Origin: Escherichia coli O127:H6 str. E2348/69
GTDB lineage: Bacteria; Pseudomonadota; Gammaproteobacteria; Enterobacterales; Enterobacteriaceae
Reading direction: 5' to 3' (one strand)
Length of the DNA stretch: 64,000 nt
Assembly (NCBI RefSeq): GCF_000026545.1
Contig: NC_011601.1
Shown: piece after piece, positions 1 through 64,000 of the stretch
Numbering within the stretch: position 1 is the first letter of the stretch
How the letters are laid out: each line of letters begins with the position of its first letter
Position numbers and translations under genes: made by a program
The notes under the pieces: model-generated
What the model was told of the DNA's origin: nothing
Database searches by the model: none
What the model saw: only the letters and a program-made list of their open reading frames with translations

Positions 1-53
1 GCCCCTGAAAAGGGTGCGTGAGTATACCCTTTTTCTCTTTTTCGTGGGCGGTT

Positions 54-557
54 ATGAGCAATCTTACTTATCTTCAGGGTTATCCCGAGCAGCTACTTTC
101 CCAGGTGCGAACGCTGATTAACGAACAGCGTCTGGGCGATGTGCTGGCAAAACGTTATCCGGGAACACACGACTACGCCACCGATAAAGCCCTCTGGCAA
201 TATACCCAGGATCTTAAAAATCAGTTTCTGCGCAATGCCCCGCCGATCAATAAAGTGATGTATGACAATAAGATCCACGTGCTGAAAAACGCGCTCGGAT
301 TACATAATGCTGTCTCGCGTGTGCAGGGCGGCAAGCTGAAAGCAAAAGCAGAGATCCGCGTCGCTACCGTGTTTCGCAACGCGCCGGAACCGTTTTTGCG
401 CATGATCGTGGTGCACGAGCTGGCGCACCTGAAGGAGAAAGAGCATAACAAAGCGTTTTACCAGTTGTGCTGTCATATGGAACCGCAGTACCACCAGCTT
501 GAGTTCGACACCCGGCTGTGGCTAACGCAGTTGTCGCTTGGGCAGGACAAAATCTGA
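54..557 (+). CDS. ygjP: Metal-dependent hydrolase YgjP (UTP pyrophosphatase family)
   Basis: ORF 18..557; internal Met gives 167 aa; HExxH motif (VVHELAHL); synteny with ygjQ-ygjR-alx. Confidence 0.8.
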   Translation: MSNLTYLQGYPEQLLSQVRTLINEQRLGDVLAKRYPGTHDYATDKALWQYTQDLKNQFLRNAPPINKVMYDNKIHVLKNALGLHNAVSRVQGGKLKAKAEIRVATVFRNAPEPFLRMIVVHELAHLKEKEHNKAFYQLCCHMEPQYHQLEFDTRLWLTQLSLGQDKI

Positions 558-633
558 AAATGATGTCAGGCGTTATTTTTTCCTCCTTTAGCGCCTAAAA
601 TCGACCTCCCCCCTTTCGTTAAGGATAACGACC

Positions 634-1326
634 ATGCTGCGCTTATTTGCCCACCTTCTTCTCCGTATTTGTTTTTCTCGCCGGACTCTTAAAATTGGCT
701 GTTTATTGTTGCTTATAGCAGGAGCGACCATTTTTATTGCCGATCGCGTTATGGTCAACGCCAGCAAGCAGCTGACCTGGAGTGATGTCAACGCCGTTCC
801 GGCGCGGAACGTGGGTTTATTGCTGGGGGCGAGGCCGGGTAATCGCTACTTTACCCGACGTATTGATAGCGCCGCAGAGTTGTACCACGCCGGAAAAGTG
901 AAATGGCTATTGGTGAGCGGCGATAATGGACGTAAAAATTACGATGAAGCGTCAGGAATGCAGCAAGCCTTGATCGCTAAAGGCGTACCGGCGAAAGTGA
1001 TCTTCTGCGACTATGCCGGATTCTCAACGCTTGATTCGGTGGTGCGTGCCAAAAAGGTGTTTGGGGAAAACCATATCACCATTATTTCGCAAGAATTTCA
1101 TAACCAACGCGCCATCTGGCTGGCAAAACAGTACGGCATCGACGCTATCGGCTTTAACGCGCCAGACCTCAATATGAAGCACGGTTTTTATACTCAGTTA
1201 CGGGAGAAACTCGCCAGAGTCAGCGCGGTGATTGACGCAAAAATCCTCCATCGCCAGCCGAAATATCTCGGGCCATCGGTCATGATTGGGCCGTTTAGTG
1301 AGCATGGCTGTCCGGCAAAAGAATAA
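634..1326 (+). CDS. ygjQ: DUF218 (SanA/YdcF-like) membrane-anchored protein
   Basis: 230-aa ORF, N-terminal hydrophobic segment; synteny. Confidence 0.8.
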
Positions 1327-1404
1327 TGCGTATCTGCGCACGTCGAAGATAAAAAAGGCGTGCTACAGTGACGAGAGAATCCCTTTATGGAGTATCCACG
1401 CGTT

Positions 1405-2391
1405 ATGATACGTTTCGCTGTGATTGGTACGAACTGGATCACTCGCCAGTTCGTCGAGGCCGCCCATGAGAGCGGTAAATACAAGTTAACCGCCGTTTAT
1501 TCCCGCAGTCTTGAACAGGCCCAGCACTTCGCCAATGATTTTTCTGTCGAGCATCTGTTTACGTCGCTGGAAGCGATGGCAGAAAGCGATGCCATTGACG
1601 CGGTGTATATTGCCAGCCCGAATTCCCTGCACTTTTCCCAGACACAACTTTTCCTTAGTCACAAAATTCATGTGATTTGCGAGAAACCGCTGGCGTCGAA
1701 TCTGGCGGAAGTGGATGCCGCCATTGCCTGTGCGCGGGAAAATCAGGTGGTGCTGTTTGAGGCATTTAAAACGGCCTACCTGCCGAACTTTCATCTGTTA
1801 CGCCAGGCGCTGCCGAAAGTCGGCAAACTGCGTAAAGTCTTTTTCAACTATTGCCAGTATTCCTCGCGGTATCAGCGTTACCTGGACGGAGAGAATCCCA
1901 ACACCTTCAATCCGGCATTCTCCAACGGTTCGATTATGGATATCGGCTTTTACTGCCTGGCGTCGGCGGTGGCATTATTCGGTGAACCGAAAAGCGTGCA
2001 GGCAACCGCCAGTTTGCTGGCAAGTGGTGTGGATGCCCACGGCGTGGTGGTGATGGATTACGGTGATTTCAGCGTTACGTTGCAGCACTCAAAAGTGAGC
2101 GATTCTGTCCTGGCAAGCGAGATTCAGGGCGAAGCGGGATCGCTGGTGATTGAAAAACTGTCTGAATGCCAGAAAGTCTGCTTTGTATCGCGTGGCAGCC
2201 AGATGCAGGATCTCACCCAGCCACAGCATATTAATACCATGCTCTACGAAGCAGAGCTGTTCGCTACCCTAGTGGATGAGCATCTGGTGAATCATCCAGG
2301 GCTGGCGGTCAGTCACATCACCGCCAAACTGCTGACTGAGATCCGCCGCCAGACTGGGGTGATTTTTCCGGCAGATAACGTAAAACTATAA
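1405..2391 (+). CDS. ygjR: Gfo/Idh/MocA-family NAD(P)-dependent oxidoreductase
   Basis: ORF 1387..2391; start at MIRFAVIGTNW gives 328 aa; Rossmann N-terminus. Confidence 0.8.
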   Translation: MIRFAVIGTNWITRQFVEAAHESGKYKLTAVYSRSLEQAQHFANDFSVEHLFTSLEAMAESDAIDAVYIASPNSLHFSQTQLFLSHKIHVICEKPLASNLAEVDAAIACARENQVVLFEAFKTAYLPNFHLLRQALPKVGKLRKVFFNYCQYSSRYQRYLDGENPNTFNPAFSNGSIMDIGFYCLASAVALFGEPKSVQATASLLASGVDAHGVVVMDYGDFSVTLQHSKVSDSVLASEIQGEAGSLVIEKLSECQKVCFVSRGSQMQDLTQPQHINTMLYEAELFATLVDEHLVNHPGLAVSHITAKLLTEIRRQTGVIFPADNVKL

Positions 2392-2423
2392 TTGCCAAAG
2401 TAAAACAGTGTAAAAGGCATGTA

Positions 2424-2673
2424 ACAGACCATTGACTGACTGAATGGTCTGTCATACTTTGTTACCTGCAAAGGGGAGTAACTTCATTGTCGGTCGATCG
2501 TCATTACGATGTGTGAAAAACCACATCCGGTCACCGGGCAACCCGAAAGGAATACGCAGACGTATTCCTTTTTTGTTGTAAGTGAGACCTTGCCGGAAGG
2601 CGAGGTCTATGCATAAAAAGCAGCGGCTGACGTCTTCCGACGTTGGCCGTTTTTTTATGTGTAAGGAACTTCT
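2424..2673 (+). promoter_or_regulatory. alx 5' leader (pH/Mn2+-responsive riboswitch-type element) with two hairpin + U-tract structures
   Basis: Hairpin aaaggaatacg..cgtattcc + T6 at 2546-2575; hairpin ggctgacgtc..gacgttggcc + T7 at 2625-2657 immediately 5' of the alx SD (gtaaggaa) and ATG at 2674. Confidence 0.55.
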
Positions 2674-3639
2674 ATGAATACTGTCGGCACGCCGTTGCTA
2701 TGGGGCGGATTCGCTGTTGTTGTCACCATTATGCTGGCTATCGACCTGTTGTTGCAGGGGCGTCGTGGGGCACATGCCATGACCATGAAACAGGCTGCGG
2801 CCTGGTCGCTGGTCTGGGTGACGCTGTCGTTACTGTTTAACGCCGCTTTCTGGTGGTATCTGGTGCAAACCGAAGGTCGCGCCGTTGCCGATCCACAAGC
2901 ACTGGCCTTTCTCACGGGTTATCTGATTGAGAAATCGCTGGCGGTCGATAACGTCTTTGTCTGGCTGATGTTGTTCAGCTATTTCTCTGTTCCGGCGGCA
3001 TTACAACGCCGCGTGCTGGTGTATGGCGTGCTTGGGGCGATTGTTCTGCGTACCATCATGATCTTCACCGGTAGCTGGCTGATTTCACAGTTCGACTGGA
3101 TCTTGTATATCTTCGGCGCATTCCTGCTGTTTACCGGCGTGAAGATGGCGCTCGCTCATGAAGATGAATCAGGCATTGGCGACAAGCCGCTGGTGCGCTG
3201 GCTACGCGGTCATTTGCGCATGACCGACACCATCGACAACGAGCATTTCTTTGTGCGTAAAAATGGTTTGTTGTATGCCACGCCGCTGATGCTGGTGCTG
3301 ATTCTGGTGGAGTTGAGCGACGTGATTTTCGCCGTGGATAGTATTCCGGCTATCTTCGCCGTGACCACCGATCCGTTTATTGTGCTGACCTCAAACCTGT
3401 TTGCGATCCTCGGCCTGCGTGCGATGTATTTCCTGCTGGCAGGTGTGGCAGAGCGTTTCTCGATGCTCAAATATGGTCTGGCGGTGATTCTGGTGTTTAT
3501 CGGTATCAAGATGCTGATTGTCGACTTCTACCATATTCCGATCGCCGTCTCGCTGGGCGTGGTGTTTGGCATTCTGGTGATGACGTTTATTATCAACGCC
3601 TGGGTGAATTATCGGCATGATAAGCAGCGGGTAGAATAA
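2674..3639 (+). CDS. alx: TerC-family inner membrane protein Alx (putative Mn2+ exporter)
   Basis: 321-aa ORF, multi-pass membrane protein; synteny. Confidence 0.9.
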
Positions 3640-3710
3640 TTTTTAATCTGCCTAAGCCGTGTACTCTGTCATCAACATGAGCACCGTTTTCTCCCTCTCC
3701 CCAAAAGGGG

Positions 3711-5260
3711 CTGTCTCTTATACACAAATCCCCACCCGGGGATTTGTGATGTCTGTCAGTCTGCTTTAGGGGGACTCTTTCCATCCGGTAGTTTCCTTCC
3801 TCCCCGGCAGCGATTTTTTGAACTTTTTCCTCACCCGTTGATCTTCTCTTATATTTCATTTTCTTCGGGTCTGTTATGGTACTTTCTGATTGTTATTCAT
3901 GGGCTAACGAGCAGTTTGGACATGCCCGTCTCGGTGATCCGCGTCGTACACGACGCCTTGTGTCACTGGCCTCTTCTCTCGCTCAGCATGCAGGTCTTTC
4001 TATTGTGAAATCATCCCAGTCCACTGCTCAGGTTGAAGGTGCGTACCGCCTGATACGTAACCCGTCTGTGTCCCCGCAAGCCATTGCCGAAGCCGGATTT
4101 ACCGCCACTGTAAGGGCATGTGAGGCTCATCCGCTGCTCCTCGCGCTGGAAGACACCACCACCATTAACTTCAGTCACAGTACGGCATCTGATGACCTGG
4201 GGAATACCACCACTAACCCGAAGACGCGCGGGCTGCTGGCTCACTCTGTCCTGATGTACGCCCCCGACAGCGCCCTGCCAGTCGGTCTTATCGAACAGCA
4301 GCGCTGGAGTCGTGCCACGGACACCTACGGTGTTAAGCACCAGCGAAAAGAACGTCCCTATGAAGAAAAAGAAAGTTACCGCTGGCAGCAGGCTTCGGAG
4401 CGCATGGCCGAACGGCTGGGGGAGATACAGAAACGGGTAATCACTGTCTGTGACCGGGAAGCGGATATCTGGCATTACCTGCATTATAAAGTCAGCCACG
4501 GGCAGCGCTTCGTGGTGCGTGCAGCACAGAATCGCCGGCTGGAAGAAGCACCCGGCAAGCTCTTCGAACTGCCGGAAGTCCTGGCAACCGCGGGAAGCCA
4601 CACGCTGAATGTGATGCAAAAAGGCGGGCGGGCAGCCCGCCAGGCCCGGATGTTCATCAGTTACAGCGAAGTCAGCATAAAAAACCCCGACAACAGCGGC
4701 CAGGCGCTCCCGCTCACGTATGTCTGTTGCCGGGAGCAGGCAGAGGACGGCGCCTGCTGGCATCTGCTGACGTCAGAAAAAGTGGCGAGTGCCGCCGATG
4801 CGCGACGTATCGTCAGCCATTACGAGCGACGCTGGCTGATAGAGGAATACCACAAGGCGTGGAAAAGTGGTGGTACATGTGTGGAATCGCTGCGAATGCA
4901 GACCCGGGATAACCTCGAGCGCATGGTGGTTATCAAGGCGTTTATCGCGGTGCGGGTGCTGGGCCTGCGGCAGGGCGGTATCAGTGAAGAAACACAAAAT
5001 GACAGCTGTGAGAAAATACTGACGCCGACAGAGTGGAAACTGCTGTGGGTTAAGCTGGAAGGAAAACCGCTTCCGTCACAGATGCCGACACTGAAATGGG
5101 CCTGTCTGAAACTGGCGAAACTGGGGCGATGGCATGACAGCAAACGCACCGGTCGCCCCGGTTGGGTAGTCATGTGGGATGGCTGGTTCAGACTTCAGGA
5201 TATGGTTGAGGGTTACCTGGTGATGAAGTCTCTTGATCAGGAGATCTGATCAAGAGACAG
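3711..5260 (+). mobile_element. IS4-family insertion sequence, IS50/Tn5-like (about 1550 bp)
   Basis: Left end ctgtctcttatacacaaat (3711-3729) and right end agatctgatcaagagacag (5242-5260), inverted; one transposase ORF; flanked by identical ccaaaagggg at 3701-3710 and 5261-5270. Confidence 0.85.
3876..5249 (+). CDS. DDE transposase, IS4 family (Tn5 Tnp-like)
   Basis: 457-aa ORF; LGDPRRT N-terminal motif, catalytic-region motifs ALEDTT, VCDREADI, YERRWLIEEYHKAW; stop codon lies inside the right terminal repeat as in IS50. Confidence 0.9.
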   Translation: MVLSDCYSWANEQFGHARLGDPRRTRRLVSLASSLAQHAGLSIVKSSQSTAQVEGAYRLIRNPSVSPQAIAEAGFTATVRACEAHPLLLALEDTTTINFSHSTASDDLGNTTTNPKTRGLLAHSVLMYAPDSALPVGLIEQQRWSRATDTYGVKHQRKERPYEEKESYRWQQASERMAERLGEIQKRVITVCDREADIWHYLHYKVSHGQRFVVRAAQNRRLEEAPGKLFELPEVLATAGSHTLNVMQKGGRAARQARMFISYSEVSIKNPDNSGQALPLTYVCCREQAEDGACWHLLTSEKVASAADARRIVSHYERRWLIEEYHKAWKSGGTCVESLRMQTRDNLERMVVIKAFIAVRVLGLRQGGISEETQNDSCEKILTPTEWKLLWVKLEGKPLPSQMPTLKWACLKLAKLGRWHDSKRTGRPGWVVMWDGWFRLQDMVEGYLVMKSLDQEI

Positions 5261-5522
5261 CCAAAAGGGGCGAGGGGACTGACCGAGTACTTTTTTGACG
5301 TTGTCATCAGTCTGGAAGCCGCACGTTGGGCTTTATTTTCATGTCAAACAAATGTAACCATTAAGTTGCGAAATATGACTTCTCTTTAAAATCCAGCATA
5401 TTTCGCTTCCCGAAGCTGTAACTTTCCTTATACTCGACCTTGCAAACACTTTGTTACATCCTGAAAGATGCGTCGACAGAACGCACCAGGGATGTGCGAC
5501 AACACAATGAAAGGATCGAAAA

Positions 5523-6767
5523 ATGACTACGCAACATTCACCGGGGCTATTCCGGCGTCTGGCTCATGGCAGCCTGGTAAAACAAATCCTGGTCGGCCTT
5601 ATTCTGGGGATTCTTCTGGCATGGATCTCAAAACCCGCGGCGGAAGCTGTTGGTCTATTAGGTACTTTGTTCGTCGGCGCACTGAAAGCCGTTGCCCCCA
5701 TCCTGGTGTTGATGCTGGTAATGGCATCTATTGCTAACCACCAGCACGGGCAGAAAACCAATATCCGCCCTATTTTGTTCCTCTATCTGCTGGGCACCTT
5801 CTCTGCTGCTCTGGCCGCAGTGATCTTCAGTTTTGCCTTCCCTTCTACCCTGCACTTGTCCAGTAGCGCGGGTGATATTTCGCCGCCGTCAGGCATTGTA
5901 GAAGTGATGCGCGGGCTGGTAATGAGCATGGTTTCCAACCCCATTGACGCGCTGCTGAAAGGTAACTACATCGGGATCCTGGTGTGGGCAATTGGCCTCG
6001 GTTTCTCACTGCGTCACGGTAACGAGACCACCAAAAACCTGGTCAACGATATGTCGAATGCCGTCACCTTTATGGTGAAACTGGTGATTCGCTTCGCACC
6101 GATCGGTATTTTTGGTCTGGTTTCTTCTACCCTGGCAACCACCGGTTTCTCCACGCTGTGGGGCTACGCGCAACTGCTGGTGGTACTGGTTGGCTGTATG
6201 CTGCTGGTGGCGCTGGTGGTTAACCCACTGCTGGTATGGTGGAAAATTCGTCGTAACCCGTTCCCGCTGGTGCTGCTGTGCCTGCGCGAAAGCGGCGTGT
6301 ATGCCTTCTTCACCCGCAGCTCTGCGGCGAACATTCCGGTGAATATGGCGCTGTGTGAAAAGCTGAATCTGGATCGCGATACCTATTCCGTTTCTATTCC
6401 GCTGGGAGCCACCATCAATATGGCGGGCGCAGCAATCACCATTACCGTGTTGACGCTGGCTGCGGTTAATACGCTGGGTATTCCGGTTGATCTGCCCACA
6501 GCGCTGCTGTTGAGCGTAGTGGCTTCTCTGTGTGCCTGTGGCGCATCCGGCGTGGCGGGGGGGTCTCTGTTGCTGATCCCACTGGCCTGTAATATGTTCG
6601 GTATTTCGAACGATATCGCCATGCAGGTGGTTGCTGTCGGCTTTATTATCGGCGTATTGCAGGACTCCTGTGAAACCGCGCTGAACTCGTCAACTGACGT
6701 GCTATTCACTGCGGCAGCTTGCCAGGCGGAAGACGATCGTCTGGCAAATAGCGCCCTGCGTAACTAA
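5523..6767 (+). CDS. sstT: Serine/threonine:Na+ symporter
   Basis: 414-aa ORF, polytopic membrane protein, recognised sequence. Confidence 0.95.
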
Positions 6768-6770
6768 TAC

Positions 6771-7322
6771 TTAGCCCCTTTCGTCTACGGCGGAAGGGGT
6801 TTTCTCCACTTTAAACGGATCAATTCCCCTTCTCTGCATACGCCAGAAACGAATGATATTCAGGCCATTCATCAGCAGAAAACTGCCTTCAATCATCGTG
6901 CCGCCTATCGACCCCGCCCAGAAGTTGTGAATCACCCAGCAACACGTTGAAAACCACATTACGCAGCGCATGGTCAGCCCTTTACAGCGGAACAGCGCCC
7001 AGGTACTGACAATCGTGCCGATTACCGGCAATAGTTCGACAGGATGATGGAACTTCGCGAGGCCAATTCCGCCAGTCAGCACAATAAAAATCGCCATTAC
7101 CCATAAGCTGCGCGTGCGTAAGGTAATCAATGTACGAATGGCATTAAGGATGGCACTGGCACCGGCAGGATAGGTGCCCAGAAGAAAAAAATGTACGCCA
7201 ATAACGGCGCTATAGACCGAAAGTTGCTTTTTGAAGCGACGTTCGTCACGATTGAAAAATGTTGTGATACCAATCAGAAAGGCGATGACACCCACGCCCT
7301 GGGCCAGCCAATACGCGGTCAT
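6771..7322 (-). CDS. ygjV: Inner membrane protein YgjV
   Basis: 183-aa hydrophobic ORF; synteny between sstT and uxaA. Confidence 0.85.
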   Translation of the reverse strand: MTAYWLAQGVGVIAFLIGITTFFNRDERRFKKQLSVYSAVIGVHFFLLGTYPAGASAILNAIRTLITLRTRSLWVMAIFIVLTGGIGLAKFHHPVELLPVIGTIVSTWALFRCKGLTMRCVMWFSTCCWVIHNFWAGSIGGTMIEGSFLLMNGLNIIRFWRMQRRGIDPFKVEKTPSAVDERG

Positions 7323-7404
7323 GATAAATCCTTAGCAGGTATGGAAAAGCAAACGGCGCTTCACATTATGAAACGCCGTTTTTTATTAACAACTCATTTC
7401 GACT

Positions 7405-8892
7405 TTATAGCGTTACGCCGCTTTTGAAGATCGCCAGTTCGCGGAAGTCGTTACGCTCGTTACAGGTTTGCTTACCGTTGGCAAACTCAACGATGGTGTC
7501 GATAAATTCTTCCAGCAACTGCGGCATCGCTTTACCGTGGATCAGCTGACCCGCGTCAAAGTCGATCCAGTGTTTTTTCTTCGCCGCCAGTTCGCTGTTG
7601 GTGGCGATTTTCACCGTCGGTACAAATCCGCCGTACGGCGTGCCGCGACCGGTACTGAACAGCACCATATGGCAGCCCGCACCCGCCAGGGCGCTGGTCG
7701 CTACGGCATCGTTACCCGGCGCACTTAACAAGTTCAGCCCCGGCGTTTTCAGACGCTCGCCGTAACGCAGCACGTCAACCACGACGCTGGAACCCGCTTT
7801 CTGGGTACAGCCAAGTGATTTGTCTTCCAGCGTGGTGATACCGCCCGCTTTGTTCCCCGGCGATGGGTTTTCATAGATCGGCTGGTCATGGGCAATAAAG
7901 TACTGCTTGAAGTCATTGACCATGGTGACCAGTTTTTCAAACGTTGCTTCGTCGCGACAATGGTCCATCAGCAACTGCTCTGCGCCAAACATCTCCGGCA
8001 CTTCGGTCAGTACGGTAGTACCGCCGTTAGCAATCACGTAGTCAGAGAAACGCCCCAGCATCGGGTTAGCAGTAATACCAGAAAGACCGTCAGAACCACC
8101 GCACTCCAGACCAAACTTCAGTTCGCTGAGTTTGCCCGGCTCGCGTTTATCGTTGCGCATCACGCTATACAGCTGATGCAAATGCGCGATCCCGGCCTCG
8201 ATTTCATCATCCTGCTGTTGGCAGATCATGAAATGAACGCGTTCAGGATCGATATCGCCCAACGTTTCACGGAATGCGGCAACCTGGTTATTTTCGCAAC
8301 CCAGACCAATCACCAGCACTGCGCCCGCGTTCGGGTGGCGCACCATGTTTTGCAGCATGGTGCGAGTATTGATGTGATCGTCGCCCAGTTGTGAGCAGCC
8401 GTAGGTGTGGCTGAAGAGGAACACGCCGTCGGTACCTTCAGCGTTGTTGGTCTCTTTCAGGAAACGATTTTGGATCTGCCGCGCGATGCCGTTGACACAG
8501 CCCACGGTTGGCAGGATCCACAGCTCATTACGCACCCCGACATCGCCGTTAGCGCGACGATAGATCTGCACTTCACGATCTGCCGCTTGCGCAGGCAGAT
8601 TCTGAAAATCAGGTTGATAGCGATACTGATCCAGATCGCTCAGATTCGTGCGCGTATTGTGGGCGTGAACGTGTTCCCCCGCCGCAATATCCGCCAATGC
8701 ATAACCAATCGGCAGGCCATATTTAATGACGTTGGCCCCTTTTGCGATATCCGTTAACGCAAATTTATGTCCACGAGCAACATCCTGGCGCAGCGTAACA
8801 GTCTGGTTATCGACACTGACTTCTGTGCCTTCAGCCAAATCCGCTAAAGCAACCGCGACGTTATCCAGCGCATGGATCTTGATGTATTGCAT
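7405..8892 (-). CDS. uxaA: Altronate dehydratase
   Basis: 495-aa ORF; recognised sequence; operon with uxaC. Confidence 0.95.
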   Translation of the reverse strand: MQYIKIHALDNVAVALADLAEGTEVSVDNQTVTLRQDVARGHKFALTDIAKGANVIKYGLPIGYALADIAAGEHVHAHNTRTNLSDLDQYRYQPDFQNLPAQAADREVQIYRRANGDVGVRNELWILPTVGCVNGIARQIQNRFLKETNNAEGTDGVFLFSHTYGCSQLGDDHINTRTMLQNMVRHPNAGAVLVIGLGCENNQVAAFRETLGDIDPERVHFMICQQQDDEIEAGIAHLHQLYSVMRNDKREPGKLSELKFGLECGGSDGLSGITANPMLGRFSDYVIANGGTTVLTEVPEMFGAEQLLMDHCRDEATFEKLVTMVNDFKQYFIAHDQPIYENPSPGNKAGGITTLEDKSLGCTQKAGSSVVVDVLRYGERLKTPGLNLLSAPGNDAVATSALAGAGCHMVLFSTGRGTPYGGFVPTVKIATNSELAAKKKHWIDFDAGQLIHGKAMPQLLEEFIDTIVEFANGKQTCNERNDFRELAIFKSGVTL

Positions 8893-8906
8893 ATCAACCC
8901 CAGACC

Positions 8907-10421
<1,515 letters not shown>

Positions 10422-10797
10422 TCAATAAACGTAGTTAAAAAAATTACTCTCAAAGTGGTAAATCTCGCTGCAAGCCGCGCCAGTACTGGCCTCGCCGTCG
10501 TCAGGTAATGTCCCTACAAATATTCGCACATTTGTGATGGCTCTCACCTTTTAAAGTTGTATGACAAGTTATCTTTCTGCCGTCGCAAATCATAAGTCGA
10601 CGGAATGCAAATTGCCGATTCATTTGTTAGATGAATCGGGTTAACCGGTACGGAAGCCGAATTAGCACGAAACTTTCATGGCAACGTTCGGGGCGTGCCG
10701 GTTTTTTTTCGGTTACCCGGTCGTAACTAACATCTTCAGCCTCTGGCGGGATGATGGCCGCGCTTCCTGCGGATATAACAAAACGATGAGGTTTTAC

Positions 10798-12096
10798 ATG
10801 CGTAAAATTAAAGGGTTACGTTGGTATATGATCGCACTGGTGACGCTCGGCACCGTGCTTGGTTACCTGACGCGTAACACTGTGGCGGCAGCTGCGCCAA
10901 CTCTGATGGAAGAGTTAAACATCTCCACCCAACAGTATTCCTATATCATCGCAGCGTATTCTGCTGCTTATACGGTCATGCAACCGGTAGCGGGTTATGT
11001 ACTGGATGTGCTGGGTACGAAAATCGGTTATGCAATGTTTGCTGTACTGTGGGCCGTGTTCTGTGGTGCAACTGCGCTGGCAGGTAGTTGGGGTGGCCTG
11101 GCGGTTGCTCGTGGTGCGGTCGGTGCCGCGGAAGCCGCGATGATTCCGGCGGGTCTGAAAGCCAGCTCCGAATGGTTCCCGGCGAAAGAGCGTTCCATCG
11201 CGGTAGGTTACTTTAACGTAGGTTCTTCGATTGGTGCGATGATTGCGCCGCCGCTGGTGGTATGGGCAATCGTGATGCACAGCTGGCAGATGGCATTTAT
11301 CATCTCCGGTGCGTTGAGCTTTATCTGGGCGATGGCATGGCTGATTTTCTACAAGCATCCGCGCGACCAGAAACATCTGACCGATGAAGAACGCGACTAC
11401 ATTATTAATGGTCAGGAAGCCCAGCACCAGGTTGACACAGCGAAGAAAATGTCAGTTGGTCAGATCCTGCGTAACCGTCAGTTCTGGGGTATCGCGCTGC
11501 CGCGATTCCTGGCAGAACCGGCATGGGGTACTTTTAACGCGTGGATCCCGCTGTTCATGTTTAAAGTTTACGGCTTTAACCTGAAAGAGATCGCGATGTT
11601 TGCCTGGATGCCGATGCTGTTTGCTGACCTCGGTTGTATCCTCGGTGGTTACCTGCCGCCGCTGTTCCAGCGTTGGTTTGGTGTGAACCTGATCGTTTCC
11701 CGTAAGATGGTCGTAACGCTGGGCGCTGTGCTGATGATTGGCCCGGGTATGATCGGTCTGTTCACCAACCCGTATGTCGCGATTATGCTGCTGTGTATCG
11801 GTGGTTTTGCTCACCAGGCACTGTCTGGCGCACTGATTACGCTCTCTTCTGACGTGTTCGGTCGTAACGAAGTGGCGACGGCGAACGGTTTAACCGGGAT
11901 GTCCGCATGGCTGGCAAGTACGCTGTTTGCACTGGTAGTCGGTGCACTGGCTGACACCATCGGCTTCAGCCCGCTGTTCGCAGTTCTGGCAGTGTTCGAC
12001 CTGGTAGGTGCGCTGGTTATCTGGACCGTGTTGCAGAACAAACCGGCGATTGAGGTGGCGCAGGAATCACATAACGATCCCGCACCGCAACATTAA
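10798..12096 (+). CDS. exuT: Hexuronate MFS transporter
   Basis: ORF 10678..12096; start at MRKIKGLRWY gives 432 aa. Confidence 0.9.
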   Translation: MRKIKGLRWYMIALVTLGTVLGYLTRNTVAAAAPTLMEELNISTQQYSYIIAAYSAAYTVMQPVAGYVLDVLGTKIGYAMFAVLWAVFCGATALAGSWGGLAVARGAVGAAEAAMIPAGLKASSEWFPAKERSIAVGYFNVGSSIGAMIAPPLVVWAIVMHSWQMAFIISGALSFIWAMAWLIFYKHPRDQKHLTDEERDYIINGQEAQHQVDTAKKMSVGQILRNRQFWGIALPRFLAEPAWGTFNAWIPLFMFKVYGFNLKEIAMFAWMPMLFADLGCILGGYLPPLFQRWFGVNLIVSRKMVVTLGAVLMIGPGMIGLFTNPYVAIMLLCIGGFAHQALSGALITLSSDVFGRNEVATANGLTGMSAWLASTLFALVVGALADTIGFSPLFAVLAVFDLVGALVIWTVLQNKPAIEVAQESHNDPAPQH

Positions 12097-12125
12097 GGCT
12101 TCGTGTAAGTTTTAGTTTCCCTTCA

Positions 12126-12150
12126 AAGCCGCCTTCTCAGGCGGCTTTTT
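12126..12150 (+). terminator. Rho-independent terminator after exuT
   Basis: aaagccgcc-ttctca-ggcggc followed by ttttt. Confidence 0.7.
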
Positions 12151-12225
12151 CATCACTGCGAGTAGAGCTAAACTCGCAAAAGTGGTATAACAAATATAGT
12201 CTGCCGTATCATGCCTGGAGCGCAT

Positions 12226-13002
12226 ATGGAAATCACTGAACCACGCCGTTTGTATCAACAACTTGCCGCTGACCTGAAAGAGCGCATCGAACAGGGCGTC
12301 TATCTGGTGGGTGATAAACTGCCTGCTGAGCGCTTTATTGCCGATGAAAAAAACGTCAGCCGCACCGTGGTTCGTGAAGCCATCATCATGCTGGAAGTTG
12401 AAGGCTATGTCGAAGTGCGTAAAGGTTCAGGTATTCATGTGGTTTCCAACCAGCCGCGCCATCAGCAGGCGGCTGACAATAATATGGAATTCGCCAATTA
12501 CGGTCCGTTTGAGTTGCTCCAGGCTCGCCAGCTCATCGAAAGTAATATTGCCGAGTTCGCGGCAACTCAGGTGACGAAACAGGACATCATGAAACTGATG
12601 GCCATCCAGGAGCAGGCGCGCGGCGAACAATGCTTCCGTGATTCCGAGTGGGATTTGCAGTTCCACATTCAGGTAGCCCTGGCGACGCAGAACTCCGCCC
12701 TGGCGGCTATCGTTGAAAAAATGTGGACCCAGCGTAGCCATAACCCGTACTGGAAAAAACTACACGAACACATTGATGCCCGTACTGTCGATAACTGGTG
12801 CGATGACCACGATCAGATCCTCAAGGCGTTAATTCGCAAAGATCCTCATGCTGCTAAGCTGGCAATGTGGCAGCATCTGGAAAACACCAAAATCATGTTA
12901 TTTAACGAAACCAGCGACGATTTCGAGTTCAATGCCGACCGCTATCTGTTCGCAGAAAACCCGGTAGTGCATCTCGATACGGCCACCAGCGGCATCAAAT
13001 GA
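12226..13002 (+). CDS. exuR: GntR-family repressor of hexuronate genes
   Basis: ORF 12211..13002; start at [13 protein letters not shown] gives 258 aa; HTH N-terminus. Confidence 0.9.
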
Positions 13003-13346
13003 AATTTCCATCCGACAGGCGCTGCAATGCGCCTGTTTGCTTCGTCGGTAAGCGAAAAGTATAAAGTGTCAGCCTGTGTAAATCCTCTCGCCACCCTCCC
13101 CTGCAATCAGCAAAATCAGACTCTACGGACATGTAATTTTGATAACGAACAACGTTGACCTTTGTTACAATTAGATTCAATTTGAATTTATGCTTTTGAA
13201 TGCTTTCTTATCTCACGATTTAACAGGGAATAGTTCAGGCTGTGTTGATGTATCAAACCCGCAGAACATACCAAGACAGCAATAACATTGCGGTAGTGCA
13301 TCATTTAAAACCAGCGTGGCGTTAACCGATTCACCAGGAATAATGA

Positions 13347-14009
13347 ATGGAACTTTTGACCCAATTGCTGCAAGCCCTGTGGGCGCAGGATTTTGAAACC
13401 CTGGCCAATCCGTCGATGATTGGCATGTTGTATTTTGTCTTGTTTGTCATTTTGTTCCTTGAAAACGGCTTGCTTCCGGCGGCCTTTTTACCGGGCGACA
13501 GTTTACTGGTACTGGTCGGCGTATTGATTGCGAAAGGCGCGATGGGCTATCCGCAAACGATTCTGCTGCTGACCGTTGCCGCCAGCCTCGGTTGCTGGGT
13601 CAGCTATATTCAGGGGCGATGGCTGGGCAATACCCGCACCGTACAAAACTGGCTATCTCATTTACCCGCGCATTATCATCAACGCGCACACCATCTTTTT
13701 CATAAACACGGTTTATCGGCGCTGTTAATTGGTCGCTTTATTGCATTTGTCAGAACACTGCTGCCGACGATTGCCGGATTATCAGGGCTGAATAACGCGC
13801 GCTTTCAGTTCTTCAACTGGATGAGCGGTCTGCTGTGGGTATTGATCCTGACAACTCTGGGTTACATGCTCGGCAAAACGCCGGTATTTTTAAAGTACGA
13901 GGACCAGCTGATGTCATGCCTGATGCTGCTCCCGGTGGTGCTGCTGGTGTTTGGCCTGGCAGGTTCTCTGGTCGTGTTATGGAAAAAGAAATATGGAAAT
14001 CGGGGGTAA
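13347..14009 (+). CDS. yqjA: DedA-family inner membrane protein
   Basis: 220-aa polytopic ORF; synteny with mzrA. Confidence 0.9.
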
Positions 14010-14012
14010 GGG

Positions 14013-14396
14013 ATGCAAATACCTCGCATGTCACTTCGCCAGCTAGCCTGGTCCGGCGCTGTTATACTTCTGGTCAGCACACTATTGCTGGCCTGGTCCG
14101 CGGTTCGCCAGCAAGAGTCTACGCTGGCGATTCGTGCCGTTCATCAAGGGACAACGATGCCAGACGGTTTTTCAATCTGGCATCACCTTGACGCTCACGG
14201 CATTCCTTTCAAAAGTATCACCCCCAAAAACGACACTCTGTTAATTACCTTTGACTCCAGCGACCAGAGCGCCGCCGCAAAAGCGGTCCTCGACAGAACA
14301 TTGCCCCATGGCTACATCATTGCGCAGCAGGACAATAACAGTCAGGCTATGCAGTGGCTGACCCGGTTGCGGGATAACTCTCATCGCTTCGGATAA
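14013..14396 (+). CDS. mzrA: Modulator of EnvZ/OmpR
   Basis: 127-aa ORF with N-terminal transmembrane segment, immediately after yqjA. Confidence 0.85.
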
Positions 14397-14542
14397 CTTC
14401 CTGTTATCCGAAACAGATCACTCACTTTGGTGATTTCACCGTAACTGTCTATGATTAATGAGGCGGTGGTTAACACTACCGCTTCGTTGTCTGGACAATC
14501 GTTCCTTTGTAATAGGTCCGAATCACAATGGAAGGTTCAAGA

Positions 14543-14911
14543 ATGAAATACCGCATCGCTTTAGCTGTTTCTCTCTTTGCTCTTAGTGCCGGTAGTTATG
14601 CCACTACCCTGTGTCAGGAAAAGGAGCAAAATATCCTTAAGGAGATCAGCTATGCCGAAAAACACCAAAACCAGAATCGTATTGACGGTCTGAATAAAGC
14701 CCTGAGTGAAGTCCGGGCCAACTGTTCAGATAGCCAGCTGCGTGCCGATCATCAGAAGAAAATCGCAAAGCAGAAAGATGAGGTGGCGGAACGCCAGCAA
14801 GATTTAGCCGAGGCGAAGCAAAAAGGCGATGCAGATAAGATTGCCAAACGCGAACGGAAACTGGCAGAAGCGCAGGAAGAGCTGAAAAAGCTGAAAGCGC
14901 GCGACTACTAA
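14543..14911 (+). CDS. yqjC: Periplasmic coiled-coil protein (DUF1090)
   Basis: Signal peptide MKYRIALAVSLFALSAGSYA; Lys/Glu-rich coiled coil. Confidence 0.8.
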   Translation: MKYRIALAVSLFALSAGSYATTLCQEKEQNILKEISYAEKHQNQNRIDGLNKALSEVRANCSDSQLRADHQKKIAKQKDEVAERQQDLAEAKQKGDADKIAKRERKLAEAQEELKKLKARDY

Positions 14912-14948
14912 CTCACAATAGTCACTACTTACTCACCTGGAGAAAACT

Positions 14949-15254
14949 ATGTCGAAAGAACACACTACGGAACATCTGCGTGCTGAGTTGAAATCCCTTT
15001 CCGATACGCTGGAAGAGGTGCTTAGCTCATCTGGCGAGAAGTCAAAAGAAGAGTTGAGTAAGATTCGTAACAAAGCGGAGCAGGCACTGAAACAGAGCCG
15101 TTATCGCCTGGGTGAAACCGGTGATGCCATTGCCAAACAAACCCGTGTCGCGGCGGCGCGTGCCGATGAGTATGTGCGTGAAAATCCGTGGACGGGCGTG
15201 GGCATTGGCGCAGCAATCGGTGTAGTGCTCGGCGTTCTGCTGTCGCGTCGTTAA
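14949..15254 (+). CDS. yqjD: Ribosome-associated membrane protein (ElaB/YgaM/YqjD family)
   Basis: 101-aa ORF with C-terminal transmembrane segment. Confidence 0.85.
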   Translation: MSKEHTTEHLRAELKSLSDTLEEVLSSSGEKSKEELSKIRNKAEQALKQSRYRLGETGDAIAKQTRVAAARADEYVRENPWTGVGIGAAIGVVLGVLLSRR

Positions 15255-15256
15255 TT

Positions 15257-15661
15257 ATGGCGGACACTCATCACGCGCAAGGGCCCGGTAAAAGCGTTCT
15301 GGGCATCGGGCAGCGAATTGTTTCCATCATGGTTGAAATGGTGGAGACACGTCTGCGGCTGGCGGTGGTGGAGCTGGAAGAGGAAAAAGCGAATCTCTTT
15401 CAACTTTTACTGATGCTGGGCCTGACGATGCTTTTCGCTGCATTTGGTCTTATGAGCCTGATGGTGCTAATTATCTGGGCGGTTGATCCGCAATATCGCC
15501 TGAATGCGATGATTGCCACCACCGTGGTGTTGCTGCTACTGGCACTGATTGGCGGCATCTGGACGTTACGTAAATCGCGTAAGTCTACGTTGCTGCGCCA
15601 CACGCGCCATGAGCTGGCAAACGATCGGCAGCTGCTCGAGGAGGAGTCCCGTGAGCAGTAA
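15257..15661 (+). CDS. yqjE: Inner membrane protein YqjE
   Basis: ATG 3 nt after yqjD stop; 134 aa. Confidence 0.8.
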   Translation: MADTHHAQGPGKSVLGIGQRIVSIMVEMVETRLRLAVVELEEEKANLFQLLLMLGLTMLFAAFGLMSLMVLIIWAVDPQYRLNAMIATTVVLLLLALIGGIWTLRKSRKSTLLRHTRHELANDRQLLEEESREQ

Positions 15662-15950
15662 AGTCGAACGTGAACGACGTAAGGCGCAACTGCTTAGCCA
15701 GATCCAGCAACAACGGCTGGATCTTTCCGCCAGTCGTCGTGAATGGCTGGAGGCAACAGGCGCTTACGATCGTCGCTGGAATATGCTGTTGAGTCTGCGC
15801 TCCTGGGCGCTGGTTGGCAGTAGCGTGATGGCTATCTGGACGATTCGCCATCCTAATATGCTGGTCCGCTGGGCCAGACGCGGTTTTGGTGTATGGAGCG
15901 CCTGGCGTCTGGTGAAAACAACCCTCAAGCAACAACAGCTTCGCGGTTAA
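15651..15950 (+). CDS. yqjK: Small protein YqjK
   Basis: GTG start overlapping yqjE stop; 99 aa. Confidence 0.75.
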   Translation: MSSKVERERRKAQLLSQIQQQRLDLSASRREWLEATGAYDRRWNMLLSLRSWALVGSSVMAIWTIRHPNMLVRWARRGFGVWSAWRLVKTTLKQQQLRG

Positions 15951-16136
15951 CTTCCTCTCTGGCCGGAGAAATCCCGGCCTTATCCCTCAAATTTTTTGAA
16001 AATATTTGACAGTTTTCCTTGCTAACAATCACGCTTCGTCACGTTTATGATTCTCTCCATCGACAGCAACGACGCTAATAGCGCGCCCTTGCACAAAAAA
16101 ACAATCAGCAGCCTGAGCGGCGCAGTGGAGAGTATG

Positions 16137-16529
16137 ATGAAAAAATTAGAAGATGTTGGTGTACTGGTAGCGCGTATTTTAATGCCGATTCTGTTTATTA
16201 CGGCAGGCTGGGGAAAAATTACTGGCTACGCGGGTACCCAACAATATATGGAAGCAATGGGCGTCCCCGGCTTTATGCTGCCGCTGGTGATTCTGCTTGA
16301 GTTTGGTGGTGGTCTGGCAATCCTGTTCGGTTTCCTGACACGTACCACAGCCCTGTTTACTGCGGGCTTTACGCTGCTGACGGCATTTTTATTTCACAGC
16401 AACTTTGCAGAAGGCATGAACTCGCTGATGTTTATGAAAAACCTGACTATTTCTGGCGGATTCCTGCTGCTGGCAATTACCGGTCCAGGCGCATTCAGCA
16501 TCGACCGCCTGCTGAATAAAAAGTGGTAA
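16137..16529 (+). CDS. yqjF: DoxX-family membrane protein
   Basis: ORF 16047..16529; internal Met gives 130 aa. Confidence 0.85.
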   Translation: MKKLEDVGVLVARILMPILFITAGWGKITGYAGTQQYMEAMGVPGFMLPLVILLEFGGGLAILFGFLTRTTALFTAGFTLLTAFLFHSNFAEGMNSLMFMKNLTISGGFLLLAITGPGAFSIDRLLNKKW

Positions 16530-16554
16530 GCACGCGCTATACTTAACGATAAAA

Positions 16555-16579
16555 AACGAGGGGGAAGCTCCTCGTTTTT
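16555..16579 (+). terminator. Rho-independent terminator after yqjF
   Basis: aacgaggggg-aagc-tcctcgtt followed by ttttt. Confidence 0.7.
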
Positions 16580-16598
16580 GCTATTGGAGGATAGAAAA

Positions 16599-17585
16599 AT
16601 GGGTCAACTGATTGACGGCGTCTGGCATGACACCTGGTACGATACCAAATCCACCGGCGGTAAATTTCAACGTTCAGCTTCCGCATTTCGTAACTGGCTC
16701 ACTGCCGATGGCGCGCCAGGCCCCACTGGCAAAGGCGGTTTTGCCGCAGAGAAAGATCGTTATCATCTCTATGTTTCACTCGCCTGCCCGTGGGCACACC
16801 GCACGCTGATCATGCGTAAGCTCAAAGGACTGGAACCGTTTATTTCCGTTTCCGTAGTGAACCCGCTGATGCTGGAAAACGGCTGGACCTTTGATGACAG
16901 TTTTCCGGGAGCAACCGGCGACACGCTCTATCAACATGAATTTCTGTATCAGCTTTATCTCCACGCCGATCCACACTACAGCGGACGAGTGACTGTTCCC
17001 GTGCTGTGGGACAAAAAAAACCACACCATCGTCAGCAACGAATCAGCAGAAATCATACGCATGTTCAATACCGCGTTTGATGCGCTGGGTGCGAAAGCTG
17101 GAGATTACTACCCACCAGCCCTGCAACTGAAAATTGACGAACTTAACGGCTGGATTTACGACACCGTTAACAATGGCGTGTATAAAGCCGGTTTTGCCAC
17201 CAGCCAGCAAGCCTACGACGAGGCGGTGGCGAAAGTGTTTAAATCGCTGGCGCGACTGGAACAGATTTTAGGTCAGCACCGTTACCTGACCGGCAACCAG
17301 CTAACCGAAGCCGATATTCGCCTGTGGACCACGCTGGTGCGTTTTGATCCAGTGTATGTGACCCACTTCAAGTGTGATAAGCACCGCATCAGCGATTACC
17401 TGAATCTGTATGGCTTCCTGCGCGATATCTACCAGATGCCGGGAATTGCCGAAACAGTCAATTTCGATCACATCCGTAATCATTACTTCCGCAGCCATAA
17501 GACCATCAACCCTACGGGGATTATTTCAATTGGTCCGTGGCAGGATCTCGATGAACCGCATGGACGAGATGTTCGCTTCGGTTAA
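16599..17585 (+). CDS. yqjG: Glutathionyl-hydroquinone reductase (Xi-class GST)
   Basis: ORF 16578..17585; start at MGQLIDGVWHD gives 328 aa. Confidence 0.9.
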   Translation: MGQLIDGVWHDTWYDTKSTGGKFQRSASAFRNWLTADGAPGPTGKGGFAAEKDRYHLYVSLACPWAHRTLIMRKLKGLEPFISVSVVNPLMLENGWTFDDSFPGATGDTLYQHEFLYQLYLHADPHYSGRVTVPVLWDKKNHTIVSNESAEIIRMFNTAFDALGAKAGDYYPPALQLKIDELNGWIYDTVNNGVYKAGFATSQQAYDEAVAKVFKSLARLEQILGQHRYLTGNQLTEADIRLWTTLVRFDPVYVTHFKCDKHRISDYLNLYGFLRDIYQMPGIAETVNFDHIRNHYFRSHKTINPTGIISIGPWQDLDEPHGRDVRFG

Positions 17586-17635
17586 AAAAAGGCACCTTAC
17601 GAGGTGCCTCTGATAATTAGCTAAGTACGTGTTGT

Positions 17636-17745
17636 TCATGTCGGATGCGGCGTAAACGCCTTATCAAACCTACAAAACATTTATATTCAATATGTTGCAA
17701 TGACCGCGCAGGCCAGATAAGCGTAGCGCATCTGGCAATTTTGCG
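17636..17745. repeat. REP (repetitive extragenic palindrome) elements
   Basis: gtcggatgcggcgtaaacgccttatc and gcaggccagataagcgtagcgcatctggc motifs. Confidence 0.75.
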
Positions 17746-17867
17746 CTTGCCCTTATCCTTCACAGCGCCTTATTAATTCATCGCGATAATATTTACTGCC
17801 ATTTCATTCACGTCTATTCTTAATTTGCTGCTTTAAAAACAAGTGATTGAGCAAAATTGAGGCAAAA

Positions 17868-18236
17868 ATGGACTGGTATCTGAAAGTACTAAAAAATTAT
17901 GTCGGTTTCCGGGGGCGTGCGCGGCGCAAAGAGTACTGGATGTTTATTCTGGTCAACATCATCTTTACGTTCGTGCTGGGGCTACTGGATAAAATGTTAG
18001 GCTGGCAACGTGCCGGTGGCGAAGGCATCCTGACGACAATCTACGGTATTCTGGTGTTTTTACCATGGTGGGCAGTTCAGTTCCGCCGCCTGCACGACAC
18101 CGACCGCTCGGCGTGGTGGGCACTGCTATTCTTAATCCCGTTCATCGGCTGGCTTATTATCATCGTCTTTAACTGCCAGGCGGGTACGCCAGGCGAAAAC
18201 CGCTTTGGACCAGATCCGAAACTGGAACAAGAATAA
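17868..18236 (+). CDS. yhaH: DUF805 inner membrane protein (YhaH/YhaI family)
   Basis: ORF 17847..18236; hydrophobic; only one DUF805 gene present, so assignment to yhaH rather than its paralog yhaI is uncertain. Confidence 0.6.
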   Translation: MDWYLKVLKNYVGFRGRARRKEYWMFILVNIIFTFVLGLLDKMLGWQRAGGEGILTTIYGILVFLPWWAVQFRRLHDTDRSAWWALLFLIPFIGWLIIIVFNCQAGTPGENRFGPDPKLEQE

Positions 18237-18269
18237 TAATTAAGCACCTTGTAAAAGGTGCTTAATCGA

Positions 18270-19166
18270 TTATTTTCCGCTAAAAAGTTTGGGAATTTCC
18301 CGCAGACACCAGGATTTCGCCTCCCCCATACTGTCACGACGCCAGGCCATAATAATATCGATCTCGCTGGTCGATTCCGGGCTGACGACACGCAACCGCC
18401 CTTCCGCAATATCTTTTTCGACCATCGGATACGGCATCGTCGCCACGCCAAGCCCCGCCAGTAATGCCTGACGTTTATCTTCAATCGTGCTCACCGTTAA
18501 GCGCGGCTGTTTGTCCAGCAACTGTACGGTCAACACCGGGCGCTCACGAGCGGTATCCGCCACCGCAATTCCACGATATTTCACGCGCGTCACTTCAGAT
18601 AACGGTTCCGGCTCCTGATGAATCGGGTGATCCGGCGCGGCAACATAGACGTTCATTAAGGTATAGAGTTTGCGCGAGTTGATCTCCGACGAGGAACGAA
18701 AATGCATATCCGGCGCGATAACGATATCCGCCCGCCCCTGCTCCAGCCGTTCCCACGCCCCCGCCAGCACTTCGGTGATAATTGCCAGTTGGGTATTGGC
18801 TTTTGCCGCCAGTTTGTCGATTAACGGGAAAAAGGCAGGTGTCGGTACCAGCGCCTCGGTCACAATGGTGAGATGCGTTTCCCAACCGCGCGCGAGGGCT
18901 TCCGCATCGGTAGTCAGTTTATCTGCGGCTTCCAGCAAAACGCGCCCTCGTTCCAGCAACATCCTCCCGACATTGGTGAATTTGGTGCGATGGCCCGAGC
19001 GGTCAAACAGCACCACATCCAGCTCTTCTTCCAGTTTTTGCATGGTGTAGCTAAGTGCGGAAGGCACGCGTCCCAGCTCATCCGCCGCCGCCGCAAAACT
19101 GCCCCGGCGATCGATCGCATCCATAACCCGTAGTGCTTCCAGCGTTAATGCCCTTTCTTTGGCCAT
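18270..19166 (-). CDS. yhaJ: LysR-family transcriptional regulator
   Basis: 298-aa ORF, N-terminal HTH; divergent from yhaK. Confidence 0.9.
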   Translation of the reverse strand: MAKERALTLEALRVMDAIDRRGSFAAAADELGRVPSALSYTMQKLEEELDVVLFDRSGHRTKFTNVGRMLLERGRVLLEAADKLTTDAEALARGWETHLTIVTEALVPTPAFFPLIDKLAAKANTQLAIITEVLAGAWERLEQGRADIVIAPDMHFRSSSEINSRKLYTLMNVYVAAPDHPIHQEPEPLSEVTRVKYRGIAVADTARERPVLTVQLLDKQPRLTVSTIEDKRQALLAGLGVATMPYPMVEKDIAEGRLRVVSPESTSEIDIIMAWRRDSMGEAKSWCLREIPKLFSGK

Positions 19167-19270
19167 TTCGTTCTCATTCAGGAAATTTGAACATACCGGG
19201 CAGAATATCTGGCTAACAATGTAGCGTCCAGCCCCTTACCATAAAAGGAAGTAAAGAGAGGTCAAGAATT

Positions 19271-19972
19271 ATGATTACTACCCGAACTGCCAGGCAGTGT
19301 GGACAAGCAGACTACGGATGGTTGCAGGCCCGGTATACTTTTTCCTTTGGACACTACTTCGACCCGAAATTGTTAGGCTATGCCTCCCTGCGCGTGCTTA
19401 ACCAGGAAGTGCTGGCCCCAGGTGCCGCCTTTCAGCCGCGAACCTATCCCAAAGTCGATATTTTAAATGTGATTCTGGATGGAGAAGCTGAGTATCGCGA
19501 CAGCGAAGGCAATCATGTTCAGGCCAGCGCTGGTGAGGTGTTACTGCTCTCTACCCAGCCGGGTGTCAGCTATAGCGAACACAATCTCAGCAAAGACAAA
19601 TCGTTAACGCGAATGCAACTTTGGCTGGATGCCTGCCCACAACGAGAGAATCCGCTGATTCAAAAACTGGCGCTTAATATGAGCAAGCAGCAATTAATCG
19701 CCTCGCCAGAAGGTGGGATGGGAAGCCTGCAATTGCGCCAGCAAGTGCGGCTGCACCATATCGTGCTCGACAAAGGCGAAAGTGCGAATTTCCAGTTGCA
19801 TGGGCCACGCGCGTATTTGCAATCGATTCACGGGAAATTTCATGCGCTTACGCATCATGAAGAGAAAGCGGCGCTAACCTGCGGTGATGGGGCGTTTATT
19901 CGTGACGAGGCTAACATTACGCTGGTTGCCGATTCCCCACTGCGCGCTTTGCTGATAGATTTGCCTGTCTAG
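19271..19972 (+). CDS. yhaK: Pirin-like bicupin protein
   Basis: 233-aa ORF; synteny. Confidence 0.9.
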   Translation: MITTRTARQCGQADYGWLQARYTFSFGHYFDPKLLGYASLRVLNQEVLAPGAAFQPRTYPKVDILNVILDGEAEYRDSEGNHVQASAGEVLLLSTQPGVSYSEHNLSKDKSLTRMQLWLDACPQRENPLIQKLALNMSKQQLIASPEGGMGSLQLRQQVRLHHIVLDKGESANFQLHGPRAYLQSIHGKFHALTHHEEKAALTCGDGAFIRDEANITLVADSPLRALLIDLPV

Positions 19973-19994
19973 TTGTTTTTACAGGGAGATGATG

Positions 19995-20159
19995 ATGAGT
20001 AAAAAATCGGCCAAAAAGCGCCAGCCAGTGAAGCCCGTGGTGGCGAAAGAACCTGCTCGTACCGCCAAAAATTTTGGCTATGAAGAGATGTTGAGCGAGC
20101 TGGAAGCCATCGTCGCGGATGCTGAAACGCGTTTAGCCGAGGATGAAGCTACCGCGTAA
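19995..20159 (+). CDS. yhaL: Small protein YhaL (54 aa)
   Basis: atgagtaaaaaatcggcc...gctaccgcgtaa read by hand (below the track size cut-off); SD gggaga upstream. Confidence 0.7.
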   Translation: MSKKSAKKRQPVKPVVAKEPARTAKNFGYEEMLSELEAIVADAETRLAEDEATA

Positions 20160-20165
20160 AGACAG

Positions 20166-20272
<107 letters not shown>

Positions 20273-20290
20273 GATACCCAAAACTGGCGT

Positions 20291-21601
20291 TTATCTGGCC
20301 TTGCTCGCCATAATCTCGATAATCTGCCGATCCGTTTGCTGCATCGAATGGCTTGCTAACGCACACAGGTTGGCAATCGACTGCTCAACATCATGCGCCA
20401 CAATCCCTTCATTGCCGGTCACGGCGGTATCATCCAGTGCCATTAACACCGCTTTCCACGCAGCCGAAGCACTGGTCGAAACCTTCATCGCGCAGCTGTT
20501 CGACGCTCCATCGCAAATCATGCCGCTGACATCGCCGATCATACTGCTGATCGCCATCGAAATGGTTTCATAACGCCCATCCACCAGCCATGCCATCCCA
20601 GCGGCGGCCCCCATTGCTGCGGTCGTTGCGGCACAAAGCGCAGACAAACGCGGTAACTGGTTATGGATGTAAATCGCGCTCAAATGCGAAAGCATCAGCG
20701 CACGCGCCAGCCGTTCATCATCCGCTCCGAAGTGTTCTGCTACCACCACCACAGGCATTGTTGCGGTGATCCCCTGGTTACCCGAGCCGGAGTTACTCAT
20801 TGCCGGAAGCGTAGCGCCGCCCATACGCGCATCGGATGCCGCGCTGGTACGAATCACAATGGATGAAGAGAGATCTTTCGCCAGCAAACCGCGCTCGCAC
20901 TGTTTTTCCAGCGTCGCACCAATATGCAGCCCCCAGTTACCACTCAAACCTTCCTGCGATAACGCGCAATTTAGCTTCGCGGAATCGAGAATAAAGCGGA
21001 TCGCCGCAAACGGGACTTCATTGACGAACTTCAGGATCTCAGCCAGCGTCGTTCTGGAAAGCACCGTCAGCGGAGACTCTTGCTCGCCCTCTGTCACACA
21101 CGCCTGCTGGGTAAACACCACACCATTGTGCGTCTCAATATGCACAATGTTGGTATGCCCGCCGACAATGGTGACACACGCCCACTTCTCACCGTTCCAG
21201 ACTTTGGCGCGTGAGAAGAGGATTTCATCGCAAGGTTCCTGGATCTTAACTGAGACTTTCCCCGCCGCCAGCAGTGCTTTGGCATCGGCAATTGCCTGCG
21301 CAGTTGCGTCTTTCAGCACTTCCAGCCCGGCGTTAGCATTTCCACCTAACGCTCCCAGCGCCGCCGCAATTGGCAGCCCCACCATTCCCGTGCCGGGAAC
21401 GGTGACGCCCAGACCGTTCTTCATCAGATTTGGCGAAACCCAGGCTTCTACACGTTCAACCGGACCTTCCAGTTCTGCCGCAGCAACCGCCGCCGCCAGC
21501 GCCAGTGAAATCGGTTCAGTACATCCCAGCGCCGGTTTTACTTCCTCCTGAACGGCGAGGATGTAACGCTGCCATAACGGATTTAAAGTCGAATCAAACA
21601 T
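20291..21601 (-). CDS. cyuA: L-cysteine desulfidase
   Basis: 436-aa ORF (formerly yhaM); operon with cyuP. Confidence 0.9.
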
Positions 21602-21628
21602 ATTAAAAACCTTAAAATTTCAGGTAAA

Positions 21629-22960
21629 TCAAGAAAATGCCAGGAACGGAGAAACACAAAGCAACAAACCAGTGACGATAATCAGGTACAGAGACATCCC
21701 TTTGTATTTGTGCAATGCCGGTACTTTGTAAACCAGCCACGCCGGGATCAGGCACCCTACCATGCCGAAAATCGGGCTACAGATAGAGGTGAAGCTCAAC
21801 ACCGGGGCGTTCAGTACGATGGCGCTCCAGGCCAGCAAAATGGCGAAAATCATGATGCCGCGCTGAACGAGATTTTCGTTAATCTTCTCGGCAGGTATCT
21901 TGCGACGCAGGATGTTCATTACGATCCCTTGCGTTGCTTCGCGAAAGCCTAAATAGACGCCAAAGAATGCCGTCATTACAGCAAAGATATTGAGAATGAC
22001 GCTGACTACTTTCACCCACGCTGCGCCATCACCGCTAATAAACTGTGCGGCAATCGCCAGCGCGGAAATATTCTGCTCGTAGGCTTTTACCGCTTCGTCA
22101 TGTCCCATCGCCAGCGTGAACGACACGGCGTAGAAAAAGACGGTAACAAACAAAATGCCAAACGCGATATTCATTGCCCGCAATGCTTTATGCCGCGCCA
22201 CTTCAATTGATTTTTCCCGCGAACGATAAGAGATCACCATCGGGCTTAACGTCTGGATAAACAGAATCGACGTCAGGGTAAACGGCAGCGTAATAATGGC
22301 GTTTTTCATCAGCAGTCCCAGCGGCGGTAGCGAACCGACGTTATACAGATGCCACATTCCCACCATCGACACGCCCAGCGCCGCGACCACCAGCAGCTTG
22401 GTCAGCACCATGCCGGTCGAAATTTTGAATAACAATTTCTCGCCGCGTGAGGAGATCGCCACCAGAATGCAAATCAGTACCAGACCATAAAAGGGACTGT
22501 CTGACAGCAACCCTTCCGTCACGCCGAAGGTATGCAGGTAGGAAGCACTATCGTTGGTGATGGCGGTGGAATAGACGAACATCCAAATCACCAGCATTAC
22601 GAAATAGAGTGCACCTAACAGGATGCCCCAGTTTTTACCTAAATAACCGCTGATGACGCTCGGGTAATCTTTACACTCCGGTGATTCTGCCAGCGTATTA
22701 ATAAACAACCGCTGAAACAGATACATTGCCGGGTAACCAATCACCGATGAGAGCAAAAATACCCACAATCCCATCAAACCGACCTGCACCGGGAGAAAAA
22801 CAATCCCCGCGCCAATCGCCATCCCGATACTCATAATCACCCAGCCGGTGTCAGTACTGTCGAATTTGATCGCTTCTCGCCACTCGCTCTCACTCATTCC
22901 AGCACGACCCGCCGGGGTCGAAGCGTCTGCAATGACGCCTTTATTCGATGCAATTTCCAT
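21629..22960 (-). CDS. cyuP: Cysteine/serine transporter (HAAAP family)
   Basis: 443-aa polytopic ORF (formerly yhaO). Confidence 0.9.
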   Translation of the reverse strand: MEIASNKGVIADASTPAGRAGMSESEWREAIKFDSTDTGWVIMSIGMAIGAGIVFLPVQVGLMGLWVFLLSSVIGYPAMYLFQRLFINTLAESPECKDYPSVISGYLGKNWGILLGALYFVMLVIWMFVYSTAITNDSASYLHTFGVTEGLLSDSPFYGLVLICILVAISSRGEKLLFKISTGMVLTKLLVVAALGVSMVGMWHLYNVGSLPPLGLLMKNAIITLPFTLTSILFIQTLSPMVISYRSREKSIEVARHKALRAMNIAFGILFVTVFFYAVSFTLAMGHDEAVKAYEQNISALAIAAQFISGDGAAWVKVVSVILNIFAVMTAFFGVYLGFREATQGIVMNILRRKIPAEKINENLVQRGIMIFAILLAWSAIVLNAPVLSFTSICSPIFGMVGCLIPAWLVYKVPALHKYKGMSLYLIIVTGLLLCVSPFLAFS

Positions 22961-23186
22961 AATTTCTCGCTCAATATTTTGTAGGGCTTATTATTTTTTT
23001 CCGAGCCGCATCAAGGCGATATGCGGTCTACGTTTTTGCAGGCGAGTTATTAGAATAAAGAAATGATACGCGTGAGATCAGAGAAAATCTTCACAATCAA
23101 GACTTTTAAATAGCAATTGTGGGTAATAATTTTCTATTAAATTGAGTTAATAGAAATAATTATTCTCTATTTGCGGCAGACCACAA

Positions 23187-23214
23187 TAAAAAAGGGTGCA
23201 CATTTTGTGCACCC
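23187..23214 (-). terminator. Rho-independent terminator after tdcG
   Basis: gggtgcac-aaaat-gtgcaccc followed by T-run on the minus strand. Confidence 0.7.
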
Positions 23215-23237
23215 AAGGATGATAGCTGACAGCAATG

Positions 23238-24602
23238 TCAGCCGCAGACCACTTTAATAGCCAGTCCTCCGCGTGATGTTTCGCGGTATTTATCGTTCAT
23301 ATCTTTGCCGGTTTCATACATCGTCTCGATCACTTTATCGAGTGAAACACGCGGTGCCGAGGTGCGGCGCATCGCCATCCGCGCGGCGTTTACTGCTTTC
23401 ACGGCATTAATGGCATTACGTTCAATGCACGGGATTTGTACCTGTCCGGCAACCGGATCGCAGGTCAGCCCAAGGTTATGCTCCATCGCGATTTCTGCCG
23501 CATTGCATACCTGCGCCGGACTGCCACCCAGTAGTTCAGTTAACCCTGCCGCTGCCATTGAACAGGCCACGCCAATCTCCCCCTGACAGCCGACTTCCGC
23601 GCCAGAGATGGAGGCGTTCATTTTATACAGCGCGCCAATTGCCCCCGCTGCCAGAAAATAGCGGGCAATTGACCGCTCGTTTACCGGACGACGGAACTTA
23701 TCGTAATAAGCCAGCACTGCCGGAATAATGCCGCACGCACCGTTAGTCGGTGCCGTTACCACGCGCCCGCCAGCTGCGTTTTCTTCACTAACCGCCAGCG
23801 CGTACATGTTGATCCAGTCGATGACATTCATCGGATCGTTAGAGATGTTATCGCTGGAAACCAGTTGACGACGCAGCGCTACGGCACGGCGCGGCACATT
23901 GAGCGGACCAGGCAGCACGCCTTCAGTATTCATTCCACGTTCAATACCGTCATGCATCACTTGCCAGATACGGGCAAACCCTGCGTCAATTTCCGCTTTA
24001 CTGCGCAGCGCCAGCTCGTTGTGCATCATCAGGCCAGATATAGACAGGCCGTTGTAATCACACATTTTCAGCAGTTCACCTGCTGAGTGGAAATCGTAAG
24101 GTACGGGTGTTTCGACATCGTGCGACAGGCCGAAGTGTTCTTCTTCGACAATAAACCCGCCGCCGACAGAGTAATAGGTTTTGCTTAATAGCTCTTCCTG
24201 TCCCTTCCAGGCAGTGATCCGCATTCCGTTCTCATGGCGAGGCAACATTTCGGGATGGAAGATAATGTTCTTTGCTACAGGAAAATCAACAACATGCGCG
24301 CCAGAAGCCACCGGCAACCGCCCGCTGCGCGTCACTAACTCTATAAATGCAGGGATCTCATCAATGACAACATCCTGCGGACTGTTTCCTGCCAGTCCCA
24401 TGATGATGGCGACATCCGTGGCATGGCCTTTGCCCGTCAGTGACAACGACCCGTACAGATCGACCACAATATGGCTCGTCGCGGTTAATAAGCCGCTACT
24501 TTCCAGCCGATCAATAAAACTTTTTCCGGCATTCATTGGCCCCACAGTATGCGAACTGGAGGGACCAATCCCAATTTTGAAAATATCGAATGCACTAATC
24601 AT
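23238..24602 (-). CDS. tdcG: L-serine dehydratase (Fe-S)
   Basis: ORF 23238..24608; start [19 protein letters not shown] gives 454 aa. Confidence 0.9.
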
Positions 24603-24673
24603 ATCCACACCCTCGGATTGCCGTTCAGTAAAGTGGAGCGGAACGACCTTGCGACCGTCCCGCTCACGAGGCC

Positions 24674-25063
24674 TTACGCACTACGTACTGCGATGGCTTC
24701 AATTTCCAACTTCACATCTTTCGGCAAACGCGCGACCTGCACACAGCTCCGGGTCGGGTAGGTCGCCTGATGTTCATCGAAGAACTGCTTATAGACTTCA
24801 TTGATGGTGGCAAAATCATTCAGATCGGTGATGAACACGGTCATCTTGATGATATCGCCCACACTCAGCCCGGCAGCAACCACGATCGCTTTGACGTTTT
24901 CGAGGCTTAAACGCGCCTGATCTTGCACATCAGCCGGGATCTCACCGGTCTGTGGGCAAACCGGAATTTGCCCGGAGGTGAAGACCATGCTGCCTAAATC
25001 AACGCCCTGAACATAAGGGCCGATTGCGCCTGGGGCACGTTGCGTTTCGATAATCTTTTTCAT
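24674..25063 (-). CDS. tdcF: RidA-family enamine/imine deaminase
   Basis: ORF 24674..25126; start MKKIIETQRAPGAIGPY gives 129 aa. Confidence 0.9.
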   Translation of the reverse strand: MKKIIETQRAPGAIGPYVQGVDLGSMVFTSGQIPVCPQTGEIPADVQDQARLSLENVKAIVVAAGLSVGDIIKMTVFITDLNDFATINEVYKQFFDEHQATYPTRSCVQVARLPKDVKLEIEAIAVRSA

Positions 25064-25076
25064 ACATCCTCCGGCG

Positions 25077-27371
25077 TCAGAGCGCCTGGGTAAAGGTACG
25101 TGAAATAACATCCTGTTGCTGTTCACGGGTCAGTGCGTTAAAGCGCACGGCGTAGCCAGAGACACGGATTGTCAGGTTAGGATATTTTTCCGGGTGCTCG
25201 ATGGCATCCAGCAGCATTTCCCGATTCATTACGTTGACGTTGAGGTGTTGACCGCCTTCGACATCCGCTTCGTGGTGGAAATACCCATCCAGCAGGCCGA
25301 CAAGGTTCGTTTTACGTATCGGATCTTCTTTGCCCAGCGCCGCAGGGACGATGGAGAAGGTGTACGAGATCCCATCTTTGGCGTAGGTGAACGGCAGTTT
25401 CGCCACCGACGTCAATGAGGCCACGGCGCCTTTGCGATCACGACCGTGCATCGGGTTAGCGCCCGGCGCGAACGGTGTTCCGGCGCGGCGACCGTCCGGC
25501 GTGTTCCCGGTTTTCTGACCGTACACCACGTTAGAGGTGATAGTCAGAATCGATTGGGTCGGCACAGCATTGCGATAGGTTGGCAAAGCTTTAATTTTCT
25601 TCATAAAGCGTTCAACCAGATCGCAGGCAATGCTGTCTACGCGCTCGTCGTTGTTGCCATACTGCGGATATTCGCCGTCAATCTCGAAATCCACCGCCAG
25701 GCCGTTTTCATCACGGATTGGTTTCACACGAGCATATTTGATGGCAGACAGGGAGTCCGTTGCCACCGACAGGCCCGCGATGCCGCACGCCATGGTGCGA
25801 TAGACATCACGATCATGTAGCGCCATCAGCGAAGCTTCGTAGCTGTACTTGTCGTGCATGTAGTGAATGATATTCAGCGCGCTGATGTACTGTACCGCCA
25901 GCCAGTCCATGAAGTGGTCGAGGCTATCCATCACTTTGTCGTAGTCCAGCACGTCATCCATCAACGGAGCCGTTTTCGGGCCAACCTGAATCTTCAGCTT
26001 CTCGTCCATTCCGCCGTTGATTGCGTACAGCAGTGTTTTCGCCAGGTTAGCGCGTGCTCCAAAGAACTGCATTTGCTTACCAATCACCATTGGGCTGACG
26101 CAACAGGCAATCGCGTAATCGTCGCTATTGAAGTCAGTACGCATCAGATCGTCGTTTTCATACTGCAAAGAAGATGTGACGATAGACACCTGCGCGGCAT
26201 ATTTTTTGAAGGCAATCGGCAAGGCTTCCGACCACAGAATAGTCAGGTTAGGTTCCGGTGCAGGCCCCATAGTGTGCAGGGTGTGCAAATAGCGGAAGGA
26301 GTTTTTGGTCACCAGGGTTCGACCGTCCAGCCCCATCCCGCCGATCACTTCCGTCGCCCAGATCGGGTCGCCGGAGAACAGCGAATCAAATTCCGGCGTA
26401 CGCAAGAAGCGCACCATACGGATCTTCATGATGAAGTGGTCGATCAGTTCCTGTGCCTGCTGCTCATTGAGTACGCCTGCTTTAAAGTCGCGCTCAATGT
26501 AGATATCGAGGAACGATGCCGTGCGCCCCAGCGACATCGCGCCGCCATTTTGCGATTTCACTGCCGCCAGGTAAGCGAAGTAGATCCACTGCACGGCTTC
26601 TTGTGCATTCTGCGCCGGACGAGAGATATCAAAGCCATATTTCGCCGCCATTTCCTGAATCTGTAACAGCGCACGGCGATGTTCTGCCAGTTCCTCACGC
26701 AGACGGATCGTGGCTTCGAGATCTTCGCCTTTTTCCAGACGGGACTGGAGATCGGCAAACTGCAGTTCGCGTTCACGTACCAGATAACTGATGCCGTACA
26801 GTGCCACACGGCGATAGTCACCGATGATACGCCCACGACCATAACCATCTGGTAAACCGGTCAGTACACCAGATTTACGGCAGCGCAGCATATCCGGTGA
26901 GTAAACATCAAATACGCCCTGGTTATGGGTTTTACGCAGATCGGTAAAGATGTATTCAAATTCGCTATCCATTTCACGACCATACGCGTGGAATGAACTT
27001 CTAATCATATTAATGCCGCCGAACGGATGCAGTGCACGCTTTAATGGCGCATCCGTTTGCAGACCCACTATTTTTTCCAGCGGCTGGTCAATATATCCTG
27101 CATCATGAGCGGTAATTGTGGTGGCAATATTGGTATCGAAATCCAATGGCGCGTGAGTCGCATTTTCGATACGGATGCCTTCCATGACTTTTTCCCACAA
27201 TTCCGTGGTGGCAGGCGTCGCTTCGGCGAGAAAAGATTCATCGCCTTCATAAGGTGTATAGTTATGTTGAATAAAATCGCGGACATTAATTTCGTTTTTC
27301 CAGTCCGTACCTTTAAAGCCAAGCCATGCGTCGGCGTACAGCTTATCGCTGGTATCAATATCTACCTTCAT
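25077..27371 (-). CDS. tdcE: 2-ketobutyrate/pyruvate formate-lyase
   Basis: 764-aa ORF; glycyl-radical C-terminal region (RVSGYAV). Confidence 0.95.
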
Positions 27372-27404
27372 GAAAAATAATCTCTCTACAATACTTCAAC
27401 TAAA

Positions 27405-28613
27405 TTATGCAAATTCTGCGGGCGCGTTCACTTTGCCTAAATGAATGGCATCCAAAGCAATCATTTTTTCTTCGTTAGTCGGAATTACGGCGCAAATGAC
27501 ACGCGCATTTTCACTGGAAACAATTCGCTCTCCAAAAGAGTTAGAGCGATTATTCATTTCTGTATCAATCTCTACGCCTAATACAGCTAAATGTTCCATG
27601 ACCAGACGACGAATTAAACTTGAATTCTCTCCTATTCCGCCGGTGAATATAATTCCATCCAGGCGATGTAATGAAGCAGCGTGTCCGGCAATATGACGGG
27701 CAATTCGGTGAACAAAGGTTTTAATTGCCAGTTGCGCGCGTTCGTGACCTTCATGCCAGGCTTTTTCCAGAACACGTAAATCCGAAGAAAGGCCGGAAAT
27801 ACCTAATAATCCCGACTCTTTATTCACTACGCGTTCCAGGTCCCCCAGGCTCTGGTTGGTTTGGCTGGCAATCCAGGACATCGCCCCGAAGTCGACATCA
27901 CCACTGCGGGTACCCATCATCAAGCCTTCCAGCGGCGTCATTCCCATGGAAGTATCAACGCTCTGGCCGTTGCGAACCGCACAGATTGACGCGCCATTGC
28001 CAAGATGCGCCACAACCAGGCCGGAGTCATCTTCCGCCAGATTCAGCAGAGAATGTGCGCGCTGGGAAACATAGCGGTGCGACGTGCCGTGGAAACCATA
28101 ACGGCGTACACCTAACTCTTCATAATATTTCCACGGCAGGCCGTATAAATAAGCTTCCGGAGCCATCGTCTGGTGGAAACTGGTATCAAATACCGCCACC
28201 TGAGTTACGCCCGGGAATAATTGCTGCGCCGATTCAATGCCACTTAAATTGGCGTAATTATGCAGGGGTGCCAGTGGAGAAACGCGACGGATATTATCAA
28301 TGACTTCATCGGTAATAATGGCGGACTCGGTAAAAATACTGCCGCCGTGAGCGATGCGGTGGCCAATTAAGGCCACATTGTCATTTAAATTCCGTTTTTC
28401 CAGTTCAAATGCAATTGCCTTCAATGCACCTTCGTAGCTGTGGTGAGCCAGCGGTGCTGGCTCTCCCCCATTTACGGATAAGAATGCATTTTCCGAGTTA
28501 ATACCGTCGGCAATACCTGACATTAATACTTCACAGTCGCTGGCATTGAGTACGGAAAACTTAATCGAAGACGAACCACAGTTAATAACCAAAACAACCG
28601 GAAATTCATTCAT
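27405..28613 (-). CDS. tdcD: Propionate/acetate kinase
   Basis: ORF 27405..28625; start [16 protein letters not shown] gives 402 aa. Confidence 0.95.
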
Positions 28614-28638
28614 CTCTTTTCTCATCCTGAGTTACGGA

Positions 28639-29973
<1,335 letters not shown>

Positions 29974-29991
29974 CTATCCTCAACGAATTAA

Positions 29992-30981
29992 TTAAGCGTC
30001 AACGAAACCGGTGATTTGAGAGACGCGAGAAAGATCGATATTGCCGCCGGAAATAATACTGACGGTTTTTCTGTTTTGAATATATTGGTCTAATTTACCG
30101 CTTAATAATGCAGCACATGCCAGAGCGCCTGCGCCTTCGGTGACGACTTTATTGCGCTGAATTAAGGCAATCATACTGTTTCTGATTTCGTCTTCGCTGA
30201 CCAGCACGATGTCATCGACTAATTCACGAACGATTTCGTAAGTTAAATTACCCGGGCGGGAGACATCACAACCATCCGCCAGGGTGCCGGTAGTTCGGTG
30301 CGTAGTTATTTCTCCGGAGTGGAAAGAAGCCGCCATGCCGTGAACGTTTTCAGACTGTACGCCAATAACACGGATGGTCGGGTTGATAGATTTAATTGCC
30401 ACCGCAATACCAGCAATTAAACCGCCGCCGCCAATTGGCACAATCACGTTATCGACATCATAGAGATCTTCCATAATTTCCAGACCAATCGTTCCCTGGC
30501 CAGCAATCACTTTCGGATCATCGTAAGGTGGGATAAAAATACGGCCTTCCATTTCGACAATTTCGCTCACTTTAGCAATAGTGTCGTTGAAGTTATCACC
30601 ATGCAAAACGACTTCTGCGGAGTAGTCGCACGTTGCCGCGACTTTGGATTTCGGCGCACCTTTTGGCATCACCACTTTACCGTCAATACCCAGCATCGCA
30701 CAGGAGAGCGAAACCCCTTGCGCATGGTTGCCCGCAGAGCAGGCCACTACACCTTTACGTTTTTCCGCATCAGTCAGTGAACTTAATTTATTAAATGCGC
30801 CACGAATTTTAAATGAACCGGTACGCTGCATGTTTTCGAATTTGAGGAATATTTCACCTTTGCAACGTTCACTAAAATAGTTGGAGCGAGGCATACCTGT
30901 TTTATAAATTCGCCCAGCCAGTCGTTGTTTTGCTTCAATGATGTCATCAATAGCAACCGGGAGATCGTATGTAATATGCAT
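29992..30981 (-). CDS. tdcB: Catabolic threonine dehydratase (PLP)
   Basis: 329-aa ORF; PLP-lysine motif SFKIRGA. Confidence 0.95.
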
Positions 30982-31079
30982 TATAAAACCTCTTAGCCTG
31001 AATTAAATATGTAGGTAACCGTAACCGACACCTGCAAAACAGACAGGTGGATTATTTATGTTTAAATTAAAACAAATAA

Positions 31080-32018
31080 CTAATCAACTTCAATTAATTG
31101 CCTTCGTCTACACCCATTATAAGATGAATACTCTTTGGCTAATTCCACCAAAACCGATGCTGCTTTTTTAATACGATAATTTTTCGACCATACCGCGGCA
31201 TATTGTGCCACAGGTAATGTTTCTTCAACCGGAATAGTAATAAATTGATTAGAACCAAAAGGTGATGTCATATCACAAGGAATTACAGTTAAGAAATCAG
31301 CATTGAGAACAAGATTATAAATTGTCACGACTGAGTCGGTTTTAACGATGTTTTCAATACTGATGCCATTTCTTTGTAACGTAGTAAGTAGTTCGCTGTA
31401 GTACCCCATATTGGTTTGTGGCAACACCCACTGTTCGTTCTTCAACGACTCCAGCGTGGTGGTGCCGGTGCATGTTCGGGACTTACTGGCTACCAGCACA
31501 AACTCGGACTCGAACAGCGGCTCAACATGTAAATCCTGAAGCTTCATTTCTGCGCTTAACGTACCAATCGCAAAATCCAGTCGACCGTCGCGGATTGCCG
31601 GTAAGAACGAAGACAGTTGCGCTTCATACATAGAAACCTGCGCTTTCGGGAACACCTCTTTGAACTTGTTGATCATCCCTGACATAAAAGTAAAACCAAT
31701 CAATGAAGGAAAACCAAATGAGACTTCCACCACCGCCTCAGAAGACATACCGCTTATCTCATTAACCATATTTTTCATTTCACGGGTAATGGATTCGGAA
31801 CGGGAGAGTAACAATTGACCGGCAGGTGTTAATGTTACACCGGTATTTTTCCGCACCACTAACTCCACCCCAAAATAATCTTCAATATCGTTAATGATTT
31901 TACTGACGGCCGGTTGAGTTAACCCTAACTCTTTTGCAGCCGAGCCGATAGAACCACTTCTAATAACTTCCTGAAAGACTACCAGGTGCTGCGTTTTCGG
32001 AAGAAGAATAGTGCTCAT
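31080..32018 (-). CDS. tdcA: LysR-family activator of the tdc operon
   Basis: 312-aa ORF with N-terminal HTH. Confidence 0.95.
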   Translation of the reverse strand: MSTILLPKTQHLVVFQEVIRSGSIGSAAKELGLTQPAVSKIINDIEDYFGVELVVRKNTGVTLTPAGQLLLSRSESITREMKNMVNEISGMSSEAVVEVSFGFPSLIGFTFMSGMINKFKEVFPKAQVSMYEAQLSSFLPAIRDGRLDFAIGTLSAEMKLQDLHVEPLFESEFVLVASKSRTCTGTTTLESLKNEQWVLPQTNMGYYSELLTTLQRNGISIENIVKTDSVVTIYNLVLNADFLTVIPCDMTSPFGSNQFITIPVEETLPVAQYAAVWSKNYRIKKAASVLVELAKEYSSYNGCRRRQLIEVD

Positions 32019-32082
32019 AACGACCTACGTTAATTACCTCATTGACGGCATGAAGTGTATCAAAATGAAATGAACAGGATAT

Positions 32083-32098
32083 GTGCGACCACTCACAA
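32083..32098. promoter_or_regulatory. Candidate CRP site in the tdc promoter region
   Basis: tgtgcgaccactcaca resembles TGTGA-N6-TCACA; lies 65-80 bp upstream of the tdcA start. Confidence 0.4.
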
Positions 32099-32332
32099 AT
32101 TAACTTTCAATACTTTCCATGGCATCGTCACCACAATTAAATACCTTTAAGTATCAACAAGTTAAAGTATGAAAATCAGCATAAACCCTGATTTTTGTCA
32201 AAAAAAATGACGGGGATAACCATATTTTATGGCGATAACATCATTCGTTATGTGGTTAATACAAAAAAGGGGCTGAGACTATATTTCAAGCAATTACCGG
32301 ATAATTACCAGGCAAAATTTGAGTTAAATTTA

Positions 32333-32551
32333 ATGAGTAAGTTCTCAAATTTTATTATAAACAAACCATTTTCAGCGATAAATAATGCGGCACGTCACAT
32401 TTTTTCACGCTATTTGTTGGAGAACAAACATTTATTTTATCAATATCTTAAAATTTCGAATACAGGTATTGATCATCTCGAACAATTGATTAACGTCAAC
32501 CTTTTCTCTTCTGACAGAATGTCATTTTGTGAATGCAATCGTTTTCCATAA
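32333..32551 (+). CDS. tdcR: Small regulator TdcR
   Basis: ORF 32195..32551; internal start MSKFSNFIINKPF gives 72 aa; divergent from tdcA. Confidence 0.75.
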   Translation: MSKFSNFIINKPFSAINNAARHIFSRYLLENKHLFYQYLKISNTGIDHLEQLINVNLFSSDRMSFCECNRFP

Positions 32552-33074
32552 ATTCTTCTCCCCTCATAGGCAACGAATAGCATTTTGTGTTGAGGATCAC
32601 AAAACGAATAATTGCTGGTCGCCGCGATAAGGTCAGACGAAGTCAACAAGGAGGATTTTCGCTGTGCTTTACATCAGCGTAGGCCATAGAATGTTGCTTC
32701 GTTGACTGTAATGCCGGGTAAATGAGCATTTTTTGATAGTGCGAAAGAACCCTGCGAGGAAAATAAGCATCTATTATTGTTTGTCATGATGACAAGGCAG
32801 GCATCAATGAAAGGCTTCTCAATTGCACATATTTTTCACTCTTCAATGCACGCAGTGGTTAACAATCACAATAGAAATATTGATTATTGGACGGTAAAAA
32901 TTTAGGTTATAACGCCCAAATGATTCAACGATCGGACAATACCTGCGAACTTACAATTAATGAGAGAAATATATGTATAATTACGACCTTTTAAATGCAA
33001 TATAGACTTAATAACTTCTTACAAAGTCTGTTATTAATACCGTAGATATTCATCTTACCCTGGGCACCAAAAGC

Positions 33075-33098
33075 AAAAACCCGCCGAAGCGGGTTTTT
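33075..33098 (-). terminator. Rho-independent terminator of rnpB
   Basis: On the minus strand: aaaaacccgcttcggcgggttttt, directly 3' of rnpB. Confidence 0.8.
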
Positions 33099-33107
33099 AC
33101 GTAAATC

Positions 33108-33484
<377 letters not shown>

Positions 33485-33516
33485 GGCGCGCAGTATAGAG
33501 GGTTTGCGCGCCCTTG

Positions 33517-34662
33517 TCACCCCGCGTTGCGCATTCCAATCGCCAGTGTCGCGGCGATATTACGTGAAGCACGGCAGATATTGTCATAAGCTCCGCGGAG
33601 TGCTTCGTCTAACGTACCAATGCTGGTCAGTACGCTGAAGACCGCATCAATGCCATGCTGATGTACAACGCCAACATCATTGGTCAGGCTACCCGCAATG
33701 CCAATCACCGGTTTATGGTACTTCTTCGCCACGTTTGCGACACCAATCGGTACCTTGCCGTGAATACTCTGGCTATCAATACGCCCTTCACCAGTGATCA
33801 CCAGCGTACAATCGTGAATATGTTCCTCCAGATTCAGCGCCGTAGTGACGATTTCAATACCACTTTTCAGTTCTGCACCAAGAAACGCCATCAGCGCCGC
33901 GCCCATACCGCCCGCAGCTCCTGCGCCGGGGACATCTTTCACATCAACATGCAGCGCTTTTTTAATGACATCGGCATAGTGAGAGAGGTTATTATCCAGC
34001 TCGACAATCATCGCCTCACAGGCTCCCTTTTGTGGGCCAAAGATGCGCGAAGCACCACTGTCGCCGACTAATGGGTTGGTGACATCACAAGCGACGCGGA
34101 TGACACAATCTTTTAAGCGCGGATCGAGACCGGAAATATCAATATCATTCAGAGTATTAAGACTACCGCCGCCAAAACCAATTTCATTGCCGTTGGCATC
34201 GCATAATTTCGCCCCCAGCGCCTGTACCATGCCTGCGCCGCCGTCGTTGGTGGCGCTGCCGCCAATGCCGATAATAATGTTTGTCGCACCGCTCTCCAGC
34301 GCCTGCAGGATTAACTCACCAGTACCGCGTGAAGTGGTCACGAGTGGATCGCGTTTTTTCGCAGGTACCAGTTCCAGCCCACTGGCCGCCGCCATTTCGA
34401 TAAACGCGGTTTTGCCATCGCCGGAGATCCCCCAACTGGCATTCACTTTCTCGCCCAGCGGCCCTGTAACCCAGGCGTGACGTTCAGCCCCCTGGGTGGC
34501 TGCAATCATCGCTTCCACCGTTCCTTCACCACCGTCGGCAACCGGAACAGAAACATACTGTGCATCAGGAAAAATTTCCCGAAATCCTTTTTCTATCGCC
34601 TGCGCAACCTCGCTGGCAGATAAACTTTCTTTATAAGAGTCTGGGGCGATTACGATTTTCAT
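33517..34662 (-). CDS. garK: Glycerate 2-kinase
   Basis: ORF 33517..34743; start MKIVIAPDSYKESL gives 381 aa. Confidence 0.9.
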   Translation of the reverse strand: MKIVIAPDSYKESLSASEVAQAIEKGFREIFPDAQYVSVPVADGGEGTVEAMIAATQGAERHAWVTGPLGEKVNASWGISGDGKTAFIEMAAASGLELVPAKKRDPLVTTSRGTGELILQALESGATNIIIGIGGSATNDGGAGMVQALGAKLCDANGNEIGFGGGSLNTLNDIDISGLDPRLKDCVIRVACDVTNPLVGDSGASRIFGPQKGACEAMIVELDNNLSHYADVIKKALHVDVKDVPGAGAAGGMGAALMAFLGAELKSGIEIVTTALNLEEHIHDCTLVITGEGRIDSQSIHGKVPIGVANVAKKYHKPVIGIAGSLTNDVGVVHQHGIDAVFSVLTSIGTLDEALRGAYDNICRASRNIAATLAIGMRNAG

Positions 34663-34758
34663 ACCTATGCCTGTTACCACATGACGCCGGAGGGCGTTTC
34701 TCTTATTCGGCCTGGATTCCAGGCCCGGATTGCAATACGCCATCCGGGCACGACGTCA

Positions 34759-35643
34759 TTAGCGAGTAACTTCGACTTTCGCCAGTTTTTCGTAGTAGCA
34801 CGCCAGGGCGCTATGATCCGCCGTTCCTAAACCATCTGCACGCAGTGCCTGCATCATCTCCATAACCGCAGCTGTGAGCGGCAGTTGCGCGCCGACGCCG
34901 TGAGAAGTATCCAGCGCATTCGCCAGATCCTTAATATGCAGATCAATACGGAAGCCCGGTTTGAAGTTGCGGTCCATCACCATCGGCGCTTTGGCATCCA
35001 GCACGGTACTGCCCGCCAGCCCACCGCGAATTGCCTGATACACCAGATCCGGGTTAACGCCCGCTTTGGTTGCCAACGTTAACGCTTCTGACATCGCAGC
35101 AATATTCAGCGCCACAATGACCTGATTTGCCAGTTTGGTGACGTTACCTGCACCGATTTCCCCGGTATGCACCACGGAACCCGCCATCGCTTTCATCAAA
35201 TCATAGTATTTGTCGAAAATAGCCTTGTCGCCGCCCACCATCACTGACAGCGTACCGTCGATGGCTTTCGGTTCACCGCCGCTCACCGGGGCGTCCAGCA
35301 TATCAATGCCTTTCGCTTTCAGCGCTTCGCTGATTTCACGGCTTGCCAGCGGTGCGATAGAACTCATATCAATCAATACCGTACCTGGCTTCGCGCCTTC
35401 AATAATGCCATTCTCACCCAGCGCCACCTCTTTCACATGAGGGGAGTTTGGCAGCATGGTTATGATGACGTCGCACTGTTCAGCGATCGCTTTAGCCGTA
35501 GAGGCTGTTTCTGCACCTGCAGCAATCACGTCAGCGATAGCTTCTGGGTTACGGTCAGCAACCACCAGCGAGTAACCTGCTTTCAAAAGGTTTTTACTCA
35601 TTGGTTTACCCATAATCCCAAGGCCAATAAAACCAACTTTCAT
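34759..35643 (-). CDS. garR: Tartronate semialdehyde reductase
   Basis: ORF 34759..35658; start MKVGFIGLGIMG gives 294 aa; NAD-binding GxGxxG. Confidence 0.9.
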   Translation of the reverse strand: MKVGFIGLGIMGKPMSKNLLKAGYSLVVADRNPEAIADVIAAGAETASTAKAIAEQCDVIITMLPNSPHVKEVALGENGIIEGAKPGTVLIDMSSIAPLASREISEALKAKGIDMLDAPVSGGEPKAIDGTLSVMVGGDKAIFDKYYDLMKAMAGSVVHTGEIGAGNVTKLANQVIVALNIAAMSEALTLATKAGVNPDLVYQAIRGGLAGSTVLDAKAPMVMDRNFKPGFRIDLHIKDLANALDTSHGVGAQLPLTAAVMEMMQALRADGLGTADHSALACYYEKLAKVEVTR

Positions 35644-35678
35644 AGTCATATCAATCATCTCTCTTATTGCGGTGGTGG

Positions 35679-36449
35679 TTATTTTTTAAAGGTATCAGCC
35701 AGTTTCTGAGTGGCAGAGCGGAAGACGCCGAGATCGCTGCCGACGGCCACAAACGTCGCGCCCCATTCCAGATAACGACGCGCATCAGCCTCGACTGGTG
35801 CGAGGATGCCGCTGGGTTTGCCGTGCGCGCTGGCACGGTTAAAAATGTGCTGAATTGCTTTTTGTACATCCGGGTGCGAGGCATTGCCGAGATGGCCTAA
35901 TGCCGCAGCCAGATCGCTGGGGCCGACGAAGATGCCGTCTACACCTTCGGTAGCGGCAATAGCATCGACGTTATCTACGCCCTGCTGACTTTCTATCTGG
36001 ACCAGAATAGTGATGTTCTTGTTCGACTGAGCGAAATAATCCGCCACGGTGCCAAACATATTGGCGCGGTGAGAAACGGAGACGCCGCGAATGCCTTCCG
36101 GTGGGTAACGAGTTGATGCCACCGCCTGCTCTGCTTCCTCTTTTGTTTCTACAAAAGGAATCAGGAAGTTATAGAAACCGATATCCAGAAGACGCTTAAT
36201 AATTACCGGCTCGTTGGTCGGCACTCGCACTACTGGCGCGCTGGCGCTGCCTTTCAGGGCCATTAACTGCGGAATAAACGTGGAGATATCGTTTGGCGCA
36301 TGTTCACCATCCAGCACCAGCCAGTCAAACCCAGCCAAACCAAGAACTTCAGTGCTAATCGGGTTAGAGAGAGCTGACCAGCAACCAATTTGTACCTGTT
36401 TCGCAGCCAGTGCGGCTTTGAATTTATTCGGGAAAACATCGTTATTCAT
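35679..36449 (-). CDS. garL: 5-keto-4-deoxy-D-glucarate aldolase
   Basis: 256-aa ORF. Confidence 0.95.
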
Positions 36450-36464
36450 CGCTTATACCTTTGC

Positions 36465-37799
36465 TTATTTCTGCAATTCCATACGTTTAATGTCGCCGAC
36501 TACGAAGAGGTAGCAGACCATCGCCATCAGCGCTGAACATCCCACAAAAACCAGTGCTGCATTGAAGGAGTGCAGTTCACTTACCAGGTAGCCAATCACC
36601 AGTGGAGTGACAATGGAGGCAACATTGCCAAAGACGTTAAAGACGCCGCCGCAGAGGCCAACAATCTCTTTCGGCGCGGTGTCAGAAATCACTGGCCAGC
36701 CCAGCGCACCAAATCCTTTGCCAAAGAAAGCCAGCGCCATCAGCATGACCACCAGCGTGGTGTTGTTGGTGTAGTTACATAAGATGATGGTGGAAGCCAG
36801 CAACATTCCCAGCACAATCGGTAGCTTACGTGCCAGGGTCAGGGACAAACCGCGTTTGATCAGATAATCCGAGAAGACACCTCCCAGCACGCCGCCCGCA
36901 AAGCCACACAGTGCCGGAATCGAGGCGACCAGACCCACTTTCAGAATCGACATGCCTTTTTCCTGCACCAGATAAATTGGGAACCAGGTGAGGAAGAACC
37001 AGGTGATGGTGTTGATAAAATATTGTCCGAAAAATACGCCCAGCATCATGCGGTTAGAGAGCAATTGCTTGATGTAATGCAGTTTGGGACCGCTTGCTGC
37101 CGCACTGCCCGGCTTTTTGTGGTCCATATCGACCACCGCGCCATTTTCTGAGATAAACTTCAGCTCTTCCGCAGACATACGTGGGTGATCTGTCGGGTTA
37201 TGAATCAACTTGATCCACAGCGCCGTCAGCACAAAACCAATCACCCCCATAACGGTGAAGACGTGCTCCCAGCCCCAGGCGAAAGTCAGCCAGCCAAGCA
37301 GCGGCGAAAAGAGCGCCAGCGAGAAATATTGCGCCGAGTTAAAGATGGCGGAGGCAGTACCACGTTCTTTCGTCGGGAACCAGGCGGCGACAATACGGGC
37401 GTTCGCCGGGAATGATGGCGCTTCCGAGAATCCCAGCATAAAGCGCATAAAGAACATGGAGATCCCTGCCCAGGCCAGCGGGAACATATCAACAAAGCCT
37501 TGCAGGAAGGTGAACAGCGACCAGAAAAAGAGGCTGTAGGTGTAAACTTTTTTCGAGCCAAACTTATCAAGCAGCCAGCCGCCGGGAATTTGCATCAGCA
37601 GGTAGGCCCAGCCAAAAGCGGAGAAGATGTAACCCATCGAAACCGCACTTAACTGCAACTCTTTTGCCACTTCGGTACCAGCAATAGACAGCGTTGCACG
37701 ATCGGCGTAGTTAACGGCGGTAACAATAAAAATAATCAGTAATATTAAATAGCGGGTATGCACGCCTTTCTTTTTTTCGTCAACGGTGTCCAACATCAT
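36465..37799 (-). CDS. garP: Galactarate/glucarate MFS transporter
   Basis: 444-aa polytopic ORF. Confidence 0.95.
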   Translation of the reverse strand: MMLDTVDEKKKGVHTRYLILLIIFIVTAVNYADRATLSIAGTEVAKELQLSAVSMGYIFSAFGWAYLLMQIPGGWLLDKFGSKKVYTYSLFFWSLFTFLQGFVDMFPLAWAGISMFFMRFMLGFSEAPSFPANARIVAAWFPTKERGTASAIFNSAQYFSLALFSPLLGWLTFAWGWEHVFTVMGVIGFVLTALWIKLIHNPTDHPRMSAEELKFISENGAVVDMDHKKPGSAAASGPKLHYIKQLLSNRMMLGVFFGQYFINTITWFFLTWFPIYLVQEKGMSILKVGLVASIPALCGFAGGVLGGVFSDYLIKRGLSLTLARKLPIVLGMLLASTIILCNYTNNTTLVVMLMALAFFGKGFGALGWPVISDTAPKEIVGLCGGVFNVFGNVASIVTPLVIGYLVSELHSFNAALVFVGCSALMAMVCYLFVVGDIKRMELQK

Positions 37800-38173
37800 T
37801 TTATTTACCTCGGGTACTTATGCTGATTTTTATTATTATGGGGAAGGTGTTATTTATGAGTTTCATTTATGCCGTTACGACAATGAACTCGGGAATTAGT
37901 ATAAGCAGCGCGATAATAATAATCATTGTGCAAATGCTAATTTAATTAGTACTATTTAAATATTATTTTGAGCATATGCACATAAGGTTGCGCGCTAAAG
38001 CACAGATTTGCGCTTTACCTTGCCGGGCGGCACTGTAATCCCTGAAATGATTGACATTGATCACATTTCTTCATTTAAACTCCTGACATTCTTATTTCAC
38101 CCAATGAAGTTATTTATTTTTAAATGAGACCAGGTCCTCATTTTAATAGTCCCTGGCTGGAGAATATTGCACA

Positions 38174-39745
38174 ATGGCCAACATCGAAATCAGACAAGAA
38201 ACGCCAACTGCGTTTTATATAAAAGTTCACGACACAGATAATGTGGCAATTATTGTTAATGATAATGGCCTGAAAGCAGGAACGCGTTTTCCGGATGGGC
38301 TGGAATTAATTGAACATATTCCCCAGGGGCATAAAGTCGCATTGCTGGACATTCCGGCTAATGGTGAAATTATTCGTTATGGCGAGGTGATTGGTTACGC
38401 CGTGCGCGCAATCTCACGCGGAAGCTGGATCGACGAATCAATGGTTGTACTACCGGAAGCGCCGCCGTTACATACGCTGCCACTGGCAACCAAAGTCCCG
38501 GAACCCTTACCGCCGCTGGAAGGATACACCTTTGAGGGCTATCGCAATGCCGATGGCAGCGTGGGCACCAAAAACCTGCTCGGCATCACCACCAGCGTCC
38601 ACTGTGTGGCAGGCGTGGTGGACTACGTAGTAAAAATCATTGAACGCGATCTGCTACCGAAATACCCGAACGTCGATGGCGTGGTGGGGCTGAATCATTT
38701 GTACGGTTGTGGCGTGGCGATTAACGCACCCGCGGCAGTTGTACCTATTCGTACCATTCACAATATTTCGCTGAACCCTAACTTTGGCGGCGAAGTAATG
38801 GTGATTGGTCTGGGTTGTGAAAAGTTGCAGCCTGAACGCCTACTGACTGGAACGGATGATGTGCAAGCTATTCCAGTAGAAAGCGCCAGCATTGTCAGTT
38901 TGCAGGATGAAAAGCATGTCGGTTTTCAGTCCATGGTCGAGGATATTTTGCAGGTCGCCGAACGCCATTTGCACAAGCTGAATCAACGGCAGCGAGAAAC
39001 CTGTCCGGCTTCAGAACTGGTTGTCGGCATGCAGTGCGGTGGCAGCGATGCGTTTTCTGGCGTAACGGCAAACCCGGCGGTTGGGTATGCGTCTGATCTA
39101 TTGGTGCGCTGCGGCGCAACGGTGATGTTCTCAGAAGTCACAGAAGTGCGTGACGCGATCCATCTGCTGACACCACGCGCAGTGAACGAAGAGGTCGGCA
39201 AACGGCTGCTGGAGGAGATGGAGTGGTACGATAACTATCTCAATATGGGAAAAACCGACCGCAGCGCCAACCCTTCGCCGGGGAACAAGAAAGGCGGTCT
39301 GGCAAATGTGGTGGAGAAGGCACTCGGCTCCATTGCTAAATCGGGTAAAAGTGCAATTGTTGAAGTGCTGTCGCCCGGCCAACGCCCGACTAAACGCGGA
39401 TTAATTTACGCCGCGACGCCAGCCAGCGATTTTGTCTGTGGCACGCAACAGGTGGCTTCGGGTATCACCGTGCAAGTGTTTACGACCGGTCGTGGTACGC
39501 CGTACGGCCTGATGGCGGTACCCGTCATTAAAATGGCGACCCGCACCGAGCTGGCGAACCGCTGGTTTGATTTAATGGATATTAACGCGGGCACTATCGC
39601 TACCGGCGAAGAAACCATTGAAGAAGTGGGCTGGAAGTTGTTCCACTTTATTCTCGACGTCGCCAGCGGGAAGAAGAAAACCTTCTCGGATCAATGGGGA
39701 CTGCATAACCAGCTGGCGGTGTTTAACCCGGCACCGGTGACCTGA
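38174..39745 (+). CDS. garD: Galactarate dehydratase
   Basis: 523-aa ORF, divergent from garPLRK. Confidence 0.95.
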
Positions 39746-39761
39746 TAATTCAATTCGTATT

Positions 39762-39790
39762 ATGCCCGATAGCACACGTTTATCGGGCAT
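39762..39790. terminator. Hairpin between convergent garD and agaR (possible bidirectional terminator)
   Basis: atgcccgat-agcacacgtt-tatcgggcat. Confidence 0.5.
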
Positions 39791-39796
39791 ATTGAG

Positions 39797-40621
39797 TCAC
39801 AGCGAAGACGCGTGATCCCCGACCAGAATCACTTCAACTCCAGCCTTTCGCAGTCCTTCCAGACTATCCGCAGGAATGCCTTCATCAACAATGATCATGT
39901 CGATACGTTGAGTATCAATGATCTTATGTAAACTGGAACGATTGAACTTACTGGAATCGGTGACCACGATGATCCGTTCCGCAACTTCGCACATCCGACG
40001 GTTTAAACGGGCTTCATCTTCATTATGCGTGCTGACGCCGCGCTCCAGATCGATCGCATCTACACCAAGAAACAGCATATCGAAGTGGTAATTTTGCAGC
40101 GATTGCTCAGCCTGATCACCGTAAAAAGATTGCGACTGACGGCGCAAATGCCCCCCGGTCATCAGCAGCTCAACGCCTTCCGCTTCCAGCAACGCATTAG
40201 CCACGTTCATACCGTTGGTCATCGCAATTACGTCAGTGTGCTTGCGCATCAGACAAGCAATCTCAAAAGTGGTGGTCCCGGAGTCGAGGATCACCCGATG
40301 ACCAGGCTGAATCAACTCAACGGCAGCTTTCGCAACGCTGCGTTTCATCGCGGTGTTCAGCGCGCTTTTATCTTCCACTGATGGCTCGACTGACGGCGTT
40401 GTGCTATCGCAGATCAACGCGCCACCATAGGCACGCACAGCGATCCCCTGCTTTTCCAGAAACGCCAGATCGTTGCGGATCGTCACAGTAGATACACCAT
40501 ACAACGCCGATAGATCATTAACTTGCACACTTCCTTGCTGGCGCAGGCGTTGAATGATCTGCTCTCGTCGCTCACTGGTGCCTGTCACTCGCTTCTCGCC
40601 TGAAGCGTCGGTATTACTCAT
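39797..40621 (-). CDS. agaR: DeoR-family repressor of the aga/kba regulon
   Basis: 274-aa ORF with N-terminal HTH; divergent from kbaZ. Confidence 0.9.
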
Positions 40622-40869
40622 AGTAAGTCCTTTCGTAAAACTTTCGTTTCATTTCGTTTTGCCTATTAACGCCTTTCTATTAAGCAAATGCAAGCCCACC
40701 TTACCCATTGGCGCAAGCTACTCTCGTTTCAGTGGCTTTCATTATGTTTCTTTTGTGAATCAGATCAGAAAACTATTATCTTTCGTTTTATTTTTATCTC
40801 ACCATGACGCAGTATCAACTGAAACAAAACGAAAGATTAATATCGCAGTAATCTGAACTGGAGAGGAAA
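40622..40869. promoter_or_regulatory. agaR/kbaZ divergent promoter region with repeated CTTTCGTTT-type motifs (AgaR operator-like)
   Basis: cctttcgtaaaactttcgtttcatttcgtttt, tctcgtttcag, tctttcgtttta, aaacgaaag. Confidence 0.5.
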
Positions 40870-42150
40870 GTGAAACATCTGACAGAAATGGTGAGACAGC
40901 ACAAAGCGGGCAAAACAAATGGGATTTATGCCGTTTGTTCCGCACATCCGCTGGTGCTGGAAGCTGCAATCCGCTACGCCAGTGCAAACCAAACGCCGTT
41001 ACTGATTGAAGCAACCTCCAATCAGGTGGACCAGTTCGGCGGTTATACCGGAATGACGCCCGCCGATTTTCGCGGCTTTGTTTGTCAGCTCGCCGACTCG
41101 TTGAATTTCCCGCAGGATGCGCTGATTCTGGGTGGTGACCATCTGGGGCCAAACCGCTGGCAAAACCTGCCTGCCGCTCAGGCAATGGCCAATGCCGATG
41201 ATTTGATTAAAAGCTACGTGGCGGCAGGATTCAAAAAAATTCACCTTGATTGCAGCATGTCCTGTCAGGACGATCCGATTCCCTTAACTGATGACATCGT
41301 GGCTGAACGCGCCGCCCGTCTGGCGAAAGTGGCGGAAGAAACCTGTCTTGAACACTTTGGCGAAGCCGATCTGGAGTATGTCATTGGTACCGAAGTGCCG
41401 GTGCCTGGCGGCGCGCATGAAACCTTAAGCGAGCTGGCGGTCACCACGCCGGATGCCGCCCGCGCCACGCTGGAAGCCCATCGTCACGCTTTTGAAAAGC
41501 AGGGTCTGAATGCCATCTGGCCACGCATTATTGCCCTGGTGGTTCAACCCGGCGTCGAATTCGATCACACCAACGTTATTGATTATCAGCCCGCCAAAGC
41601 GACCGCCTTAAGCCAGATGGTCGAAAACTACGAAACGCTGATTTTCGAAGCGCACTCTACCGATTATCAAACACCGCAATCGCTGCGCCAGCTGGTGATT
41701 GACCACTTTGCCATTCTGAAAGTTGGCCCGGCGCTGACCTTTGCTCTGCGTGAAGCTCTGTTCTCTCTGGCGGCGATTGAAGAAGAACTGGTGCCAGCAA
41801 AAGCCTGTTCTGGTCTGCGTCAGGTGCTGGAAAACGTGATGCTCGACCGCCCGGAATACTGGCAAAGCCACTACCACGGTGACGGCAACGCGCGTCGTCT
41901 GGCGCGTGGTTATAGCTACTCGGATCGCGTGCGCTATTACTGGCCGGACAGCCAGATTGATGACGCTTTCGCTCATCTGGTTCGTAATCTGGCGGATTCA
42001 CCAATTCCGCTGCCGCTGATCAGTCAGTATCTGCCGCTGCAGTACGTGAAAGTTCGCTCCGGCGAGCTGCAGCCAACGCCACGGGAACTCATTATCAACC
42101 ATATTCAGGACATCCTGGCGCAGTACCACACAGCCTGTGAAGGCCAATAA
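40870..42150 (+). CDS. kbaZ: Tagatose-bisphosphate aldolase non-catalytic subunit
   Basis: 426-aa ORF with GTG start. Confidence 0.9.
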
Positions 42151-42172
42151 GCAAAACAAAGAGGAACACGCT

Positions 42173-42646
42173 ATGCCAAATATTGTTTTAAGTCGGATTG
42201 ATGAACGCTTGATTCACGGTCAGGTCGGCGTTCAGTGGGTCGGATTTGCGGGGGCAAATCTGGTGCTGGTAGCCAACGATGAGGTTGCCGAAGATCCGGT
42301 ACAACAAAACCTGATGGAAATGGTACTGGCAGAAGGGATCGCCGTACGTTTCTGGACGCTGCAAAAAGTCATCGACAACATTCATCGCGCCGCCGATCGA
42401 CAGAAAATCCTGCTGGTTTGTAAAACACCGGCCGATTTCCTGACGCTGGTGAAAGGTGGCGTTCCGGTGAATCGCATTAACGTTGGCAATATGCACTACG
42501 CCAATGGCAAGCAACAAATCGCCAAAACGGTTTCTGTGGATGCGGGTGATATCGCAGCATTTAACGACCTGAAAGCCGCTGGGGTGGAATGCTTCGTTCA
42601 GGGCGTCCCGACAGAGCCTGCTGTGGACCTCTTTAAATTACTTTGA
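42173..42646 (+). CDS. agaV: PTS N-acetylgalactosamine-specific EIIB
   Basis: ORF 42137..42646; start MPNIVLSRIDERLIHGQ gives 157 aa. Confidence 0.9.
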   Translation: MPNIVLSRIDERLIHGQVGVQWVGFAGANLVLVANDEVAEDPVQQNLMEMVLAEGIAVRFWTLQKVIDNIHRAADRQKILLVCKTPADFLTLVKGGVPVNRINVGNMHYANGKQQIAKTVSVDAGDIAAFNDLKAAGVECFVQGVPTEPAVDLFKLL

Positions 42647-42656
42647 GGGATTCATC

Positions 42657-43442
42657 ATGGAAATCAGTCTGTTGCAGGCATTTGCGTTGGGCATTATCGC
42701 CTTTATCGCTGGCCTGGATATGTTTAACGGCTTAACCCATATGCACCGCCCGGTGGTCCTCGGCCCGTTGGTCGGACTGGTACTTGGCGATCTGCATACC
42801 GGTATTTTAACCGGCGGTACGCTGGAACTGGTGTGGATGGGGCTGGCCCCGCTGGCAGGCGCACAACCGCCTAACGTGATTATCGGTACTATCGTCGGCA
42901 CGGCGTTTGCCATTACTACTGGCGTGAAACCCGATGTCGCGGTCGGTGTCGCCGTACCTTTCGCTGTCGCAGTACAGATGGGGATTACCTTCCTGTTCTC
43001 GGTGATGTCCGGCGTGATGTCCCGATGCGACCGGATGGCGGAGAACGCCGATACTCGCGGCATTGAACGCGTGAACTATCTGGCACTGCTGGCACTCGGC
43101 ACTTTCTATTTTCTCTGCGCTTTCCTGCCTATCTACTTCGGCGCGGAACATGCAAAAACCATCATTGATGTCCTGCCGCAACGATTAATCGACGGCCTCG
43201 GCGTCGCGGGCGGCATCATGCCAGCAATCGGTTTTGCCGTGCTGCTGAAAATCATGATGAAAAACGTCTACATCCCCTACTTCATCCTGGGCTTTGTTGC
43301 CGCAGCCTGGCTCAAGTTACCGGTGCTGGCTATTGCTGCCGCTGCGCTGGCGATGGCGATGGCGCTCATCGACCTGCTGCGTAAATCTCCTGAACCGACT
43401 CAACCTGCGGCACAGAAAGAGGAATTTGAAGATGGCATCTAA
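42657..43442 (+). CDS. agaW: PTS N-acetylgalactosamine-specific EIIC (full length)
   Basis: 261-aa polytopic ORF. Confidence 0.85.
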   Translation: MEISLLQAFALGIIAFIAGLDMFNGLTHMHRPVVLGPLVGLVLGDLHTGILTGGTLELVWMGLAPLAGAQPPNVIIGTIVGTAFAITTGVKPDVAVGVAVPFAVAVQMGITFLFSVMSGVMSRCDRMAENADTRGIERVNYLALLALGTFYFLCAFLPIYFGAEHAKTIIDVLPQRLIDGLGVAGGIMPAIGFAVLLKIMMKNVYIPYFILGFVAAAWLKLPVLAIAAAALAMAMALIDLLRKSPEPTQPAAQKEEFEDGI

Positions 43443-44310
43443 TCAAACCACCCTGCCGAACGTCAGCGAAAATGAAGAAACACTGCTGACTGGCGTCAAT
43501 GAAAACGTGTATGAAGATCAGAGCATTGGCGCGGAGCTGACGAAAAAAGATATCAACCGCGTCGCCTGGCGTTCCATGTTGTTACAGGCTTCTTTCAACT
43601 ACGAACGTATGCAGGCTTCCGGCTGGCTGTACGGCCTGCTGCCAGCACTGAAAAAGATCCACACTAATAAACGCGACCTGGCGCGCGCTATGAAGGGGCA
43701 TATGGGTTTCTTCAATACCCATCCGTTTCTGGTGACGTTTGTTATCGGCATTATCCTTGCGATGGAGCGTTCTAAGCAGGACGTTAACAGTATTCAGAGC
43801 ACCAAAATTGCCGTCGGTGCGCCGCTCGGCGGGATTGGCGATGCGATGTTCTGGCTAACGCTACTGCCGATTTGTGGCGGGATTGGTGCAAGCCTCGCGC
43901 TACAAGGCTCTATTCTTGGCGCTGTCGTCTTTATTGTGCTGTTCAACGTGGTACACCTGGGGCTGCGTTTTGGTCTGGCGCATTATGCTTACCGCATGGG
44001 CGTGGCGGCGATTCCACTCATTAAAGCGAATACCAAAAAAGTCGGCCATGCTGCGTCTATCGTTGGGATGACGGTAATCGGCGCGCTGGTGGCAACCTAT
44101 GTTCGTTTAAGCACCACGCTGGAAATCACAGCGGGCGACGCAGTGGTTAAGTTACAGGCTGATGTTATCGACAAACTGATGCCTGCCTTCTTACCGCTGG
44201 TCTACACCCTGACCATGTTCTGGCTGGTACGCCGCGGCTGGAGTCCGCTGCGCCTGATTGCAGTGACCGTGGTTCTCGGCATCGTCGGTAAATTCTGCCA
44301 TTTCCTTTAA
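43432..44310 (+). CDS. agaE: PTS N-acetylgalactosamine-specific EIID
   Basis: ORF 43294..44310; start MASNQTTLPN gives 292 aa, overlapping the agaW stop. Confidence 0.85.
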   Translation: MASNQTTLPNVSENEETLLTGVNENVYEDQSIGAELTKKDINRVAWRSMLLQASFNYERMQASGWLYGLLPALKKIHTNKRDLARAMKGHMGFFNTHPFLVTFVIGIILAMERSKQDVNSIQSTKIAVGAPLGGIGDAMFWLTLLPICGGIGASLALQGSILGAVVFIVLFNVVHLGLRFGLAHYAYRMGVAAIPLIKANTKKVGHAASIVGMTVIGALVATYVRLSTTLEITAGDAVVKLQADVIDKLMPAFLPLVYTLTMFWLVRRGWSPLRLIAVTVVLGIVGKFCHFL

Positions 44311-44327
44311 ATACAATGAGGTATTAG

Positions 44328-44762
44328 ATGTTAAGTATTATTTTGACAGGGCATGGCGGATTTGCCAGCGGCATGGAAAAAGCAATGAAGCAAATTCTCG
44401 GTGAGCAATCGCAGTTTATCGCCATCGATTTTCCGGAAACCTCAAGCACCGCGCTGCTTACATCGCAGCTTGAAGAGGCCATCGTCCAACTGGATTGTGA
44501 AGACGGCATTGTTTTTCTGACGGATTTGCTGGGCGGCACGCCGTTTCGCGTAGCTTCAACGCTGGCGATGCAAAAACCGGGCTGTGAAGTGATCACAGGG
44601 ACCAATTTACAACTGCTACTGGAGATGGTGCTGGAACGCGAAGGGTTAAGCGGTGAAGAGTTTCGTGTGCAGGCGCTGGAGTGTGGACACCGTGGGCTAA
44701 CCAGTCTGGTGGACGAACTTGGTCGCTGCCATGAGGAATGTCCGGTCGAGGAAGGAATATGA
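44328..44762 (+). CDS. agaF: PTS EIIA (mannose family)
   Basis: 144-aa ORF. Confidence 0.85.
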   Translation: MLSIILTGHGGFASGMEKAMKQILGEQSQFIAIDFPETSSTALLTSQLEEAIVQLDCEDGIVFLTDLLGGTPFRVASTLAMQKPGCEVITGTNLQLLLEMVLEREGLSGEEFRVQALECGHRGLTSLVDELGRCHEECPVEEGI

Positions 44763-45892
44763 CACACGTTCTGCGCGCCAGAAGGCTGCTGACTGAAGAG
44801 GGATGGTTCGATAACCATCAGTTGCGTATTGCTGACGGTGTAATCGCAGCAATCGAACCGATTCCAGTGGGCGTGACTGAACGCGATGCGGAACTGCTCT
44901 GCCCCGCTTACATCGACACCCATGTACACGGTGGTGCGGGCGTTGATGTAATGGATGACGCGCCGGATGCGCTCGACAAGCTGGCAATGCACAAAGCACG
45001 CGAAGGTGTCGGCAGTTGGTTACCGACCACCGTAACCGCGCCGCTTAATACCATTCATGCGGCGCTGGAACGTATTGCTCAACGTTGCCAACGCGGCGGA
45101 CCTGGTGCTCAAATACTGGGGAGTTATCTCGAAGGACCGTACTTCACGCCGCAGAATAAAGGCGCGCATCCGCCGGAGCTGTTTCGCGAGCTGGAAATTG
45201 CCGAGCTGGATCAATTGATTGCCGTTTCTCAGCACACCTTGCGCGTGGTGGCGCTGGCACCGGAAAAAGAAGGGGCATTGCAGGCCATCCGCCATCTTAA
45301 ACAGCAAAACGTAAGGGTGATGCTGGGGCATAGCGCGGCGACCTGGCAACAAACCCGCGCCGCGTTTGATGCTGGTGCCGACGGCCTGGTGCATTGCTAT
45401 AACGGGATGACAGGTTTACATCACCGCGAACCGGGAATGGTTGGCGCGGGATTAACGGACAAGCGCGCCTGGCTGGAACTGATAGCCGATGGTCATCATG
45501 TGCATCCGGCGGCGATGTCGCTGTGTTGTTGCTGTGCGAAAGAGAGAATCGTGCTGATCACCGACGCGATGCAGGCAGCCGGGATGCCGGATGGTCGCTA
45601 TACGTTATGTGGCGAAGAAGTGCAGATGCACGGTGGCGTTGTCCGTACCGCGTCCGGTGGGCTGGCGGGCAGTACGCTGTCTGTCGATGCGGCAGTGCGC
45701 AACATGGTCGAGTTGACGGGCGTAACGCCTGCGGAAGCCATCCATATGGCGTCGCTGCATCCGGCGCGTATGCTGGGTGTTGATGATGTTCTGGGATCGC
45801 TTAAACCGGGCAAACGCGCCAGCGTCGTTGCGCTGGATAGCGGGCTGCATGTGCAACAAATCTGGATTCAGGGTCAATTAGCTTCGTTTTGA
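44759..45892 (+). CDS. agaA: N-acetylgalactosamine-6-phosphate deacetylase (full length)
   Basis: ORF 44738..45892; start MTHVLRARRLL gives 377 aa; ATGA overlap with agaF. Confidence 0.85.
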   Translation: MTHVLRARRLLTEEGWFDNHQLRIADGVIAAIEPIPVGVTERDAELLCPAYIDTHVHGGAGVDVMDDAPDALDKLAMHKAREGVGSWLPTTVTAPLNTIHAALERIAQRCQRGGPGAQILGSYLEGPYFTPQNKGAHPPELFRELEIAELDQLIAVSQHTLRVVALAPEKEGALQAIRHLKQQNVRVMLGHSAATWQQTRAAFDAGADGLVHCYNGMTGLHHREPGMVGAGLTDKRAWLELIADGHHVHPAAMSLCCCCAKERIVLITDAMQAAGMPDGRYTLCGEEVQMHGGVVRTASGGLAGSTLSVDAAVRNMVELTGVTPAEAIHMASLHPARMLGVDDVLGSLKPGKRASVVALDSGLHVQQIWIQGQLASF

Positions 45893-45969
45893 TGGTTTGC
45901 TCCTTTATTGGGCCTTCACTTCCCCCGTAAGACCTTTCTTTTTCTTTCGTTGTGCTCTGTGCAGGGTAT

Positions 45970-46022
45970 CGGATGCGACGCTGACGCGTCTTCTTTGACC
46001 TACGGTACGCCGCATCCGGCAA
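45970..46022. repeat. REP-like palindromic element
   Basis: cggatgcgacgctgacgcgtc...acgccgcatccggc. Confidence 0.6.
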
Positions 46023-46059
46023 TCGGTGCACATAGCGACGTCATCACGCAATCCTTTAA

Positions 46060-46240
46060 TCTTCCCTTGTCTTTTCTTTCAATGATCACAAATTTCGGTT
46101 TATTTCTTTTTTCTCCGTTGAACTTTCAGTTTCTTTTCTATAGATTTTAATCAACGAAAGAAATCACCAAGTGAAATGAAACGAAAGGCAAGCGAAAGCG
46201 ACAACGCCGACGTCAAGTTCATCAGACTAAGGATTGAGTT
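46060..46240 (+). promoter_or_regulatory. agaS promoter region with CTTTC/GAAAG operator-like repeats
   Basis: tcttttctttc, tttcagtttcttttc, aacgaaagaaatc, gaaatgaaacgaaagg. Confidence 0.45.
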
Positions 46241-59038: not shown

Positions 59039-59556
59039 GGTTCACCTACCGATGTCTGTTTGGTTTCAGGCGCGGTTTTCATTCCCGCCTCAACAAAATC
59101 CGCCAGTTGCAGCAGCATCATGCGTAAGGCTTTCGGCATTTGCTCCAGTTCAATGGCGTCCATCAGGTTTTTCACATACAGCCCCAGCTCCGTATCGCCT
59201 TCAATCACCAGCCGACGCTGGAAGAAGAGCGTATCCGGATCTTGTTTACGCGCCGCAATCATCAGCAGATCGCTGGCGTCGGCACTAAAACTCACATCAG
59301 CTTGCGCGTTCTGGCTAACGACCAGTTTGCCATTCACCACCGAGGTAAACCATTGCAGGTCAATATCACGCACATGAATACTTAACCAGCGGCCTTCGAG
59401 AAACTCCAGCTCGCCATCATCCAGCGCCTGACGGAATTGCCAGCTTAAGACCTGCTCTAGAACCTGGCGTTTTAGCGCAAATGGCGTCAGTTTTACCGGT
59501 ACACTCAACAGAGATGGCCCCAAATGCACAATACGGGAACGCAGTTTATCCAACAC
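59032..59556 (-). CDS. ubiT: SCP2-domain ubiquinone biosynthesis accessory factor
   Basis: ORF 59032..59580; probable GTG start (LDKLRSRIVHLG) gives 174 aa (formerly yhbT). Confidence 0.8.
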   Translation of the reverse strand: MLDKLRSRIVHLGPSLLSVPVKLTPFALKRQVLEQVLSWQFRQALDDGELEFLEGRWLSIHVRDIDLQWFTSVVNGKLVVSQNAQADVSFSADASDLLMIAARKQDPDTLFFQRRLVIEGDTELGLYVKNLMDAIELEQMPKALRMMLLQLADFVEAGMKTAPETKQTSVGEPC

Positions 59557-59764
59557 GAGTTTTACTCCCTGTTTCAACAATCATCCTATTTTGCCATATC
59601 AGAAAAATAACATAGCGGTATAAATCAACAATTCCATATGAAATTGCTGCTACCACCAATACAACTTTAACTGCCTTAAATCAAAAATTGTCGCTGCAAG
59701 GTTAACTAAAATCCCAGTTCGTTAACATTTTTGCGTTTTGATAGCGCACCCTTCAGGAAAAATT

Positions 59765-60760
59765 ATGGAGCTGCTCTGCCCTGCCGGAAATCTCCCGGCG
59801 CTTAAGGCGGCCATCGAAAACGGCGCAGATGCTGTTTATATCGGGCTAAAAGATGATACCAATGCCCGTCACTTCGCCGGCCTTAACTTTACCGAGAAAA
59901 AATTGCAGGAAGCGGTGAGTTTTGTCCATCAACATCGCCGCAAACTTCACATCGCGATTAACACTTTTGCGCATCCGGACGGTTACGCCCGCTGGCAGCG
60001 CGCCGTGGATATGGCGGCGCAGCTGGGTGCCGACGCGCTGATCCTCGCCGACCTCGCCATGCTGGAGTACGCCGCCGAGCGTTACCCGCATATTGAACGT
60101 CACGTATCGGTGCAGGCTTCGGCGACCAATGAAGAGGCGATTAACTTTTATCATCGCCATTTTGACGTTGCCCGCGTGGTGCTGCCGCGCGTGTTGTCGA
60201 TTCATCAGGTGAAACAACTGGCACGGGTCACACCTGTACCACTGGAAGTCTTTGCTTTCGGCAGCCTGTGCATTATGTCGGAAGGTCGTTGCTATCTGTC
60301 GTCGTATTTGACGGGTGAGTCGCCCAACACTGTGGGCGCGTGTTCTCCGGCCCGTTTCGTGCGCTGGCAGCAAACGCCGCAGGGGCTGGAATCCCGCCTG
60401 AACGAAGTGCTGATCGACCGTTATCAGGACGGCGAAAACGCAGGTTATCCGACGCTATGTAAAGGGCGTTATCTGGTGGACGGCGAGCGCTATCACGCGC
60501 TGGAAGAACCAACCAGTCTCAATACCCTGGAACTGCTGCCGGAGTTAATGGCGGCGAATATTGCTTCGGTGAAAATTGAAGGCCGCCAGCGTAGCCCGGC
60601 GTATGTCAGCCAGGTGGCGAAAGTCTGGCGTCAGGCTATCGACCGTTGTAAGGCCGATCCGCAAAACTTCGTACCGCAAAGCGCGTGGATGGAGACGCTC
60701 GGGTCGATGTCCGAAGGCACGCAAACTACCCTTGGCGCGTATCACCGTAAATGGCAGTGA
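59765..60760 (+). CDS. ubiU: U32-peptidase-family protein, O2-independent ubiquinone hydroxylation
   Basis: ORF 59738..60760; start MELLCPAGNLPALKAA gives 331 aa (formerly yhbU). Confidence 0.9.
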   Translation: MELLCPAGNLPALKAAIENGADAVYIGLKDDTNARHFAGLNFTEKKLQEAVSFVHQHRRKLHIAINTFAHPDGYARWQRAVDMAAQLGADALILADLAMLEYAAERYPHIERHVSVQASATNEEAINFYHRHFDVARVVLPRVLSIHQVKQLARVTPVPLEVFAFGSLCIMSEGRCYLSSYLTGESPNTVGACSPARFVRWQQTPQGLESRLNEVLIDRYQDGENAGYPTLCKGRYLVDGERYHALEEPTSLNTLELLPELMAANIASVKIEGRQRSPAYVSQVAKVWRQAIDRCKADPQNFVPQSAWMETLGSMSEGTQTTLGAYHRKWQ

Positions 60761-60768
60761 GAAAAGCA

Positions 60769-61647
60769 ATGAAATATTCTTTAGGGCCGGTGCTATGGTA
60801 CTGGCCAAAAGAGACGCTGGAAGACTTTTATCAGCAGGCCGCCGCCAGCAGCGCAGACGTGATTTATCTTGGTGAAGCGGTCTGTAGCAAACGCCGGGCA
60901 ACCAAAGTTGGCGACTGGCTGGAGATGGCAAAATCGCTCGCCGGAAGTGGCAAGCAGATTGTGCTCTCCACGCTGGCGCTGGTGCAGGCATCCTCCGAAC
61001 TGGGCGAACTGAAACGCTATGTTGAGAACGGTGAGTTTCTGATTGAAGCCAGCGATCTCGGCGTGGTGAATATGTGCGCTGAACGCAAACTGCCGTTCGT
61101 CGCCGGGCACGCGCTGAACTGCTACAACGCGGTGACGCTGAAAATATTGCTCAAACAGGGCATGATGCGCTGGTGTATGCCGGTGGAGCTTTCCCGCGAC
61201 TGGCTGGTGAATCTGCTTAATCAGTGCGATGAGTTGGGCATTCGCAACCAGTTTGAAGTGGAAGTCCTGAGCTACGGTCATCTACCTCTGGCCTACTCCG
61301 CCCGCTGCTTTACCGCGCGTTCGGAAGACCGCCCGAAAGATGAGTGTGAAACCTGCTGCATTAAATATCCGAACGGGCGCAACGTACTGTCGCAGGAAAA
61401 CCAACAAGTGTTTGTACTCAACGGCATTCAGACCATGAGCGGCTACGTTTACAACCTCGGTAACGAGCTGGCATCCATGCAGGGGCTGGTCGATGTGGTC
61501 CGCCTGTCACCGCAGGGTACTGACACTTTCGCAATGCTCGATGCCTTCCGCGCTAATGAAAATGGCGCTGCGCCACTACCGTTAACGGCAAACAGCGATT
61601 GTAACGGCTACTGGCGGCGACTGGCCGGGCTGGAGCTGCAAGCGTAA
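60769..61647 (+). CDS. ubiV: U32-peptidase-family protein, partner of UbiU
   Basis: ORF 60751..61647; start MKYSLGPVLWYW gives 292 aa (formerly yhbV). Confidence 0.9.
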   Translation: MKYSLGPVLWYWPKETLEDFYQQAAASSADVIYLGEAVCSKRRATKVGDWLEMAKSLAGSGKQIVLSTLALVQASSELGELKRYVENGEFLIEASDLGVVNMCAERKLPFVAGHALNCYNAVTLKILLKQGMMRWCMPVELSRDWLVNLLNQCDELGIRNQFEVEVLSYGHLPLAYSARCFTARSEDRPKDECETCCIKYPNGRNVLSQENQQVFVLNGIQTMSGYVYNLGNELASMQGLVDVVRLSPQGTDTFAMLDAFRANENGAAPLPLTANSDCNGYWRRLAGLELQA

Positions 61648-61727
61648 GTATATAGCTCACTTTGTTAACAACTTTAACTACTCTTTAATGCAGTATTAAA
61701 GATTAATCGGTAACAAAGTGAGCTGTT

Positions 61728-62735
61728 ATGACTGATAAAACCATTGCGTTTTCGCTACTCGATCTGGCCCCCATCCCCGAAGGTTCTTCAGCGCGGGAAG
61801 CGTTCTCCCACTCTCTCGACCTCGCCCGTCTGGCTGAAAAGCGCGGCTATCATCGCTACTGGCTGGCAGAACACCACAATATGACCGGCATTGCCAGTGC
61901 TGCAACGTCGGTGTTAATTGGCTATCTGGCGGCGAATACCACCACGCTGCATCTGGGGTCTGGCGGCGTGATGTTGCCTAACCACTCACCGTTGGTGATC
62001 GCCGAACAATTCGGCACGCTCAATACGCTCTATCCGGGGCGAATCGATTTGGGGCTGGGCCGCGCGCCGGGTAGCGATCAGCGAACCATGATGGCGCTGC
62101 GTCGTCATATGAGCGGCGATATTGATAATTTCCCCCGCGATGTCGCGGAACTGGTGGACTGGTTTGACGCCCGCGATCCCAATCCGCATGTGCGCCCAGT
62201 ACCAGGCTATGGCGAGAAAATCCCCGTGTGGTTGTTAGGATCCAGCCTTTACAGCGCGCAACTGGCGGCGCAGCTTGGTCTGCCGTTTGCGTTTGCCTCA
62301 CACTTCGCGCCGGATATGTTGTTCCAGGCGCTGCATCTTTATCGCAGCAACTTCAAACCGTCGGCACGGTTGGAGAAACCGTATGCGATGGTGTGCATCA
62401 ATATTATCGCCGCCGACAGCAACCGCGATGCTGAATTCCTGTTTACCTCAATGCAGCAAGCCTTTGTGAAGCTGCGCCGCGGCGAAACCGGGCAACTGCC
62501 GCCACCGATTCAAAATATGGATCAGTTCTGGTCGCCGTCCGAACAGTATGGTGTGCAGCAGGCGCTGAGTATGTCGCTGGTGGGCGATAAAGCGAAAGTG
62601 CGTCATGGCTTGCAGTCGATCCTGCGCGAAACCGACGCCGATGAGATTATGGTTAACGGGCAGATTTTCGACCACCAGGCACGCCTGCATTCGTTTGAGC
62701 TGGCGATGGATGTGAAGGAAGAGTTGTTGGGGTAG
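61728..62735 (+). CDS. yhbW: Luciferase-like (LLM-class) flavin monooxygenase
   Basis: 335-aa ORF. Confidence 0.9.
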
Positions 62736-62745
62736 TGTGTTTTAA

Positions 62746-62852
62746 CGTAGGAAGCCTTATCCGAGATGGCAACGCTGTCCTACGTAGGCCTGATAAGCGA
62801 AGCGCATCAGGCATTGTGTAGGCAGCAGAAATGTCGGATAAGGCACCGCTGA
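62746..62852. repeat. REP/BIME elements
   Basis: cgtaggaagccttatccgagatgg...ctacgtaggcctgataagcgaagcgcatcaggc...gtcggataaggcaccgc. Confidence 0.8.
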
Positions 62853-64000
62853 TTACTGATACACCGGCAGCACATTAAAGCTCGATAAGATATGGACCAG
62901 TGCGTTGCCAACGCCAAATACCAGAATCAGCATAATCATCGGCTTGCCGCCCCATACACGGAATTTCGGGCTACCAAAGCGTTTACGCGATGCGCGGGCC
63001 AACAGCGCCGGAACAATTGCCGCCCAGATGGTAGCCGCTAAGCCAGCATAACCAATGGCGTACAGGAATCCGTTAGGAAACAGCAGGCCACCCACAACAG
63101 GCGGGGCAAAGGTCAGCAACGCTGTTTTCAAACGGCCCATAGCCGAGTCGTCAAAACCAAACAGGTCTGCCAGATAGTCAAACAGGCCCAGCGTTACGCC
63201 GAGGAACGAACTCGCTACCGCAAAGTTTGAGAACACGACCAGTAGAAGATCCAGACTACGGCTGTTCAGTACGCCGCTTAACGCCTGTACCAGCACATCA
63301 ATATTACCGCCCTTCTCGGCGATACCGATAAACTCCGGACGCGGGATGTTACCCATCGTCGCCAGCAACCAGATGGTATACAGCGCCAGCGCCATCAGCG
63401 TACCATACACCAGGCATTTCACGATGGTTTTCGGATCTTTGCCGTAATACTTCATCAGGCTCGGTACGTTACCGTGATAACCAAACGATGCCAGACAGAA
63501 CGGCAGCGTCATCAACAGATACGGTGCATAAGACGCATTGCTTTCGGCGACGTTGAACAATGTCGCAGGCTGCACATGCCCCAGCAGGCTACCGAAGGTG
63601 AGGAAGAAGGTAATGACTTTCGCCCCCAGCACAATCGCTGTCATGCGACTGACGGCTTTGGTGCTCAACCACACCACAAACGCCACCAACAGTGCAAAAC
63701 CAAAACCCGCTGCCCGTGCCGGGACGTTCAATGACATCTCTGCGAAGGTATGATGCAGAATCGAACCGCTGGCAGAAATATAGGCGTAAGTCAGGATGTA
63801 GAGCACAAAGGCAATGGAAATGCCGTTGACCACGTTCCAGCCTTTGCCCAGCAAATCTTTGGTGATGGTGTCAAAGCTCGAACCGATTCGGTAATTCAGG
63901 TTAGCTTCCAGAATCATCAAGCCGGAATGCAGCATACAGAACCAGGTGAAAATCAGCGCCGCCATTGACCAGAAGAACCACGCCCCGGACATGACCACTG
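62853..64000 (-). CDS. mtr: Tryptophan-specific permease, 3' part (5' end lies beyond the window)
   Basis: ORF 62853..63998 on the minus strand, stop at 62853, reading frame continues to the window edge; polytopic membrane protein. Confidence 0.9.

Follow-up and report, generated by a model that had tools for sequence, protein, structure and literature searches.

Between ygjR and alx of Escherichia coli O127:H6 str. E2348/69, two hairpins each run into a uridine-rich tract, which raises the question of what such structures do ahead of a gene that responds to pH and Mn2+: do they end transcription, form parts of a sensor, or both? We addressed this question computationally in a 64,000-nucleotide stretch of contig NC_011601.1, hereafter the window, in which a 282 nt spacer separates the two genes. 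The label alx for the TerC-family gene also appears in the K-12 and RM14723 annotations, and the ygjR/alx synteny agrees. The elements that frame the locus are listed below.

1387–2391: ygjR, a Gfo/Idh/MocA oxidoreductase gene, upstream of the spacer
2432–2460, + strand: predicted alx promoter, with -35 TTGACT (2432–2437), a 17-nt spacer and -10 TACTTT (2455–2460), read from the sequence and placed relative to the transcription start
2467, + strand: transcription start (+1) of the alx leader, giving a 5′ UTR of 207 nt (2467–2673)
2663–2668 and 2674–2676, + strand: Shine-Dalgarno AAGGAA and alx start codon, both conserved in alignment A2 (described below)
2674–3639, + strand: alx coding sequence, 321 aa, TerC-family Mn2+ exporter (Pfam TerC, E = 1.3e-53)

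Published leader positions convert to the window by a single offset, nucleotide N being window position N + 2466, and this offset fits 18 of the 18 nucleotides named in three papers (A11, A37, A114, U125, C127, A131, A132, G134, C135, A137, G138, A149–153, C155 and A156). A published construct, ‘sraF-alx from -206’, is consistent with the start at 2467. The promoter scan did not list the predicted promoter at 2432–2460, the -10 element of which is weak. The first-pass annotation had begun its leader region at 2424; this position belongs to a palindrome of the promoter region, and transcription proceeds from 2467. Nested imperfect palindromes span 2396–2469 across the ygjR–alx spacer around a perfect 10-bp inverted repeat, ACAGACCATT / AATGGTCTGT (2424–2433 / 2443–2452), whose 9-nt loop holds the predicted -35 hexamer. 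An operator and a stem-loop at the 3′ end of ygjR are possible roles for the 2424–2452 palindrome; E. albertii and Superficieibacter share part of the 2396–2469 palindromes.

The sequence identifies window 2467–2673 as the known alx leader, an alx-type Mn2+ riboswitch that the literature also calls the pH-responsive element (PRE), SraF, or the alx Mn2+/pH riboswitch, the name SraF dating from its first detection in cells as a discrete small RNA. The attribution of pH/Mn2+ riboswitch control to alx in the first-pass annotation was thus sound, the leader being identical to the K-12 MG1655 element at 285 of 289 positions, with every hairpin, U-tract, pause site, ribosome-binding site and named nucleotide in register. 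None of the four differences touches either hairpin: two lie upstream of the transcription start (2418 and 2439), one at 2490 (C24U) converts the first P3.1 pair from C–G to U–G, a variant also present in Citrobacter and Salmonella, and one at 2521 (A55C) lies in the P3.2 loop. The two aptamer substitutions are expected to be neutral. The RM14723 alx leader has the same sequence as that of the window, and the leader was found in 5419 of 5426 complete E. coli genomes. We found no annotated feature beneath it in the E. coli genomes that carry it; no riboswitch feature is annotated at mntP and alx in the K-12 record, or at alx in the RM14723 record. The alx leader with its two terminators, pauses and Mn2+/pH response has been known since 2009. 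Termination at both sites, the positions of the pauses, and the A37-dependent responses to Mn2+ and pH all come from published experiments. To this, the present analysis adds a coordinate map (the offset of 2466), a blind spot of Rfam, an evolutionary contrast between the two terminators, and a candidate natural allele that lacks one of them.

We examined the leader across Enterobacterales, fetching 80 alx loci from species of this order; the leader lies directly upstream of alx in 77 of the 80. Alignment A3 covers the aptamer half (69 distinct sequences) and alignment A2 the expression platform (72 sequences). A covariance model, R1, was built from the 69 alx-type aptamers. The whole window leader folds with z = -7.7, none of 200 shuffled sequences being as stable, and all of its helices were recovered independently by an inverted-repeat search. 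The first 127 nt are predicted to fold into a three-way-junction Mn2+ aptamer with the following parts.

2467–2593 (nt 1–127), + strand: alx-type Mn2+ aptamer, three-way junction
2473–2480, + strand: L1, GGGGAGUA
2485–2489 (nt 19–23), + strand: 5-nt linker ‘L2’
2490–2500 with 2528–2537, + strand: P3.1
2501–2507, + strand: L3, UCAUUAC, with the Mn-coordinating A37 at 2503
2508–2527, + strand: P3.2
2538–2579, + strand: hairpin 1, which is aptamer helix P4 or ‘hairpin B’; upper stem 2545–2572, U6 run 2569–2574, then GUUGU
2580–2593, + strand: 3′ strand of L1/P1.1

RNAalifold, applied to the 69 species with no structure supplied, returned a three-way junction with P1.1, P1.2, P3.1/P3.2 and the base of P4. 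When the fold from the literature was imposed on the same 69 aptamers, 93.8% of the cells were paired and 26 of 43 pairs showed compensatory changes, a level reached by none of 500 shuffles; by helix, these changes affected 6/10 pairs of P3.1, 5/6 of P3.2 and 14/16 of P4. L1, A11 and A37 are invariant in the 69 species. Model R1 scored the window at 121.5 bits (E = 2.8e-32), the window sequence being in its training set, and scored six held-out leaders (L030, L080, L005, L071, L016 and L050) at 60–99 bits. Three open reading frames overlap the leader (2444–2581, 2509–2616 and 2582–2677); we rejected them as coding, and with them attenuation by a leader peptide, since aptamer lengths of 98, 99, 101, 104, 106, 116, 129 and 142 nt, among others, do not differ by multiples of three, and the ATG at 2509 belongs to the P3.2 stem.

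How this aptamer relates to the yybP-ykoY family (RF00080; E. coli mntP, L. lactis yoaB and X. oryzae) bears on how the leader can be recognized. The two have in common i) L1 with its GAGACC partner, ii) the leg of P3.1, a 7-nt asymmetric L3 and P3.2, with an invariant Mn-coordinating adenosine, iii) the P1.1 switch helix, and iv) a downstream TerC-family Mn2+ exporter, the family of ykoY itself. Both strands, 5′ GGGGAGUA and, some 100 nt further on, the 3′ GAGACC that closes P1.1, are invariant in the 69 species; searched as a pattern, they gave a single match in the window, where 0.01 would be expected, and a single match in the mntP leader. The alx leader differs in forming a three-way junction with a 5-nt linker in the place of P2, where yybP-ykoY members form a four-way junction with P2, in an L3 of UCAUUAC instead of ACAUACU, in carrying a terminator inside P4, in its pH response, and in going undetected by the Rfam model. 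In the experimental literature, Mn2+ stabilizes docking of the alx leader as seen by smFRET, and A37U abolishes both the pH and the Mn responses; the leader works like a yybP-ykoY Mn2+ riboswitch, and experimenters treat it as a structurally divergent one. By the operational definition of Rfam it is not a member.

A search with Rfam models for yybP-ykoY and the alx PRE had been put forward as a check on the riboswitch interpretation. At its gathering threshold (45 bits), RF00080 matched nowhere in the window; even at E<=10 it found nothing in the 341 nt of 2380–2720, and no separate alx or PRE model of Rfam matched the leader. This search is uninformative, since at E<=1 RF00080 also failed to match K-12 alx and its counterparts from 17 other genera. 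As a control, the crystallised aptamer of E. coli mntP (L002, 1462–1558) scored 41.6 bits against the cut-off of 45 (Rfam 15). Since an aptamer of solved structure falls below it, the gathering cut-off is too strict for enterobacterial members, and because enterobacterial alx leaders likewise escape RF00080, the missing match does not refute the riboswitch interpretation. The RF00080 alignment to mntP stops at P4 and leaves out the 3′ GAGACC strand of P1. Weak matches to STnc370, STnc240, RydC and others (E = 0.3–5) were dismissed as generic shapes of a hairpin with a U-tract. The published structure explains the silence of Rfam by the different L3 of alx and by its lack of P2, which leaves a junction of three instead of four helices, with an L2 capping loop standing in for P2. 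When the alx L3 sequence was looked for in Rfam in a 2026 preprint, only Bacillales were recovered, which fits with enterobacterial alx leaders being missing from the Rfam family. Kinship between alx and yybP-ykoY is not demonstrable by profile search either: the best placement of R1 on the mntP leader was the true aptamer, reached through the L1 shell only, at 4.2 bits and E = 0.28. The relationship rests on motif-level features together with published biochemistry. Rfam thus returns a false negative for an entire enterobacterial riboswitch subclass, and automated annotation can be expected to go on missing alx leaders.

Downstream of the aptamer, the expression platform contains the second hairpin and the structures that compete with it.

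2585–2608, + strand: hairpin C, P5 of the OFF fold, without a U-tract; it sequesters the 3′ strand of L1/P1.1 (GAGACCUUGCC)
2622–2656, + strand: hairpin 2, which is ‘hairpin D’ or P6; stem 2622–2651, U7 run 2650–2656
2594–2602 (CGGAAGGCG) with 2631–2639 (CGUCUUCCG), + strand: alternative C/D helix of the ON fold, from an inverted repeat, covariation and the literature
2608–2610 (nt 142–144), + strand: pause 1, mapped in vitro and seen in NET-seq (literature)
2643, 2649 and 2650 (nt 177, 183 and 184), + strand: pause 2 cluster (literature)

The two stem-loops with U-tracts noted in the first-pass annotation at 2546–2575 and 2625–2657 fall on the hairpins with U-tracts at 2545–2576 and 2622–2656, where the terminator scan returned + strand sites at 2545–2572 and 2622–2651. 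Both have the layout of an intrinsic terminator, a stable G+C-containing stem-loop followed by a U-rich tract, and both exceed a U-tail score of 5, which only 0.09% of window positions attain. Hairpin 1 was scanned as 12 pairs (2545–2572) with a 4-nt loop and the tail TTGTTGTAAG; P4 alone folds at -19.4 kcal/mol (z = -6.9), its upper stem at -13.8 kcal/mol, and its tail scores 5.57. Hairpin D was scanned as 13 pairs (7 G–C) with a 4-nt loop and the tail TTTTTATGTG; its energy is -17 to -20 kcal/mol and its tail scores 5.77. With the covariation seen in other species, these values place the hairpins beyond chance. Both coincide with published terminators, TB and TD, as the first-pass annotation had surmised in calling them intrinsic-terminator-like. 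TB stops transcription at nt ~108–110 (window 2574–2576) and TD at nt ~190 (window 2656), yielding an SraF-sized product; a 2025 study places the two at 110 and 190 nt. They were described as rho-independent terminators in 2013, and in a 2022 study the products of both persisted in a chase, which marks them as termination products and not pauses. As for placement, hairpin 2 ends 16 nt before the alx ATG (2657 to 2674), as annotated, and it alone stands immediately before the ribosome-binding site; hairpin 1, for which the same had been claimed, ends ~88 nt upstream of AAGGAA, is aptamer helix P4, and has hairpin C between it and the site. The U-tract coordinates had also been offered as pause sites, which they are not: pausing maps to 2608–2610 and to 2643, 2649 and 2650. 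We considered hairpin 1 as a terminator of ygjR and rejected this, because alx transcription starts 79 nt ahead of this hairpin, which is part of the covarying aptamer.

The conservation of the expression platform argues for a switch. Across 72 species, hairpin D was 95.8% paired with 4 covarying pairs, and the C/D helix was 98.9% paired with compensatory changes in 4/9 pairs, for instance GGAA/UUCC in E. coli versus GAAU/AUUC in Citrobacter. Hairpin C (-18.8 kcal/mol) was 92.6% paired, with zero compensatory changes in the 72 species. Terminator D cannot form alongside the C/D helix, which draws on its loop and 5′ arm; two mutually exclusive helices that both covary carry, in comparative terms, the signature of a real switch. 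The predicted energies are -39.2 kcal/mol for the OFF fold, with hairpins C and D, and -20 to -26.5 kcal/mol for the ON fold. With RNA polymerase at the pause at nt 184, the free nascent RNA has its energy minimum in hairpin S together with C/D, and the OFF fold is again the more stable by nt 190; nascent-length folding as modeled here reproduces the behavior expected from the published kinetic model. Thermodynamic folding with P1.1 enforced did not yield the ON fold, and as hairpin D still formed, the ON fold would need kinetic help. In this the alx leader resembles btuB and thiC, pausing-dependent kinetic translational riboswitches of E. coli in which the OFF fold is likewise much more stable and the RNA gains the ON fold only while it is being transcribed, with the help of pauses; unlike them, alx has two intrinsic terminators in its leader, one inside the aptamer.

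Taking these observations with the published experiments, we consider that the leader is very probably an alx-type Mn2+ riboswitch with a kinetic switch, whose output is mainly translational with a smaller component of read-through at TD. In this model, hairpin 1 is helix P4 of the aptamer formed by the first 127 nt. The 3′ strand of P4 is a U6 run in most E. coli, which would make it the signal-independent partial terminator TB, at which a large share of transcripts would end short of a complete aptamer; according to the 2025 study, termination at P4 precedes formation of the metal pocket. By default (OFF), hairpin C would capture the 3′ L1/P1.1 strand, hairpin D with its U7 run would then form TD, and the freed 5′ L1 strand would pair with the ribosome-binding region. 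The ON state would be favored by Mn2+ binding, and by alkaline pH through raised Mn2+ levels and Mn2+ sensitivity; P1.1 would be kept in the aptamer, and the C loop would pair with the loop and 5′ arm of D in the C/D helix, so that terminator D does not form and the ribosome-binding site is open. The main output would be translation initiation, with TD read-through as the smaller, transcriptional component. We infer that TB acts only as a constitutive damper, and likewise the size of the TD read-through contribution in vivo. An RNA-seq study found the leader co-transcribed with alx and no separate RNA, its authors asking for re-annotation, and the efficiency of TD in vivo is uncertain on that account.

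A different account of the same hairpins holds that they are selected only as riboswitch helices, that their U-tracts are incidental, and that termination is an in vitro side effect. To weigh it, we scored 77 leaders for a stable hairpin with a U-tail by an energy-based procedure, an ungapped scan having missed bulged stems and under-counted TD. For TB, the fit of this account is strong. A TB tail score of at least 5 occurred in only 6 of 77 leaders, namely the window, two further Escherichia (L003 and L004), two Pseudocitrobacter and one metagenome-assembled genome; 14 scored 4.5–5, including Citrobacter, Salmonella and Kluyvera, and 53 scored below 4.5. As far as these sequences indicate, only a few lineages outside Escherichia have a strong TB U-tail. 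P4 keeps a conserved base, GCAAC/GUUGU, below a tip that varies between species from a 5-bp stub to over 40 nt; P4 is short (5 bp) in Klebsiella and Enterobacter, and in E. albertii, Siccibacter colletis, Superficieibacter electus and Rouxiella silvae the tip has taken up REP/ERIC-like elements, which leave the aptamer halves intact and 130–180 nt further apart. In Phytobacter diazotrophicus, insertions lie in the P3.2 loop and in the stretch that separates the TD U-tract from the ribosome-binding site. The loci with insertions in these five species are L005 (1117–1410), L016, L050, L071 and L030 (1134–1500).

Variation within E. coli points the same way for TB. The U6 allele of the window is the majority form, present in 5279 E. 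coli genomes, and in 127 of ~5415 complete genomes, among them SE15 (NC_013654.1) and EC08 (L084, 150–161), the 3′ strand of P4 (window-equivalent 2567–2578) reads CCUUUCGGGUUG where the window has CCUUUUUUGUUG. This replacement of UUUUUU by UUUCGG removes the U-run and turns a CC/UU internal loop into Watson–Crick pairs, giving a perfect 19-bp P4 that is strengthened from -19.4 to -31.6 kcal/mol. UUUCGG is thus predicted to be a natural TB-null allele. A conserved P4 helix with a variable tip, together with an allele that loses the U-run and keeps the helix, implies that the target of selection is the P4 helix, not TB. The UUUUUU/UUUCGG pair, the REP/ERIC-like insertions, and Klebsiella and Enterobacter with their short P4 offer natural variants that could serve to separate the structural role of P4 from its role as a terminator.

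The notion of incidental U-tracts does not carry over to TD. A TD tail score of at least 5 was found in 75 of the 77 leaders, from Escherichia to Yersinia, Serratia and Pantoea, with a median stem of -17 kcal/mol, and the U-run after hairpin D lies outside the 11 strong pairs of the stem. Deletion of the leader raises transcriptional output, and the leader was first detected in cells as SraF. TD looks like a selected feature of these leaders, and the account of incidental U-tracts, which fits TB well and TD not, is on the whole unlikely. Covariation of P3, P4, D and C/D and the order-wide conservation of the TD U-tract are direct observations on these alignments, as are the coordinates and folds given above. 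The platform departs from the common pattern in several places. E. coli 6EVA (L085, window-equivalent 2648–2656) has an interrupted TD U-tract, GCCGCUGCUUUUU instead of GCCGUUUUUUU, and in 910 more genomes 1–2 positions within 2620–2676 depart from the window sequence. Two Atlantibacter species (L028 and L038, 1391–1500) lack the aptamer core of P3, L3 and P4, with GGGGAGUCACUUCC fused directly to a hairpin-C-like sequence, and keep hairpin D, the U-tract and the ribosome-binding site; A. hermannii (L029) has the full aptamer. Rouxiella aceris (L072) keeps only hairpin D and the U-tract.

A strongly conserved terminator that competes with a covarying helix could also be read as classical attenuation, in which Mn2+ and alkaline pH chiefly suppress termination at one or both hairpins and translation follows the mRNA level. 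The structural half of a terminator/antiterminator layout is present at TD, where C/D overlaps hairpin D and covaries, and a U-tract kept in 75 of 77 species against a background of 0.09% also speaks for such a scheme. Transcriptional reporters respond as well, 5-fold to pH and 2.7-fold to Mn, a response that their authors attribute to hairpin D. The corresponding translational reporters rose 68-fold and 21-fold, however, a response 4 to 14 times stronger than the transcriptional one, and termination in vitro was nearly independent of pH, at ~46% (pH 7.2) and ~43% (pH 8.5) for TB and ~13% and ~10% for TD in the 2022 study, so that the signal dependence of TD in published assays is small. We found no helix that competes with TB, which lies inside the aptamer and precedes the Mn2+ pocket, and DMS patterns of the expression platform were largely alike with and without Mn. 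Because termination barely responds to pH, pure attenuation is disfavored, and we regard it as quite improbable; of the attenuation proposed at these hairpins in the first-pass annotation, a minor component at most survives, control being mainly translational. It is scarcely credible that the leader is primarily an independent trans-acting sRNA gene with TD as its own terminator and alx reached by secondary read-through, as its discovery as a discrete sRNA and the strong conservation of TD might suggest, because C/D covariation makes sense only for a cis switch that opens the adjacent ribosome-binding site and the leader is co-transcribed with alx, besides which it lies directly upstream of alx in nearly all species sampled and the literature consulted reports no trans target.

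Returning to the translational switch with partial terminators, the histories of TB and TD appear to diverge, and we found no discussion of this contrast in the alx-leader literature searched, Nechooshtan 2009 aside. We tentatively propose that TD and the C/D helix are ancestral and selected in every Enterobacterales alx-type riboswitch, making the class perhaps a true dual switch of transcription and translation, and that TB arose recently, in a restricted set of lineages, as a by-product of the hypervariability of the P4 tip. On this proposal, TB would constitutively halve alx transcription in E. coli and be absent from the ~2% of genomes with UUUCGG, such as SE15, which would then have higher basal alx expression, and the whole class would be invisible to RF00080.

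Some features elsewhere in the window and in relatives deserve mention. Between alx and sstT, the window has a Tn5/IS50-like insertion sequence (3711–5249) with the end sequence CTGTCTCTTATACACAA at 3711–3727 and a transposase of 457 aa at 3876–5249 (Pfam Tnp_DNA_bind, DDE_Tnp_1 and Dimer_Tnp_Tn5); the element is absent from K-12 and RM14723. In Salmonella enterica subsp. diarizonae (L013, 2490–2550, - strand), a strong match to the Rfam family of the sRNA STnc310 (81.4 bits) lies directly 3′ of alx on the opposite strand. Further along the window, the RNase P RNA gene rnpB (33108–33484, - strand) gave a full-length class A match of 319.7 bits.

Follow-up and report, generated by a model that had tools for sequence, protein, structure and literature searches.

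A 1550-bp insertion sequence lies between alx and sstT in the analysed window, a 64-kb stretch of Escherichia coli O127:H6 E2348/69 DNA, and is oriented like both of these genes. Megablast against 5426 complete E. coli genomes returned a 100% match over all 1550 bp to NZ_LT827011.1 (3408153-3409702), which is the alx-sstT locus of E. coli O127:H6 E2348/69, with the gene order ygjP, ygjQ, ygjR, alx, IS, sstT, ygjV, uxaA. RefSeq names the product at this locus "IS4-like element ISEc13 family transposase" (WP_000244358.1). Judged by its sequence, the element is the already catalogued ISEc13 of the published E2348/69 genome; the name was taken from the RefSeq annotation of the identical locus and protein, as a proxy for the near-identity convention of ISfinder (about 95% DNA or more). 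The features of the locus are listed in Table 1.

Table 1. Features of ISEc13 and its insertion site between alx and sstT (positions in the window)
Feature	Position	Strand	Remarks
Complete ISEc13 insertion sequence (IS4 family, IS50 subgroup)	3711-5260	+	1550 bp
Transposase gene, WP_000244358.1	3876-5249	+	457 aa; sole ORF, without frameshift
Catalytic residues	D93 (4152-4154), D193 (4452-4454), E323 (4842-4844)		aligned to Tn5 D97, D188, E326
Left 19-bp end, CTGTCTCTTATACACAAAT, IS50 outside-end-like	3711-3729	+	17/19 to outside end (OE) CTGACTCTTATACACAAGT; 17/19 to mosaic end (ME) CTGTCTCTTATACACATCT
Right 19-bp end, CTGTCTCTTGATCAGATCT	5242-5260	-	19/19 to IS50 inside end (IE); contains transposase stop codon
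Perfect 11-bp stem, 4-nt loop, CACAAATCCCC ACCC GGGGATTTGTG	3723-3748	.	DNA fold -12.4 kcal/mol, z = -6.0
Perfect 13-bp stem, 5-nt loop, GTCTCTTGATCAG GAGAT CTGATCAAGAGAC	5228-5258	.	DNA fold -13.7 kcal/mol, z = -4.7
Left target-site duplication copy, 10 bp, CCAAAAGGGG	3701-3710	.	exact repeat of 5261-5270
Right target-site duplication copy, 10 bp, CCAAAAGGGG	5261-5270	.	exact repeat of 3701-3710
Left half of split target hairpin, GC-rich, boxC-like, CTCCCTCTCCCC-AAAA-GGGGCGAGGGGA	3691-3710	.	fold of reconstructed empty site
Right half of split target hairpin	5261-5279	.	fold of reconstructed empty site

An earlier note, made from the letters of this DNA, had described an IS50/Tn5-like element with inverted ends, a single DDE transposase ORF and identical 10-bp repeats on either side. 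All three features were recovered at the positions it had given, the repeats being exact and the ends forming an inverted repeat whose terminal 9 bp are perfect (13 of 19 positions match overall). The IS50 subgroup has been defined by DDE residues, a Y-(2)-R-(3)-E-(6)-K motif, ends of the form CW------Y---CA-A--W-, a size of 1350-1550 bp and direct repeats of 8-9 bp (De Palmenaer et al. 2008, PMC2266710). The size of the element falls within this range, both 19-bp ends fit all specified positions, and the YREK residues (Y316, R319, E323, K330) show exactly the spacing of the motif. The 8-9 bp range also holds for 18 of the 20 ISEc13 target loci that we surveyed, whereas the 10-bp alx-sstT copy lies outside it.

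Transposase and element ends

The relationship to Tn5 that the earlier note had proposed was confirmed at the protein level. Structures of the Tn5 transposase in the PDB matched residues 6-453 with E = 6e-84, at an identity of 42% over 436 aligned residues, and the Pfam domains Tnp_DNA_bind (PF14706), DDE_Tnp_1 (PF01609) and Dimer_Tnp_Tn5 (PF02281) were found, corresponding to an N-terminal DNA-binding region, a DDE core and a C-terminal dimerisation region. NCBIfam model NF033590 scored 514 bits against a cut-off of 160. In the alignment Y316, R319 and K330 stand opposite Tn5 Y319, R322 and K333, and W295 opposite W298. The start codon of the Tn5 inhibitor (Inh), Met56, is not kept; Gln52 occupies the aligned position and no start codon is adjacent, so that regulation is unlike that of IS50 in at least this respect. 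A simple scan of the left arm, the 165 bp upstream of the ORF, gave no sigma-70-like promoter, and Rfam at relaxed thresholds gave no RNA family in positions 1-9000 of the window or in the IS.

The left end retains TTATACACA, the DnaA box of the IS50 outside end. The reference sequences for the outside end and for the mosaic end, an engineered sequence, came from PMC3347997. On the top strand the right terminus of the element reads ...AGATCTGATCAAGAGACAG, and the right end carries two GATC (Dam) sites, starting at 5243 and 5248. As the IS50 inside end we used CTGTCTCTTGATCAGATCT, in agreement with a Tn5 nptII-promoter primer that contains this sequence (PMC5458577). Because the right end is identical to the Dam-sensitive inside end of IS50, use of the ends is likely to be controlled by Dam methylation. 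Within the 64-kb window, each of the two 21-bp ends has a single occurrence, compared with an expectation of 0 from shuffles. The hairpin near the left terminus overlaps the inner part of the left end; in the one at the right terminus, the right end is paired with its own inward-facing near-copy.

ISEc13 thus shares with IS50/Tn5 a similar size, the domain architecture, the DDE and YREK residues and a transposase stop codon inside the right end. It differs from them in having Gln52 in place of the Inh start Met56, in its repeats of 7-10 bp (mostly 8) instead of 9 bp, in a strong GC-rich palindromic target motif and in the perfect hairpins that overlap both ends. On the basis of the conserved residues and ends, and by homology to Tn5, two transposase molecules would bind the 19-bp ends and then synapse them, and the element would be excised via hairpin intermediates at its ends. 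Its 3' ends would be joined to staggered target positions, and repair of the stagger would leave the flanking direct repeat.

The alx-sstT insertion and other ISEc13 copies

The empty site was reconstructed by joining 300 bp from the left flank, with a single CCAAAAGGGG as its last bases, to 300 bp from the right flank. This sequence matched CFT073, Nissle 1917, ATCC 25922, ABU 83972 and many other B2 strains at 100% over 600 bp; the empty site that the earlier note had suggested looking for was hence found verbatim. The alx-sstT spacer of K-12 MG1655 measures 398 bp and contains no IS, in line with the short K-12 spacer that the note had expected, and the B2 spacer of 323 bp differs from it through the deletion of 75 bp between a pair of GC-rich palindromes. 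An empty site with a single 10-mer, together with the IS-free K-12 spacer, indicates that the insertion is real and lineage-specific and that it duplicated 10 bp. The target-site duplication that had been read from the flanks therefore stands, being present in single copy in empty sites, while its length conforms neither to the 9 bp of Tn5, with which the note had compared it, nor to the 8 bp that are usual for ISEc13. On its left side the repeat cannot be lengthened; on its right it gains one base, but only because the first base of the IS is a C, as is the next base of the flank. An alternative parse at 3709-5262 with a 6-bp repeat, prompted by the 11-bp inverted match GGCTGTCTCTT/AAGAGACAGCC, was rejected: other copies end CTG...CAG and their adjoining bases are unrelated.

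The insertion landed, in the E2348/69 lineage, at the apex of a boxC-like, GC-rich sequence that can form a hairpin. The distance from the alx stop codon to the split hairpin is 71 bp, and 262 bp separate the IS from the sstT start codon. The GC-rich palindromes at alx-sstT are of the boxC kind, and boxC-like palindromes are present here in the K-12 alignment as well. The flanks of the locus were matched in 5419 of the 5426 complete genomes. A 300-bp query spanning the alx-IS junction was covered in just five, namely three E2348/69 assemblies (100%) and the strains Rb-23 and 1002W03 (97%). The exact junction is confined to the E2348/69 assemblies and is therefore a clean lineage marker, which agrees with the earlier suggestion that the element sets this genome apart; to our knowledge, the established K-12 complement of insertion sequences includes no intact IS50 relative. 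In Rb-23 and 1002W03 an independent ISEc13 occupies the same alx hairpin 4 bp further left, with the 9-bp repeat CTCCCCAAA. The Rb-23 copy has the same orientation and differs from the alx-sstT copy of E2348/69 at four internal positions; it represents a distinct event at this hot spot.

Comparison with E. coli genomes and a count of copies in the source, both proposed in the earlier note, yielded 27-30 places matching the element in the E2348/69 chromosome assemblies and two in plasmid pMAR2, one of the pMAR2 copies being without a flanking repeat. Near-full copies were present in 873 of the 5426 complete E. coli genomes and fragments only in about 2100 further ones (e.g., split ORFs in O157:H7); plasmid matches came almost exclusively from Escherichia, Shigella and Salmonella and were mostly remnants. 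An exact scan for the 38-nt left end gave zero matches in a collection of species-representative genomes. Other copies are likewise 1550 bp long with the same ends, and the sole difference noted between them and the alx-sstT copy is the flanking repeat, 8 bp (mostly) or 9 bp as against 10 bp. Identical copies occur in many wild isolates of human, animal and water origin, and in other strains the annotation places WP_000244358.1 at numerous distinct insertion loci. Two copies within one other strain have swapped flanks, which points to recombination between them.

These data bear on three other readings of the element. The surroundings belong to a repeated family of GC-rich palindromes, with similar sequences at L014 and L025, as would suit a conserved, non-mobile chromosomal locus with a flanking repeat that forms part of a native one, the counter-reading that the earlier note had itself named. 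Against this, the IS junction occurs in only five of the thousands of genomes that carry the flanks, and single-10-mer empty sites identical over 600 bp are found in many E. coli chromosomes, leaving this reading with practically no weight. A reading as IS50 proper, or as a Tn5 or mini-Tn5 insertion made in the laboratory, would account for the inside-end identity of the right end, for the 17 of 19 positions that the left end shares with the outside and mosaic ends and for the identical domain architecture. The protein identity of 42% alone refutes it, a single ORF fills the element with no resistance gene or other cargo, identical copies are carried by many wild isolates, and the repeat, with 10 bp at this site and mostly 8 bp at others, departs from the 9 bp of Tn5; an origin of this kind is exceedingly improbable. 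Finally, the copy might look intact and yet be silent, a fixed passenger in E2348/69. The scan of the region upstream of the ORF, which gave no promoter-like site, is compatible with such immobility, as are the perfect hairpins over both ends, which could hinder expression or end binding, and a searchable literature in which the matches, going mainly by their titles, yielded no ISEc13 activity or copy-number data. We nevertheless consider it unlikely, because the ORF is complete and encodes every catalytic residue, the same protein is found at many loci in other strains in addition to the 27-30 places in the E2348/69 chromosome, and insertion sites vary between strains, with hot spots being hit independently.

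Target motif and duplication length

For the analysis of target sites we sampled 25 ISEc13 insertions from many strains, in place of the full E2348/69 set of about 29 copies; they represent 20 independent target loci. The duplication was 8 bp long at 13 loci, 9 bp at five, 7 bp at one and 10 bp at one, the latter being alx-sstT of E2348/69. Across the flanks of 19 unique loci, four positions were invariant (19/19), namely -4 and -2, both C, and +2 and +4, both G. Positions -3 and -1 were pyrimidines, +1 and +3 were mostly purines, and +5 was G at 16 of the 19 loci. The site in Rb-23, the 20th locus, agrees with this pattern. The resulting palindromic flank consensus is CCYCY-N(7-10)-RGRGG, with CCCCT-N8-AGGGG as its commonest form. 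Most sites lie just beyond the ends of genes or between two convergent ones, within hairpins that resemble terminators or boxC. With a 10-bp spacer, the alx-sstT site of E2348/69 conforms as well (CTCC-CCAAAAGGGG-CGAGG). The strict N8 motif has one further occurrence in the 64-kb window (35427-35444), which is unoccupied.

ISEc13 thus appears, as far as sequence comparison can tell, to pick its targets by a palindromic flank motif with a left half-site CCYCY and a right half-site RGRGG, as a rule separated by 8 bp. In the alx-sstT target the distance between the fitting half-sites is 10 bp, which may explain the unusual 10-bp repeat. A stronger version of this idea, near-strict selection of GC-rich palindromes of the form CCYCY-N(7-10)-RGRGG with a duplication length (7-10 bp) that follows the half-site spacing and is not fixed by the transpososome, is one that we put forward tentatively and hold at somewhat less than even confidence. 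Since the runs of C and G in the flanks tolerate one-base shifts, the survey is no proof that half-site spacing sets the repeat length. The symmetric motif could be read as duplex by the two halves of the transpososome, or recognition could be of a hairpin that has been extruded. The second possibility is hinted at by the variability in repeat length, whereas several repeats include bases that would be paired in the stem, which favours recognition of sequence.

The 10-bp repeat could also be parsed as a duplication of 8 bp, CCAAAAGG, with two additional G carried over from the previous donor site and matching the next target bases by chance. Eight base pairs is the usual length for ISEc13 (13 of 20 loci), the empty site, which reads CCAAAAGG-GG, is equally compatible, and G at +2 and +4 would be retained. 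This parse, however, requires imprecise cleavage together with a 1-in-16 coincidence and would place a C at +3, where R is expected. Moreover, two other loci show an 8-bp repeat in one strain and a 9-bp repeat in another, and in these comparisons (L009 with L019, L021 with L004) the extra base is the next target base, as predicted by a longer stagger and not by carry-over from a donor. Our reading is accordingly that the 10 bp are a genuine duplication, longer than is typical, and we regard the 8-bp parse as distinctly unlikely. For the locus as a whole, we are highly confident that the best explanation is an intact ISEc13 copy that landed in a GC-rich hairpin with a 10-bp duplication, presumably by Tn5-type cut-and-paste.

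Related elements and implications

For Tn5, Goryshin is said to have described in 1998 a loose target consensus, A-GNTYWRANC-T. IS231A, another member of the IS4 family, was reportedly found by Hallet in 1994 to prefer GGG-N5-CCC. This short, GC-rich and symmetric target resembles that of ISEc13; IS231A belongs, however, to a different subgroup, and its target has the opposite polarity (GGG...CCC vs. CCYCY...RGRGG), another spacing and repeats of 10-12 bp. IS1397, ISKpn1, IS621 and ISRm22 have been described as inserting into repeated palindromes between genes, at the apex and often where the neighbouring genes are convergent (PMC1525189). The targets of these elements are REP/BIME sequences, whereas ISEc13 sites are boxC-like and terminator-type CCCC...GGGG hairpins, and the elements mostly belong to the IS3 or IS110 families with other chemistries, ISRm22 being a member of the IS4 family. 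In the searchable literature on ISEc13, the matches of which were, by title or abstract, genome or resistance surveys, we found no account of target preference, and the ISfinder entry may record one. What may be new in the present analysis is confined to the target motif together with the variable length of the duplication.

For annotation, the feature is settled as a catalogued mobile element of the EPEC strain E2348/69, in which ISEc13 has multiplied to about 30 copies. Insertions of the element seem to be almost confined to GC-rich palindromes that follow genes, a choice of target that limits gene disruption but splits terminators. Its many copies are homologous sites for rearrangement, as the pair with swapped flanks in another strain illustrates. 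As a relative of Tn5 with near-Tn5 ends and a sharp target preference, ISEc13 could interest those who engineer Tn5. If true, the target model would make it a natural Tn5 relative with a programmable-looking site preference and would explain the reuse of hot spots in E. coli genomes.

Target sites and repeat length

At two target loci, one at agp–yccJ (L009 vs. L019) and one adjoining tRNA-Pro (L004 vs. L021), the ISEc13 repeat was 8 bp long in one strain and 9 bp in the other, and at both loci the additional base of the longer repeat corresponded to target sequence. An exact match to the strict target motif CCYCY-N8-RGRGG, the 8-bp-spacer form of the flank consensus of the sampled ISEc13 loci, was found at window positions 35427–35444 (CCTCTTTCACATGAGGGG); it is the sole other match in the window, and no insertion sequence is present at this site. 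Where the flanking genes were co-directional, the transposase gene was co-oriented with them (5/5; L003, L008, L018, L028 and the window copy), a sample too small for calling a bias.

Element ends and probably rearranged copies

Both ends of ISEc13 are overlapped by a hairpin with a perfect stem, the right one being an inward-facing near-copy of the right end of the element. These hairpins could limit read-through expression or serve as additional binding sites.

Hairpins at the ends of the window copy of ISEc13
Feature	Window position	Stem	Relation to ISEc13 end
Left-end hairpin	3723–3748	perfect, 11 bp	overlaps transposase-binding end
Right-end hairpin	5228–5258	perfect, 13 bp	overlaps transposase-binding end

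Two ISEc13 copies in CP148541.1 (L013, 2304917–2307090; L014, 2365394–2367567) each lacked matching repeats of their own. Their flanks pair crosswise (CTCCCCAA and CGAACCAG), a sequence pattern indicating recombination between both copies, about 60 kb apart (an inversion or similar event). On pMAR2, the plasmid of E2348/69, ISEc13 is located between hok/gef and finO (L005, NZ_CP059841.1, 15027–16576). Comparison of both flanks of this copy revealed no direct repeat, thus suggesting a rearrangement or an adjacent deletion after insertion.

A 35-bp perfect palindrome (CTGTCTCTTGATCAG-GAGAT-CTGATCAAGAGACAG) was observed between trmL and lldD in an E. coli B derivative (L029, NZ_CP117043.1, positions 1499–1533 of the locus). 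It lies within a boxC-like repeat and consists of two face-to-face termini of the ISEc13 right-end type. Many other chromosomes showed 33-bp matches to it, and K-12 carries about 80 bp in its place. The palindrome could be the relic of an ISEc13 insertion after deletion, or a miniature derivative.

The alx-downstream region

Comparison of the alx–sstT spacer (window 3640–3710 plus 5271–5340) with its K-12 counterpart (L027, 3547–3944) revealed that 75 bp are missing from E2348/69 and other B2 strains. The deletion sits between two copies of CCCTCTCC, inside GC-rich boxC-like palindromes. The long 5′ leader upstream of alx (window 2392–2673), which is described as pH/Mn-responsive and of the yybP-ykoY type, matched no Rfam family at E values up to 1.

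The hairpin downstream of alx that is occupied in E2348/69 also harbors ISEc13 in strain Rb-23 (L028, NZ_AP025677.1, positions 2046–3595 of the locus), as it does in strain 1002W03 (H125). Relative to the E2348/69 site, this insertion is shifted leftward by 4 bp and has identical orientation; its flanking repeat is CTCCCCAAA (9 bp), and the copy exhibits four internal differences. This insertion is independent of the E2348/69 event, and the alx-downstream hairpin is a hot spot used more than once by ISEc13.

Follow-up and report, generated by a model that had tools for sequence, protein, structure and literature searches.

An intact ISEc13 copy in Escherichia coli E2348/69 and the conservation of Tn5-like terminal repeats across the IS50 clade

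Insertion sequences of the IS4 family are defined by a DDE transposase with the signature Y-(2)-R-(3)-E-(6)-K, encoded by a gene without a frameshift (PMC2266710). For the IS50 subgroup of elements, De Palmenaer et al. give an end consensus of just CW------Y---CA-A--W- (PMC2266710, Table 1). The ViPar transposon of Vibrio parahaemolyticus has the same inside end (IE) and outside end (OE) as Tn5, and TnY, the ViPar transposase carrying P50K and M53Q, loads the Tn5 mosaic end (ME) and tagments DNA (Liscovitch-Brauer et al., bioRxiv 10.1101/2020.11.20.390971). The Tn5-like ends of the clade and their practical cross-use have been published already, for a sister element; the cross-use was shown one way only, by an engineered transposase acting on a Tn5 end. 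A literature search found no specific discussion of the ends of ISEc13, the element described here.

The window analysed (64,000 nucleotides of EPEC O127:H6 strain E2348/69) contains at positions 3711-5260 a 1,550-bp element, which is identical in 1,550 of 1,550 bp (100%) to E2348/69 copies annotated as 'IS4-like element ISEc13 family transposase'. Iso-forms of an IS usually share at least 95% of their DNA sequence according to ISfinder practice, and the 100% identity to copies named ISEc13 by RefSeq places the element in the same IS. It is already a named IS and not a new element; the name, and the statement that its ends are catalogued, rest on the NCBI RefSeq product name and on papers listing ISEc13. 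The initial annotation would have given up the novelty of the element if a known IS50-group transposase turned out to share more than 90% of its residues with the protein, and this is the case because the element is ISEc13, a named and widespread IS. The transposase, identical in the annotated ISEc13 copies, has the RefSeq accession WP_000244358.1, and the gene order alx-ISEc13-sstT of E2348/69 was found in NZ_LT827011.1, which matches the window. Near-full ISEc13 (at least 80% covered) is present in 873 of the 5,426 complete E. coli genomes, at up to 32 places per genome and at 27-30 places in the E2348/69 assemblies. All E. coli copies begin at the left boundary found at 3711 and finish at the right boundary found at 5260. 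Degraded copies are carried by Shigella virulence plasmids. Our main reading, to which we assign a probability of about 0.93 as a whole, is that 3711-5260 is an intact and probably active ISEc13 with Tn5-like cut-and-paste transposition, whose ends have been kept by the IS50 clade; its activity is suggested by the intact ORF, the intact ends and the duplication flanking it.

The left, transposase-proximal terminal repeat CTGTCTCTTATACACAAAT (3711-3729, + strand) is of the outside-end type. It agrees with the Tn5 OE at 17 of 19 positions, as initially annotated, with mismatches at positions 4 and 18, and with the IE at 13/19; its agreement with the ME is 17/19, one position better than the 16/19 noted before. 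The right terminal repeat CTGTCTCTTGATCAGATCT (5242-5260, - strand) is the IE of Tn5/IS50 in all 19 positions. This exact match had been claimed with the proviso that the Tn5 end sequences used might be wrong, a doubt that has been removed for the IE by real Tn5: at a plasmid locus, IS50L ends with ...AGATCTGATCAAGAGACAG directly before aph(3')-IIa (L002), and an IS50 variant (L005), the transposase of which is 97.5% identical to Tn5 Tnp, has the same IE. The OE and ME strings used for the comparison are those which we take to be canonical; the OE string is supported by CTGACTCTTATACACAAAT in the L005 variant and by CTGACTCTTATACACAAGT at Aeromonas and Tolumonas loci. In the 64-kb window, where 0.26 occurrences of the core pattern CTGTCTCTTNNNCANA would be expected by chance, there are just two, and both are the ends, which are inverted and bracket a single 457-aa ORF. 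Both 19-mers also carry every base specified by the IS50-subgroup consensus (C1, T2, T9, C13, A14, A16 and T19). The length of 1,550 bp lies within the range of the subgroup (1,350-1,550 bp), and the 10-bp duplication of this copy lies outside its range for direct repeats (8-9 bp). Just inside the 19-mers, the ungapped identity of ISEc13 and IS50 falls to the chance level (10/41 and 13/41, i.e. 24-32%). These values replaced the figure from a global DNA alignment of the two elements ('72% of aligned columns', with many gaps), which was discarded as a scoring artefact.

Signals for host factors overlap both ends. The left end contains a DnaA-box match, TTATACACA (3718-3726, + strand; consensus TTATNCACA), which occupies the same end positions, 8-16, as its counterpart in the Tn5 OE, where DnaA has an established role. 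The right end includes two Dam sites (GATC at 5243 and 5248), and the transposase gene stops within it, at TGA 5247-5249. Regulation of ISEc13 by Dam and DnaA is plausible from these motifs, which comprise two GATC in the right end and one in the putative promoter block.

The 457-aa transposase is encoded at 3876-5249 (+ strand), as defined by the ORF, by domain profiles and by alignment to the solved Tn5 transposase structures (E = 6e-84). The Pfam profiles Tnp_DNA_bind (PF14706, E = 2.8e-19), DDE_Tnp_1 (PF01609, 4.8e-7) and Dimer_Tnp_Tn5 (PF02281, 9.7e-5) give it the N-terminal DNA-binding, DDE and Tn5 dimerisation domains of the Tn5-type architecture expected in the IS50 subgroup, and NCBIfam NF033590 was scored with 514 bits (cut-off 160). 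In the global alignment, D93, D193 and E323 (4152-4154, 4452-4454 and 4842-4844, + strand) align with Tn5 D97, D188 and E326 and are by this mapping the presumed catalytic residues. The YREK residues Y316, R319, E323 and K330 align with Tn5 Y319, R322, E326 and K333, and W295 aligns with Tn5 W298. The Y-(2)-R-(3)-E-(6)-K signature, the DDE residues and the single uninterrupted ORF are those of the IS4 family. Identity to Tn5 Tnp is 39% (tblastn) or 42.6% (global alignment), in good agreement with the initial estimate of about 35-40% with shared architecture and motifs; IS50/Tn5 itself would be recognized by a near-identical transposase, which this element does not have. Within the N-terminal DNA-binding domain, the part aligned with Tn5 residues 20-70 reaches 64% identity, against about 40% in the catalytic and C-terminal domains, and the C-terminal tails of the ISEc13 and IS50 proteins differ. 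Since Q52 occupies the position of Tn5 M56, the start of Inh, and the next methionine is residue 127, an Inh-type inhibitor made from the Tn5-equivalent start is unlikely in ISEc13.

By homology with Tn5, ISEc13 would transpose by a plausible cut-and-paste mechanism. The two dissimilar 19-bp ends would be held by a dimer of the DDE transposase, in which one subunit covers the inner part of an end with its N-terminal domain and the other subunit places its catalytic domain on the tip. Excision would proceed via hairpin intermediates and reinsertion by a short staggered cut, usually of 8 bp and of 10 bp in the copy studied here. The transposase, of which the DNA-binding region is the best-conserved part, would contact the 19-mers along their full length, and these also hold the host-factor signals, i.e. 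the DnaA box on the left and the Dam sites and the transposase stop codon on the right.

The insertion site itself could be reconstructed. The element is flanked by a 10-bp target-site duplication CCAAAAGGGG (left copy 3701-3710, right copy 5261-5270). When the flanks were joined with CCAAAAGGGG kept once, the 600 nt compared were 100% identical to the unoccupied alx-sstT region of Nissle 1917 and other strains. This exact recovery of the empty site shows that 3711-5260 was genuinely inserted, with duplication of 10 bp. The target, located between alx and sstT, is a G/C-rich palindrome. The duplications were 8 bp long at 10 of the 13 ISEc13 sites examined, this copy counted among them; elsewhere one of 9 bp and one of 7 bp were found, and one plasmid copy had none.

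A scan for CTGWCTCTTATACACAART in one genome per species gave at least 120 loci, and the matches listed came mostly from Vibrio, Photobacterium, Pseudoalteromonas, Aliagarivorans, Neiella, Colwellia, Alishewanella, Aeromonas, Budvicia, Pluralibacter and Brenneria. The 19-mer CTGTCTCTTATACACAAAT recurs unchanged in an element of Vibrio owensii (L003) and in many other gammaproteobacterial elements. About 15 of the matches listed were adapter remnants. The idea that matches of CTGTCTCTTATACACAAAT followed by CCGAGCCCACGAGAC at MAG contig ends reflect a commercial kit using this end was rejected; with several other errors, they look like Nextera remnants that escaped trimming by their mismatches. 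We compared the ends of 15 elements, namely 12 distinct full-length elements from the scan matches listed, ISEc13, IS50 and the V. owensii element. The right ends of the scanned elements played no part in their selection. All 15 right ends read CTGTCTCTTGATCA[C/G]A[A/T][C/G/T]T, with positions 1-14 invariant, although the transposases are only 37-54% identical across sub-lineages (up to 91% within one sub-lineage). The strong constraint on the ends that had been proposed from the single locus is supported by this comparison. The difference between left and right ends at positions 10-12 is also clade-wide, with ATA and a DnaA-box match on the left and GAT and a Dam site on the right. Tn5-like ends are a property of the whole clade and are not special to ISEc13, the ends of which look like those of Tn5 because the whole IS50 clade kept them.

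In relatives with 27-33% transposase identity the ends have diverged stepwise. The Cupriavidus element (33% identity) has the end CTTGCCTTTACCCACATCT with 11-13/19 matches and the Methylosinus element (30%) the end CTACGGAGTTCACGGAAGC with 6-8/19. The Ralstonia element (27%) has CACCTCGTTATACACAAGT and CACCTCGTTATACACATCT, in which positions 8-19 are exactly those of OE and ME and the tip differs. The inverted repeats of 36-38 nt seen in two distant relatives (L006 and L007) were considered as long terminal repeats and rejected, since they consist of ends of about 19 bp, the duplication and a palindromic target.

The same data bear on the question of what holds the ends constant. It is possible, although we consider it rather unlikely, that the DnaA box, the Dam sites and the overlapping stop codon are mainly responsible, and not transposase contacts; end identity would then tell little about cross-recognition. 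The invariance of TTATACACA in all left ends, its retention in the Ralstonia relative with another tip, the invariant GATC at right-end positions 10-13 and the left/right asymmetry kept across the clade would all be expected from such host constraint. However, positions 1-7, which contain no known host site, are invariant too except for position 4, the DNA-binding region of the transposase is co-conserved (64%), and TnY uses the Tn5 ME. Host signals and transposase contacts are compatible explanations.

The exact IE match of the right end would also be explained if IS50 and ISEc13 had recently exchanged ends in enterobacteria, by chimera formation or gene conversion. Both elements live in Enterobacteriaceae, and G15 with the second Dam site (GATCAGATCT) is shared by these two only, whereas all marine relatives have C15. 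Nevertheless, the similarity stops at the 19-mer (13/41 in the next 41 bp) and the protein C-terminal tails differ; the chance-level values of 10/41 and 13/41 beside the two 19-mers argue against a recombinational patch. Moreover, three relatives (L051, L086 and L097) differ from the IE at position 15 only, so one substitution suffices for the match, and we regard an exchange as very improbable. An artefactual origin, through a mini-Tn5 inserted in the laboratory or through Nextera adapter sequence in the assembly, could be suspected because the left end opens with the 16 nt that start the Nextera/ME adapter and because of the adapter remnants at MAG contig ends among the scan matches listed. 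It is refuted for practical purposes by the full transposase gene and target duplication that belong to the two ends, by the same element at different sites in hundreds of independent complete genomes, by the recovered empty site and by the duplications at other sites.

Cross-recognition between ISEc13 and Tn5 is plausible. The right end is the IE. In the left end, T4 is the base of IE and ME, and A18 occurs in the OE variant of L005; every left-end base has a precedent in an end on which a transposase with at least 97.5% identity to Tn5 Tnp acts. Both ISEc13 ends are therefore probable substrates of Tn5 transposase. The reverse direction, the ISEc13 transposase acting on Tn5 ends, is less certain. 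The counterparts of Tn5 E54 and Q57, the positions engineered in TnY, are T50 and V53 in ISEc13, so cross-recognition may be weak or one-directional. The V. owensii transposase, which is 52% identical to that of ISEc13, has P50 and M53, and this element is thus of the ViPar type.

The left end is followed by a structured leader. A perfect 11-bp stem hairpin, CACAAATCCCC-ACCC-GGGGATTTGTG (3723-3748, + strand; RNA fold), overlaps end positions 13-19. Its counterpart in relatives (16 among the matches listed) is a G/C hairpin that starts at end position 16 and is followed by 6-9 T; compensatory changes occur in 5 of its 11 pairs. Together, the hairpin and T-run of these relatives resemble an intrinsic terminator for transcription that enters from the left flank. 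The ISEc13 stem is followed by TTT only, and terminator prediction did not call the ISEc13 leader. Comparison with the relatives also revealed an ISEc13-specific extra leader of about 65 nt (3749-3812, + strand) between the hairpin and the T-run/TTGAAC block, which is absent in Budvicia aquatica, the closest relative among the matches listed (N-terminus 75% identical), and in the marine relatives. The putative transposase promoter consists of TTGAAC, 16 nt and GATCTT (3818-3845, + strand), and a Dam site (GATC, 3840-3843) forms part of its −10-like hexamer. Hairpin-bearing relatives have the T-run, then the TTGAAC block and GATC[T/A]GATC about 16-18 nt downstream. A σ70 consensus scan of the whole element called no promoter, the 3818-3845 block included; the analogous tnp promoter of IS50, which is Dam-sensitive, suggests a promoter function of this block.

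At the other end, the perfect 13-bp palindrome GTCTCTTGATCAG-gagat-CTGATCAAGAGAC (5228-5258; z = -4.1) is formed by an inward-facing copy of end positions 3-15, which is encoded by the last codons (K-S-L-D-Q) and faces the real right end. The palindrome was also found in eight marine relatives among the matches listed, with the codons TCT CTT unchanged. It was rejected as an intrinsic terminator, as there is no T-run in either direction.

Several observations concern the targets. The 8-bp ISEc13 duplications are mostly flanked by CCCC(T)...(A)GGGG, giving the pattern CCCC(T)-N8-(A)GGGG. Several of the examined sites lie between convergent genes, and one ibs-type site holds ISEc13 in both orientations. 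The Cupriavidus and Methylosinus elements are inserted in the G/C-rich palindromes CCCTCT-N8/9-AGAGGG. Among the matches listed, 46 of the 68 unique left flanks of marine relatives have a run of at least 4 A at −30 to −9 and then a G/C stem, the frequency in controls being 9%; a T-run was present in just 3 of the 68. These flanks indicate oriented insertion of the marine relatives into intrinsic terminators. A literature search for IS elements targeting terminators found nothing specific.

A wider interpretation, which we put forward only tentatively and consider doubtful, is that the IS50 clade forms one cross-mobilisation network in which ISEc13 and its hairpin-bearing relatives are specialised for terminator-like palindromes and carry their own entry terminator. 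If so, the ISEc13, Vibrio-type and Tn5 transposases could each use the ends of the others as well as those of derivatives without a transposase; a Brenneria element of about 200 bp and Pluralibacter elements are candidate derivatives. Insertions of mini-Tn5 or of ME-flanked DNA could then be unstable in E2348/69 with its approximately 30 ISEc13 copies, and ISEc13 could in turn be moved by Tn5.

As a discovery, the locus carries small weight, for ISEc13 has a name already, and the likeness of the clade's ends to those of Tn5 had been noticed before and used to build the tagmentation enzyme TnY. The consequences are mainly practical. Tn5-based mutagenesis is applied to ISEc13-rich strains, E2348/69 among them, and a resident enzyme could move the insertions if it recognises Tn5-type ends. 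Trimming tools remove the Nextera adapter string. The left end starts with this 16-nt string, and reads over left ISEc13 junctions may therefore be clipped. The clade also offers a natural series for separating positions fixed by the transposase from those fixed by host factors among the 19 end positions. The target preference and the hairpins adjacent to the ends are of more interest than the end likeness itself.

Compared with known systems, the element at 3711-5260 shows no difference from ISEc13, its sole oddity being a 10-bp duplication in place of the usual 8 bp. With IS50/Tn5 it shares the three-domain transposase, the DDE and YREK residues, the single ORF, the identical inside end with two Dam sites and a stop codon within it, the OE-type left end with a DnaA box and a GATC in the putative promoter. 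In contrast to IS50/Tn5, the transposase is merely 39-43% identical and has no methionine at the Inh start, the duplication is of 8 bp (10 bp in this copy) and not 9 bp, and ISEc13 has a marked preference for G/C-rich palindromes; IS50 lacks both the hairpin abutting the left end and the palindrome at the right end. Elements of the ViPar type belong to the same clade as ISEc13. The left 19-mer of the V. owensii element is identical to that of ISEc13 and its right end agrees at 16/19; the ViPar-type right end has C15 and one Dam site, whereas that of ISEc13 has two Dam sites, the left-end terminator of ViPar-type elements is intact and the V. owensii copy is flanked by a 9-bp duplication. IS231A, another member of the IS4 family, prefers a short G/C palindrome, GGG-N5-CCC, as a target, and as a lead from general background this may be likened to the CCCC(T)-N8-(A)GGGG pattern of ISEc13. 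IS231A belongs to another subgroup with ends starting with CAT... and duplications of 10-12 bp (PMC2266710, Table 1).

The empty site confirmed that the ISEc13 copy in the window is flanked by a 10-bp target duplication, CCAAAAGGGG (3701-3710 and 5261-5270). When the duplications were counted over 13 sites including this copy (the others taken from loci L009-L014 and L135-L141), 8 bp was found in 10/13, 9 bp and 7 bp in one site each and no duplication in one, a plasmid copy. The Tn5 duplication is 9 bp; among the ISEc13 relatives the length is 8, 9 or 10 bp, varying by element. ISEc13 inserts into G/C-rich dyads of roughly CCCC(T)-N8-(A)GGGG (3687-3710 and 5261-5284 in the window; loci L009-L014 and L135-L140). 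Several of the examined sites lie in intervals between convergent genes (agp/yccJ, ybaY/MGMT-family gene and symE/DUF1127), two paralogous sites of the ibs type carry ISEc13, one in each orientation, and some sites presumably resemble the enterobacterial boxC-type repeats. The distant relatives from Cupriavidus (L006, 378-413 and 1874-1909) and Methylosinus (L007, 394-431 and 1822-1859) have targets of the form CCCTCT-N8/9-AGAGGG.

The marine relatives use intrinsic terminators as insertion targets, with one orientation preferred, judging from their left flanks in loci L016-L134. In 46 of the 68 unique flanks among the matches listed, four or more consecutive A between −30 and −9 precede a G/C stem and an A/T loop, against 9% at random positions; a T-run occurred in just 3 of these 68. 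The transposase gene of these elements is directed against the terminated host gene.

A hairpin beginning within the left end, in which end positions 16-19 pair with ATTT, is followed by 6-9 T and is kept in 16 relatives among the matches listed, with compensatory changes in 5 of its 11 pairs (alignment A3; L003, the Vibrio owensii relative, 510-545). Together with the T-run it is probably an entry terminator that protects the transposase gene against transcription coming in from the flank. The hairpin is retained in ISEc13 (3723-3748), but approximately 65 extra nt (3749-3812) precede the T-run. The final codons of the transposase gene (K-S-L-D-Q) make up a perfect 13-bp palindrome with the right end (5228-5258; L003 1964-1998); this palindrome is retained in 8 relatives among the matches listed; the codons TCT CTT are fixed, the adjacent codons differ synonymously and one position covaries (CAG/CTG vs CAC/GTG). 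No T-run was found after this palindrome.

Left ends identical to that of ISEc13 without a downstream transposase gene were detected in Brenneria roseae (L038) and Pluralibacter gergoviae (L034 and L035). The Brenneria unit of about 200 bp, with the terminus ...CCCAGAGACAG and the flanks CCCCT...AGAGGGG, is MITE-like, and these units are possible non-autonomous derivatives. Shigella virulence plasmids carry frameshifted ISEc13 remnants (S. flexneri, L004 1300-2230), with one change in the right end (CTGTCTCTTGATCAGAGCT) that destroys the second Dam site.

Approximately 15 scan matches among those listed (L021, L027, L036, L037, L043, L045, L061, L064, L090 and L101-L105) were rejected as IS ends, being error-containing remnants of Nextera adapters located at MAG contig ends of unrelated phyla (e.g. 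...ACACAAATCCGAGCCCACGAGAC). Conversely, the left end of ISEc13 opens with the 16-nt string cut by Nextera adapter trimmers, and genuine junction reads may therefore be clipped.

Two alphaproteobacterial relatives have inverted repeats of 37-43 nt (L008, 363-399 and 1893-1929; L143, 360-402 and 1883-1925). The actual end of the IS50-subgroup type seems to be the inner 19 nt (CTTGCAGTTACCCACAAGT and CTTTCAATTACCCACATCC); the mutually similar outer ~18 nt (CGTAAGCATCCGGCGTAG and CGTAACCGTCCGACGATG) may be either the element's own part or a shared palindromic target. The relative on the Ralstonia pseudosolanacearum megaplasmid (L144; 27% identity) has a 9-bp duplication, ACGTTAACG, and the ends CACCTCGTTATACACAAGT (358-376) and CACCTCGTTATACACATCT (1813-1831), which exactly equal the Tn5 outside end and the engineered mosaic end at positions 8-19 and differ from them in the 7-bp tip.

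Follow-up and report, generated by a model that had tools for sequence, protein, structure and literature searches.

The right terminus of ISEc13 carries a perfect 13-bp palindrome built from the terminal repeat and an inverted copy in the last transposase codons

In the chromosome of Escherichia coli O127:H6 a transposase gene runs into a palindrome at its very end, and this raises the question what kind of structure it is and what it could do for the element or for the neighboring genes. The initial annotation, made on a window of 64,000 nucleotides (the whole stretch of DNA analyzed here), had described at 5229–5260 a 12-bp inverted repeat with a 5-nt loop, TCTCTTGATCAG-GAGAT-CTGATCAAGAGA-CAG, and had compared it with the Dam-regulated inside end of IS50.

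Structure of the right-end palindrome

We found the repeat and its loop as described, only that the arms are in reality 13 nt long: positions 5228–5258 form a perfect inverted repeat with 100% complementary arms around the 5-nt loop. On the plus strand the 5′ arm GTCTCTTGATCAG (5228–5240) is an inverted copy of end positions 3–15 of the element and at the same time encodes K451-S-L-D-Q455 with the codons AAG TCT CTT GAT CAG. It is followed by the loop GAGAT (5241–5245), identified by inverted-repeat search and folding, and by the 3′ arm CTGATCAAGAGAC (5246–5258, inverted-repeat search), which reads end positions 15 to 3. The TGA stop codon of the transposase gene (5247–5249) lies inside the 3′ arm, as had been noted, and the number of GATC sites has to be corrected from two to three, namely 5235–5238 in the 5′ arm, 5243–5246 at the junction of loop and arm, and 5248–5251 in the 3′ arm.

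The folding check that had been proposed for this region bore the structure out, with z = −4.2 as RNA and −4.8 as DNA and fold energies of −25.7 kcal/mol (RNA) and −15.4 kcal/mol (DNA); none of 200 shuffled sequences folded equally well. Within the 64-kb window it is the sole perfect inverted repeat of at least 13 bp (loop 3–10), and 40 dinucleotide shuffles of 16 kb contained no inverted repeat of at least 11 bp. The right-end palindrome is a structure that did not arise by chance. A search of Rfam over 3600–5400 returned no family up to E = 1.

An intact ISEc13 element

Positions 3711–5260 are an intact 1,550-bp ISEc13 (IS4 family, IS50 group), 100% identical over 1,550 bp to RefSeq copies labelled ‘IS4-like element ISEc13 family’, including E2348/69. 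On its right side this element ends in the palindrome, whose 3′ arm is the terminal inverted repeat and whose 5′ arm is the inverted copy in the last codons. That the structure sits at a transposase 3′ end and at an IS right terminus was correctly recognized, the reading frame extending over 3876–5249 and the element ending at 5260. The gene (plus strand, 457 aa) is annotated in RefSeq as an ISEc13 family transposase. Its product matches Tn5 transposase over residues 6–453 with E=6e-84, contains the Pfam domains DDE_Tnp_1, Tnp_DNA_bind, and Dimer_Tnp_Tn5 (PF01609, PF14706, PF02281), and has DDE residues that line up with the Tn5 ones (EDTT, CDREAD, IEE). The Y-(2)-R-(3)-E-(6)-K signature, which belongs to the definition of the IS4 family (PMC2266710), is found in this single-ORF DDE transposase as YERRWLIEEYHKAWK. 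Both ends of the element begin CTGTCTCTT and are identical to each other at 13 of 19 positions; 5′-NT extremities are given for the IS10 and IS50 subgroups (PMC2266710). The right terminal repeat, the transposase-binding end, occupies 5242–5260 on the minus strand and reads CTGTCTCTTGATCAGATCT from the tip, its GATCs at 5243–5246 and 5248–5251 being end positions 15–18 and 10–13. The left terminal repeat CTGTCTCTTATACACAAAT (3711–3729, plus strand) is of the outside-end type, is the same 19-mer in most relatives and agrees at 17 of 19 positions with what we take to be the outside-end sequence of IS50.

The insertion site is the spacer between the flanking genes alx and sstT. A 10-bp target duplication CCAAAAGGGG borders the element at 3701–3710 and 5261–5270, as seen from the direct repeat and from comparison with empty sites, and when the IS and one copy of the duplication are removed the restored sequence occurs uninterrupted and 100% intact over 240 nt in Nissle 1917, ATCC 11775, and other strains. 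Six other ISEc13 copies have duplications of 8 bp and the relatives 8–10 bp; the IS50 group of the IS4 family duplicates about one helical turn of target, in IS50 itself 9 bp.

Of the complete E. coli genomes searched, more than half carry ISEc13, and a single genome has up to 32 copies. In the papers found its name is mentioned once per paper only, in isolate-genomics or tool papers. The review of the IS4 family does not mention it, and the matches to ‘palindrom’ and ‘hairpin’ in its text concern other things, so that a right-end hairpin and the targeting of terminators are undescribed for the IS50 subgroup in that review.

Conservation of the inverted copy

In relatives with 65–77% protein identity the 5′ arm is 100% conserved. 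The last 33 nt are identical among elements of Enterobacterales, Salmonella salamae, and Serratia at 71–77% protein identity, with the adjacent codons varying, and a metagenome element (65–66% identity) differs in the loop region only, which leaves a 12-bp stem. Among 59 distinct right ends a 9-nt core, GTCTCTTGA, is present exactly in 26, and about 8 others deviate by 1–2 nt; the terminal TCAAGAGACAG is invariant in all 59. The core is retained throughout one large clade, and on a neighbor-joining tree it was gained once and lost three times. The stem is also intact in six further ISEc13 copies and in decayed E. coli copies which have diverged by about 6–7% over their 3′ 300 nt.

Could the palindrome nevertheless be a by-product without a function of its own, arising from a conserved C-terminal K-S-L-D peptide beside a conserved terminal repeat or simply from shared ancestry? 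The motif K-S-L-D/E is conserved at the protein level, the invariant 3′ arm gives no covariation in the stem, and IS50 as well as the elements of a Photorhabdus subclade work without this palindrome. Serine and leucine, however, have six codons each, and yet the pair is written TCT-CTT in 27 of the 29 genes with S-L here; elsewhere in these genes TCT makes up 17% and CTT 18%, so that joint use of about 3% would be expected. By codon identity (pairs with less than 62% protein identity) the columns of S452 and L453 rank 4th and 5th of 164, in a gene whose synonymous sites are otherwise saturated (median codon identity 0.24). In a sliding window codon identity at the 3′ end is 0.42–0.52 versus 0.37 overall and other windows are equally high, and the signal is therefore specific to the columns S452 and L453 rather than regional. 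Together with the 33 identical nucleotides next to differing codons these data make a by-product very unlikely, and they show that the inverted copy is held by selection at the nucleotide level across a large clade of IS50-group elements in many bacterial genera.

A second patch of this signal, at T442/L444, was seen in a Vibrio/Alteromonadales subclade.

The position of the stop codon differs among the relatives: stem, loop or upstream of the hairpin. This bears on the idea of a translational coupling, in which a stop codon buried in the stem would slow the ribosome and tether the nascent transposase near its own end, resulting in cis preference. Tn5 transposase does act preferentially in cis, and the ribosome has to melt the whole stem to finish the ISEc13 protein, the stop being located in the 3′ arm. 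Eight relatives, however, stop earlier, just after KSLD or in the loop, despite having the core stem. The stop inside the stem is therefore not the conserved feature, and we regard such a coupling as highly improbable.

Stem or DNA site

Is it the stem that is selected or a sequence in the DNA? Covariation does not decide here: 91.8% of the cells are paired with 1 double change in 352 cells, 170 of 500 shuffles were as good, and the test is uninformative because the invariant 3′ arm is fixed by transposase recognition. A sequence-specific DNA site, if conserved, would give the same conservation pattern as a stem. Counted from the sequences, 9 of the 11 changes in the near-core variants are transitions which keep G-U pairs only in minus-strand RNA, and all eight near-core elements fold more stably as minus-strand than as plus-strand RNA; this asymmetry is explicable by coding constraint, since only that type of transition is synonymous in these codons.

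The inverted copy could act at the DNA level, either as a non-cleavable pseudo-end which binds a second transposase monomer or titrates transposase beside the true end, or by providing a third clustered GATC that strengthens control by Dam/SeqA. The candidate pseudo-end (5228–5240) contains end positions 3–15, that is most of the transposase recognition sequence, with AA instead of CT at positions 1–2, and an exact Watson–Crick match is kept even where RNA would tolerate a wobble pair. The inside end of IS50 also clusters three GATCs within 15 bp, and in ISEc13 the body is free of GATC (0 in 1,291 bp versus 4.1 expected, P=0.015), with three lying within the final 26 bp. For Tn5 and IS10, moreover, Dam is an established regulator of the transposon ends (PMC3347997). 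On the other hand most of the clade copies only positions 3–11, and the inner GATC is missing where the codon is GAG, GAA, or GAC. The span of the hairpin is 31, 32, or 34 nt among the relatives, with loops that vary in length and sequence, which is awkward for two proteins in a fixed helical phase; the variable loop length, and likewise the varying position of the stop codon, therefore favor a structure over two phased binding sites. IS50, finally, functions without an inverted copy. We consider control at the DNA level unlikely on balance, but still deserving serious attention.

The left end and the question of termination

The left end contains a hairpin as well, CACAAATCCCC-ACCC-GGGGATTTGTG with 11-bp arms (3723–3748, plus strand), which overlaps end positions 13–19. 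In the relatives the left-end stem measures 10–14 bp, is made up of differing sequences which compensate each other, and has a T-run behind it, thus constituting an intrinsic terminator; in ISEc13 itself the T-run is situated about 65 nt further in, at 3814–3819. The left-end hairpin is absent wherever the right-end core is absent, a co-occurrence that rests on about two evolutionary events.

With real terminators at the left end of related elements and a stable stem-loop where the gene ends, one might think of the right-end palindrome as a rho-independent terminator stopping transposase read-out or read-in from outside, and termination of read-through had indeed been suggested for it. Against this, the tails of the stem, AGCCAAAAGG on the plus strand and TTCATCACC on the minus strand, are not U-tracts, and only 6 of the 13 pairs are G-C. 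On the plus strand the stem is followed by AG and then by variable host DNA, and the flank past the tip is different at every insertion site. The terminator scan, which called 8 other candidates in 3400–5700, did not call the palindrome. Because a U-tract or T-run is missing on either strand we reject the suggestion; an intrinsic terminator is disfavored to the point of being hardly credible.

As another candidate an outward or inward promoter (TTGAAG...TCTCTT or TTGATC) was considered and dropped, the hexamers matching poorly and none being called by the promoter scan.

Insertion into hairpin loops

Where does the clade insert? Thirteen of 18 clean insertion sites fall on a perfect inverted repeat of at least 7 bp, as compared with 0.3% of control positions, and copies of ISEc13 sit in terminators common to convergent genes. 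At the locus studied here the host hairpin is split: its left half and loop (CCTCTCCCC-AAAA-GGGG...) are found at 3694–3710 on the plus strand, 55 nt past the stop codon of alx, and the leftover right half CGAGGGG at 5271–5277 (plus strand; folding of the empty site and empty-site comparison). The empty alx–sstT site folds with −20.4 kcal/mol, and the duplication is centred on the hairpin loop. Insertion by members of the clade thus disrupts terminator or REP hairpins at the loop and destroys them.

Deep-branch relatives and the Photorhabdus subclade have no right-end hairpin. Some of the deep branches still target hairpins, and the link between the choice of target and the end hairpin is therefore loose. 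To our knowledge IS50 does not target hairpin loops; the sites it prefers are reported to be 9-bp palindromes with terminal G/C (Goryshin 1998 and Lodge 1988, as cited in PMC1525189).

A solo 35-bp palindrome is present in the trmL–lldD spacer of E. coli. It occurs at one orthologous locus, has no target duplication, and its flanks derive from two different REP-like units, which rules out a mobile mini-element. The solo palindrome is better explained as a putative remnant of a deletion that joined short direct repeats within the IS; candidate repeats are two copies of the 7-bp GTCTCTT, of which the left terminus holds one and the inverted copy the other. Foster et al. reportedly described, in 1981, remnants of nearly precise excision for Tn10 and Tn5. 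The solo palindrome resembles these, with the difference that the ISEc13 repeats are 7 bp long and that the event is reconstructed from sequence.

A possible role at transcript ends

As an overall explanation we tentatively propose that the right terminus of ISEc13 carries a selected stem-loop which acts on transcripts crossing the IS boundary; our confidence in it falls a little short of even. The likeliest putative role is, we infer, that of an RNA stem-loop which protects or insulates transcript ends. By inserting into such loops the clade breaks terminator or REP hairpins, and it brings a genuine terminator of its own just inside the left end. At the right end the gene reaches to 12 nt from the tip, and there a hairpin could only be built from coding sequence plus terminal repeat. 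Such a hairpin might give an exonuclease-protected 3′ end to outgoing transposase mRNA and to incoming host mRNA, and it would do so without terminating transcription. REP hairpins are known to stabilize mRNA (PMC1525189). A stem with only 6 of 13 G-C pairs counts against a role as RNA stem-loop.

One may go further and suppose that the ISEc13 clade is specialized for the loops of terminator and REP hairpins and brings replacement hairpins at both ends, the right palindrome being a device that spares the host and not a transposition signal. The left end would then be a true bidirectional terminator and the right stem would combine the terminal repeat with recoded last codons. Flanking genes, often convergent with a common terminator, would retain mRNAs whose 3′ ends are protected, so that the insertion would be nearly neutral, and the solo 35-bp palindrome could be the footprint that the right-end hairpin leaves after deletion. 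We think this wider proposal doubtful in its entirety, although worth stating.

Comparison with known systems

One of the closest known counterparts of the ISEc13 right end is the inside end of IS50/Tn5, to which it is identical at 19 of 19 positions (IS50L in the Tn5-bearing plasmid NZ_CP024153). The likeness to IS50 that had been pointed out thus holds for the terminal 19 bp; it does not extend to the palindrome itself, which IS50 lacks. Both elements have two GATCs in this end and a third just inside, a partner end of the outside-end type and homologous transposases, and a TGA stop 14 nt from the tip is common to IS50 and most of the family. The IS50 inside end, however, has only a GATCA/TGATC mini-palindrome of 5 bp and no inverted copy of the tip, in contrast to the 13-bp stem of ISEc13. 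The additional inverted copy in the coding sequence is the source of this stem and is specific to the ISEc13 clade.

Because the last 19 bp are identical, the analogy with IS50 also holds for the Dam sites. Dam methylation of GATCs in transposon ends and transposase promoters controls IS10 and Tn5 (Roberts 1985 and Yin 1988, as cited in PMC3347997), and a link of the ISEc13 right end to methylation or replication, as originally suggested, is a fair inference by homology. From the relationship with IS50 and IS10 one would expect the right end to be used less when its GATCs are fully methylated, so that transposition would be favored just after replication. A putative transposase promoter region (3818–3844, plus strand) consists of TTGAAC (3818–3823), 15 nt, and TGATCT (3839–3844) with a GATC at 3840–3843. 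The promoter scan did not call this region; the distance from TTGAAC to the GATC, which follows 16 nt after it, is unchanged in the relatives, and the assignment is modelled on the Dam-sensitive promoter of IS50 (PMC3347997). In IS10/Tn10 the GATCs likewise are found in one terminus, the inner one, and near the transposase promoter pIN, so that the element becomes active after replication (Roberts 1985, cited in PMC3347997). IS10/Tn10 belongs to another subgroup of the IS4 family with other end sequences, however, and Dam dependence of ISEc13 is putative. We know of no report of a terminal palindrome in IS10/Tn10.

REP sequences and palindromic units are stable stem-loops of the extragenic type without a U-tract, as is the ISEc13 palindrome, and can shield upstream mRNA from 3′ exonucleases (PMC1525189). 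Unlike REP the palindrome resides within a mobile element, as a single copy per element, and its function as stabilizer is putative. Like ISEc13, the elements ISRm22 (IS4 family), IS1397, ISKpn1, ISPpu9, ISPpu10, and IS621 insert centred on palindromic extragenic hairpins (PMC1525189). These elements recognize one specific repeat family each, whereas the ISEc13 clade uses many unrelated terminator or REP-like hairpins and generates 8–10 bp duplications.

Structures near IS ends that block read-in are familiar as well, namely the left-end terminator of IS200 and the fold-backs of read-through transcripts in IS10 and IS50. End hairpins of this type have the stem-loop in the first 50 nt, and the ISEc13 clade offers a textbook case at its left end. 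The right-end hairpin differs from them in having no U-tract, in using the terminal repeat as one arm and in lying within coding sequence.

If our interpretation holds, the asymmetry of outside and inside ends, the stop codon in the end and the end GATC would be ancestral to a wide gammaproteobacterial group and not peculiarities of Tn5. We would then have a DDE insertion sequence under synonymous-site selection for a hairpin built from its own terminal repeat, a constraint that dN/dS analyses and IS annotation should take into account, and the hairpin, the left terminator and the loop preference together would suggest by what means an IS could build up about 30 copies per genome with little cost to the host.

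The palindrome at the right end of ISEc13

The region 3711-5260 is a complete 1,550-bp copy of ISEc13. It has 100% identity to E2348/69 copies that carry the annotation "IS4-like element ISEc13 family", and the identity of the element is nearly certain. ISEc13 matches are found in 2,991 of 5,426 complete E. coli genomes, at up to 32 places per genome. The 457-aa product aligns over nearly its full length with the Tn5 transposase (E = 6e-84), contains the domains Tnp_DNA_bind, DDE_Tnp_1 and Dimer_Tnp_Tn5 and carries the YREK signature as defined in PMC2266710 (YERRWLIEEYHKAWK). The copy is flanked by alx and sstT. Excising the element together with one copy of CCAAAAGGGG yields a 240-nt sequence that Nissle 1917, ATCC 11775 and other strains carry 100% intact, and this recovery of the empty site settles the boundaries of the copy and its 10-bp target duplication.

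The transposase ORF (3876-5249) ends inside a perfect inverted repeat (repeat I5 of the window) with arms of 13 bp each on the plus strand, the 5′ arm GTCTCTTGATCAG at 5228-5240 and the 3′ arm CTGATCAAGAGAC at 5246-5258, separated by the loop GAGAT. The initial annotation had read the sequence of 5229-5260 correctly and had rightly placed the palindrome at the transposase 3′ end and the right terminus, with the transposase stop codon inside it; this TGA (5247-5249) is in the 3′ arm. It had counted two GATC sites, and there are three (5235, 5243 and 5248). No other perfect inverted repeat of at least 13 bp occurs in the 64-kb window, and shuffled sequence contained none of at least 11 bp. The proposed folding check was favorable for both RNA (predicted -25.7 kcal/mol, z = -4.2) and DNA (predicted -15.4 kcal/mol, z = -4.8). 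A search of Rfam gave no family matching the hairpin.

We rejected the intrinsic terminator that had been proposed for read-through transcription. A terminator scan of 3400-5700 called eight other candidates and not the palindrome, only 6 of the 13 pairs of the predicted stem are G-C, and the stem is followed by AG and then host DNA on the plus strand and by TTCATCACC on the minus strand. We regard this function as extremely improbable.

Conservation of the 5′ arm

We compared 80 related loci from other genomes and five closer relatives. The final 33 nt are identical to ISEc13 in Enterobacterales, Salmonella salamae and Serratia elements with 71-77% protein identity, and the codons directly upstream of these nucleotides vary freely. 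A metagenome element (L085, 65-66% identity) has a loop variant leaving a 12-bp stem. The stem is intact in six further ISEc13 copies and also in decayed E. coli copies whose 3′ 300 nt have diverged by about 6-7%. All 59 distinct right ends share the terminal TCAAGAGACAG, and the 9-nt core GTCTCTTGA upstream of it is exact in 26, with about eight more showing one or two changes.

The codons of the 5′ arm, AAG TCT CTT GAT CAG (K-S-L-D-Q), carry an inverted copy of end positions 3-15. Where distinct genes have Ser-Leu at this position, 27 of 29 use TCT-CTT, and elsewhere in the same genes TCT makes up 17% of the other Ser codons and CTT 18% of the other Leu codons. When codon identity was ranked for gene pairs below 62% protein identity, the Ser and Leu columns came fourth and fifth of 164 (0.57 and 0.54 versus a median of 0.24). 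We are therefore confident that the 5′ arm is under purifying selection at the nucleotide level; that the palindrome is a by-product of the coding sequence in which this arm lies is very unlikely.

In a neighbour-joining tree every element bearing the core falls within one large clade, which includes elements from Xenorhabdus and Pseudoalteromonas, a Vibrio/Photobacterium/Alteromonadales subclade and the subclade of ISEc13 itself. IS50 and the deep branches lack the core, and it was lost in the Photorhabdus subclade and in the loci L008 and L047. A second synonymously constrained patch sits upstream of the 5′ arm, at a distance of about 25 nt, chiefly in the Vibrio/Alteromonadales subclade, in the codons aligned to ISEc13 residues 442-446 (ACC ATC CTT GAA GG; ACC in 32 of 36 genes, CTT in 30 of 32), and includes the near-palindrome CCTTGAAGG.

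A covariation test of the stem found one double change, which shuffles equal, and no variation in the 3′ arm, which is the site of the transposase; covariation therefore cannot decide between structure and sequence. The span of the hairpin varies among relatives (31 nt, n = 15; 32 nt, n = 2; 34 nt, n = 8), and the stop codon falls within the 3′ arm, within the loop or directly after K-S-L-D. Both kinds of variation speak more for a structure than for a pair of phased protein sites. The main rival, a DNA-level role in which the inverted tip copy serves as a transposase-binding pseudo-end or as an added Dam/SeqA site, seems to us unlikely. The variable stop position also argues against any mechanism dependent on a stop codon placed within the stem; ribosome pausing at the hairpin is given very little probability.

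The left end and the distribution of GATC sites

ISEc13 has an 11-bp hairpin at its left end (3723-3748, inverted repeat I14), overlapping end positions 13-19. In relatives (L008, L013, L021-L026, L032-L048, L081-L086) IS positions 16-45 form a 10-14-bp G+C-rich stem, differing in sequence between elements with complementarity kept, followed by 6-9 T and then TTGAAC. This hairpin with its T-run is a predicted canonical terminator facing incoming transcription. The T-run of ISEc13 is found about 65 nt further inward (3814-3819), apparently displaced by an insertion or duplication. About 21 distinct elements have both the left terminator and the right core, 13 have neither and one has the left terminator alone. 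A strong terminator-like site on the minus strand of the transposase gene (4623-4641, GGCGGGC-TGCCC-GCCCGCC then TTTTTGC) could stop transcripts entering from the right end.

GATC is missing from 1,291 bp of the ISEc13 body (4.1 expected from shuffles, P = 0.015); three sites lie in the last 26 bp, one at 3840 near the putative promoter and one more at 3936. The GATC at 3840, upstream of the transposase gene and beside TTGAAC, is conserved in relatives. This distribution fits a regulatory use. The 9-mer TCTCTTATA (left-end positions 4-12, 3714-3722) recurs in direct orientation at 3845-3853, adjoining the GATC at 3840-3843 and 23 nt upstream of the start codon of the transposase gene, and may belong to the -10 region.

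Target sites

We analyzed 30 distinct insertions having both flanks (from L001-L086, loci of other genomes) plus L094-L099. The empty sites reconstructed for the 30 insertions almost always fold as hairpins with the duplication centered on the loop. A perfect inverted repeat of at least 7 bp is centered within 3 bp of the insertion point at 13 of 18 sites with a clean duplication, compared with 0.3% of 1,280 control positions taken from those flanks. Many target sites are terminators of the form A-run/stem/loop/stem/T-run and others are CCCTCTCCC...GGGAGAGGG units; duplications across the ISEc13 clade are 8, 9 or 10 bp long. In each of six additional ISEc13 copies the insertion is in a hairpin loop and the duplication is 8 bp; two sit in terminators common to convergent genes (agp/yccJ and ybaY/MGMT). 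The window copy has split a host hairpin (3694-3710 with 5261-5277) 55 nt past the alx stop codon.

The Photorhabdus subclade (L001-L011, L052, L055, L075, L078) has lost both the right core and the left terminator, and its five clean sites, a small sample, are G+C-rich partial palindromes without A/T runs and hence not obvious terminators. In Alishewanella jeotgali the left flank of one of the loci L035 and L061 matches the right flank of the other, a swap that points to recombination between two copies. L011 (Photorhabdus thracensis) has flanks that form a perfect 28-bp inverted repeat and show no direct duplication. A solo 35-bp perfect palindrome, CTGTCTCTTGATCAGGAGATCTGATCAAGAGACAG, with neither transposase gene nor target duplication, is present in the trmL-lldD spacer of E. 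coli NEBExpress/B (L088, 1499-1533) and likewise in L089. It is the exact product expected from deletion between the 7-bp direct repeats GTCTCTT in the left terminus (3713-3719) and the inner arm (5228-5234), and its flanks derive from two different REP-like units, separated by about 75 bp in other strains.

A possible role of the stem–loop

The 3′ arm is formed by the terminal repeat to which the transposase binds. From the homology with IS50 and IS10 (PMC3347997), methylation of the right-end GATCs would reduce use of this end until replication leaves it hemimethylated. The stem–loop itself may act on RNA crossing the right boundary of ISEc13. An element landing in terminators would be read into from both sides and would destroy a hairpin needed by host mRNAs. 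Its left side carries a terminator; on the right the gene extends to 12 nt from the tip, so that only the final codons together with the terminal repeat are available for building a hairpin. With such a stem, both the transposase mRNA and any host mRNA that enters from the right would have a defined 3′ end resistant to exonucleases, of the kind that REP hairpins provide (PMC1525189). We put this RNA-level role forward as a possibility rather than a probability. The combined reading of an ISEc13 right end with Dam control by homology, a selected arm and an RNA role is plausible, with a chance slightly short of even. In the literature searched we found no description of a synonymously constrained inverted tip copy paired phylogenetically with a left-end terminator, and we think it doubtful that these elements form an IS clade that targets terminators and brings a replacement hairpin at each end.

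Comparison with Tn5 and IS50

Tn5 prefers palindromic sites with G/C at the duplication ends, and REP targeting has been reported for ISRm22, an IS4-family element (PMC1525189); the targeting seen in the ISEc13 clade thus extends a known tendency.

The right end of ISEc13, read from the tip, is CTGTCTCTTGATCAGATCT. It was compared with a 121-nt IS50 stretch that was checked against plasmids: at least 231 matched it at 99% identity or more, adjoining aph(3′)-IIa, and the frame beside the match encodes the Tn5 transposase with the IS50L ochre codon. The left end, CTGTCTCTTATACACAAAT, is identical at 17 of 19 positions to the IS50 outside end. At the right the final 19 bp of both elements are identical, both place the TGA stop 14 nt from the tip, and IS50, ending in ...GGGATCAAGATCTGATCAAGAGACAG, likewise has three clustered GATCs. 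In contrast, the IS50 stem has just 5 bp (GATCA/TGATC), compared with the 13-bp arms of ISEc13, where an inverted copy has been added. The proposed analogy to the IS50 inside end therefore holds as far as the sequence of the end and the Dam sites in it are concerned and fails for the palindrome. ISEc13 is already catalogued, and its right end is an inside end of the IS50 type, that is, known biology in a new member.

Follow-up and report, generated by a model that had tools for sequence, protein, structure and literature searches.

The DNA analyzed here is a 64,000-nucleotide window of Escherichia coli O127:H6 E2348/69 in which an insertion sequence (IS) stands between alx, its upstream neighbor, and sstT. 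The features that bear on its placement and its possible effects are as follows (positions are those of the window).

2674..3639, + strand: alx CDS, TerC-family Mn exporter, the upstream neighbor (TIGR03718, 402 bits; RefSeq)
3661..3710, + strand: left half of a split GC-rich palindrome, the probable alx terminator; outer arm GTACTCTGTCA at 3661-3671, inner arm CCCTCTCCCC at 3693-3702
3701..3710: left copy of the 10-bp target-site duplication CCAAAAGGGG (direct repeat; empty-site comparison)
3711..5260, + strand: ISEc13, IS4 family, IS50/Tn5 subgroup, 1550 bp (inverted repeats, transposase, RefSeq)
3711..3729, + strand: terminal repeat at the left end, CTGTCTCTTATACACAAAT, which agrees at 17/19 positions with the Tn5 outside end and at 17/19 with the mosaic end (both end sequences from PMC3347997)
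3723..3748, + strand: perfect 11-bp hairpin just inside the left end of ISEc13
3876..5249, + strand: transposase CDS, 457 aa, full-length homologue of the Tn5 transposase with DDE and YREK residues
5228..5258, + strand: perfect 13-bp inverted repeat, made up of the right end and its inverted subterminal copy, with the transposase stop codon inside it
5242..5260, - strand: right terminal repeat CTGTCTCTTGATCAGATCT, with GATC sites
5261..5270: right copy of the 10-bp target-site duplication CCAAAAGGGG (direct repeat; empty-site comparison)
5271..5296, + strand: the split palindrome's right half, CGAGGGGAC, with outer arm TGACCGAGTAC at 5280-5290, then the T-run at 5291-5296
5315..5334, + strand: weak terminator-like hairpin, with no other site of this kind between the IS and sstT (-8.5 kcal/mol, z -0.3, no better than shuffled sequence)
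5338..5522, + strand: block upstream of sstT conserved across the three natural alleles of the E. coli spacer (alignment of the E2348 empty site, K-12 and EC596)
5407..5441, + strand: native sstT promoter (TTCCCG, 16-nt spacer, TATACT at 5429-5434; start site mapped from K-12 to about 5441)
5497..5515, + strand: C/A-rich stretch CGACAACACAA with Shine-Dalgarno AAGGA in an 82-nt 5' UTR; likely GcvB pairing region, its exact site inferred
5523..6767, + strand: sstT CDS, serine/threonine:Na+ symporter, 414 aa

The element at 3711-5260 is an annotated IS with ordinary biology. It matches E2348/69 at 100% and is called ISEc13 on the strength of its RefSeq/PGAP label ("IS4-like element ISEc13 family transposase"); the sequence-only reading had left it unnamed and had not mentioned the palindrome, or terminator-like hairpin, of alx. 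Its terminal inverted repeats (CTGTCTCTT.../...AAGAGACAG) start with 5'-CT, and these ends and its length fall within the published description of the IS50 subgroup (5'-CT; 1350-1550 bp; PMC2266710). The transposase is encoded by one ORF with no frameshift, matches NCBIfam NF033590 (IS4 family) at 514 bits against a cut-off of 160, bears the subgroup signature Y-2-R-3-E-6-K alongside DDE, and aligns over its full length with the Tn5 transposase (E 6e-84), with EDTT, CDREAD and YERRWLIEEYHKAWK aligned. As in IS50/Tn5, this single ORF runs from an outside-end-like to an inside-end-like terminus, with its stop codon within the end; the left end resembles the Tn5 outside end, and we take the right end to match the IS50 inside end, GATC sites included. 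ISEc13 differs from Tn5 in the length of its transposase (476-477 aa in Tn5), in the perfect 13-bp hairpin at its right end, which no U tract follows, and in its high copy number in one strain, since it is found at about 29 places in E2348/69.

Removal of the IS and of one repeat yields a reconstructed empty site of 641 bp that aligns with no gaps and at 100% identity to the corresponding sequence of the IS-free strains RM14723 and 2015C-4136CT1. ISEc13 at this locus is thus a real insertion with a 10-bp duplication, and, judging from that identity, it appears to be recent as well. The geometry given by the sequence-only reading proved correct: the IS splits the alx-sstT intergenic region, the gap to sstT (5261-5522) is exactly 262 bp with the ATG at 5523, the transposase is co-directional with sstT and reads toward it, and the interval singled out, 5242-5525, begins with the right inverted repeat and ends with the start codon of sstT. 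Duplications generated by ISEc13 measure 8 bp at nine sites, 9 bp at five and 10 bp at one, so that 14 other copies agree with the 8-9 bp of the IS50 subgroup and the alx-sstT copy, confirmed against the empty site, departs from IS50/Tn5. Among 5426 complete E. coli genomes, ISEc13 is present between alx and sstT in just 5, three of which are E2348/69 assemblies. In two unrelated strains, 1002W03 and Rb-23, whose backgrounds differ from E2348/69 by 1.3%, the element is inserted 5 bp to the left in the same orientation, with the duplication CTCCCCAAA. A shared ancestral insertion is rejected because the junctions and duplications differ; ISEc13 entered this interval independently in E2348/69 and in 1002W03/Rb-23.

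Thirty-six unique ISEc13 half-sites, drawn from 10 genomic loci, 17 viral contigs and the window, define a palindromic target, CCCCT-N8/9-AGGGG, with C at positions -13 to -10 in 26-33 of the 36 and T or C at -9. Arm positions 2-4 are paired in 14-15 of the 15 full sites. Of the 12 empty sites that were reconstructed, 10 rank within the lowest 3.5% of the background in folding, and the 12 taken together fold much better than the background does (Mann-Whitney p = 3e-8). A relaxed form of the motif occurs just twice in 62 kb of the window, one occurrence being at 3693, in the hairpin 3' of alx, which gives the location of the IS a concrete and testable explanation. The E2348/69 insertion itself fits the consensus register poorly, with its atypical 10-bp duplication; that in 1002W03/Rb-23 fits well. 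The targets are C-tract/G-tract terminator stems and a dispersed GC-rich repeat, of which a genome has a median of 5 places. Among 10 other ISEc13 copies, orientation showed no bias toward downstream genes. We also considered whether the C-rich or the G-rich arm dictates the orientation of the IS, and rejected this, as CCCC...GGGG is self-reverse-complementary and one other site (L010 versus L026) carries ISEc13 in both orientations.

On the downstream side, the identity of SstT follows from a match to the equivalog NF010151 (704 bits, cut-off 308) together with an alx-sstT-ygjV gene order that is the same as in K-12. SMRT-Cappable-seq in K-12 places the sstT start site at NC_000913.3:3239862 and shows the gene to be monocistronic (PMC6131387 supplements); the Cappable-seq supplement has no entry for this start site, and papers on GcvB and Lrp list no coordinates. 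Mapped onto the window, the start site lies 181 bp from the end of the IS, and an alignment shows no difference between K-12 and E2348/69 over the stretch that starts at about -47 from it (window 5394) and ends with the ATG. Farther upstream the spacer varies naturally: K-12-type genomes (about 2900) have 75 extra bp in the same loop that ISEc13 entered, and in a third allele (about 1670 genomes) everything between the alx stop codon and about 5337 has been replaced. The block common to the three alleles begins 78 bp downstream of the IS, at about 5338, and hence no conserved sstT control DNA has been cut. The sequence-only reading had also raised the possibility that upstream regulatory DNA was disrupted; with the start site so distant, and with the sequence 5' of the conserved block replaced or expanded in natural alleles, this part is not supported. 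A GcvB site lies within the sstT 5' UTR (PMC11347164), and Lrp has been reported to bind the sstT promoter. A literature search found no paper naming both E2348/69 and sstT.

On the upstream side, RNA of the empty site (3659-3710 joined to 5271-5296) is predicted to form a compound hairpin (-29.5 kcal/mol, z -3.7) that starts 22 nt past the alx stop codon and whose stem ends directly at UUUUUU, the GC-rich stem-loop and U tract near a stop codon that characterize an intrinsic terminator. ISEc13 lies in its apical loop, 71 bp past the stop codon, and the hairpin and T-run that it broke are probably the terminator of alx. By RNA folding, the right half alone is unable to form a terminator. An Rfam scan of 2300-6900 gave no match at E ≤ 1, and over the whole window only rnpB reached the gathering score, so no known RNA element is interrupted.

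Could the IS nevertheless alter the expression of sstT, either by transcription running on from the transposase gene or by the loss of upstream regulatory DNA? Activation of downstream genes by outward or hybrid promoters is well known from IS1, IS5, IS10 and IS50L (the Tn5 resistance operon), and ISEc13 shares with these elements a position upstream of, and co-directional with, a gene. Moreover, no convincing terminator lies between the transposase stop codon and sstT (5250-5440), and the remaining half of the alx hairpin would no longer stop transcription by itself; with no strong terminator in the way, low-level read-through into sstT, from the transposase gene or from alx deprived of its hairpin, may occur. 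Unlike the activating elements, however, ISEc13 has no outward -35 or full promoter that we could find in its right end: no match of at least 8/12 was present, the best on the + strand in 5000-5260 being 7/12, a stricter scan of the right end was negative, and no hybrid promoter was found at the right junction. The promoter candidates of the transposase gene are themselves weak, and any read-through would presumably be weak too. Because the native promoter and start site, identical to those of K-12, stand 181 bp beyond the IS in a control block that ISEc13 did not enter, downstream of a spacer that thousands of genomes have replaced or expanded, we regard a change in sstT expression by these routes as quite improbable. 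The gene more plausibly affected is alx, since the insertion splits its probable terminator. Its mRNA, having lost the 3' hairpin, might run into the IS and, under alkaline or Mn induction, reach sstT and couple the two genes; the direct abutment of hairpin and U tract in the empty-site RNA, the position of the IS in the apical loop, the absence of any terminator-like site found on the + strand within the IS and the monocistronic nature of sstT in K-12 are all consistent with this. However, the alx 3' end is absent from the Term-seq and SMRT-Cappable-seq supplements (Term-seq lists only the leader attenuator), K-12 and 1002W03 show poor conservation of the outer stem, Rho would have access to 1.8 kb of RNA that is poorly translated, and the weak hairpin at 5315-5334, which is retained, might be the true alx terminator. 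We thus consider a main effect on alx somewhat unlikely, while noting that breakage of its probable terminator is a more plausible transcriptional consequence than an effect on sstT.

One could also envision that recurrent insertion in the same orientation reflects parallel evolution, that is, positive selection favoring a change in alx or sstT expression, and not the element's preference for its target, given two independent events 5 bp apart in backgrounds 1.3% different. Yet the site is one of only two target-motif matches in 62 kb, recurrence is seen at another site and there in both orientations, two of two events would share an orientation half of the time by chance, and very few genomes carry the insertion; we therefore hold selection to be very improbable indeed. 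The explanation we favor, and consider probable, is that ISEc13 was drawn by its own preference for palindromes, that the sstT promoter and control region are intact, and that the insertion is an ordinary, near-neutral one. Under such a scenario, a cut-and-paste DDE element modelled closely on IS50/Tn5 would, in the lineage of E2348/69, have inserted itself at the apex of the GC-rich palindrome just past alx because it targets such palindromes, the site being set by the CCCCT-N8/9-AGGGG preference, typical of GC-rich terminator stems and of the dispersed extragenic repeat, and not by selection on sstT. Because sstT would retain its promoter, the 5338-5522 block, for which Lrp binding has been reported, and the 82-nt leader that GcvB targets, its expression is most likely unchanged, or marginally raised via weak read-through, and the insertion may well be neutral for it; a transcriptional effect would more likely come from alx RNA entering the IS past the broken hairpin. 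For sstT the insertion then matters little, as the evidence suggests that the gene is intact and under its own regulation, and transcript data should precede any reading of it as regulatory rewiring.

The target motif is the sole potentially new point in the case of ISEc13: we found no published description of its target specificity, and the papers found to mention the element name it only within lists. The Tn5 consensus is weak, in contrast to the strong palindromic motif of ISEc13. Tentatively, as a proposition with somewhat less than even chances, we suggest that ISEc13 represents a natural element of the Tn5 type whose specificity for CCCCT-N8/9-AGGGG is strong and apparently undescribed, and which would therefore home to tolerant GC-rich terminator stems and to a dispersed extragenic repeat; this would explain both its roughly 29 places in one enteropathogenic strain and its recurrent arrival between alx and sstT. 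If the motif is indeed undescribed, a sequence-selective member would join the Tn5 subgroup and the tolerance of so many copies in a single EPEC strain would be accounted for, and a relative of the Tn5 transposase that selects its sites would be of interest to mobile-DNA researchers and to transposase engineers. In entering extragenic palindromes, often between convergent genes, in having symmetric target arms around a duplicated core and in sparing coding sequences, ISEc13 resembles IS231 (GGG-N5-CCC), ISRm22 (IS4 family), IS1397 and ISKpn1; it differs from them in its motif and in belonging to the IS50 subgroup, and, unlike that of the REP-targeting elements, its target is not a canonical REP/BIME.

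The sequence-only reading had an insertion sequence 262 bp upstream of sstT with its transposase pointing toward that gene, and the coordinates confirm every particular of this geometry: the gap between the IS end (5260) and the sstT ATG (5523) is exactly 262 bp, and transposase and sstT are co-directional. The window matches E. coli O127:H6 E2348/69 at 100%, and the locus is laid out as follows.

2674–3639, + strand: alx (TIGR03718, 402 bits)
3711–5260, + strand: insertion sequence ISEc13, 1550 bp, delimited by its terminal repeats
3876–5249: single transposase ORF, 457 aa (NF033590, an IS4-family model, 514 bits)
5407–5412 (TTCCCG) and 5429–5434 (-10 hexamer TATACT), start site at about 5441: sstT promoter, mapped from K-12
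5523–6767, + strand: sstT (NF010151, 704 bits)

The terminal repeats of the element are CTGTCTCTTATACACAAAT (left) and CTGTCTCTTGATCAGATCT (right, - strand), and direct repeats of CCAAAAGGGG at 3701–3710 and 5261–5270 bracket it. The transposase, named "IS4-like element ISEc13 family transposase" in RefSeq, aligns end to end with Tn5 transposase (PDB 1MUH, 4DM0 and others; E 6e-84), and the alignment shows the DDE and YREK residues to be present. ISEc13 works like IS50/Tn5, and it behaves as a member of the IS50 subgroup of the IS4 family in all that we compared except the duplication length of the copy in this window. The element itself, annotated in a published genome, is not new and holds little interest; what may be new is limited to its target motif and its recurrent insertion in the alx hairpin.

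The insertion in E2348/69 is real and lineage-specific. With the IS and one repeat copy removed, the resulting 641-bp empty site aligns without a gap at 100% identity to RM14723 and 2015C-4136CT1, both of which lack the IS; for CFT073, Nissle 1917 and ATCC 25922 the identity is 99.8%. The target duplication therefore has a true length of 10 bp, which is atypical of ISEc13: 14 other copies have duplications of 8 or 9 bp, and 8–9 bp is also the length given for the IS50 subgroup (PMC2266710). Among 5426 complete E. coli genomes, ISEc13 lies between alx and sstT in just 5, three of them being assemblies of E2348/69 itself. Copies at 99% identity or more occur in only about 18 records, and E2348/69, with ISEc13 in 29 places, is near the observed maximum.

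The location of the element here is best explained by a target preference. The empty site is a GC-rich palindrome, CCCTCTCCCC-AAAA-GGGGCGAGGGG, with the IS positioned at its apical loop; an outer stem (GTACTCTGTCA / TGACCGAGTAC) encloses this inner palindrome and is followed directly by TTTTTT. Folded as RNA, the whole structure reaches -29.5 kcal/mol (z = -3.7), a value matched by none of 200 shuffles. For comparison we used ten places in one genome, picked without regard to their flanks, together with 17 viral-contig loci: 10 of 12 reconstructed empty sites have folding energies in the bottom 3.5% of a background of 50-nt windows (Mann-Whitney p = 3e-8). In a matrix of 36 unique half-sites, numbered from the junction, C occupies positions -13 to -10 in 26–33, followed by T or C at -9 and then by the duplicated core of 8–9 bp, and the ISEc13 target is therefore the palindrome CCCCT-N8/9-AGGGG, which in the window falls at 3693–3710 and 5261–5279. 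Where both flanks are available, arm positions 2–4 are paired in 14–15 of 15 sites, and weak symmetry continues outward (31/75, p = 0.001) as well as into the duplication termini (24/45, p = 4e-5). Terminator hairpins that separate convergent genes, such as those at agp/yccJ and satP/mog, account for many of the sites. In its relaxed form, CCCY-N8/9-RGGG, the motif is found at just two positions in the 62 kb of the window minus the IS, where shuffles lead one to expect 7.7, and one of the two, at 3693, is the alx hairpin. We found no published description of this motif, ISEc13 being merely listed in the 8 papers that name it. Palindromic preferences are likewise reported for IS231 (GGG-N5-CCC) and for the IS4-family element ISRm22, which inserts into REPs, although their motifs differ from that of ISEc13 (PMC2266710, PMC1525189).

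The same hairpin has been hit in two strains from Japan, 1002W03 (river water) and Rb-23 (human). Relative to the E2348/69 site, their ISEc13 (about 1650–3205 of loci L002 and L003) is shifted 5 bp leftward; its duplication, CTCCCCAAA, is 9 bp long, and the register agrees with the consensus (CCCT|N9|AGGGG); the flanks differ from those of E2348/69 at 1.3% of positions, and the IS copies by 3–4 nucleotides. These are separate events, which makes the alx hairpin a hot spot. Both events share one orientation (chance probability 0.5). The target reads the same on both strands and so cannot dictate orientation; at another site both orientations are found in different genomes (loci L010 and L026), and the ten genomic copies show no bias toward co-directional downstream genes. 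At two loci on CP148541.1 (L011 and L012, at about 2.304 and 2.364 Mb), ISEc13 copies lack matching duplications, and the left flank of L011 matches the right flank of L012 and vice versa, which is the signature of a roughly 60-kb inversion via recombination between the two copies.

The interpretation offered with this geometry is partly supported; it proposed two effects on sstT, disruption of its regulatory DNA and read-through from the transposase. In K-12, sstT (b3089) is monocistronic and starts at NC_000913.3:3239862, 82 nt before the ATG (SMRT-Cappable-seq; PMC6131387 supplements), 7 nt past a TATACT hexamer. K-12 and E2348/69 are identical without indels from about -47 relative to this start (5394) through the ATG, so that the start site maps to about 5441, 181 bp downstream of the IS end; the native promoter is intact in sequence. 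The alx-sstT spacer has three natural alleles in E. coli: the E2348/69 type, which is the short form; the K-12 type (about 2900 genomes at ≥95% identity), with 75 extra bp of GC-rich palindromic repeat at the same loop that is hit by the IS; and the EC596 type (about 1670 genomes), in which the whole stretch between the alx stop and about 5337 has been replaced by unrelated sequence. Homology common to all three resumes at about 5338 (about -103 from the sstT start), which defines 5338–5522 as the conserved sstT control block. It takes in the region of Lrp binding and repression (PMC10127797) as well as the GcvB-bound 5' UTR (PMC11347164). ISEc13 lies 78 bp outside this block, and disruption of regulatory DNA is contradicted.

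Read-through into sstT would probably be weak. Promoter scans found no outward promoter in the right end of the IS (best match 7/12, and none in a stricter scan), in which ISEc13 differs from an IS that supplies one, and the candidate transposase promoters are weak. Past the transposase stop, neither a hairpin scan nor folding revealed a convincing terminator: the perfect 13-bp hairpin at 5228–5258 is without a U tract, that at 5315–5334 (-8.5 kcal/mol, z -0.3) folds no more stably than shuffled sequence, and the orphaned right half of the split palindrome pairs with its own T-run. Low-level read-through toward sstT would be physically possible.

On the other side of the element lies a consequence that the sequence-only reading did not raise: the structure that ISEc13 breaks is the compound hairpin and T-run, which from its predicted fold probably terminates alx, a gene induced by alkaline pH and Mn. 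A terminator scan gave no terminator-like site on the + strand inside ISEc13, from which we infer that alx transcripts could run into the IS; the alx 3' end was not found in the 3'-end maps consulted. By sequence comparison, pairing of the outer stem is poorer in K-12 and 1002W03. The alx leader (2440–2673) contains AAAGGGGAGTA and presumably holds a pH/Mn-responsive yybP-ykoY-type element; an Rfam search of it gave no match even at E ≤ 1.

The 75-bp insert of the K-12 spacer (2600–2700 of the K-12 locus, L004) belongs to a dispersed GC-rich palindromic repeat with units CCCTCTCCC / GGGAGAGGG / GGGTGAGGG, which occupies a median of 5 sites in each genome and resembles the "boxC" extragenic repeats; other copies are likewise ISEc13 targets (L011 and L012). 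The EC596 allele (338–770 of its locus, L032) comprises an unrelated stretch of about 430 bp, GC-rich and structured, with a full-length, sub-threshold match to the TwoAYGGAY RNA (RF01731; 36.6 bits against a gathering score of 43, E 7e-4).

The left end of ISEc13 (3711–3729) matches the Tn5 outside end at 17 of 19 positions and the engineered mosaic end equally well, sharing a T at position 4 with the latter; the right end (5242–5260) equals the IS50 inside end. The 5228–5258 inverted repeat (GTCTCTTGATCAG / CTGATCAAGAGAC) consists of the right terminal repeat plus a subterminal copy of it in inverse orientation; it spans the transposase stop codon, is predicted to be a strong RNA hairpin and carries three GATC sites. 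Just inside the left end, a perfect 11-bp hairpin (3723–3748; CACAAATCCCC / GGGGATTTGTG) could protect the transposase against transcription or translation entering from outside, as it does in IS10 and IS50. The Tn5 inhibitor protein starts at Met56; at the corresponding position (residues ~44–50) ISEc13 has AQVEG and no Met, and it may be without a Tn5-style Inh product. Across the whole window, rnpB (bacterial RNase P class A RNA; 33108–33484, - strand, 319.7 bits) alone among Rfam families reaches its gathering score.

Follow-up and report, generated by a model that had tools for sequence, protein, structure and literature searches.

A yhaH-only arrangement between yqjG and yhaJ in Escherichia coli E2348/69 and its relation to the two-gene arrangement of K-12

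The yqjG-yhaJ interval of E2348/69

The window, a stretch of 64,000 nucleotides from the chromosome of Escherichia coli O127:H6 str. E2348/69 (NC_011601.1), carries one gene of the DUF805 family between yqjG and yhaJ, as an earlier note on this DNA had proposed from the letters alone. The left flank is formed by yqjG, encoding a glutathionyl-hydroquinone reductase (positions 16599-17585, plus strand), and the right flank by yhaJ, encoding a LysR-type regulator (18270-19166, minus strand); both are given by the open reading frame list and the RefSeq annotation, and their products share 98% and 100% amino acid identity, respectively, with YqjG and YhaJ of K-12. The sole open reading frame with a protein-family match between them spans 17847-18236 on the plus strand, and its product scores 120.9 bits (cut-off 25.7; E = 4.6e-35) with the Pfam profile DUF805 (PF05656), all 111 positions of which are covered. 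Searches by tblastn with YhaH and YhaI as queries found no second DUF805 gene in the whole 64-kb window. The gene order is yqjG-yhaH-yhaJ, with yhaH the first gene downstream of yqjG on the same strand, preceded by a conserved upstream region and convergent with yhaJ.

The boundary at 17847 is a mechanical TTG start that lies upstream of the annotated coding sequence. Translation of yhaH likely begins at the ATG at 17868, because a GAGG ribosome-binding site, read from the sequence (17859-17862, plus strand), stands 5 nt before it, the RefSeq start coincides with it, and all orthologs begin with MDWY. The coding sequence (17868-18236, plus strand; RefSeq CDS WP_001314179.1) has a GC content of 52% and encodes a DUF805 inner-membrane protein of 122 amino acids that ends in KLEQE, with three hydrophobic segments (residues 22-46, 54-72, and 80-107) and an invariant RRLHDTDRS motif. 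K-12 shows no difference in the 90 bp that precede the ATG. A promoter scan of 17500-18400 returned no sigma-70-like site at its threshold; a candidate seen by eye upstream of yhaH, TTTACT-17 nt-TATTCT, agrees at 8 of 12 positions and falls below the cut-off. On the other side of yqjG, the mechanical yqjF open reading frame (16047-16529) encodes 160 amino acids and is thus 30 residues longer at its N-terminus than the annotated DoxX protein of 130 residues; the 160-residue form is also called in one annotation of E. marmotae.

The spacer between yqjG and yhaH (17586-17867) is 282 bp long in E2348/69, compared with 121 bp in three E. marmotae loci (L088-L090) and 11 bp more than the E2348/69 length in K-12. 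It contains REP/BIME-like repeats at 17634-17745, an extent read from the sequence, and the repeat part of the query matches 2-9 places per genome (for example, query positions 235-278 in H40). Rfam, which holds no general REP model, gave a weak match between 17634-17670 and the REP-derived naRNA4 (27.6 bits, below the gathering score of 59.5; E = 0.027), and its search of 17000-19300 returned two sub-threshold matches only. E. marmotae, unlike E2348/69, is without the REP-like repeats upstream of yhaH, and the content of such repeats in this spacer differs among lineages. A published survey of the y-ome likewise describes yhaH as 'surrounded by repeat sites' and its neighborhood as an uncharacterized cluster (PMC11551758).

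On its 3′ side, yhaH runs into a 40-bp sequence (18229-18268) that pairwise alignment with K-12 marks as specific to the single-gene allele and that comprises the QE codons at the end of yhaH, a pair of stop codons, and a terminator-like hairpin. The hairpin (18239-18266) consists of a perfect 12-bp stem, formed by the inverted repeat 18239-18250/18255-18266 with 100% complementarity, and a 4-nt loop; in E2348/69 its sequence, AAGCACCTTGTAAAAGGTGCTT, lies directly 3′ of the KLEQE-ending yhaH. It folds at -21 kcal/mol (z = -6.8), a stability reached by none of 200 shuffles, and a pattern scan found a terminator-like pattern, a GC-containing stem-loop with a T-run behind it, at this position on both strands. 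The hairpin is probably a bidirectional intrinsic terminator, predicted to serve the convergent yhaH and yhaJ in common.

Identity of the gene and comparison with K-12

The earlier note had placed two tandem paralogs, yhaH and yhaI, in K-12, and this is borne out by MG1655, in which the locus reads yqjG-yhaH-yhaI-yhaJ (b3102-b3105) and the two DUF805 genes encode 121 and 118 amino acids. The case that the note had named as contrary to its finding, a single gene in K-12 as well, therefore does not apply. The alignment and phylogeny that the note had proposed for assigning the remaining paralog give a clear answer: the E2348/69 gene is the yhaH ortholog. Its product is identical to K-12 YhaH at 120 of 121 aligned residues and shares 56% identity with K-12 YhaI, and in a neighbor-joining tree it forms a clade with the YhaH proteins of K-12 and E. 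albertii in 100 of 100 bootstrap replicates. It falls outside the clade of YhaI-type proteins, whose members are characterized by an NVIQ..G.E.P motif region and a length of 118-119 amino acids and whose bipartition also received 100/100. This fixes as yhaH a gene that RefSeq labels in E2348/69 merely as 'DUF805 domain-containing protein'.

Unequal recombination between the two paralogs could in principle have left a hybrid yhaH/yhaI gene in E2348/69, and such a mechanism has a precedent at this very locus. The single gene of Citrobacter amalonaticus ku-bf3 (L014) combines a YhaH body with a YhaI-type tail, KQNEMR, and a yhaI-type terminator, and the intact YhaI carried by other C. amalonaticus strains (P0103) ends in KQNEIN; the ku-bf3 gene is a hybrid (yhaH::yhaI) of the kind that remains when recombination between tandem copies removes a paralog. 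For E2348/69, a hybrid origin is nevertheless refuted by the residue-by-residue alignment, as the protein follows K-12 YhaH over residues 1-120 and ends in KLEQE rather than FGSN, and the hairpin is unrelated to the yhaI terminator. No trace of yhaI was found in the E2348/69 gene, and both parts of the chimera signature, the YhaI-type tail and the GGGGCaATAT..GCCCC terminator, are absent from the locus.

The DNA of E2348/69 aligns collinearly with that of K-12, at about 98% identity, as far as position 18228 in yhaH, and the alignment picks up again at 18269, the base adjoining the yhaJ stop codon. The two arrangements are alike in their flanking genes, their spacer with REP-like repeats, and YhaH itself; they differ in that the 40 bp of E2348/69 correspond to 652 bp in K-12 (positions 2341-2992 of locus L001). 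The K-12 segment comprises a short yhaH terminator, a spacer, yhaI preceded by an upstream region of its own, and a separate terminator, so that yhaH and yhaJ lack the common hairpin present in E2348/69, and K-12 YhaH ends in KLEP as opposed to KLEQE. At 37%, the GC content of this segment (45% in the yhaI coding sequence and 28% in the spacer) contrasts with 51-55% in yhaH, yqjG, and yhaJ. The 40 bp resemble the 652-bp segment no better than by chance (local score 17, shuffle mean 18), and the alignment indicates that the alleles differ by replacement, not by a simple insertion or deletion. Deletion between short repeats was considered as a source of the junction, the suspected pair being AACAAGAATAATAA in E2348/69 and AACAATAATAAAT where the K-12 segment ends on the right; it was rejected because the real score was equalled or exceeded in 210 of 300 shuffles.

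These comparisons bear directly on the two mechanisms that the earlier note had offered, paralog loss and gain by tandem duplication: the difference from K-12 is real, but neither mechanism fits it well. Gain through a recent yhaH duplication on the way to K-12 would suit two adjacent genes of the same orientation and the same Pfam family, yet it is refuted to the point of being highly improbable by the 56% protein identity of the paralogs, by the alignment of the whole K-12 segment, with its GC content of 37%, to gaps, by the lower GC content of yhaI (45%, as opposed to 52% in yhaH), and by the grouping of YhaI with YhaI-type proteins of other genera (100/100) rather than with E. coli YhaH. 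Simple loss of a paralog is not supported either, as the 40 bp are unlike any part of the K-12 segment and the same junction occurs in Escherichia other than E. coli.

Distribution of the two arrangements and of YhaI-type genes

In a set of 5,426 complete E. coli genomes, the yhaI segment is present in 4,409 (81%) and a 69-bp junction of the E2348/69 type in 991 (18%), leaving about 26 (under 1%) with neither, at least one of which, TBU0218_10-1CC, has lost both genes. Junction carriers include E2348/69, F11, EC958, and 83972, which belong to phylogroup B2, as well as PCN033. IAI39, which belongs to phylogroup F, close to B2, has yhaH together with a YhaI identical to that of K-12, and strain E50 joins a left flank like that of E2348/69 to a yhaI of the second allele class described below, a combination which shows that the yhaI segment moves between backgrounds by homologous recombination. 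In yhaH and yhaJ beside the K-12 segment, divergence from E2348/69 is not raised, at 1-4 differences per 100 bp. One of the 991 junction matches lies on a plasmid-labelled record, probably a mislabelled or misassembled replicon.

The recurrence of the junction in 991 complete genomes also reduces to a negligible probability the reading that the single gene is an assembly or annotation artefact, with the paralogs collapsed or one of them missed. No evidence in favor of such an artefact was found; the complete E2348/69 chromosome matches the gene and its surroundings, 1.1 kb in all, at 100% identity, the stop codons of yhaH and yhaJ stand 33 bp apart, the window has no second DUF805 reading frame, and paralogs with 56% amino acid identity are too different to be collapsed by an assembler.

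Two allele classes of yhaI occur in E. coli, with about 2,100 genomes at least 95% identical to K-12 and about 2,300 at 80-95%. When positions 2690-2890 of the K-12 locus (L001) were compared with three other loci (L083, L084, and L085), nucleotide divergence between the classes came to 20-31% across a mid-gene tract of about 200 bp and to 0-5% on either side of it; their proteins are 85% identical. From its sequence, the mid-gene tract of the second class looks like an imported mosaic. Gene conversion from yhaH was rejected as its source, the residues of the second class being unlike those of YhaH. Several strains (H10, H41, and AR202.2, locus L086) carry IS1 in the AT-rich spacer between yhaH and yhaI, and in TBU0218_10-1CC (L087) IS1 stands where both genes have been lost, an IS1-associated loss which implies that yhaH and yhaI are both dispensable in nature.

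Outside E. coli, a scan anchored on YhaJ, with one genome per species and without E. fergusonii, covered 80 loci in Enterobacteriaceae, of which 69 have one DUF805 gene between yqjG and yhaJ, eight have none, and three have two (Citrobacter sedlakii, Huaxiibacter, and one Lelliottia). E. albertii (L003), three further Escherichia loci (L004, L006, and L007), and E. marmotae (L088-L090) all have a yhaH ending in KLEQE followed by the same hairpin as in E2348/69, with no yhaI at the locus. Escherichia sp. MOD1-EC7003 (L005) has lost most of yhaH but keeps its last ~35 bp and the same hairpin, the remnant being joined to the REP region that follows yqjG. In E. albertii, L004, and L006, a BIME of ~170 bp (a REP pair) lies between two copies of the hairpin, of which E2348/69 has one; either insertion of the BIME may have duplicated ~24 bp, or the E2348/69-type allele may have arisen by recombination between hairpin copies. 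The KLEQE ending is confined to Escherichia, and other genera have KTLP, KQLP, KLNP, or KLQP, which the P-ending, 121-residue YhaH of K-12 resembles in both its length and its ending.

A few loci show further arrangements. In Huaxiibacter chinensis (L058) and Lelliottia sp. WAP21 (L059), the gene adjoining yhaJ encodes a third type of DUF805 protein that is neither YhaH nor YhaI. Four loci (L022, L023, L026, and L033) have yqjG directly beside yhaJ with no DUF805 gene, and another (L048) has ~2 kb free of DUF805 genes between the two.

The YhaI-type clade (100/100 by neighbor joining) unites both E. coli YhaI alleles with proteins of other genera, namely the product of the second gene of C. 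sedlakii, those of C. amalonaticus, C. rodentium, and Superficieibacter, and that of the single gene of Intestinirhabdus alba. The tandem yhaH-yhaI of C. sedlakii and the lone yhaI of I. alba occupy the same slot between yqjG and yhaJ, in which E2348/69 has no YhaI-type gene, and the yhaI segments of K-12, C. sedlakii, and I. alba have in common a GGGGCaATAT..GCCCC terminator beside yhaJ. Because the clade spans genera and the terminators are homologous, the duplication that separated YhaH from YhaI is ancient. E. coli YhaI is 59-66% identical to the YhaI of Citrobacter and Intestinirhabdus, compared with 85% for YhaH and its C. sedlakii ortholog, and the closest relatives of YhaI outside E. 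coli and Shigella stand at 60-68% identity. No donor of the E. coli yhaI was identified among these relatives, and nothing lies between 68% and 77% identity; three matches at 77-79% (P0081, P0059, and P0113) were discarded as donors, being frameshifted or garbled sequences of the second E. coli class.

Origin of the two arrangements and regulatory context

Taken with the comparisons above, this distribution makes it moderately probable that yhaH alone is the ancestral state in Escherichia and that lineages of the K-12 type gained an old, divergent yhaI by import. The yhaH-only state is probably ancestral because the junction occurs in Escherichia other than E. coli, because a single DUF805 gene is usual across Enterobacteriaceae (69 of 80 loci), and because YhaI forms an old, separate clade. 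Under this scenario, yhaH with the common hairpin would be the ancestral Escherichia arrangement, retained in E2348/69; a lineage of E. coli would have imported an existing AT-rich yhaI segment in place of the 40 bp, and the segment would then have spread among phylogroups by homologous recombination. Both the direction of change and the mechanism of import are the most likely ones to be drawn from the distribution, and K-12 most likely represents the derived state at this locus.

Some observations fit this gain less comfortably. The P-ending YhaH of K-12, like that of other genera, suits a two-gene ancestor in which KLEQE arose by deletion or replacement, and homologous import across genera should have raised the divergence of the flanks, which is not raised; this would call for a closely related donor outside the sampled genomes or for junctions formed by illegitimate recombination. 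The presence of yhaI in IAI39 makes a single clean gain after the split of B2 too simple, so that recombination or a long-lived polymorphism is needed.

The same observations can be accommodated by an old loss, a possible but rather unlikely alternative in which the Escherichia ancestor had both genes, as C. sedlakii does, and a single deletion with filler DNA created the allele with KLEQE and the hairpin, which was kept or was spread by recombination in the lineages outside E. coli and in B2 while most E. coli retained both genes. In C. sedlakii and I. alba, yhaI and a terminator homologous to that of K-12 are found at the corresponding position, which fits such vertical descent, as do the Escherichia-specific KLEQE beside a K-12 YhaH of the length and ending usual elsewhere, the undisturbed flanks of the K-12 segment, and the yhaI of IAI39, and losses of DUF805 genes at this locus do occur, as in MOD1-EC7003, ku-bf3, and TBU0218_10-1CC. 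Nevertheless, an old loss requires that the two-gene allele was lost or replaced in every sampled lineage of Escherichia outside E. coli, and the 40 bp are not derived from the K-12 segment, so that the event was no plain deletion. The weaker conservation of YhaI (59-66% identity to the YhaI of Citrobacter and Intestinirhabdus) than of YhaH (85% to its C. sedlakii ortholog) and the 37% GC of the segment also speak for import rather than for descent from a two-gene ancestor.

The difference is an ordinary accessory-gene polymorphism between E. coli lineages, already visible in public annotations, and the value of describing it is mainly one of housekeeping; it opens no major question. Its practical side concerns regulation, as yhaI is modulated by Cpx in K-12 (PMC2731931) and is activated 36-fold by Ler in enterohemorrhagic E. 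coli, where it is the only gene outside the LEE in the Ler-activated set that does not belong to a mobile element (PMC3891560). Thus yhaI can figure in the Ler regulon of EHEC but cannot be a target in the EPEC strain E2348/69, from which the gene is missing, and regulon or y-ome lists based on K-12, such as those with a Cpx-modulated yhaI, cannot be carried over to genomes with the junction, which make up 18% of the complete E. coli set. Strong activation of the AT-rich yhaI by Ler would fit acquired DNA silenced by H-NS.

Searches of PDB sequences, NCBIfam, and PADLOC matched YhaH to no solved structure, NCBIfam equivalog, or defense-system model; the NCBIfam matches were sub-threshold, PADLOC gave none, and the PDB search gave only chance-level matches to cytochrome b (E about 0.09). 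YhaH thus shows nothing out of the ordinary for a DUF805 protein. An old label of yhaI as a 'putative cytochrome' finds no support in such chance-level cytochrome b matches. The only other family match was to a family of phage 'moron' membrane proteins, phrog_12855.

A broader and doubtful reading, to which we assign a low probability, is that the short gap between the DUF805 gene and the yhaJ stop codon may be a recurrent landing site at which divergent DUF805 segments are swapped across Enterobacteriaceae. It builds on the occurrence of at least three protein types in the slot, on gene numbers of zero, one, or two, and on the two yhaI alleles of E. coli that are 20-31% apart over 200 bp. If true, a landing site of this kind would suggest that selection on these small envelope proteins is diversifying or frequency-dependent, as it might be if they interact with phages or toxins, with which the occurrence of DUF805 proteins among phage 'moron' genes and the control of yhaI by Ler and Cpx would be consistent.

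Follow-up and report, generated by a model that had tools for sequence, protein, structure and literature searches.

The window analysed here is a 64,000-nucleotide stretch of the chromosome of Escherichia coli O127:H6 str. E2348/69 (NC_011601.1), in which positions 32552–33107 make up exactly the 556-bp gap between tdcR, which ends at 32551, and rnpB, which occupies 33108–33484. Positions 32100–33500 match the E2348/69 chromosome record NZ_CP059840.2 at 100%, and the window coordinates of PGAP features were taken from that identical record, in which garK, tdcA (31080–32018, minus strand), tdcR and rnpB are all annotated. The left boundary gene, tdcR (32333–32551, plus strand; PGAP CDS), encodes a 72-aa product scoring 175.5 bits against the NCBIfam model NF008507 (cutoff 100). 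The ORF list gives a tdcR-containing ORF of 118 aa that opens at a TTG at 32195 (32195–32551); the form used by PGAP and by the NCBIfam model is the 72-aa one starting at the ATG at 32333. On the right, the class A RNase P RNA gene rnpB (33108–33484, minus strand) is annotated by PGAP and recognized by Rfam RF00010 (319.7 bits, E 4.5e-105). As a first-pass annotation of this DNA had described, the spacer is AT-rich (38.3% GC vs. 51.7% for the whole window) and lacks any ORF as long as 60 aa (the largest that overlap it have 58, 54 and 42 aa); the window has no IS element. The same annotation had stated, correctly, that K-12 carries yhaB and yhaC at this position: the tdcR–rnpB gap of MG1655 is 2617 bp long and holds both genes (540 and 1188 bp, respectively).

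Pairwise blastn of the spacer against the MG1655 locus (L002, in the coordinates used below) resolves it into four blocks colinear with MG1655. The first (window 32552–32900, L002 3953–4310; 92% identity) spans the intergenic region and the start of yhaB, the second (window 32901–32963, L002 5038–5100; 94% identity, or 93.7%) lies inside yhaC, the third (window 32962–33096, L002 5913–6051; 90% identity, or 89.9%) comprises the end of yhaC and the sequence downstream of it, and the fourth (window from 33067, L002 from 6529; 99.6–100% identity) carries the rnpB terminator and rnpB itself. The first-pass annotation had named a like spacer in MG1655 as a finding that would refute its reading; over the initial 349 bp, at 92% identity, MG1655 does show it. 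The ends of the blastn segments and the junction contexts place one deletion junction at 32900|32901, where L002 4310 is joined to 5038, and another at 32962–32963, where L002 5100 is joined to 5913. At the former, 727 bp are gone, from yhaB codon 35 through yhaC codon 90, without microhomology; at the latter, 812 bp of yhaC are gone and the flanks share a 2-bp GA overlap. Some 1.54 kb of yhaB and yhaC coding sequence is thereby missing through two deletions, and the complete set of absences relative to K-12 (727 + 812 + ~511 + 9 bp) explains the difference between 2617 and 556 bp.

The ~511-bp component of this difference traces to 113-bp tandem repeats that lie downstream of rnpB and of which the window has one copy. 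In K-12, TRF detects an array of 3.5 copies of a 113-bp unit at L002 6200–6592, each unit carrying the rnpB terminator and the rnpB 3' end; in the window, TRF detects no tandem array, and the one window copy matches four K-12 copies by blastn. That copy belongs to the 102-bp remnant of the yhaC–rnpB intergenic region (33006–33107), the window interval corresponding to the array being 33006–33160. The window differs from the K-12 arrangement in copy number (1 vs. 3.5) and resembles it in retaining the terminator-bearing unit right after rnpB. A terminator scan identifies the intrinsic terminator of rnpB on the minus strand (33073–33100) as a 12-pair hairpin with a downstream run of T: the stem, running from 33100 to 33073 directly 3' of the gene and containing a perfect 10-nt inverted repeat at 33075–33098, is followed by TTTTGGTG. 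Between the stop of yhaC and rnpB lie 613 bp in MG1655, 500 bp in 2014C-4135, 390 bp in MRSN346355 and 102 bp in the window, with array copy number varying among strains. These repeats are said to have been described, by Reed and colleagues in Cell in 1982, together with the sequence of the M1 RNA gene.

Coding remnants of both missing genes can be recognized in the spacer. The 5' end of yhaB persists as a stub of an ATG and 31 codons (32807–32905, plus strand), detected by BLASTP and overlapping a partial pseudogene called by PGAP at 32807–32899. Its ATG lies 256 bp past the tdcR stop in the window and in MG1655 alike, in syntenic position, and its translation, MKGFSIAHIFHSSMHAVVNNHNRNIDYWTVKI, ends at a stop that arises at the deletion junction. 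The stub is identical to YhaB residues 1–34 at 29 of 34 positions, with a three-codon gap (E 1e-18), and no intact yhaB (~179 aa) is present, the ORF stopping after 32 codons at that junction. The three-codon gap corresponds to a 9-bp in-frame deletion at 32846–32847 of E2348/69, where K-12 reads CAATCCCGC with flanking CAAT direct repeats, and looks like the product of replication slippage. Strain S88 does not have it and its yhaB stub is 102 bp long; the 9-bp deletion is therefore later than the main deletions. The interior of yhaC is represented by a 63-bp fragment (32901–32963, plus strand; PGAP partial pseudogene at 32902–32964) found by both blastn and BLASTP, whose translation, LGYNAQMIQRSDNTCELTINE, is identical to YhaC residues 91–111 at 20 of 21 positions. 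The 3' end of yhaC follows at 32964–33005 on the plus strand, within the blastn match to L002 5913–6051, and in frame translation it yields a C-terminus ending in YNYDLLNAI before the stop, vs. YDYDLLNAI in K-12. No intact yhaC (~395 aa) exists in the window, where 63 bp and ~44 bp are left in different frames.

The counterparts of these fragments in MG1655, yhaB and yhaC (b3120/b3121), occupy the same position between tdcR and rnpB behind the same 255-bp upstream intergenic region, and MG1655 YhaC scores 887 bits on its NCBIfam family, NF007262. The window fragments share 85–95% amino acid identity with MG1655 YhaB 1–34, YhaC 91–111 and the YhaC C-terminus but, unlike in MG1655, neither gene can make its protein. 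As to what the lost genes might do, searches of Pfam and NCBIfam yielded sub-threshold matches only. MG1655 YhaB (L002 4208–4747) matches a Bud32 kinase/ATPase model far below threshold (E 0.0044, 16.5 bits, cutoff 125), and MG1655 YhaC weakly matches a pentapeptide-repeat model (E 0.054). PGAP marks two partial "hypothetical protein" pseudogenes on the plus strand at this locus in E2348/69, and likewise in S88; the lineage-specific scar of gene decay is hence already reflected in the RefSeq annotation and is, to that extent, known.

Taken together, the colinear blocks and coding fragments point to the spacer being, with a probability of about 90%, a decayed remnant of the yhaB–yhaC locus. An ancestor of this lineage would have carried yhaB and yhaC beside tdcR, and two internal deletions, of 727 and 812 bp relative to MG1655, would have taken most of both genes, so that yhaB survives as a 32-codon stub and yhaC as a 63-bp island plus its final codons. 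Homology, junctions, genome distribution and motif series are all directly observed, and from parsimony we infer the direction of change, deletion rather than insertion. The first-pass annotation had suggested that a gene was either lost or never acquired here; because fragments of both genes persist, in order, in the spacer, the first of these alternatives stands and the second does not.

The distribution of the short form was assessed across 5426 complete E. coli genomes, where a query spanning both junctions was covered over at least 80% of its length in 1061. The first junction alone was found in 1061 of the 5426 and the second in 1062, so that essentially no genome in these junction-specific searches carries just one of the two deletions. 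The near-equal counts imply either that both deletions precede the spread of the lineage or that they stem from one complex event. Named carriers of the short form include E2348/69, NU14, S88, Nissle 1917 and an O25b:H4-ST131 strain. NU14 and ST131 we take to belong to phylogroup B2. The remaining named carriers, E2348/69, S88 and Nissle 1917, are B2 strains as well (PMC9720028). In K-12, BL21 and O157:H7, O55:H7 and O111 strains, the matches comprise yhaB, in some of them together with yhaC, or a K-12-type version of the variable intergenic patch described below. The same locus has been lost differently in EC9952, where an IS1A element (L007 3605–4302) stands in place of yhaB–yhaC between tdcR and rnpB; mechanism and breakpoints differ from those of the short form, and the IS1A copy stays behind. 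EC9952 is thus an independent loss of yhaB–yhaC through IS1, and yhaB–yhaC are therefore dispensable.

That the short spacer might instead be ancestral, the pair never having been acquired in this lineage and having been gained by insertion in K-12-type strains, would agree with the AT-richness of the two genes (35.6% GC for yhaB, 31.8% for yhaC) and with their classification as a homogeneous young two-gene operon of unknown function (PMC12218254). It would also agree with a scan of YhaC against 100,044 species representatives (GTDB r220, one genome per species), a search sensitive to close relatives only, which returned no record named as another Escherichia species. The only two loci recovered in it (L008 and L009) come from MAGs assigned to Bacteroides sp. 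and Collinsella sp.; in all likelihood these are E. coli-like contigs binned in error, and the result fits a narrow and young distribution while saying little beyond that. The L009 YhaC is 87% identical to that of K-12, indicating that a divergent allele exists. Against an ancestral short spacer, however, the short form holds three separate, ordered, in-frame pieces of yhaB and yhaC coding sequence, would have to have been converted into the long one by two separate insertions that exactly completed two ORFs, and is limited to ~20% of genomes. The coding fragments effectively refute acquisition by insertion, the probability of which we regard as close to nil.

Upstream of the yhaB stub, the decayed locus retains the complete tdcR–yhaB intergenic region (32552–32806, plus strand), which is colinear with L002 3953–4207 and is recovered in a multi-strain alignment. 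The region is 255 bp long in the window, in MG1655 and in other strains that keep yhaB–yhaC, with a GC content of 43.1% in both the window and MG1655. Alignments show a hypervariable patch at 32640–32712, differing from K-12 at ~15 of 100 positions vs. ~2% in the flanks; the clustering of substitutions in this patch is real, and the haplotypes observed in it across strains are mosaic. With a 100-bp query (32620–32719) over 5391 genomes, 289 genomes, including Nissle 1917, fall at 99% identity or above, 768 at 95–99% (the S88 type), 182 at 90–95% (the L725 type) and 4152 at 80–90% (the K-12 type). No second copy of the patch that could have served as a template was found in the window. A search of 32300–33200 for repeats, inverted ones included, turned up just the terminator of rnpB along with short matches attributable to chance. 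Comparison by eye with the K-12 reverse complement gave nothing convincing for a small inversion or a quasi-palindrome correction.

Two elements of this intergenic region are weak candidates for a terminator of tdcR or for a binding site. The first is a palindrome, CATTTTGTG-N8-CACAAAACG, at 32581–32606, 30 bp past the tdcR stop. The second, at ~32710–32740 on the plus strand, is a hairpin with a T run (AATGCCG GGTAAA TGAGCATT TTTTGA), possibly a weak terminator of tdcR. A half-site related to the palindrome, TCATTTTGTGA, lies at 32522–32532, inside the end of tdcR. It may be asked whether the 255-bp region has been kept for a cis action on tdcR, as a 3' untranslated region with a terminator or through a protein-binding palindrome, in which case the spacer would not be pure junk. 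The palindrome is invariant in seven of seven strains, the flanks outside the variable patch are nearly invariant, the 255-bp length is kept in short and long forms alike, and the downstream hairpin preserves pairing as one stem pair passes from C-G (K-12) to U-A (E2348/69 and S88) by way of a U-G intermediate (MRSN346355). This is, however, the only compensatory pair in six sequences, neither hairpin passes as a plus-strand terminator in a consensus scan, and recent common ancestry may account for the conservation. Folding also speaks against a cis-acting structure: the single-sequence fold of the 255-bp region (z = -0.62) is not better than shuffled sequence and the covariation term of a six-strain alifold is positive (+1.28), so that neither result is evidence for a structured RNA. 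Conservation for a cis role is accordingly rated as unlikely, though it deserves some weight.

Other searches for signals in the region returned little. Promoter-like sites are at background (6 vs. 3.9 ± 2.0), and an Rfam search of 31000–35000 in E-value mode reports rnpB alone, with no family reaching its gathering score in the spacer; two sub-threshold Rfam matches, at 26.7 and 20.4 bits, coincide in part with the terminator of rnpB. The only parts of the decayed spacer that are likely active are those that belong to its neighbours, namely the rnpB terminator and, possibly, the tdcR 3' untranslated region.

The variable patch also contains the element that the first-pass annotation had singled out, a strong Shine-Dalgarno (SD) match followed by a short reading frame, in which it saw a possible vestigial gene start. 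The SD-like AAGGAGGA is indeed present at 32648–32655 (plus strand), and translation confirms a 13-codon ORF, VLYISVGHRMLLR, at 32664–32705 (plus strand). The GTG start lies at 32664–32666 and not at 32663, where the frame would open with TGT, and it opens a frame of 13 codons that ends in a TGA at 32703–32705; the spacing between AAGGAGGA and the GTG is 8 nt. The interpretation as a vestige does not hold. The motif and the GTG lie 152 and 143 bp, respectively, upstream of the true yhaB ATG at 32807, within an intergenic region that has equal length where yhaB–yhaC are intact, so that the motif never served as the start of yhaB. Furthermore, K-12-type sequences read AAGGGAAA at the motif columns, with no SD, and GAG for GTG; the state seen here is therefore derived and specific to a lineage, and not the remnant of an ancestral start. 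The actual vestige of a gene start at this locus is the stub of yhaB at 32807, which the annotation had left unnoticed.

The strain alignments provide a graded series for this derivation. MG1655 reads AAGGGAAA (GGGAAA), MRSN346355 AAGGGGAA (GGGGAA), L725 and S88 AAGGGGGA (GGGGGA) and E2348/69 AAGGAGGA (GGAGGA), while GAG replaces GTG in MG1655, 2014C-4135, MRSN346355 and EC9952; over the corresponding columns, MG1655 and 2014C-4135 read AAGGGAAATTTTCACAGAGC and the window AAGGAGGATTTTCGCTGTGC. L725 combines GGGGGA and a downstream GTG with intact yhaB–yhaC, which shows that the patch haplotype can occur apart from the deletion. The perfect SD is confined to the E2348/69–Nissle-like haplotype, in at most 289 of 5391 genomes (the ≥99% patch class), and on this series it is a recent single-base change that only some members of the short-form lineage carry. 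In the relatives aligned, neither the start codon nor the SD nor the reading frame is conserved, and the stop of the small ORF is TGA in E2348/69 and S88, vs. TTA followed by TAA two codons on in K-12 and L725. Chance occurrence accommodates the motif as well: AAGGAGGA is found twice in the window vs. 0.96 expected, with 23 of 100 shuffles reaching two, and AGGAGG followed by a start codon at 4–10 nt occurs twice vs. 5.3 expected. The pair of motif and GTG thus very probably arose incidentally, through point substitutions in a non-coding patch that evolves fast.

As far as its sequence goes, AAGGAGGA followed by 8 nt and a GTG would be able to support initiation were the region transcribed, which raises the alternative that the pair marks a newly born, translated 13-codon ORF, arisen by stepwise mutation in the tdcR 3' region of a B2 sublineage. 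The series from GGGAAA through GGGGAA and GGGGGA to GGAGGA, together with the change from GAG to GTG, does approach a better initiation site, ending in a perfect SD at 8 nt from the start. The terminator scan also found no convincing tdcR terminator on the plus strand upstream of the motif, and since no strong one separates it from the tdcR stop, read-through from tdcR would be plausible. Yet the 4152 genomes that share the 80–90% class with MG1655 lack the start codon, the perfect SD is restricted as described, motif and start occur together no more often than chance predicts, the stop position varies among strains, and a frame of 13 codons shows no detectable homology or conservation signal. 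The resemblance to SD-led small ORFs, such as those of bacterial small proteins or leader peptides, consists of the AAGGAGGA motif, the 8-nt spacer, the GTG start and the short frame; the window ORF differs from them in showing neither species-wide conservation of start and SD nor enrichment over chance, and in having no downstream gene to regulate. A translated newborn ORF is hence rated as very improbable and, by the comparisons above, we infer that the 13-codon frame is most likely not a gene and has no function.

The decay of this locus is of little wider consequence. Strains such as E2348/69, Nissle 1917, S88 and ST131 lack functional yhaB–yhaC owing to a common pair of deletions, a shared loss that shows both genes, of unknown function, to be dispensable, and the deletion pair could serve as a simple lineage marker. 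If the 13-codon ORF were nevertheless translated, it would be an example, polymorphic within the species, of an ORF born de novo next to a gene pair in decay. On the reading favoured here, an isolated perfect Shine-Dalgarno match appears to be a poor sign of a gene relic, the motif at this locus being younger than the gene loss with which it had been associated.

Follow-up and report, generated by a model that had tools for sequence, protein, structure and literature searches.

The convergent genes garD and agaR of Escherichia coli O127:H6 str. E2348/69 are separated by a spacer of only 51 bp that lacks the prlF-yhaV toxin-antitoxin module present at this site in K-12, and the junction is probably an unoccupied, ancestral-type allele of the garD-agaR site that has been retained in this lineage. 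Comparison of junction sequences supports the view that the module is an insertion and that the junction is not the scar of an in-situ deletion. PrlF(SohA)-YhaV is a type II toxin-antitoxin module of K-12, as given in the description by Schmidt et al. (2007, J Mol Biol 372:894). Coordinates refer to the window, that is, the whole 64-kb stretch of E2348/69 DNA that was analysed.

Absence of the module is evident at several levels. No coding potential for PrlF or YhaV was detected anywhere in the window by tblastn with K-12 queries (E<=1e-5); neither a YhaV-family toxin gene (PF11663) nor a PrlF antitoxin gene (PF15937) upstream of one has a match in the window, and the spacer contains no ORF. 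Nothing in the spacer resembles the 148-bp garD-prlF spacer that bears the promoter and the palindromic site TAATAATGCATTTGCATTA in occupied alleles, and a regular-expression search for hairpin H (ACATGGCCTTAGNGCCATGT), a conserved feature upstream of prlF, finds it in occupied loci only and not in the window. Both the ORFs and the tblastn searches thus bear out the first-pass annotation, which had reported from the sequence alone that prlF-yhaV is missing between the garD stop (39745) and the agaR stop (39797). The gene order that it gave for K-12 is also correct: MG1655 reads garD, 148 bp, prlF, yhaV, 54 bp, agaR, with both intergenic spacings tabulated identically in PMC5120126, and a direct adjacency of garD and agaR, which would have contradicted it, is not seen in MG1655.

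The garD-agaR junction and its breakpoints

The two genes face each other tail to tail, with a single hairpin between them (Table 1). Galactarate dehydratase is identified by the NCBIfam model TIGR03248 (939.6 bits against a cutoff of 730.85) and AgaR by NF040755 (463.6 bits, cutoff 260). The garD gene is annotated in the E2348/69 and UTI89 records, an 825-bp agaR is annotated in UTI89 and ATCC 11775, and 1,801 bp spanning the site are 100% identical to NZ_CP059840.2 (E2348/69). Elsewhere in the window, on the minus strand at 7426-8886, another coding region bears a distant resemblance to GarD (32% identity over amino acids 15-517) and is presumably a UxaA-family paralogue.

Table 1. Features at the garD-agaR junction, in window coordinates
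Feature	Position	Strand	Description and basis
garD (galactarate dehydratase)	38174..39745	+	523-aa ORF, left flank; stop TGA 39743-39745
Spacer from garD stop to hairpin	39746..39761		16 nt; position of the module in occupied alleles, from alignments
Allele-specific segment	39746..39815		70 bp in place of the 1,006-bp prlF-yhaV segment of K-12
Hairpin, ATGCCCGATA / 9-nt loop / TATCGGGCAT	39762..39790		Fold energies and z-scores; stem also in E. whittamii and the island copy
agaR	39797..40621	-	274-aa ORF; stop 39797-39799; NF040755 and NF007316
15 nt coding HASSL, extra C-terminal residues	39800..39814	-	Missing in K-12-type agaR

The remark that the spacer holds nothing besides a hairpin is upheld, in that one stem-loop is present and no Rfam, promoter or terminator match accompanies it: an Rfam scan of 39500-40000 at E<=1 returned 0 matches, and a consensus scan of the 51 bp found 0 terminator-like or promoter-like sites. 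In a 71-nt context the hairpin folds at -22.8 kcal/mol on the plus strand and -21.2 kcal/mol on the minus strand (z-scores of -3.7 and -3.3), and 0 of 200 shuffled sequences matched this stability. A U-tract (T-run) is absent on both strands, so that the structure, its strong stem notwithstanding, falls outside the definition of an intrinsic (Rho-independent) terminator. It is probably a shared 3′-end stem-loop of the garD and agaR transcripts, as predicted from its position and fold, and presumably marks or stabilises the 3′ ends of both. A 72-aa ORF on the minus strand (39572-39790) overlaps the 3′-end of garD and the hairpin, and was taken as spurious.

The breakpoints were set by base-by-base comparison with MG1655. 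The garD and agaR flanks are collinear with, and 97-99% identical to, those of occupied E. coli alleles up to the junction; homology with K-12 stops 1 base past the garD stop and restarts at 39816. Within the 70-bp segment that is specific to the window allele, the hairpin stem alone has a counterpart in the occupied allele, and the outer stem ATGCCCG...CGGGCAT is common to the hairpins of both alleles, where it lies exactly 6 nt from the agaR stop. The restart point lies inside agaR, which encodes 274 aa in the window and 269 aa in K-12. The protein ends in VGDHASSL in the window, VGEHASSL in Escherichia whittamii, VGELASSL in a second, island-borne copy of the region that is present in other E. 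coli genomes (see below), and VGE in K-12, and removal of exactly 15 nt, in frame, from the E. whittamii agaR 3′-end gives the K-12 sequence. The junction is therefore less clean than the first-pass annotation had it, and with agaR ending differently in the two alleles the argument built on its cleanness carries little weight.

Empty and occupied alleles in Escherichia and related genera

With regard to other genera, a GarD scan of species-representative genomes gave at least 80 loci, with E. whittamii and E. albertii among the matches listed; Escherichia fergusonii, E. marmotae, E. ruysiae and clade I lie outside this sample. Among these listed matches, garD stands beside agaR without the module in at least 12 other enterobacterial genera. 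Module-free arrangements among the matches listed include those of E. whittamii, Kluyvera, several Citrobacter, Enterobacter and Salmonella arizonae, and also of Klebsiella indica, Trabulsiella, Phytobacter, Pluralibacter and others. The spacers in these module-free loci are short and carry hairpins, and such a layout is the usual one in Enterobacteriaceae. The junction of E. whittamii is orthologous to that of the window, with the same stem, the same TCACAGCGAAGACGCGTG tail and an AgaR of 274 aa.

An additional copy of the region, here called the island fossil, is found in about 448 other E. coli genomes, for example NCTC86 (contig L089, 8068-10696) and likewise contig L090. Its setting is an IS-rich island with malX, a MalY-like gene and an enterotoxin gene as neighbours, and it consists of a frameshifted garD pseudogene (garD′), an intact 825-bp (274-aa) agaR and remnants of kbaZ and kbaY. 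The fossil agaR is 97-99% identical to the resident E. coli agaR and the fossil garD′ is 88% identical, a contrast that suggests decay plus possible gene conversion. The fossil junction is empty and of the E. whittamii type, and it shares the hairpin stem and the 15-nt agaR tail with the window, whose 70-bp segment can be aligned over its full extent with both of these junctions. The distance from the garD stop to the hairpin is 27 nt in both E. whittamii and the island copy versus 16 nt in the window, and overall the window junction differs from these two versions by an 11-nt indel and about 8-10 substitutions. An origin of the window allele by gene conversion from the island fossil was considered and rejected on account of this indel, the substitutions and the 88% identity of garD′. 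Two divergent AgaR proteins (P0128 and P0132) that were considered as candidates from other Escherichia turned out to lie on contigs of ordinary E. coli (L101 and L102), in low-coverage assemblies with indels.

Within E. coli the census was based on 5,426 complete genomes. DNA of prlF-yhaV is present in 5,162 of them (~95%), an empty junction of the window type occurs in 187, in a single copy each and with 100% identity over 75 bp, and 77 genomes have neither the module nor this junction. By a second count the junction is interrupted in 5,156 genomes (5,344 - 188), in agreement with the 5,162 that carry module DNA; junction-spanning genomes number 188 and 75-bp probe matches 187, a difference of one genome. 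Since interrupted junctions and modules are nearly equal in number and the whole genome collection holds only 18 surplus module copies, genomes with the empty junction appear to lack the module elsewhere as well, judging from genome counts and DNA-level similarity. The suggestion in the first-pass annotation that the module is an insertion specific to the K-12 lineage does not survive this census, as the module is found in 95% of complete E. coli genomes and has diverged to the same extent as its flanks.

Carriers of the empty allele include UTI89, S88, APEC IMT5155, BEN2908, the type strain ATCC 11775 and O127:H6 strains, all from one part of phylogroup B2, namely EPEC1 and the ST95 complex. 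The eight carriers that were sampled represent three flank haplotypes, 0.4-0.9% apart. In published work yhaV is reported as missing from the B2 strain HM605 (PMC7232551), and prlF-yhaV behaves as an accessory gene pair among urinary isolates (PMC7500147). A different kind of absence is seen in E. coli SCPM-O-B-8794 (contig L080, 6572-7890), where garD is followed by hairpin H and a truncated prlF (amino acids 11-87), and then by rsmI, lpoA, yraN, diaA and dolP; this allele is the result of a deletion that begins within prlF and takes in yhaV, the entire aga cluster and the yra genes.

The same eight empty alleles were compared with three occupied E. coli alleles over 3.9 kb and 3.0 kb of flank. 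Flanks of the empty alleles cluster together and are ~99% identical to B2-type occupied alleles up to the junction. Among these 11 E. coli, no fixed difference between empty and occupied alleles was found within ~400 bp of the junction, and no donor tract or haplotype block around it separates retention from re-acquisition of the empty state. In the 5′ part of agaR (40496-40574), 11 SNPs within 80 bp set four sampled empty alleles apart from K-12 and three occupied alleles, and at 10 of the 11 positions the empty alleles agree with E. whittamii. E02, an occupied B2 strain, has only 3 differences in this bin, which marks the patch as a mosaic product of recombination without strict linkage to the indel.

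Structure, age and mobility of the module

The occupied allele may be an empty site of the Escherichia type into which the module was set, downstream of the garD stop and ahead of the native hairpin. Two sequence comparisons lead to this reading, namely the in-frame lack of 15 nt by which the K-12 agaR end differs from that of E. whittamii and the alignment of the K-12 yhaV-agaR spacer with hairpins of empty sites. The latter spacer aligns to the E. whittamii-type hairpin with a score of 22, which is reached by 2 of 1,000 dinucleotide shuffles, and to the island-type hairpin with a score of 20 (3 of 1,000 shuffles), and control spacers from other genera score 10-14. The window's own hairpin aligns weakly with the K-12 spacer, at a score reached by 94 of 1,000 shuffles, and the hairpin homology is statistically modest, a point that counts against the favoured explanation. 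The insert differs by 2.6% between K-12 and B2 strains and its flanks by 2.4-3.0%; the equality of these values implies that the module was present by the time the phylogroups split, and the module would then be about as old as that split within E. coli.

The left part of the module, starting immediately downstream of the garD stop, is conserved between E. coli and Pseudocitrobacter. This conserved part consists of 26 nt, hairpin H (ACATGGCCTTAGNGCCATGT followed by a T-run), the palindrome TAATAATGCATTTGCATTA and a TATAAT box, and hairpin H is absent from the empty sites of related genera. A conserved left end of this kind fits a transfer between genera in which garD may have served as a homology arm. 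The module proteins of Pseudocitrobacter and E. coli are 77% identical, AgaR 82% and KbaZ 70%; the divergence of the module proteins is thus similar to that of AgaR and KbaZ, and these values would also be compatible with an insertion of greater age and many subsequent losses. In Pseudocitrobacter the module is bracketed by a 26-33-nt direct repeat that contains a strong terminator-like hairpin, the two copies being 939-940 bp apart. One contig (L091) has 26-nt repeats with H at 2538-2563 and 3477-3502 and occupies a garD-agaR site as in E. coli, and another (L009) has repeats at 6596-6628 and 7536-7568 and, as right-hand neighbours, a PfkB kinase gene and a different DeoR regulator gene. This bracket may be the footprint of the original insertion at a terminator.

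Movement between species by way of the flanks is illustrated by E. albertii NBRC 107761 (contig L004, ~6465-7500), in which a tract with sharp bounds is nearly identical to B2-type E. coli, with 5 mismatches in ~900 bp. Within the tract, which takes in ~107 bp at the 3′-end of garD as well as the insert with prlF-yhaV, there are 0-2 mismatches per 100 bp; outside it there are 10-16 mismatches per 100 bp in garD and 7-20 in agaR. On this mismatch profile, the E. albertii module is a recent import from E. coli by homologous recombination.

Other settings of the family were also encountered. YhaV-family genes occur on 328 plasmids and beside phage genes; those on plasmids, mis-filed chromosomes aside, are less than 60% identical, and the phage collection contains one distant Vibrio match to YhaV. 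Contigs of ~90 kb from Salmonella enterica and Citrobacter braakii (L094-L098) encode a YhaV of 65-67% identity together with PrlF, directly downstream of phage antirepressor (ANT) and Phage_pRha genes, which suggests carriage by a prophage or phage-plasmid. Between the enoyl-CoA hydratase gene and acnB of Erwinia aphidicola (contig L099, 2000-4400) there is a PrlF-YhaV homologue of 66% identity. A ~280-nt direct repeat, 92-93% identical, flanks this homologue, as do 36-nt repeats (GTTCACTGCCGAGCAGGCAGCTTAGAAA...) at ~60-nt spacing that resemble type I-F CRISPR repeats, and a 70-nt copy of the yhaV 5′ region lies upstream. The locus has the appearance of a module duplicated in part and in tandem, together with a CRISPR-like array.

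Retention, replacement and relation to known systems

The window has what is expected of an empty site: its flanks are collinear and orthologous to those of occupied alleles, and an orthologous empty junction exists in both E. whittamii and the island fossil. It also has none of the residues of a deletion scar, with no remnant of prlF, yhaV, their spacer or H, as opposed to the SCPM-O-B-8794 allele, which keeps H and a prlF fragment. The lack of H also makes it unlike the product of recombination between two flanking copies of H, which would leave one behind. In a likely sequence of events the incoming unit, made up of ~26 nt, terminator-like H, an operator-like palindrome accompanied by a -10 box, prlF and yhaV, would have been inserted downstream of the garD stop and ahead of the native hairpin of an empty site of the Escherichia type; recombination with garD as the left homology arm is the most likely route. 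The donor would be a lineage that already had the module beside garD, and Pseudocitrobacter has it at the same site. Entry would predate the separation of the E. coli phylogroups, after which the occupied allele would have risen to ~95% of E. coli and later recombined into E. albertii, and the empty allele would have survived in E2348/69, UTI89, S88, ATCC 11775 and others, with nothing replacing the module there. Under such a history, recombination in the flanks would have erased linkage within the B2 subgroup.

Some observations speak against retention. The empty allele is in the minority and its flanks are clustered and B2-like, so that a strictly vertical tree favours an occupied ancestor, and the lack of fixed differences within ~400 bp is unlike what a very old, tightly linked polymorphism would show. 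The first of these lends some weight to a secondary reversion, in which the ancestor of this B2 subgroup was occupied and homologous recombination swapped the 1,006-bp segment for the 70-bp empty one; the allele would then be ancestral in type, yet its lineage would have lost the module. Reversion, a possible though doubtful course of events, would accommodate the confinement of the empty allele to 187 of 5,426 genomes with a completely identical junction, flanks that are only ~1% from those of B2-type occupied alleles, and an insert seemingly as old as the phylogroup split. Homologous recombination is moreover able to move this segment, as in E. albertii, and empty templates exist within E. 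coli in the form of the island fossil in ~448 genomes. Set against this is the want of a known donor, given the ~8-10 substitutions and the 11-nt indel by which the E. whittamii and island junctions differ from that of the window. The adjoining 400 bp contain neither SNPs of a donor type nor fixed differences, which means that the donor would have to be a B2-like E. coli that was already empty. Had the island copy been the template, garD in the window would have acquired the decayed 3′-end of the island gene (88% identity), and it has not.

A simple in-situ deletion of prlF-yhaV in the E2348/69 lineage, whether illegitimate or between flanking repeats, is highly improbable and is effectively excluded by the junction sequence, even though deletion is the commonest route by which small accessory modules are lost and a true deletion allele, beginning inside prlF, exists in E. 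coli SCPM-O-B-8794. A deletion could not give rise to the features that the window has in common with E. whittamii and the island copy, namely the specific hairpin and the agaR tail of 15 nt; nothing is left of the 148-bp garD-prlF spacer, H, prlF or yhaV, and K-12 has no flanking direct repeats that could mediate the event. Even less credence is due to an artefact of assembly or sampling, with the module collapsed out of the sequence or located elsewhere in the genome. Such errors are a general possibility only, and an identical junction recurs in 187 independently finished genomes, the 5,162 genomes with the module match the 5,156 interrupted junctions with 18 extra copies, and the absence of yhaV from HM605 was reported independently (PMC7232551). 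Of the earlier proposal that the difference between the two strains reflects an insertion and not a loss, the insertion and the exclusion of a deletion scar stand, and the part that is less secure is its dismissal of loss altogether, a reversion by replacement having a chance of its own.

Retention of the empty allele thus remains the favoured reading, and a more far-reaching version of it can be put forward only tentatively, as it is rather unlikely to hold in full. In this version prlF-yhaV would be a selfish, recombination-borne module that entered Escherichia once, at the garD-agaR terminator, and has since crossed into E. albertii; its rise to ~95% of E. coli would be due to replacement of occupied by empty alleles being disfavoured, because loss of the labile antitoxin would free the toxin. 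If so, strains of the ST95 complex and EPEC1 would be the last pre-invasion carriers, with a polymorphism that is trans-species in type with E. whittamii, and the duplicated terminator hairpin of Pseudocitrobacter would preserve the footprint of the original insertion mechanism.

Irrespective of its history, the window allele is a case of ordinary, recognised presence/absence variation, and horizontal insertion of the module has already been published. According to work cited in PMC5120126 (Ramisetty & Santhosh 2016, FEMS Microbiol Lett 363:fnv238; Fiedoruk et al. 2015), the endoribonuclease toxin-antitoxin modules of K-12, prlF-yhaV included, are horizontally transferred intergenic inserts that are variably present. 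The present analysis adds incrementally to this with the exact breakpoints, three versions of the empty allele, the import tract in E. albertii and the hairpin-bracketed module of Pseudocitrobacter. E2348/69 and extraintestinal strains of the ST95 type are naturally without one of the ten classical endoribonuclease toxin-antitoxin modules of K-12, which is useful to bear in mind when results on persistence or stress are extrapolated from K-12 to such pathogens. The natural empty site, with its slightly longer AgaR, is also a comparator for engineered deletions of the module, which may exert polar effects on agaR (PMC5120126). Collectively, the E. albertii tract, the Pseudocitrobacter module and the fossil garD′-agaR offer a small example of the spread of a toxin-antitoxin module by flank homology, and the side observations leave current views standing.

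Compared with known systems, the window has the same chromosomal site as PrlF-YhaV of K-12 and is without both genes, the promoter/operator and the upstream H, and it is accordingly an empty site rather than a variant of the module. The minimal transferred unit defined in PMC5120126 comprises the promoter/operator and the two ORFs, with the terminator absent, whereas the unit found to be conserved here has the terminator-like H at its left end and, in Pseudocitrobacter, on both sides. At the garD-agaR site no target-site duplication, transposase or integrase was found. Known empty and occupied alleles of small insertions have, like those described here, collinear flanks, sharp boundaries and empty outgroups, and cross between species by recombination in the flanks. 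Unlike in such simple pairs, the occupied garD-agaR allele is more than the empty one with an insert added: the two are also set apart by the in-frame indel of 15 nt in agaR and by divergence of the hairpin.
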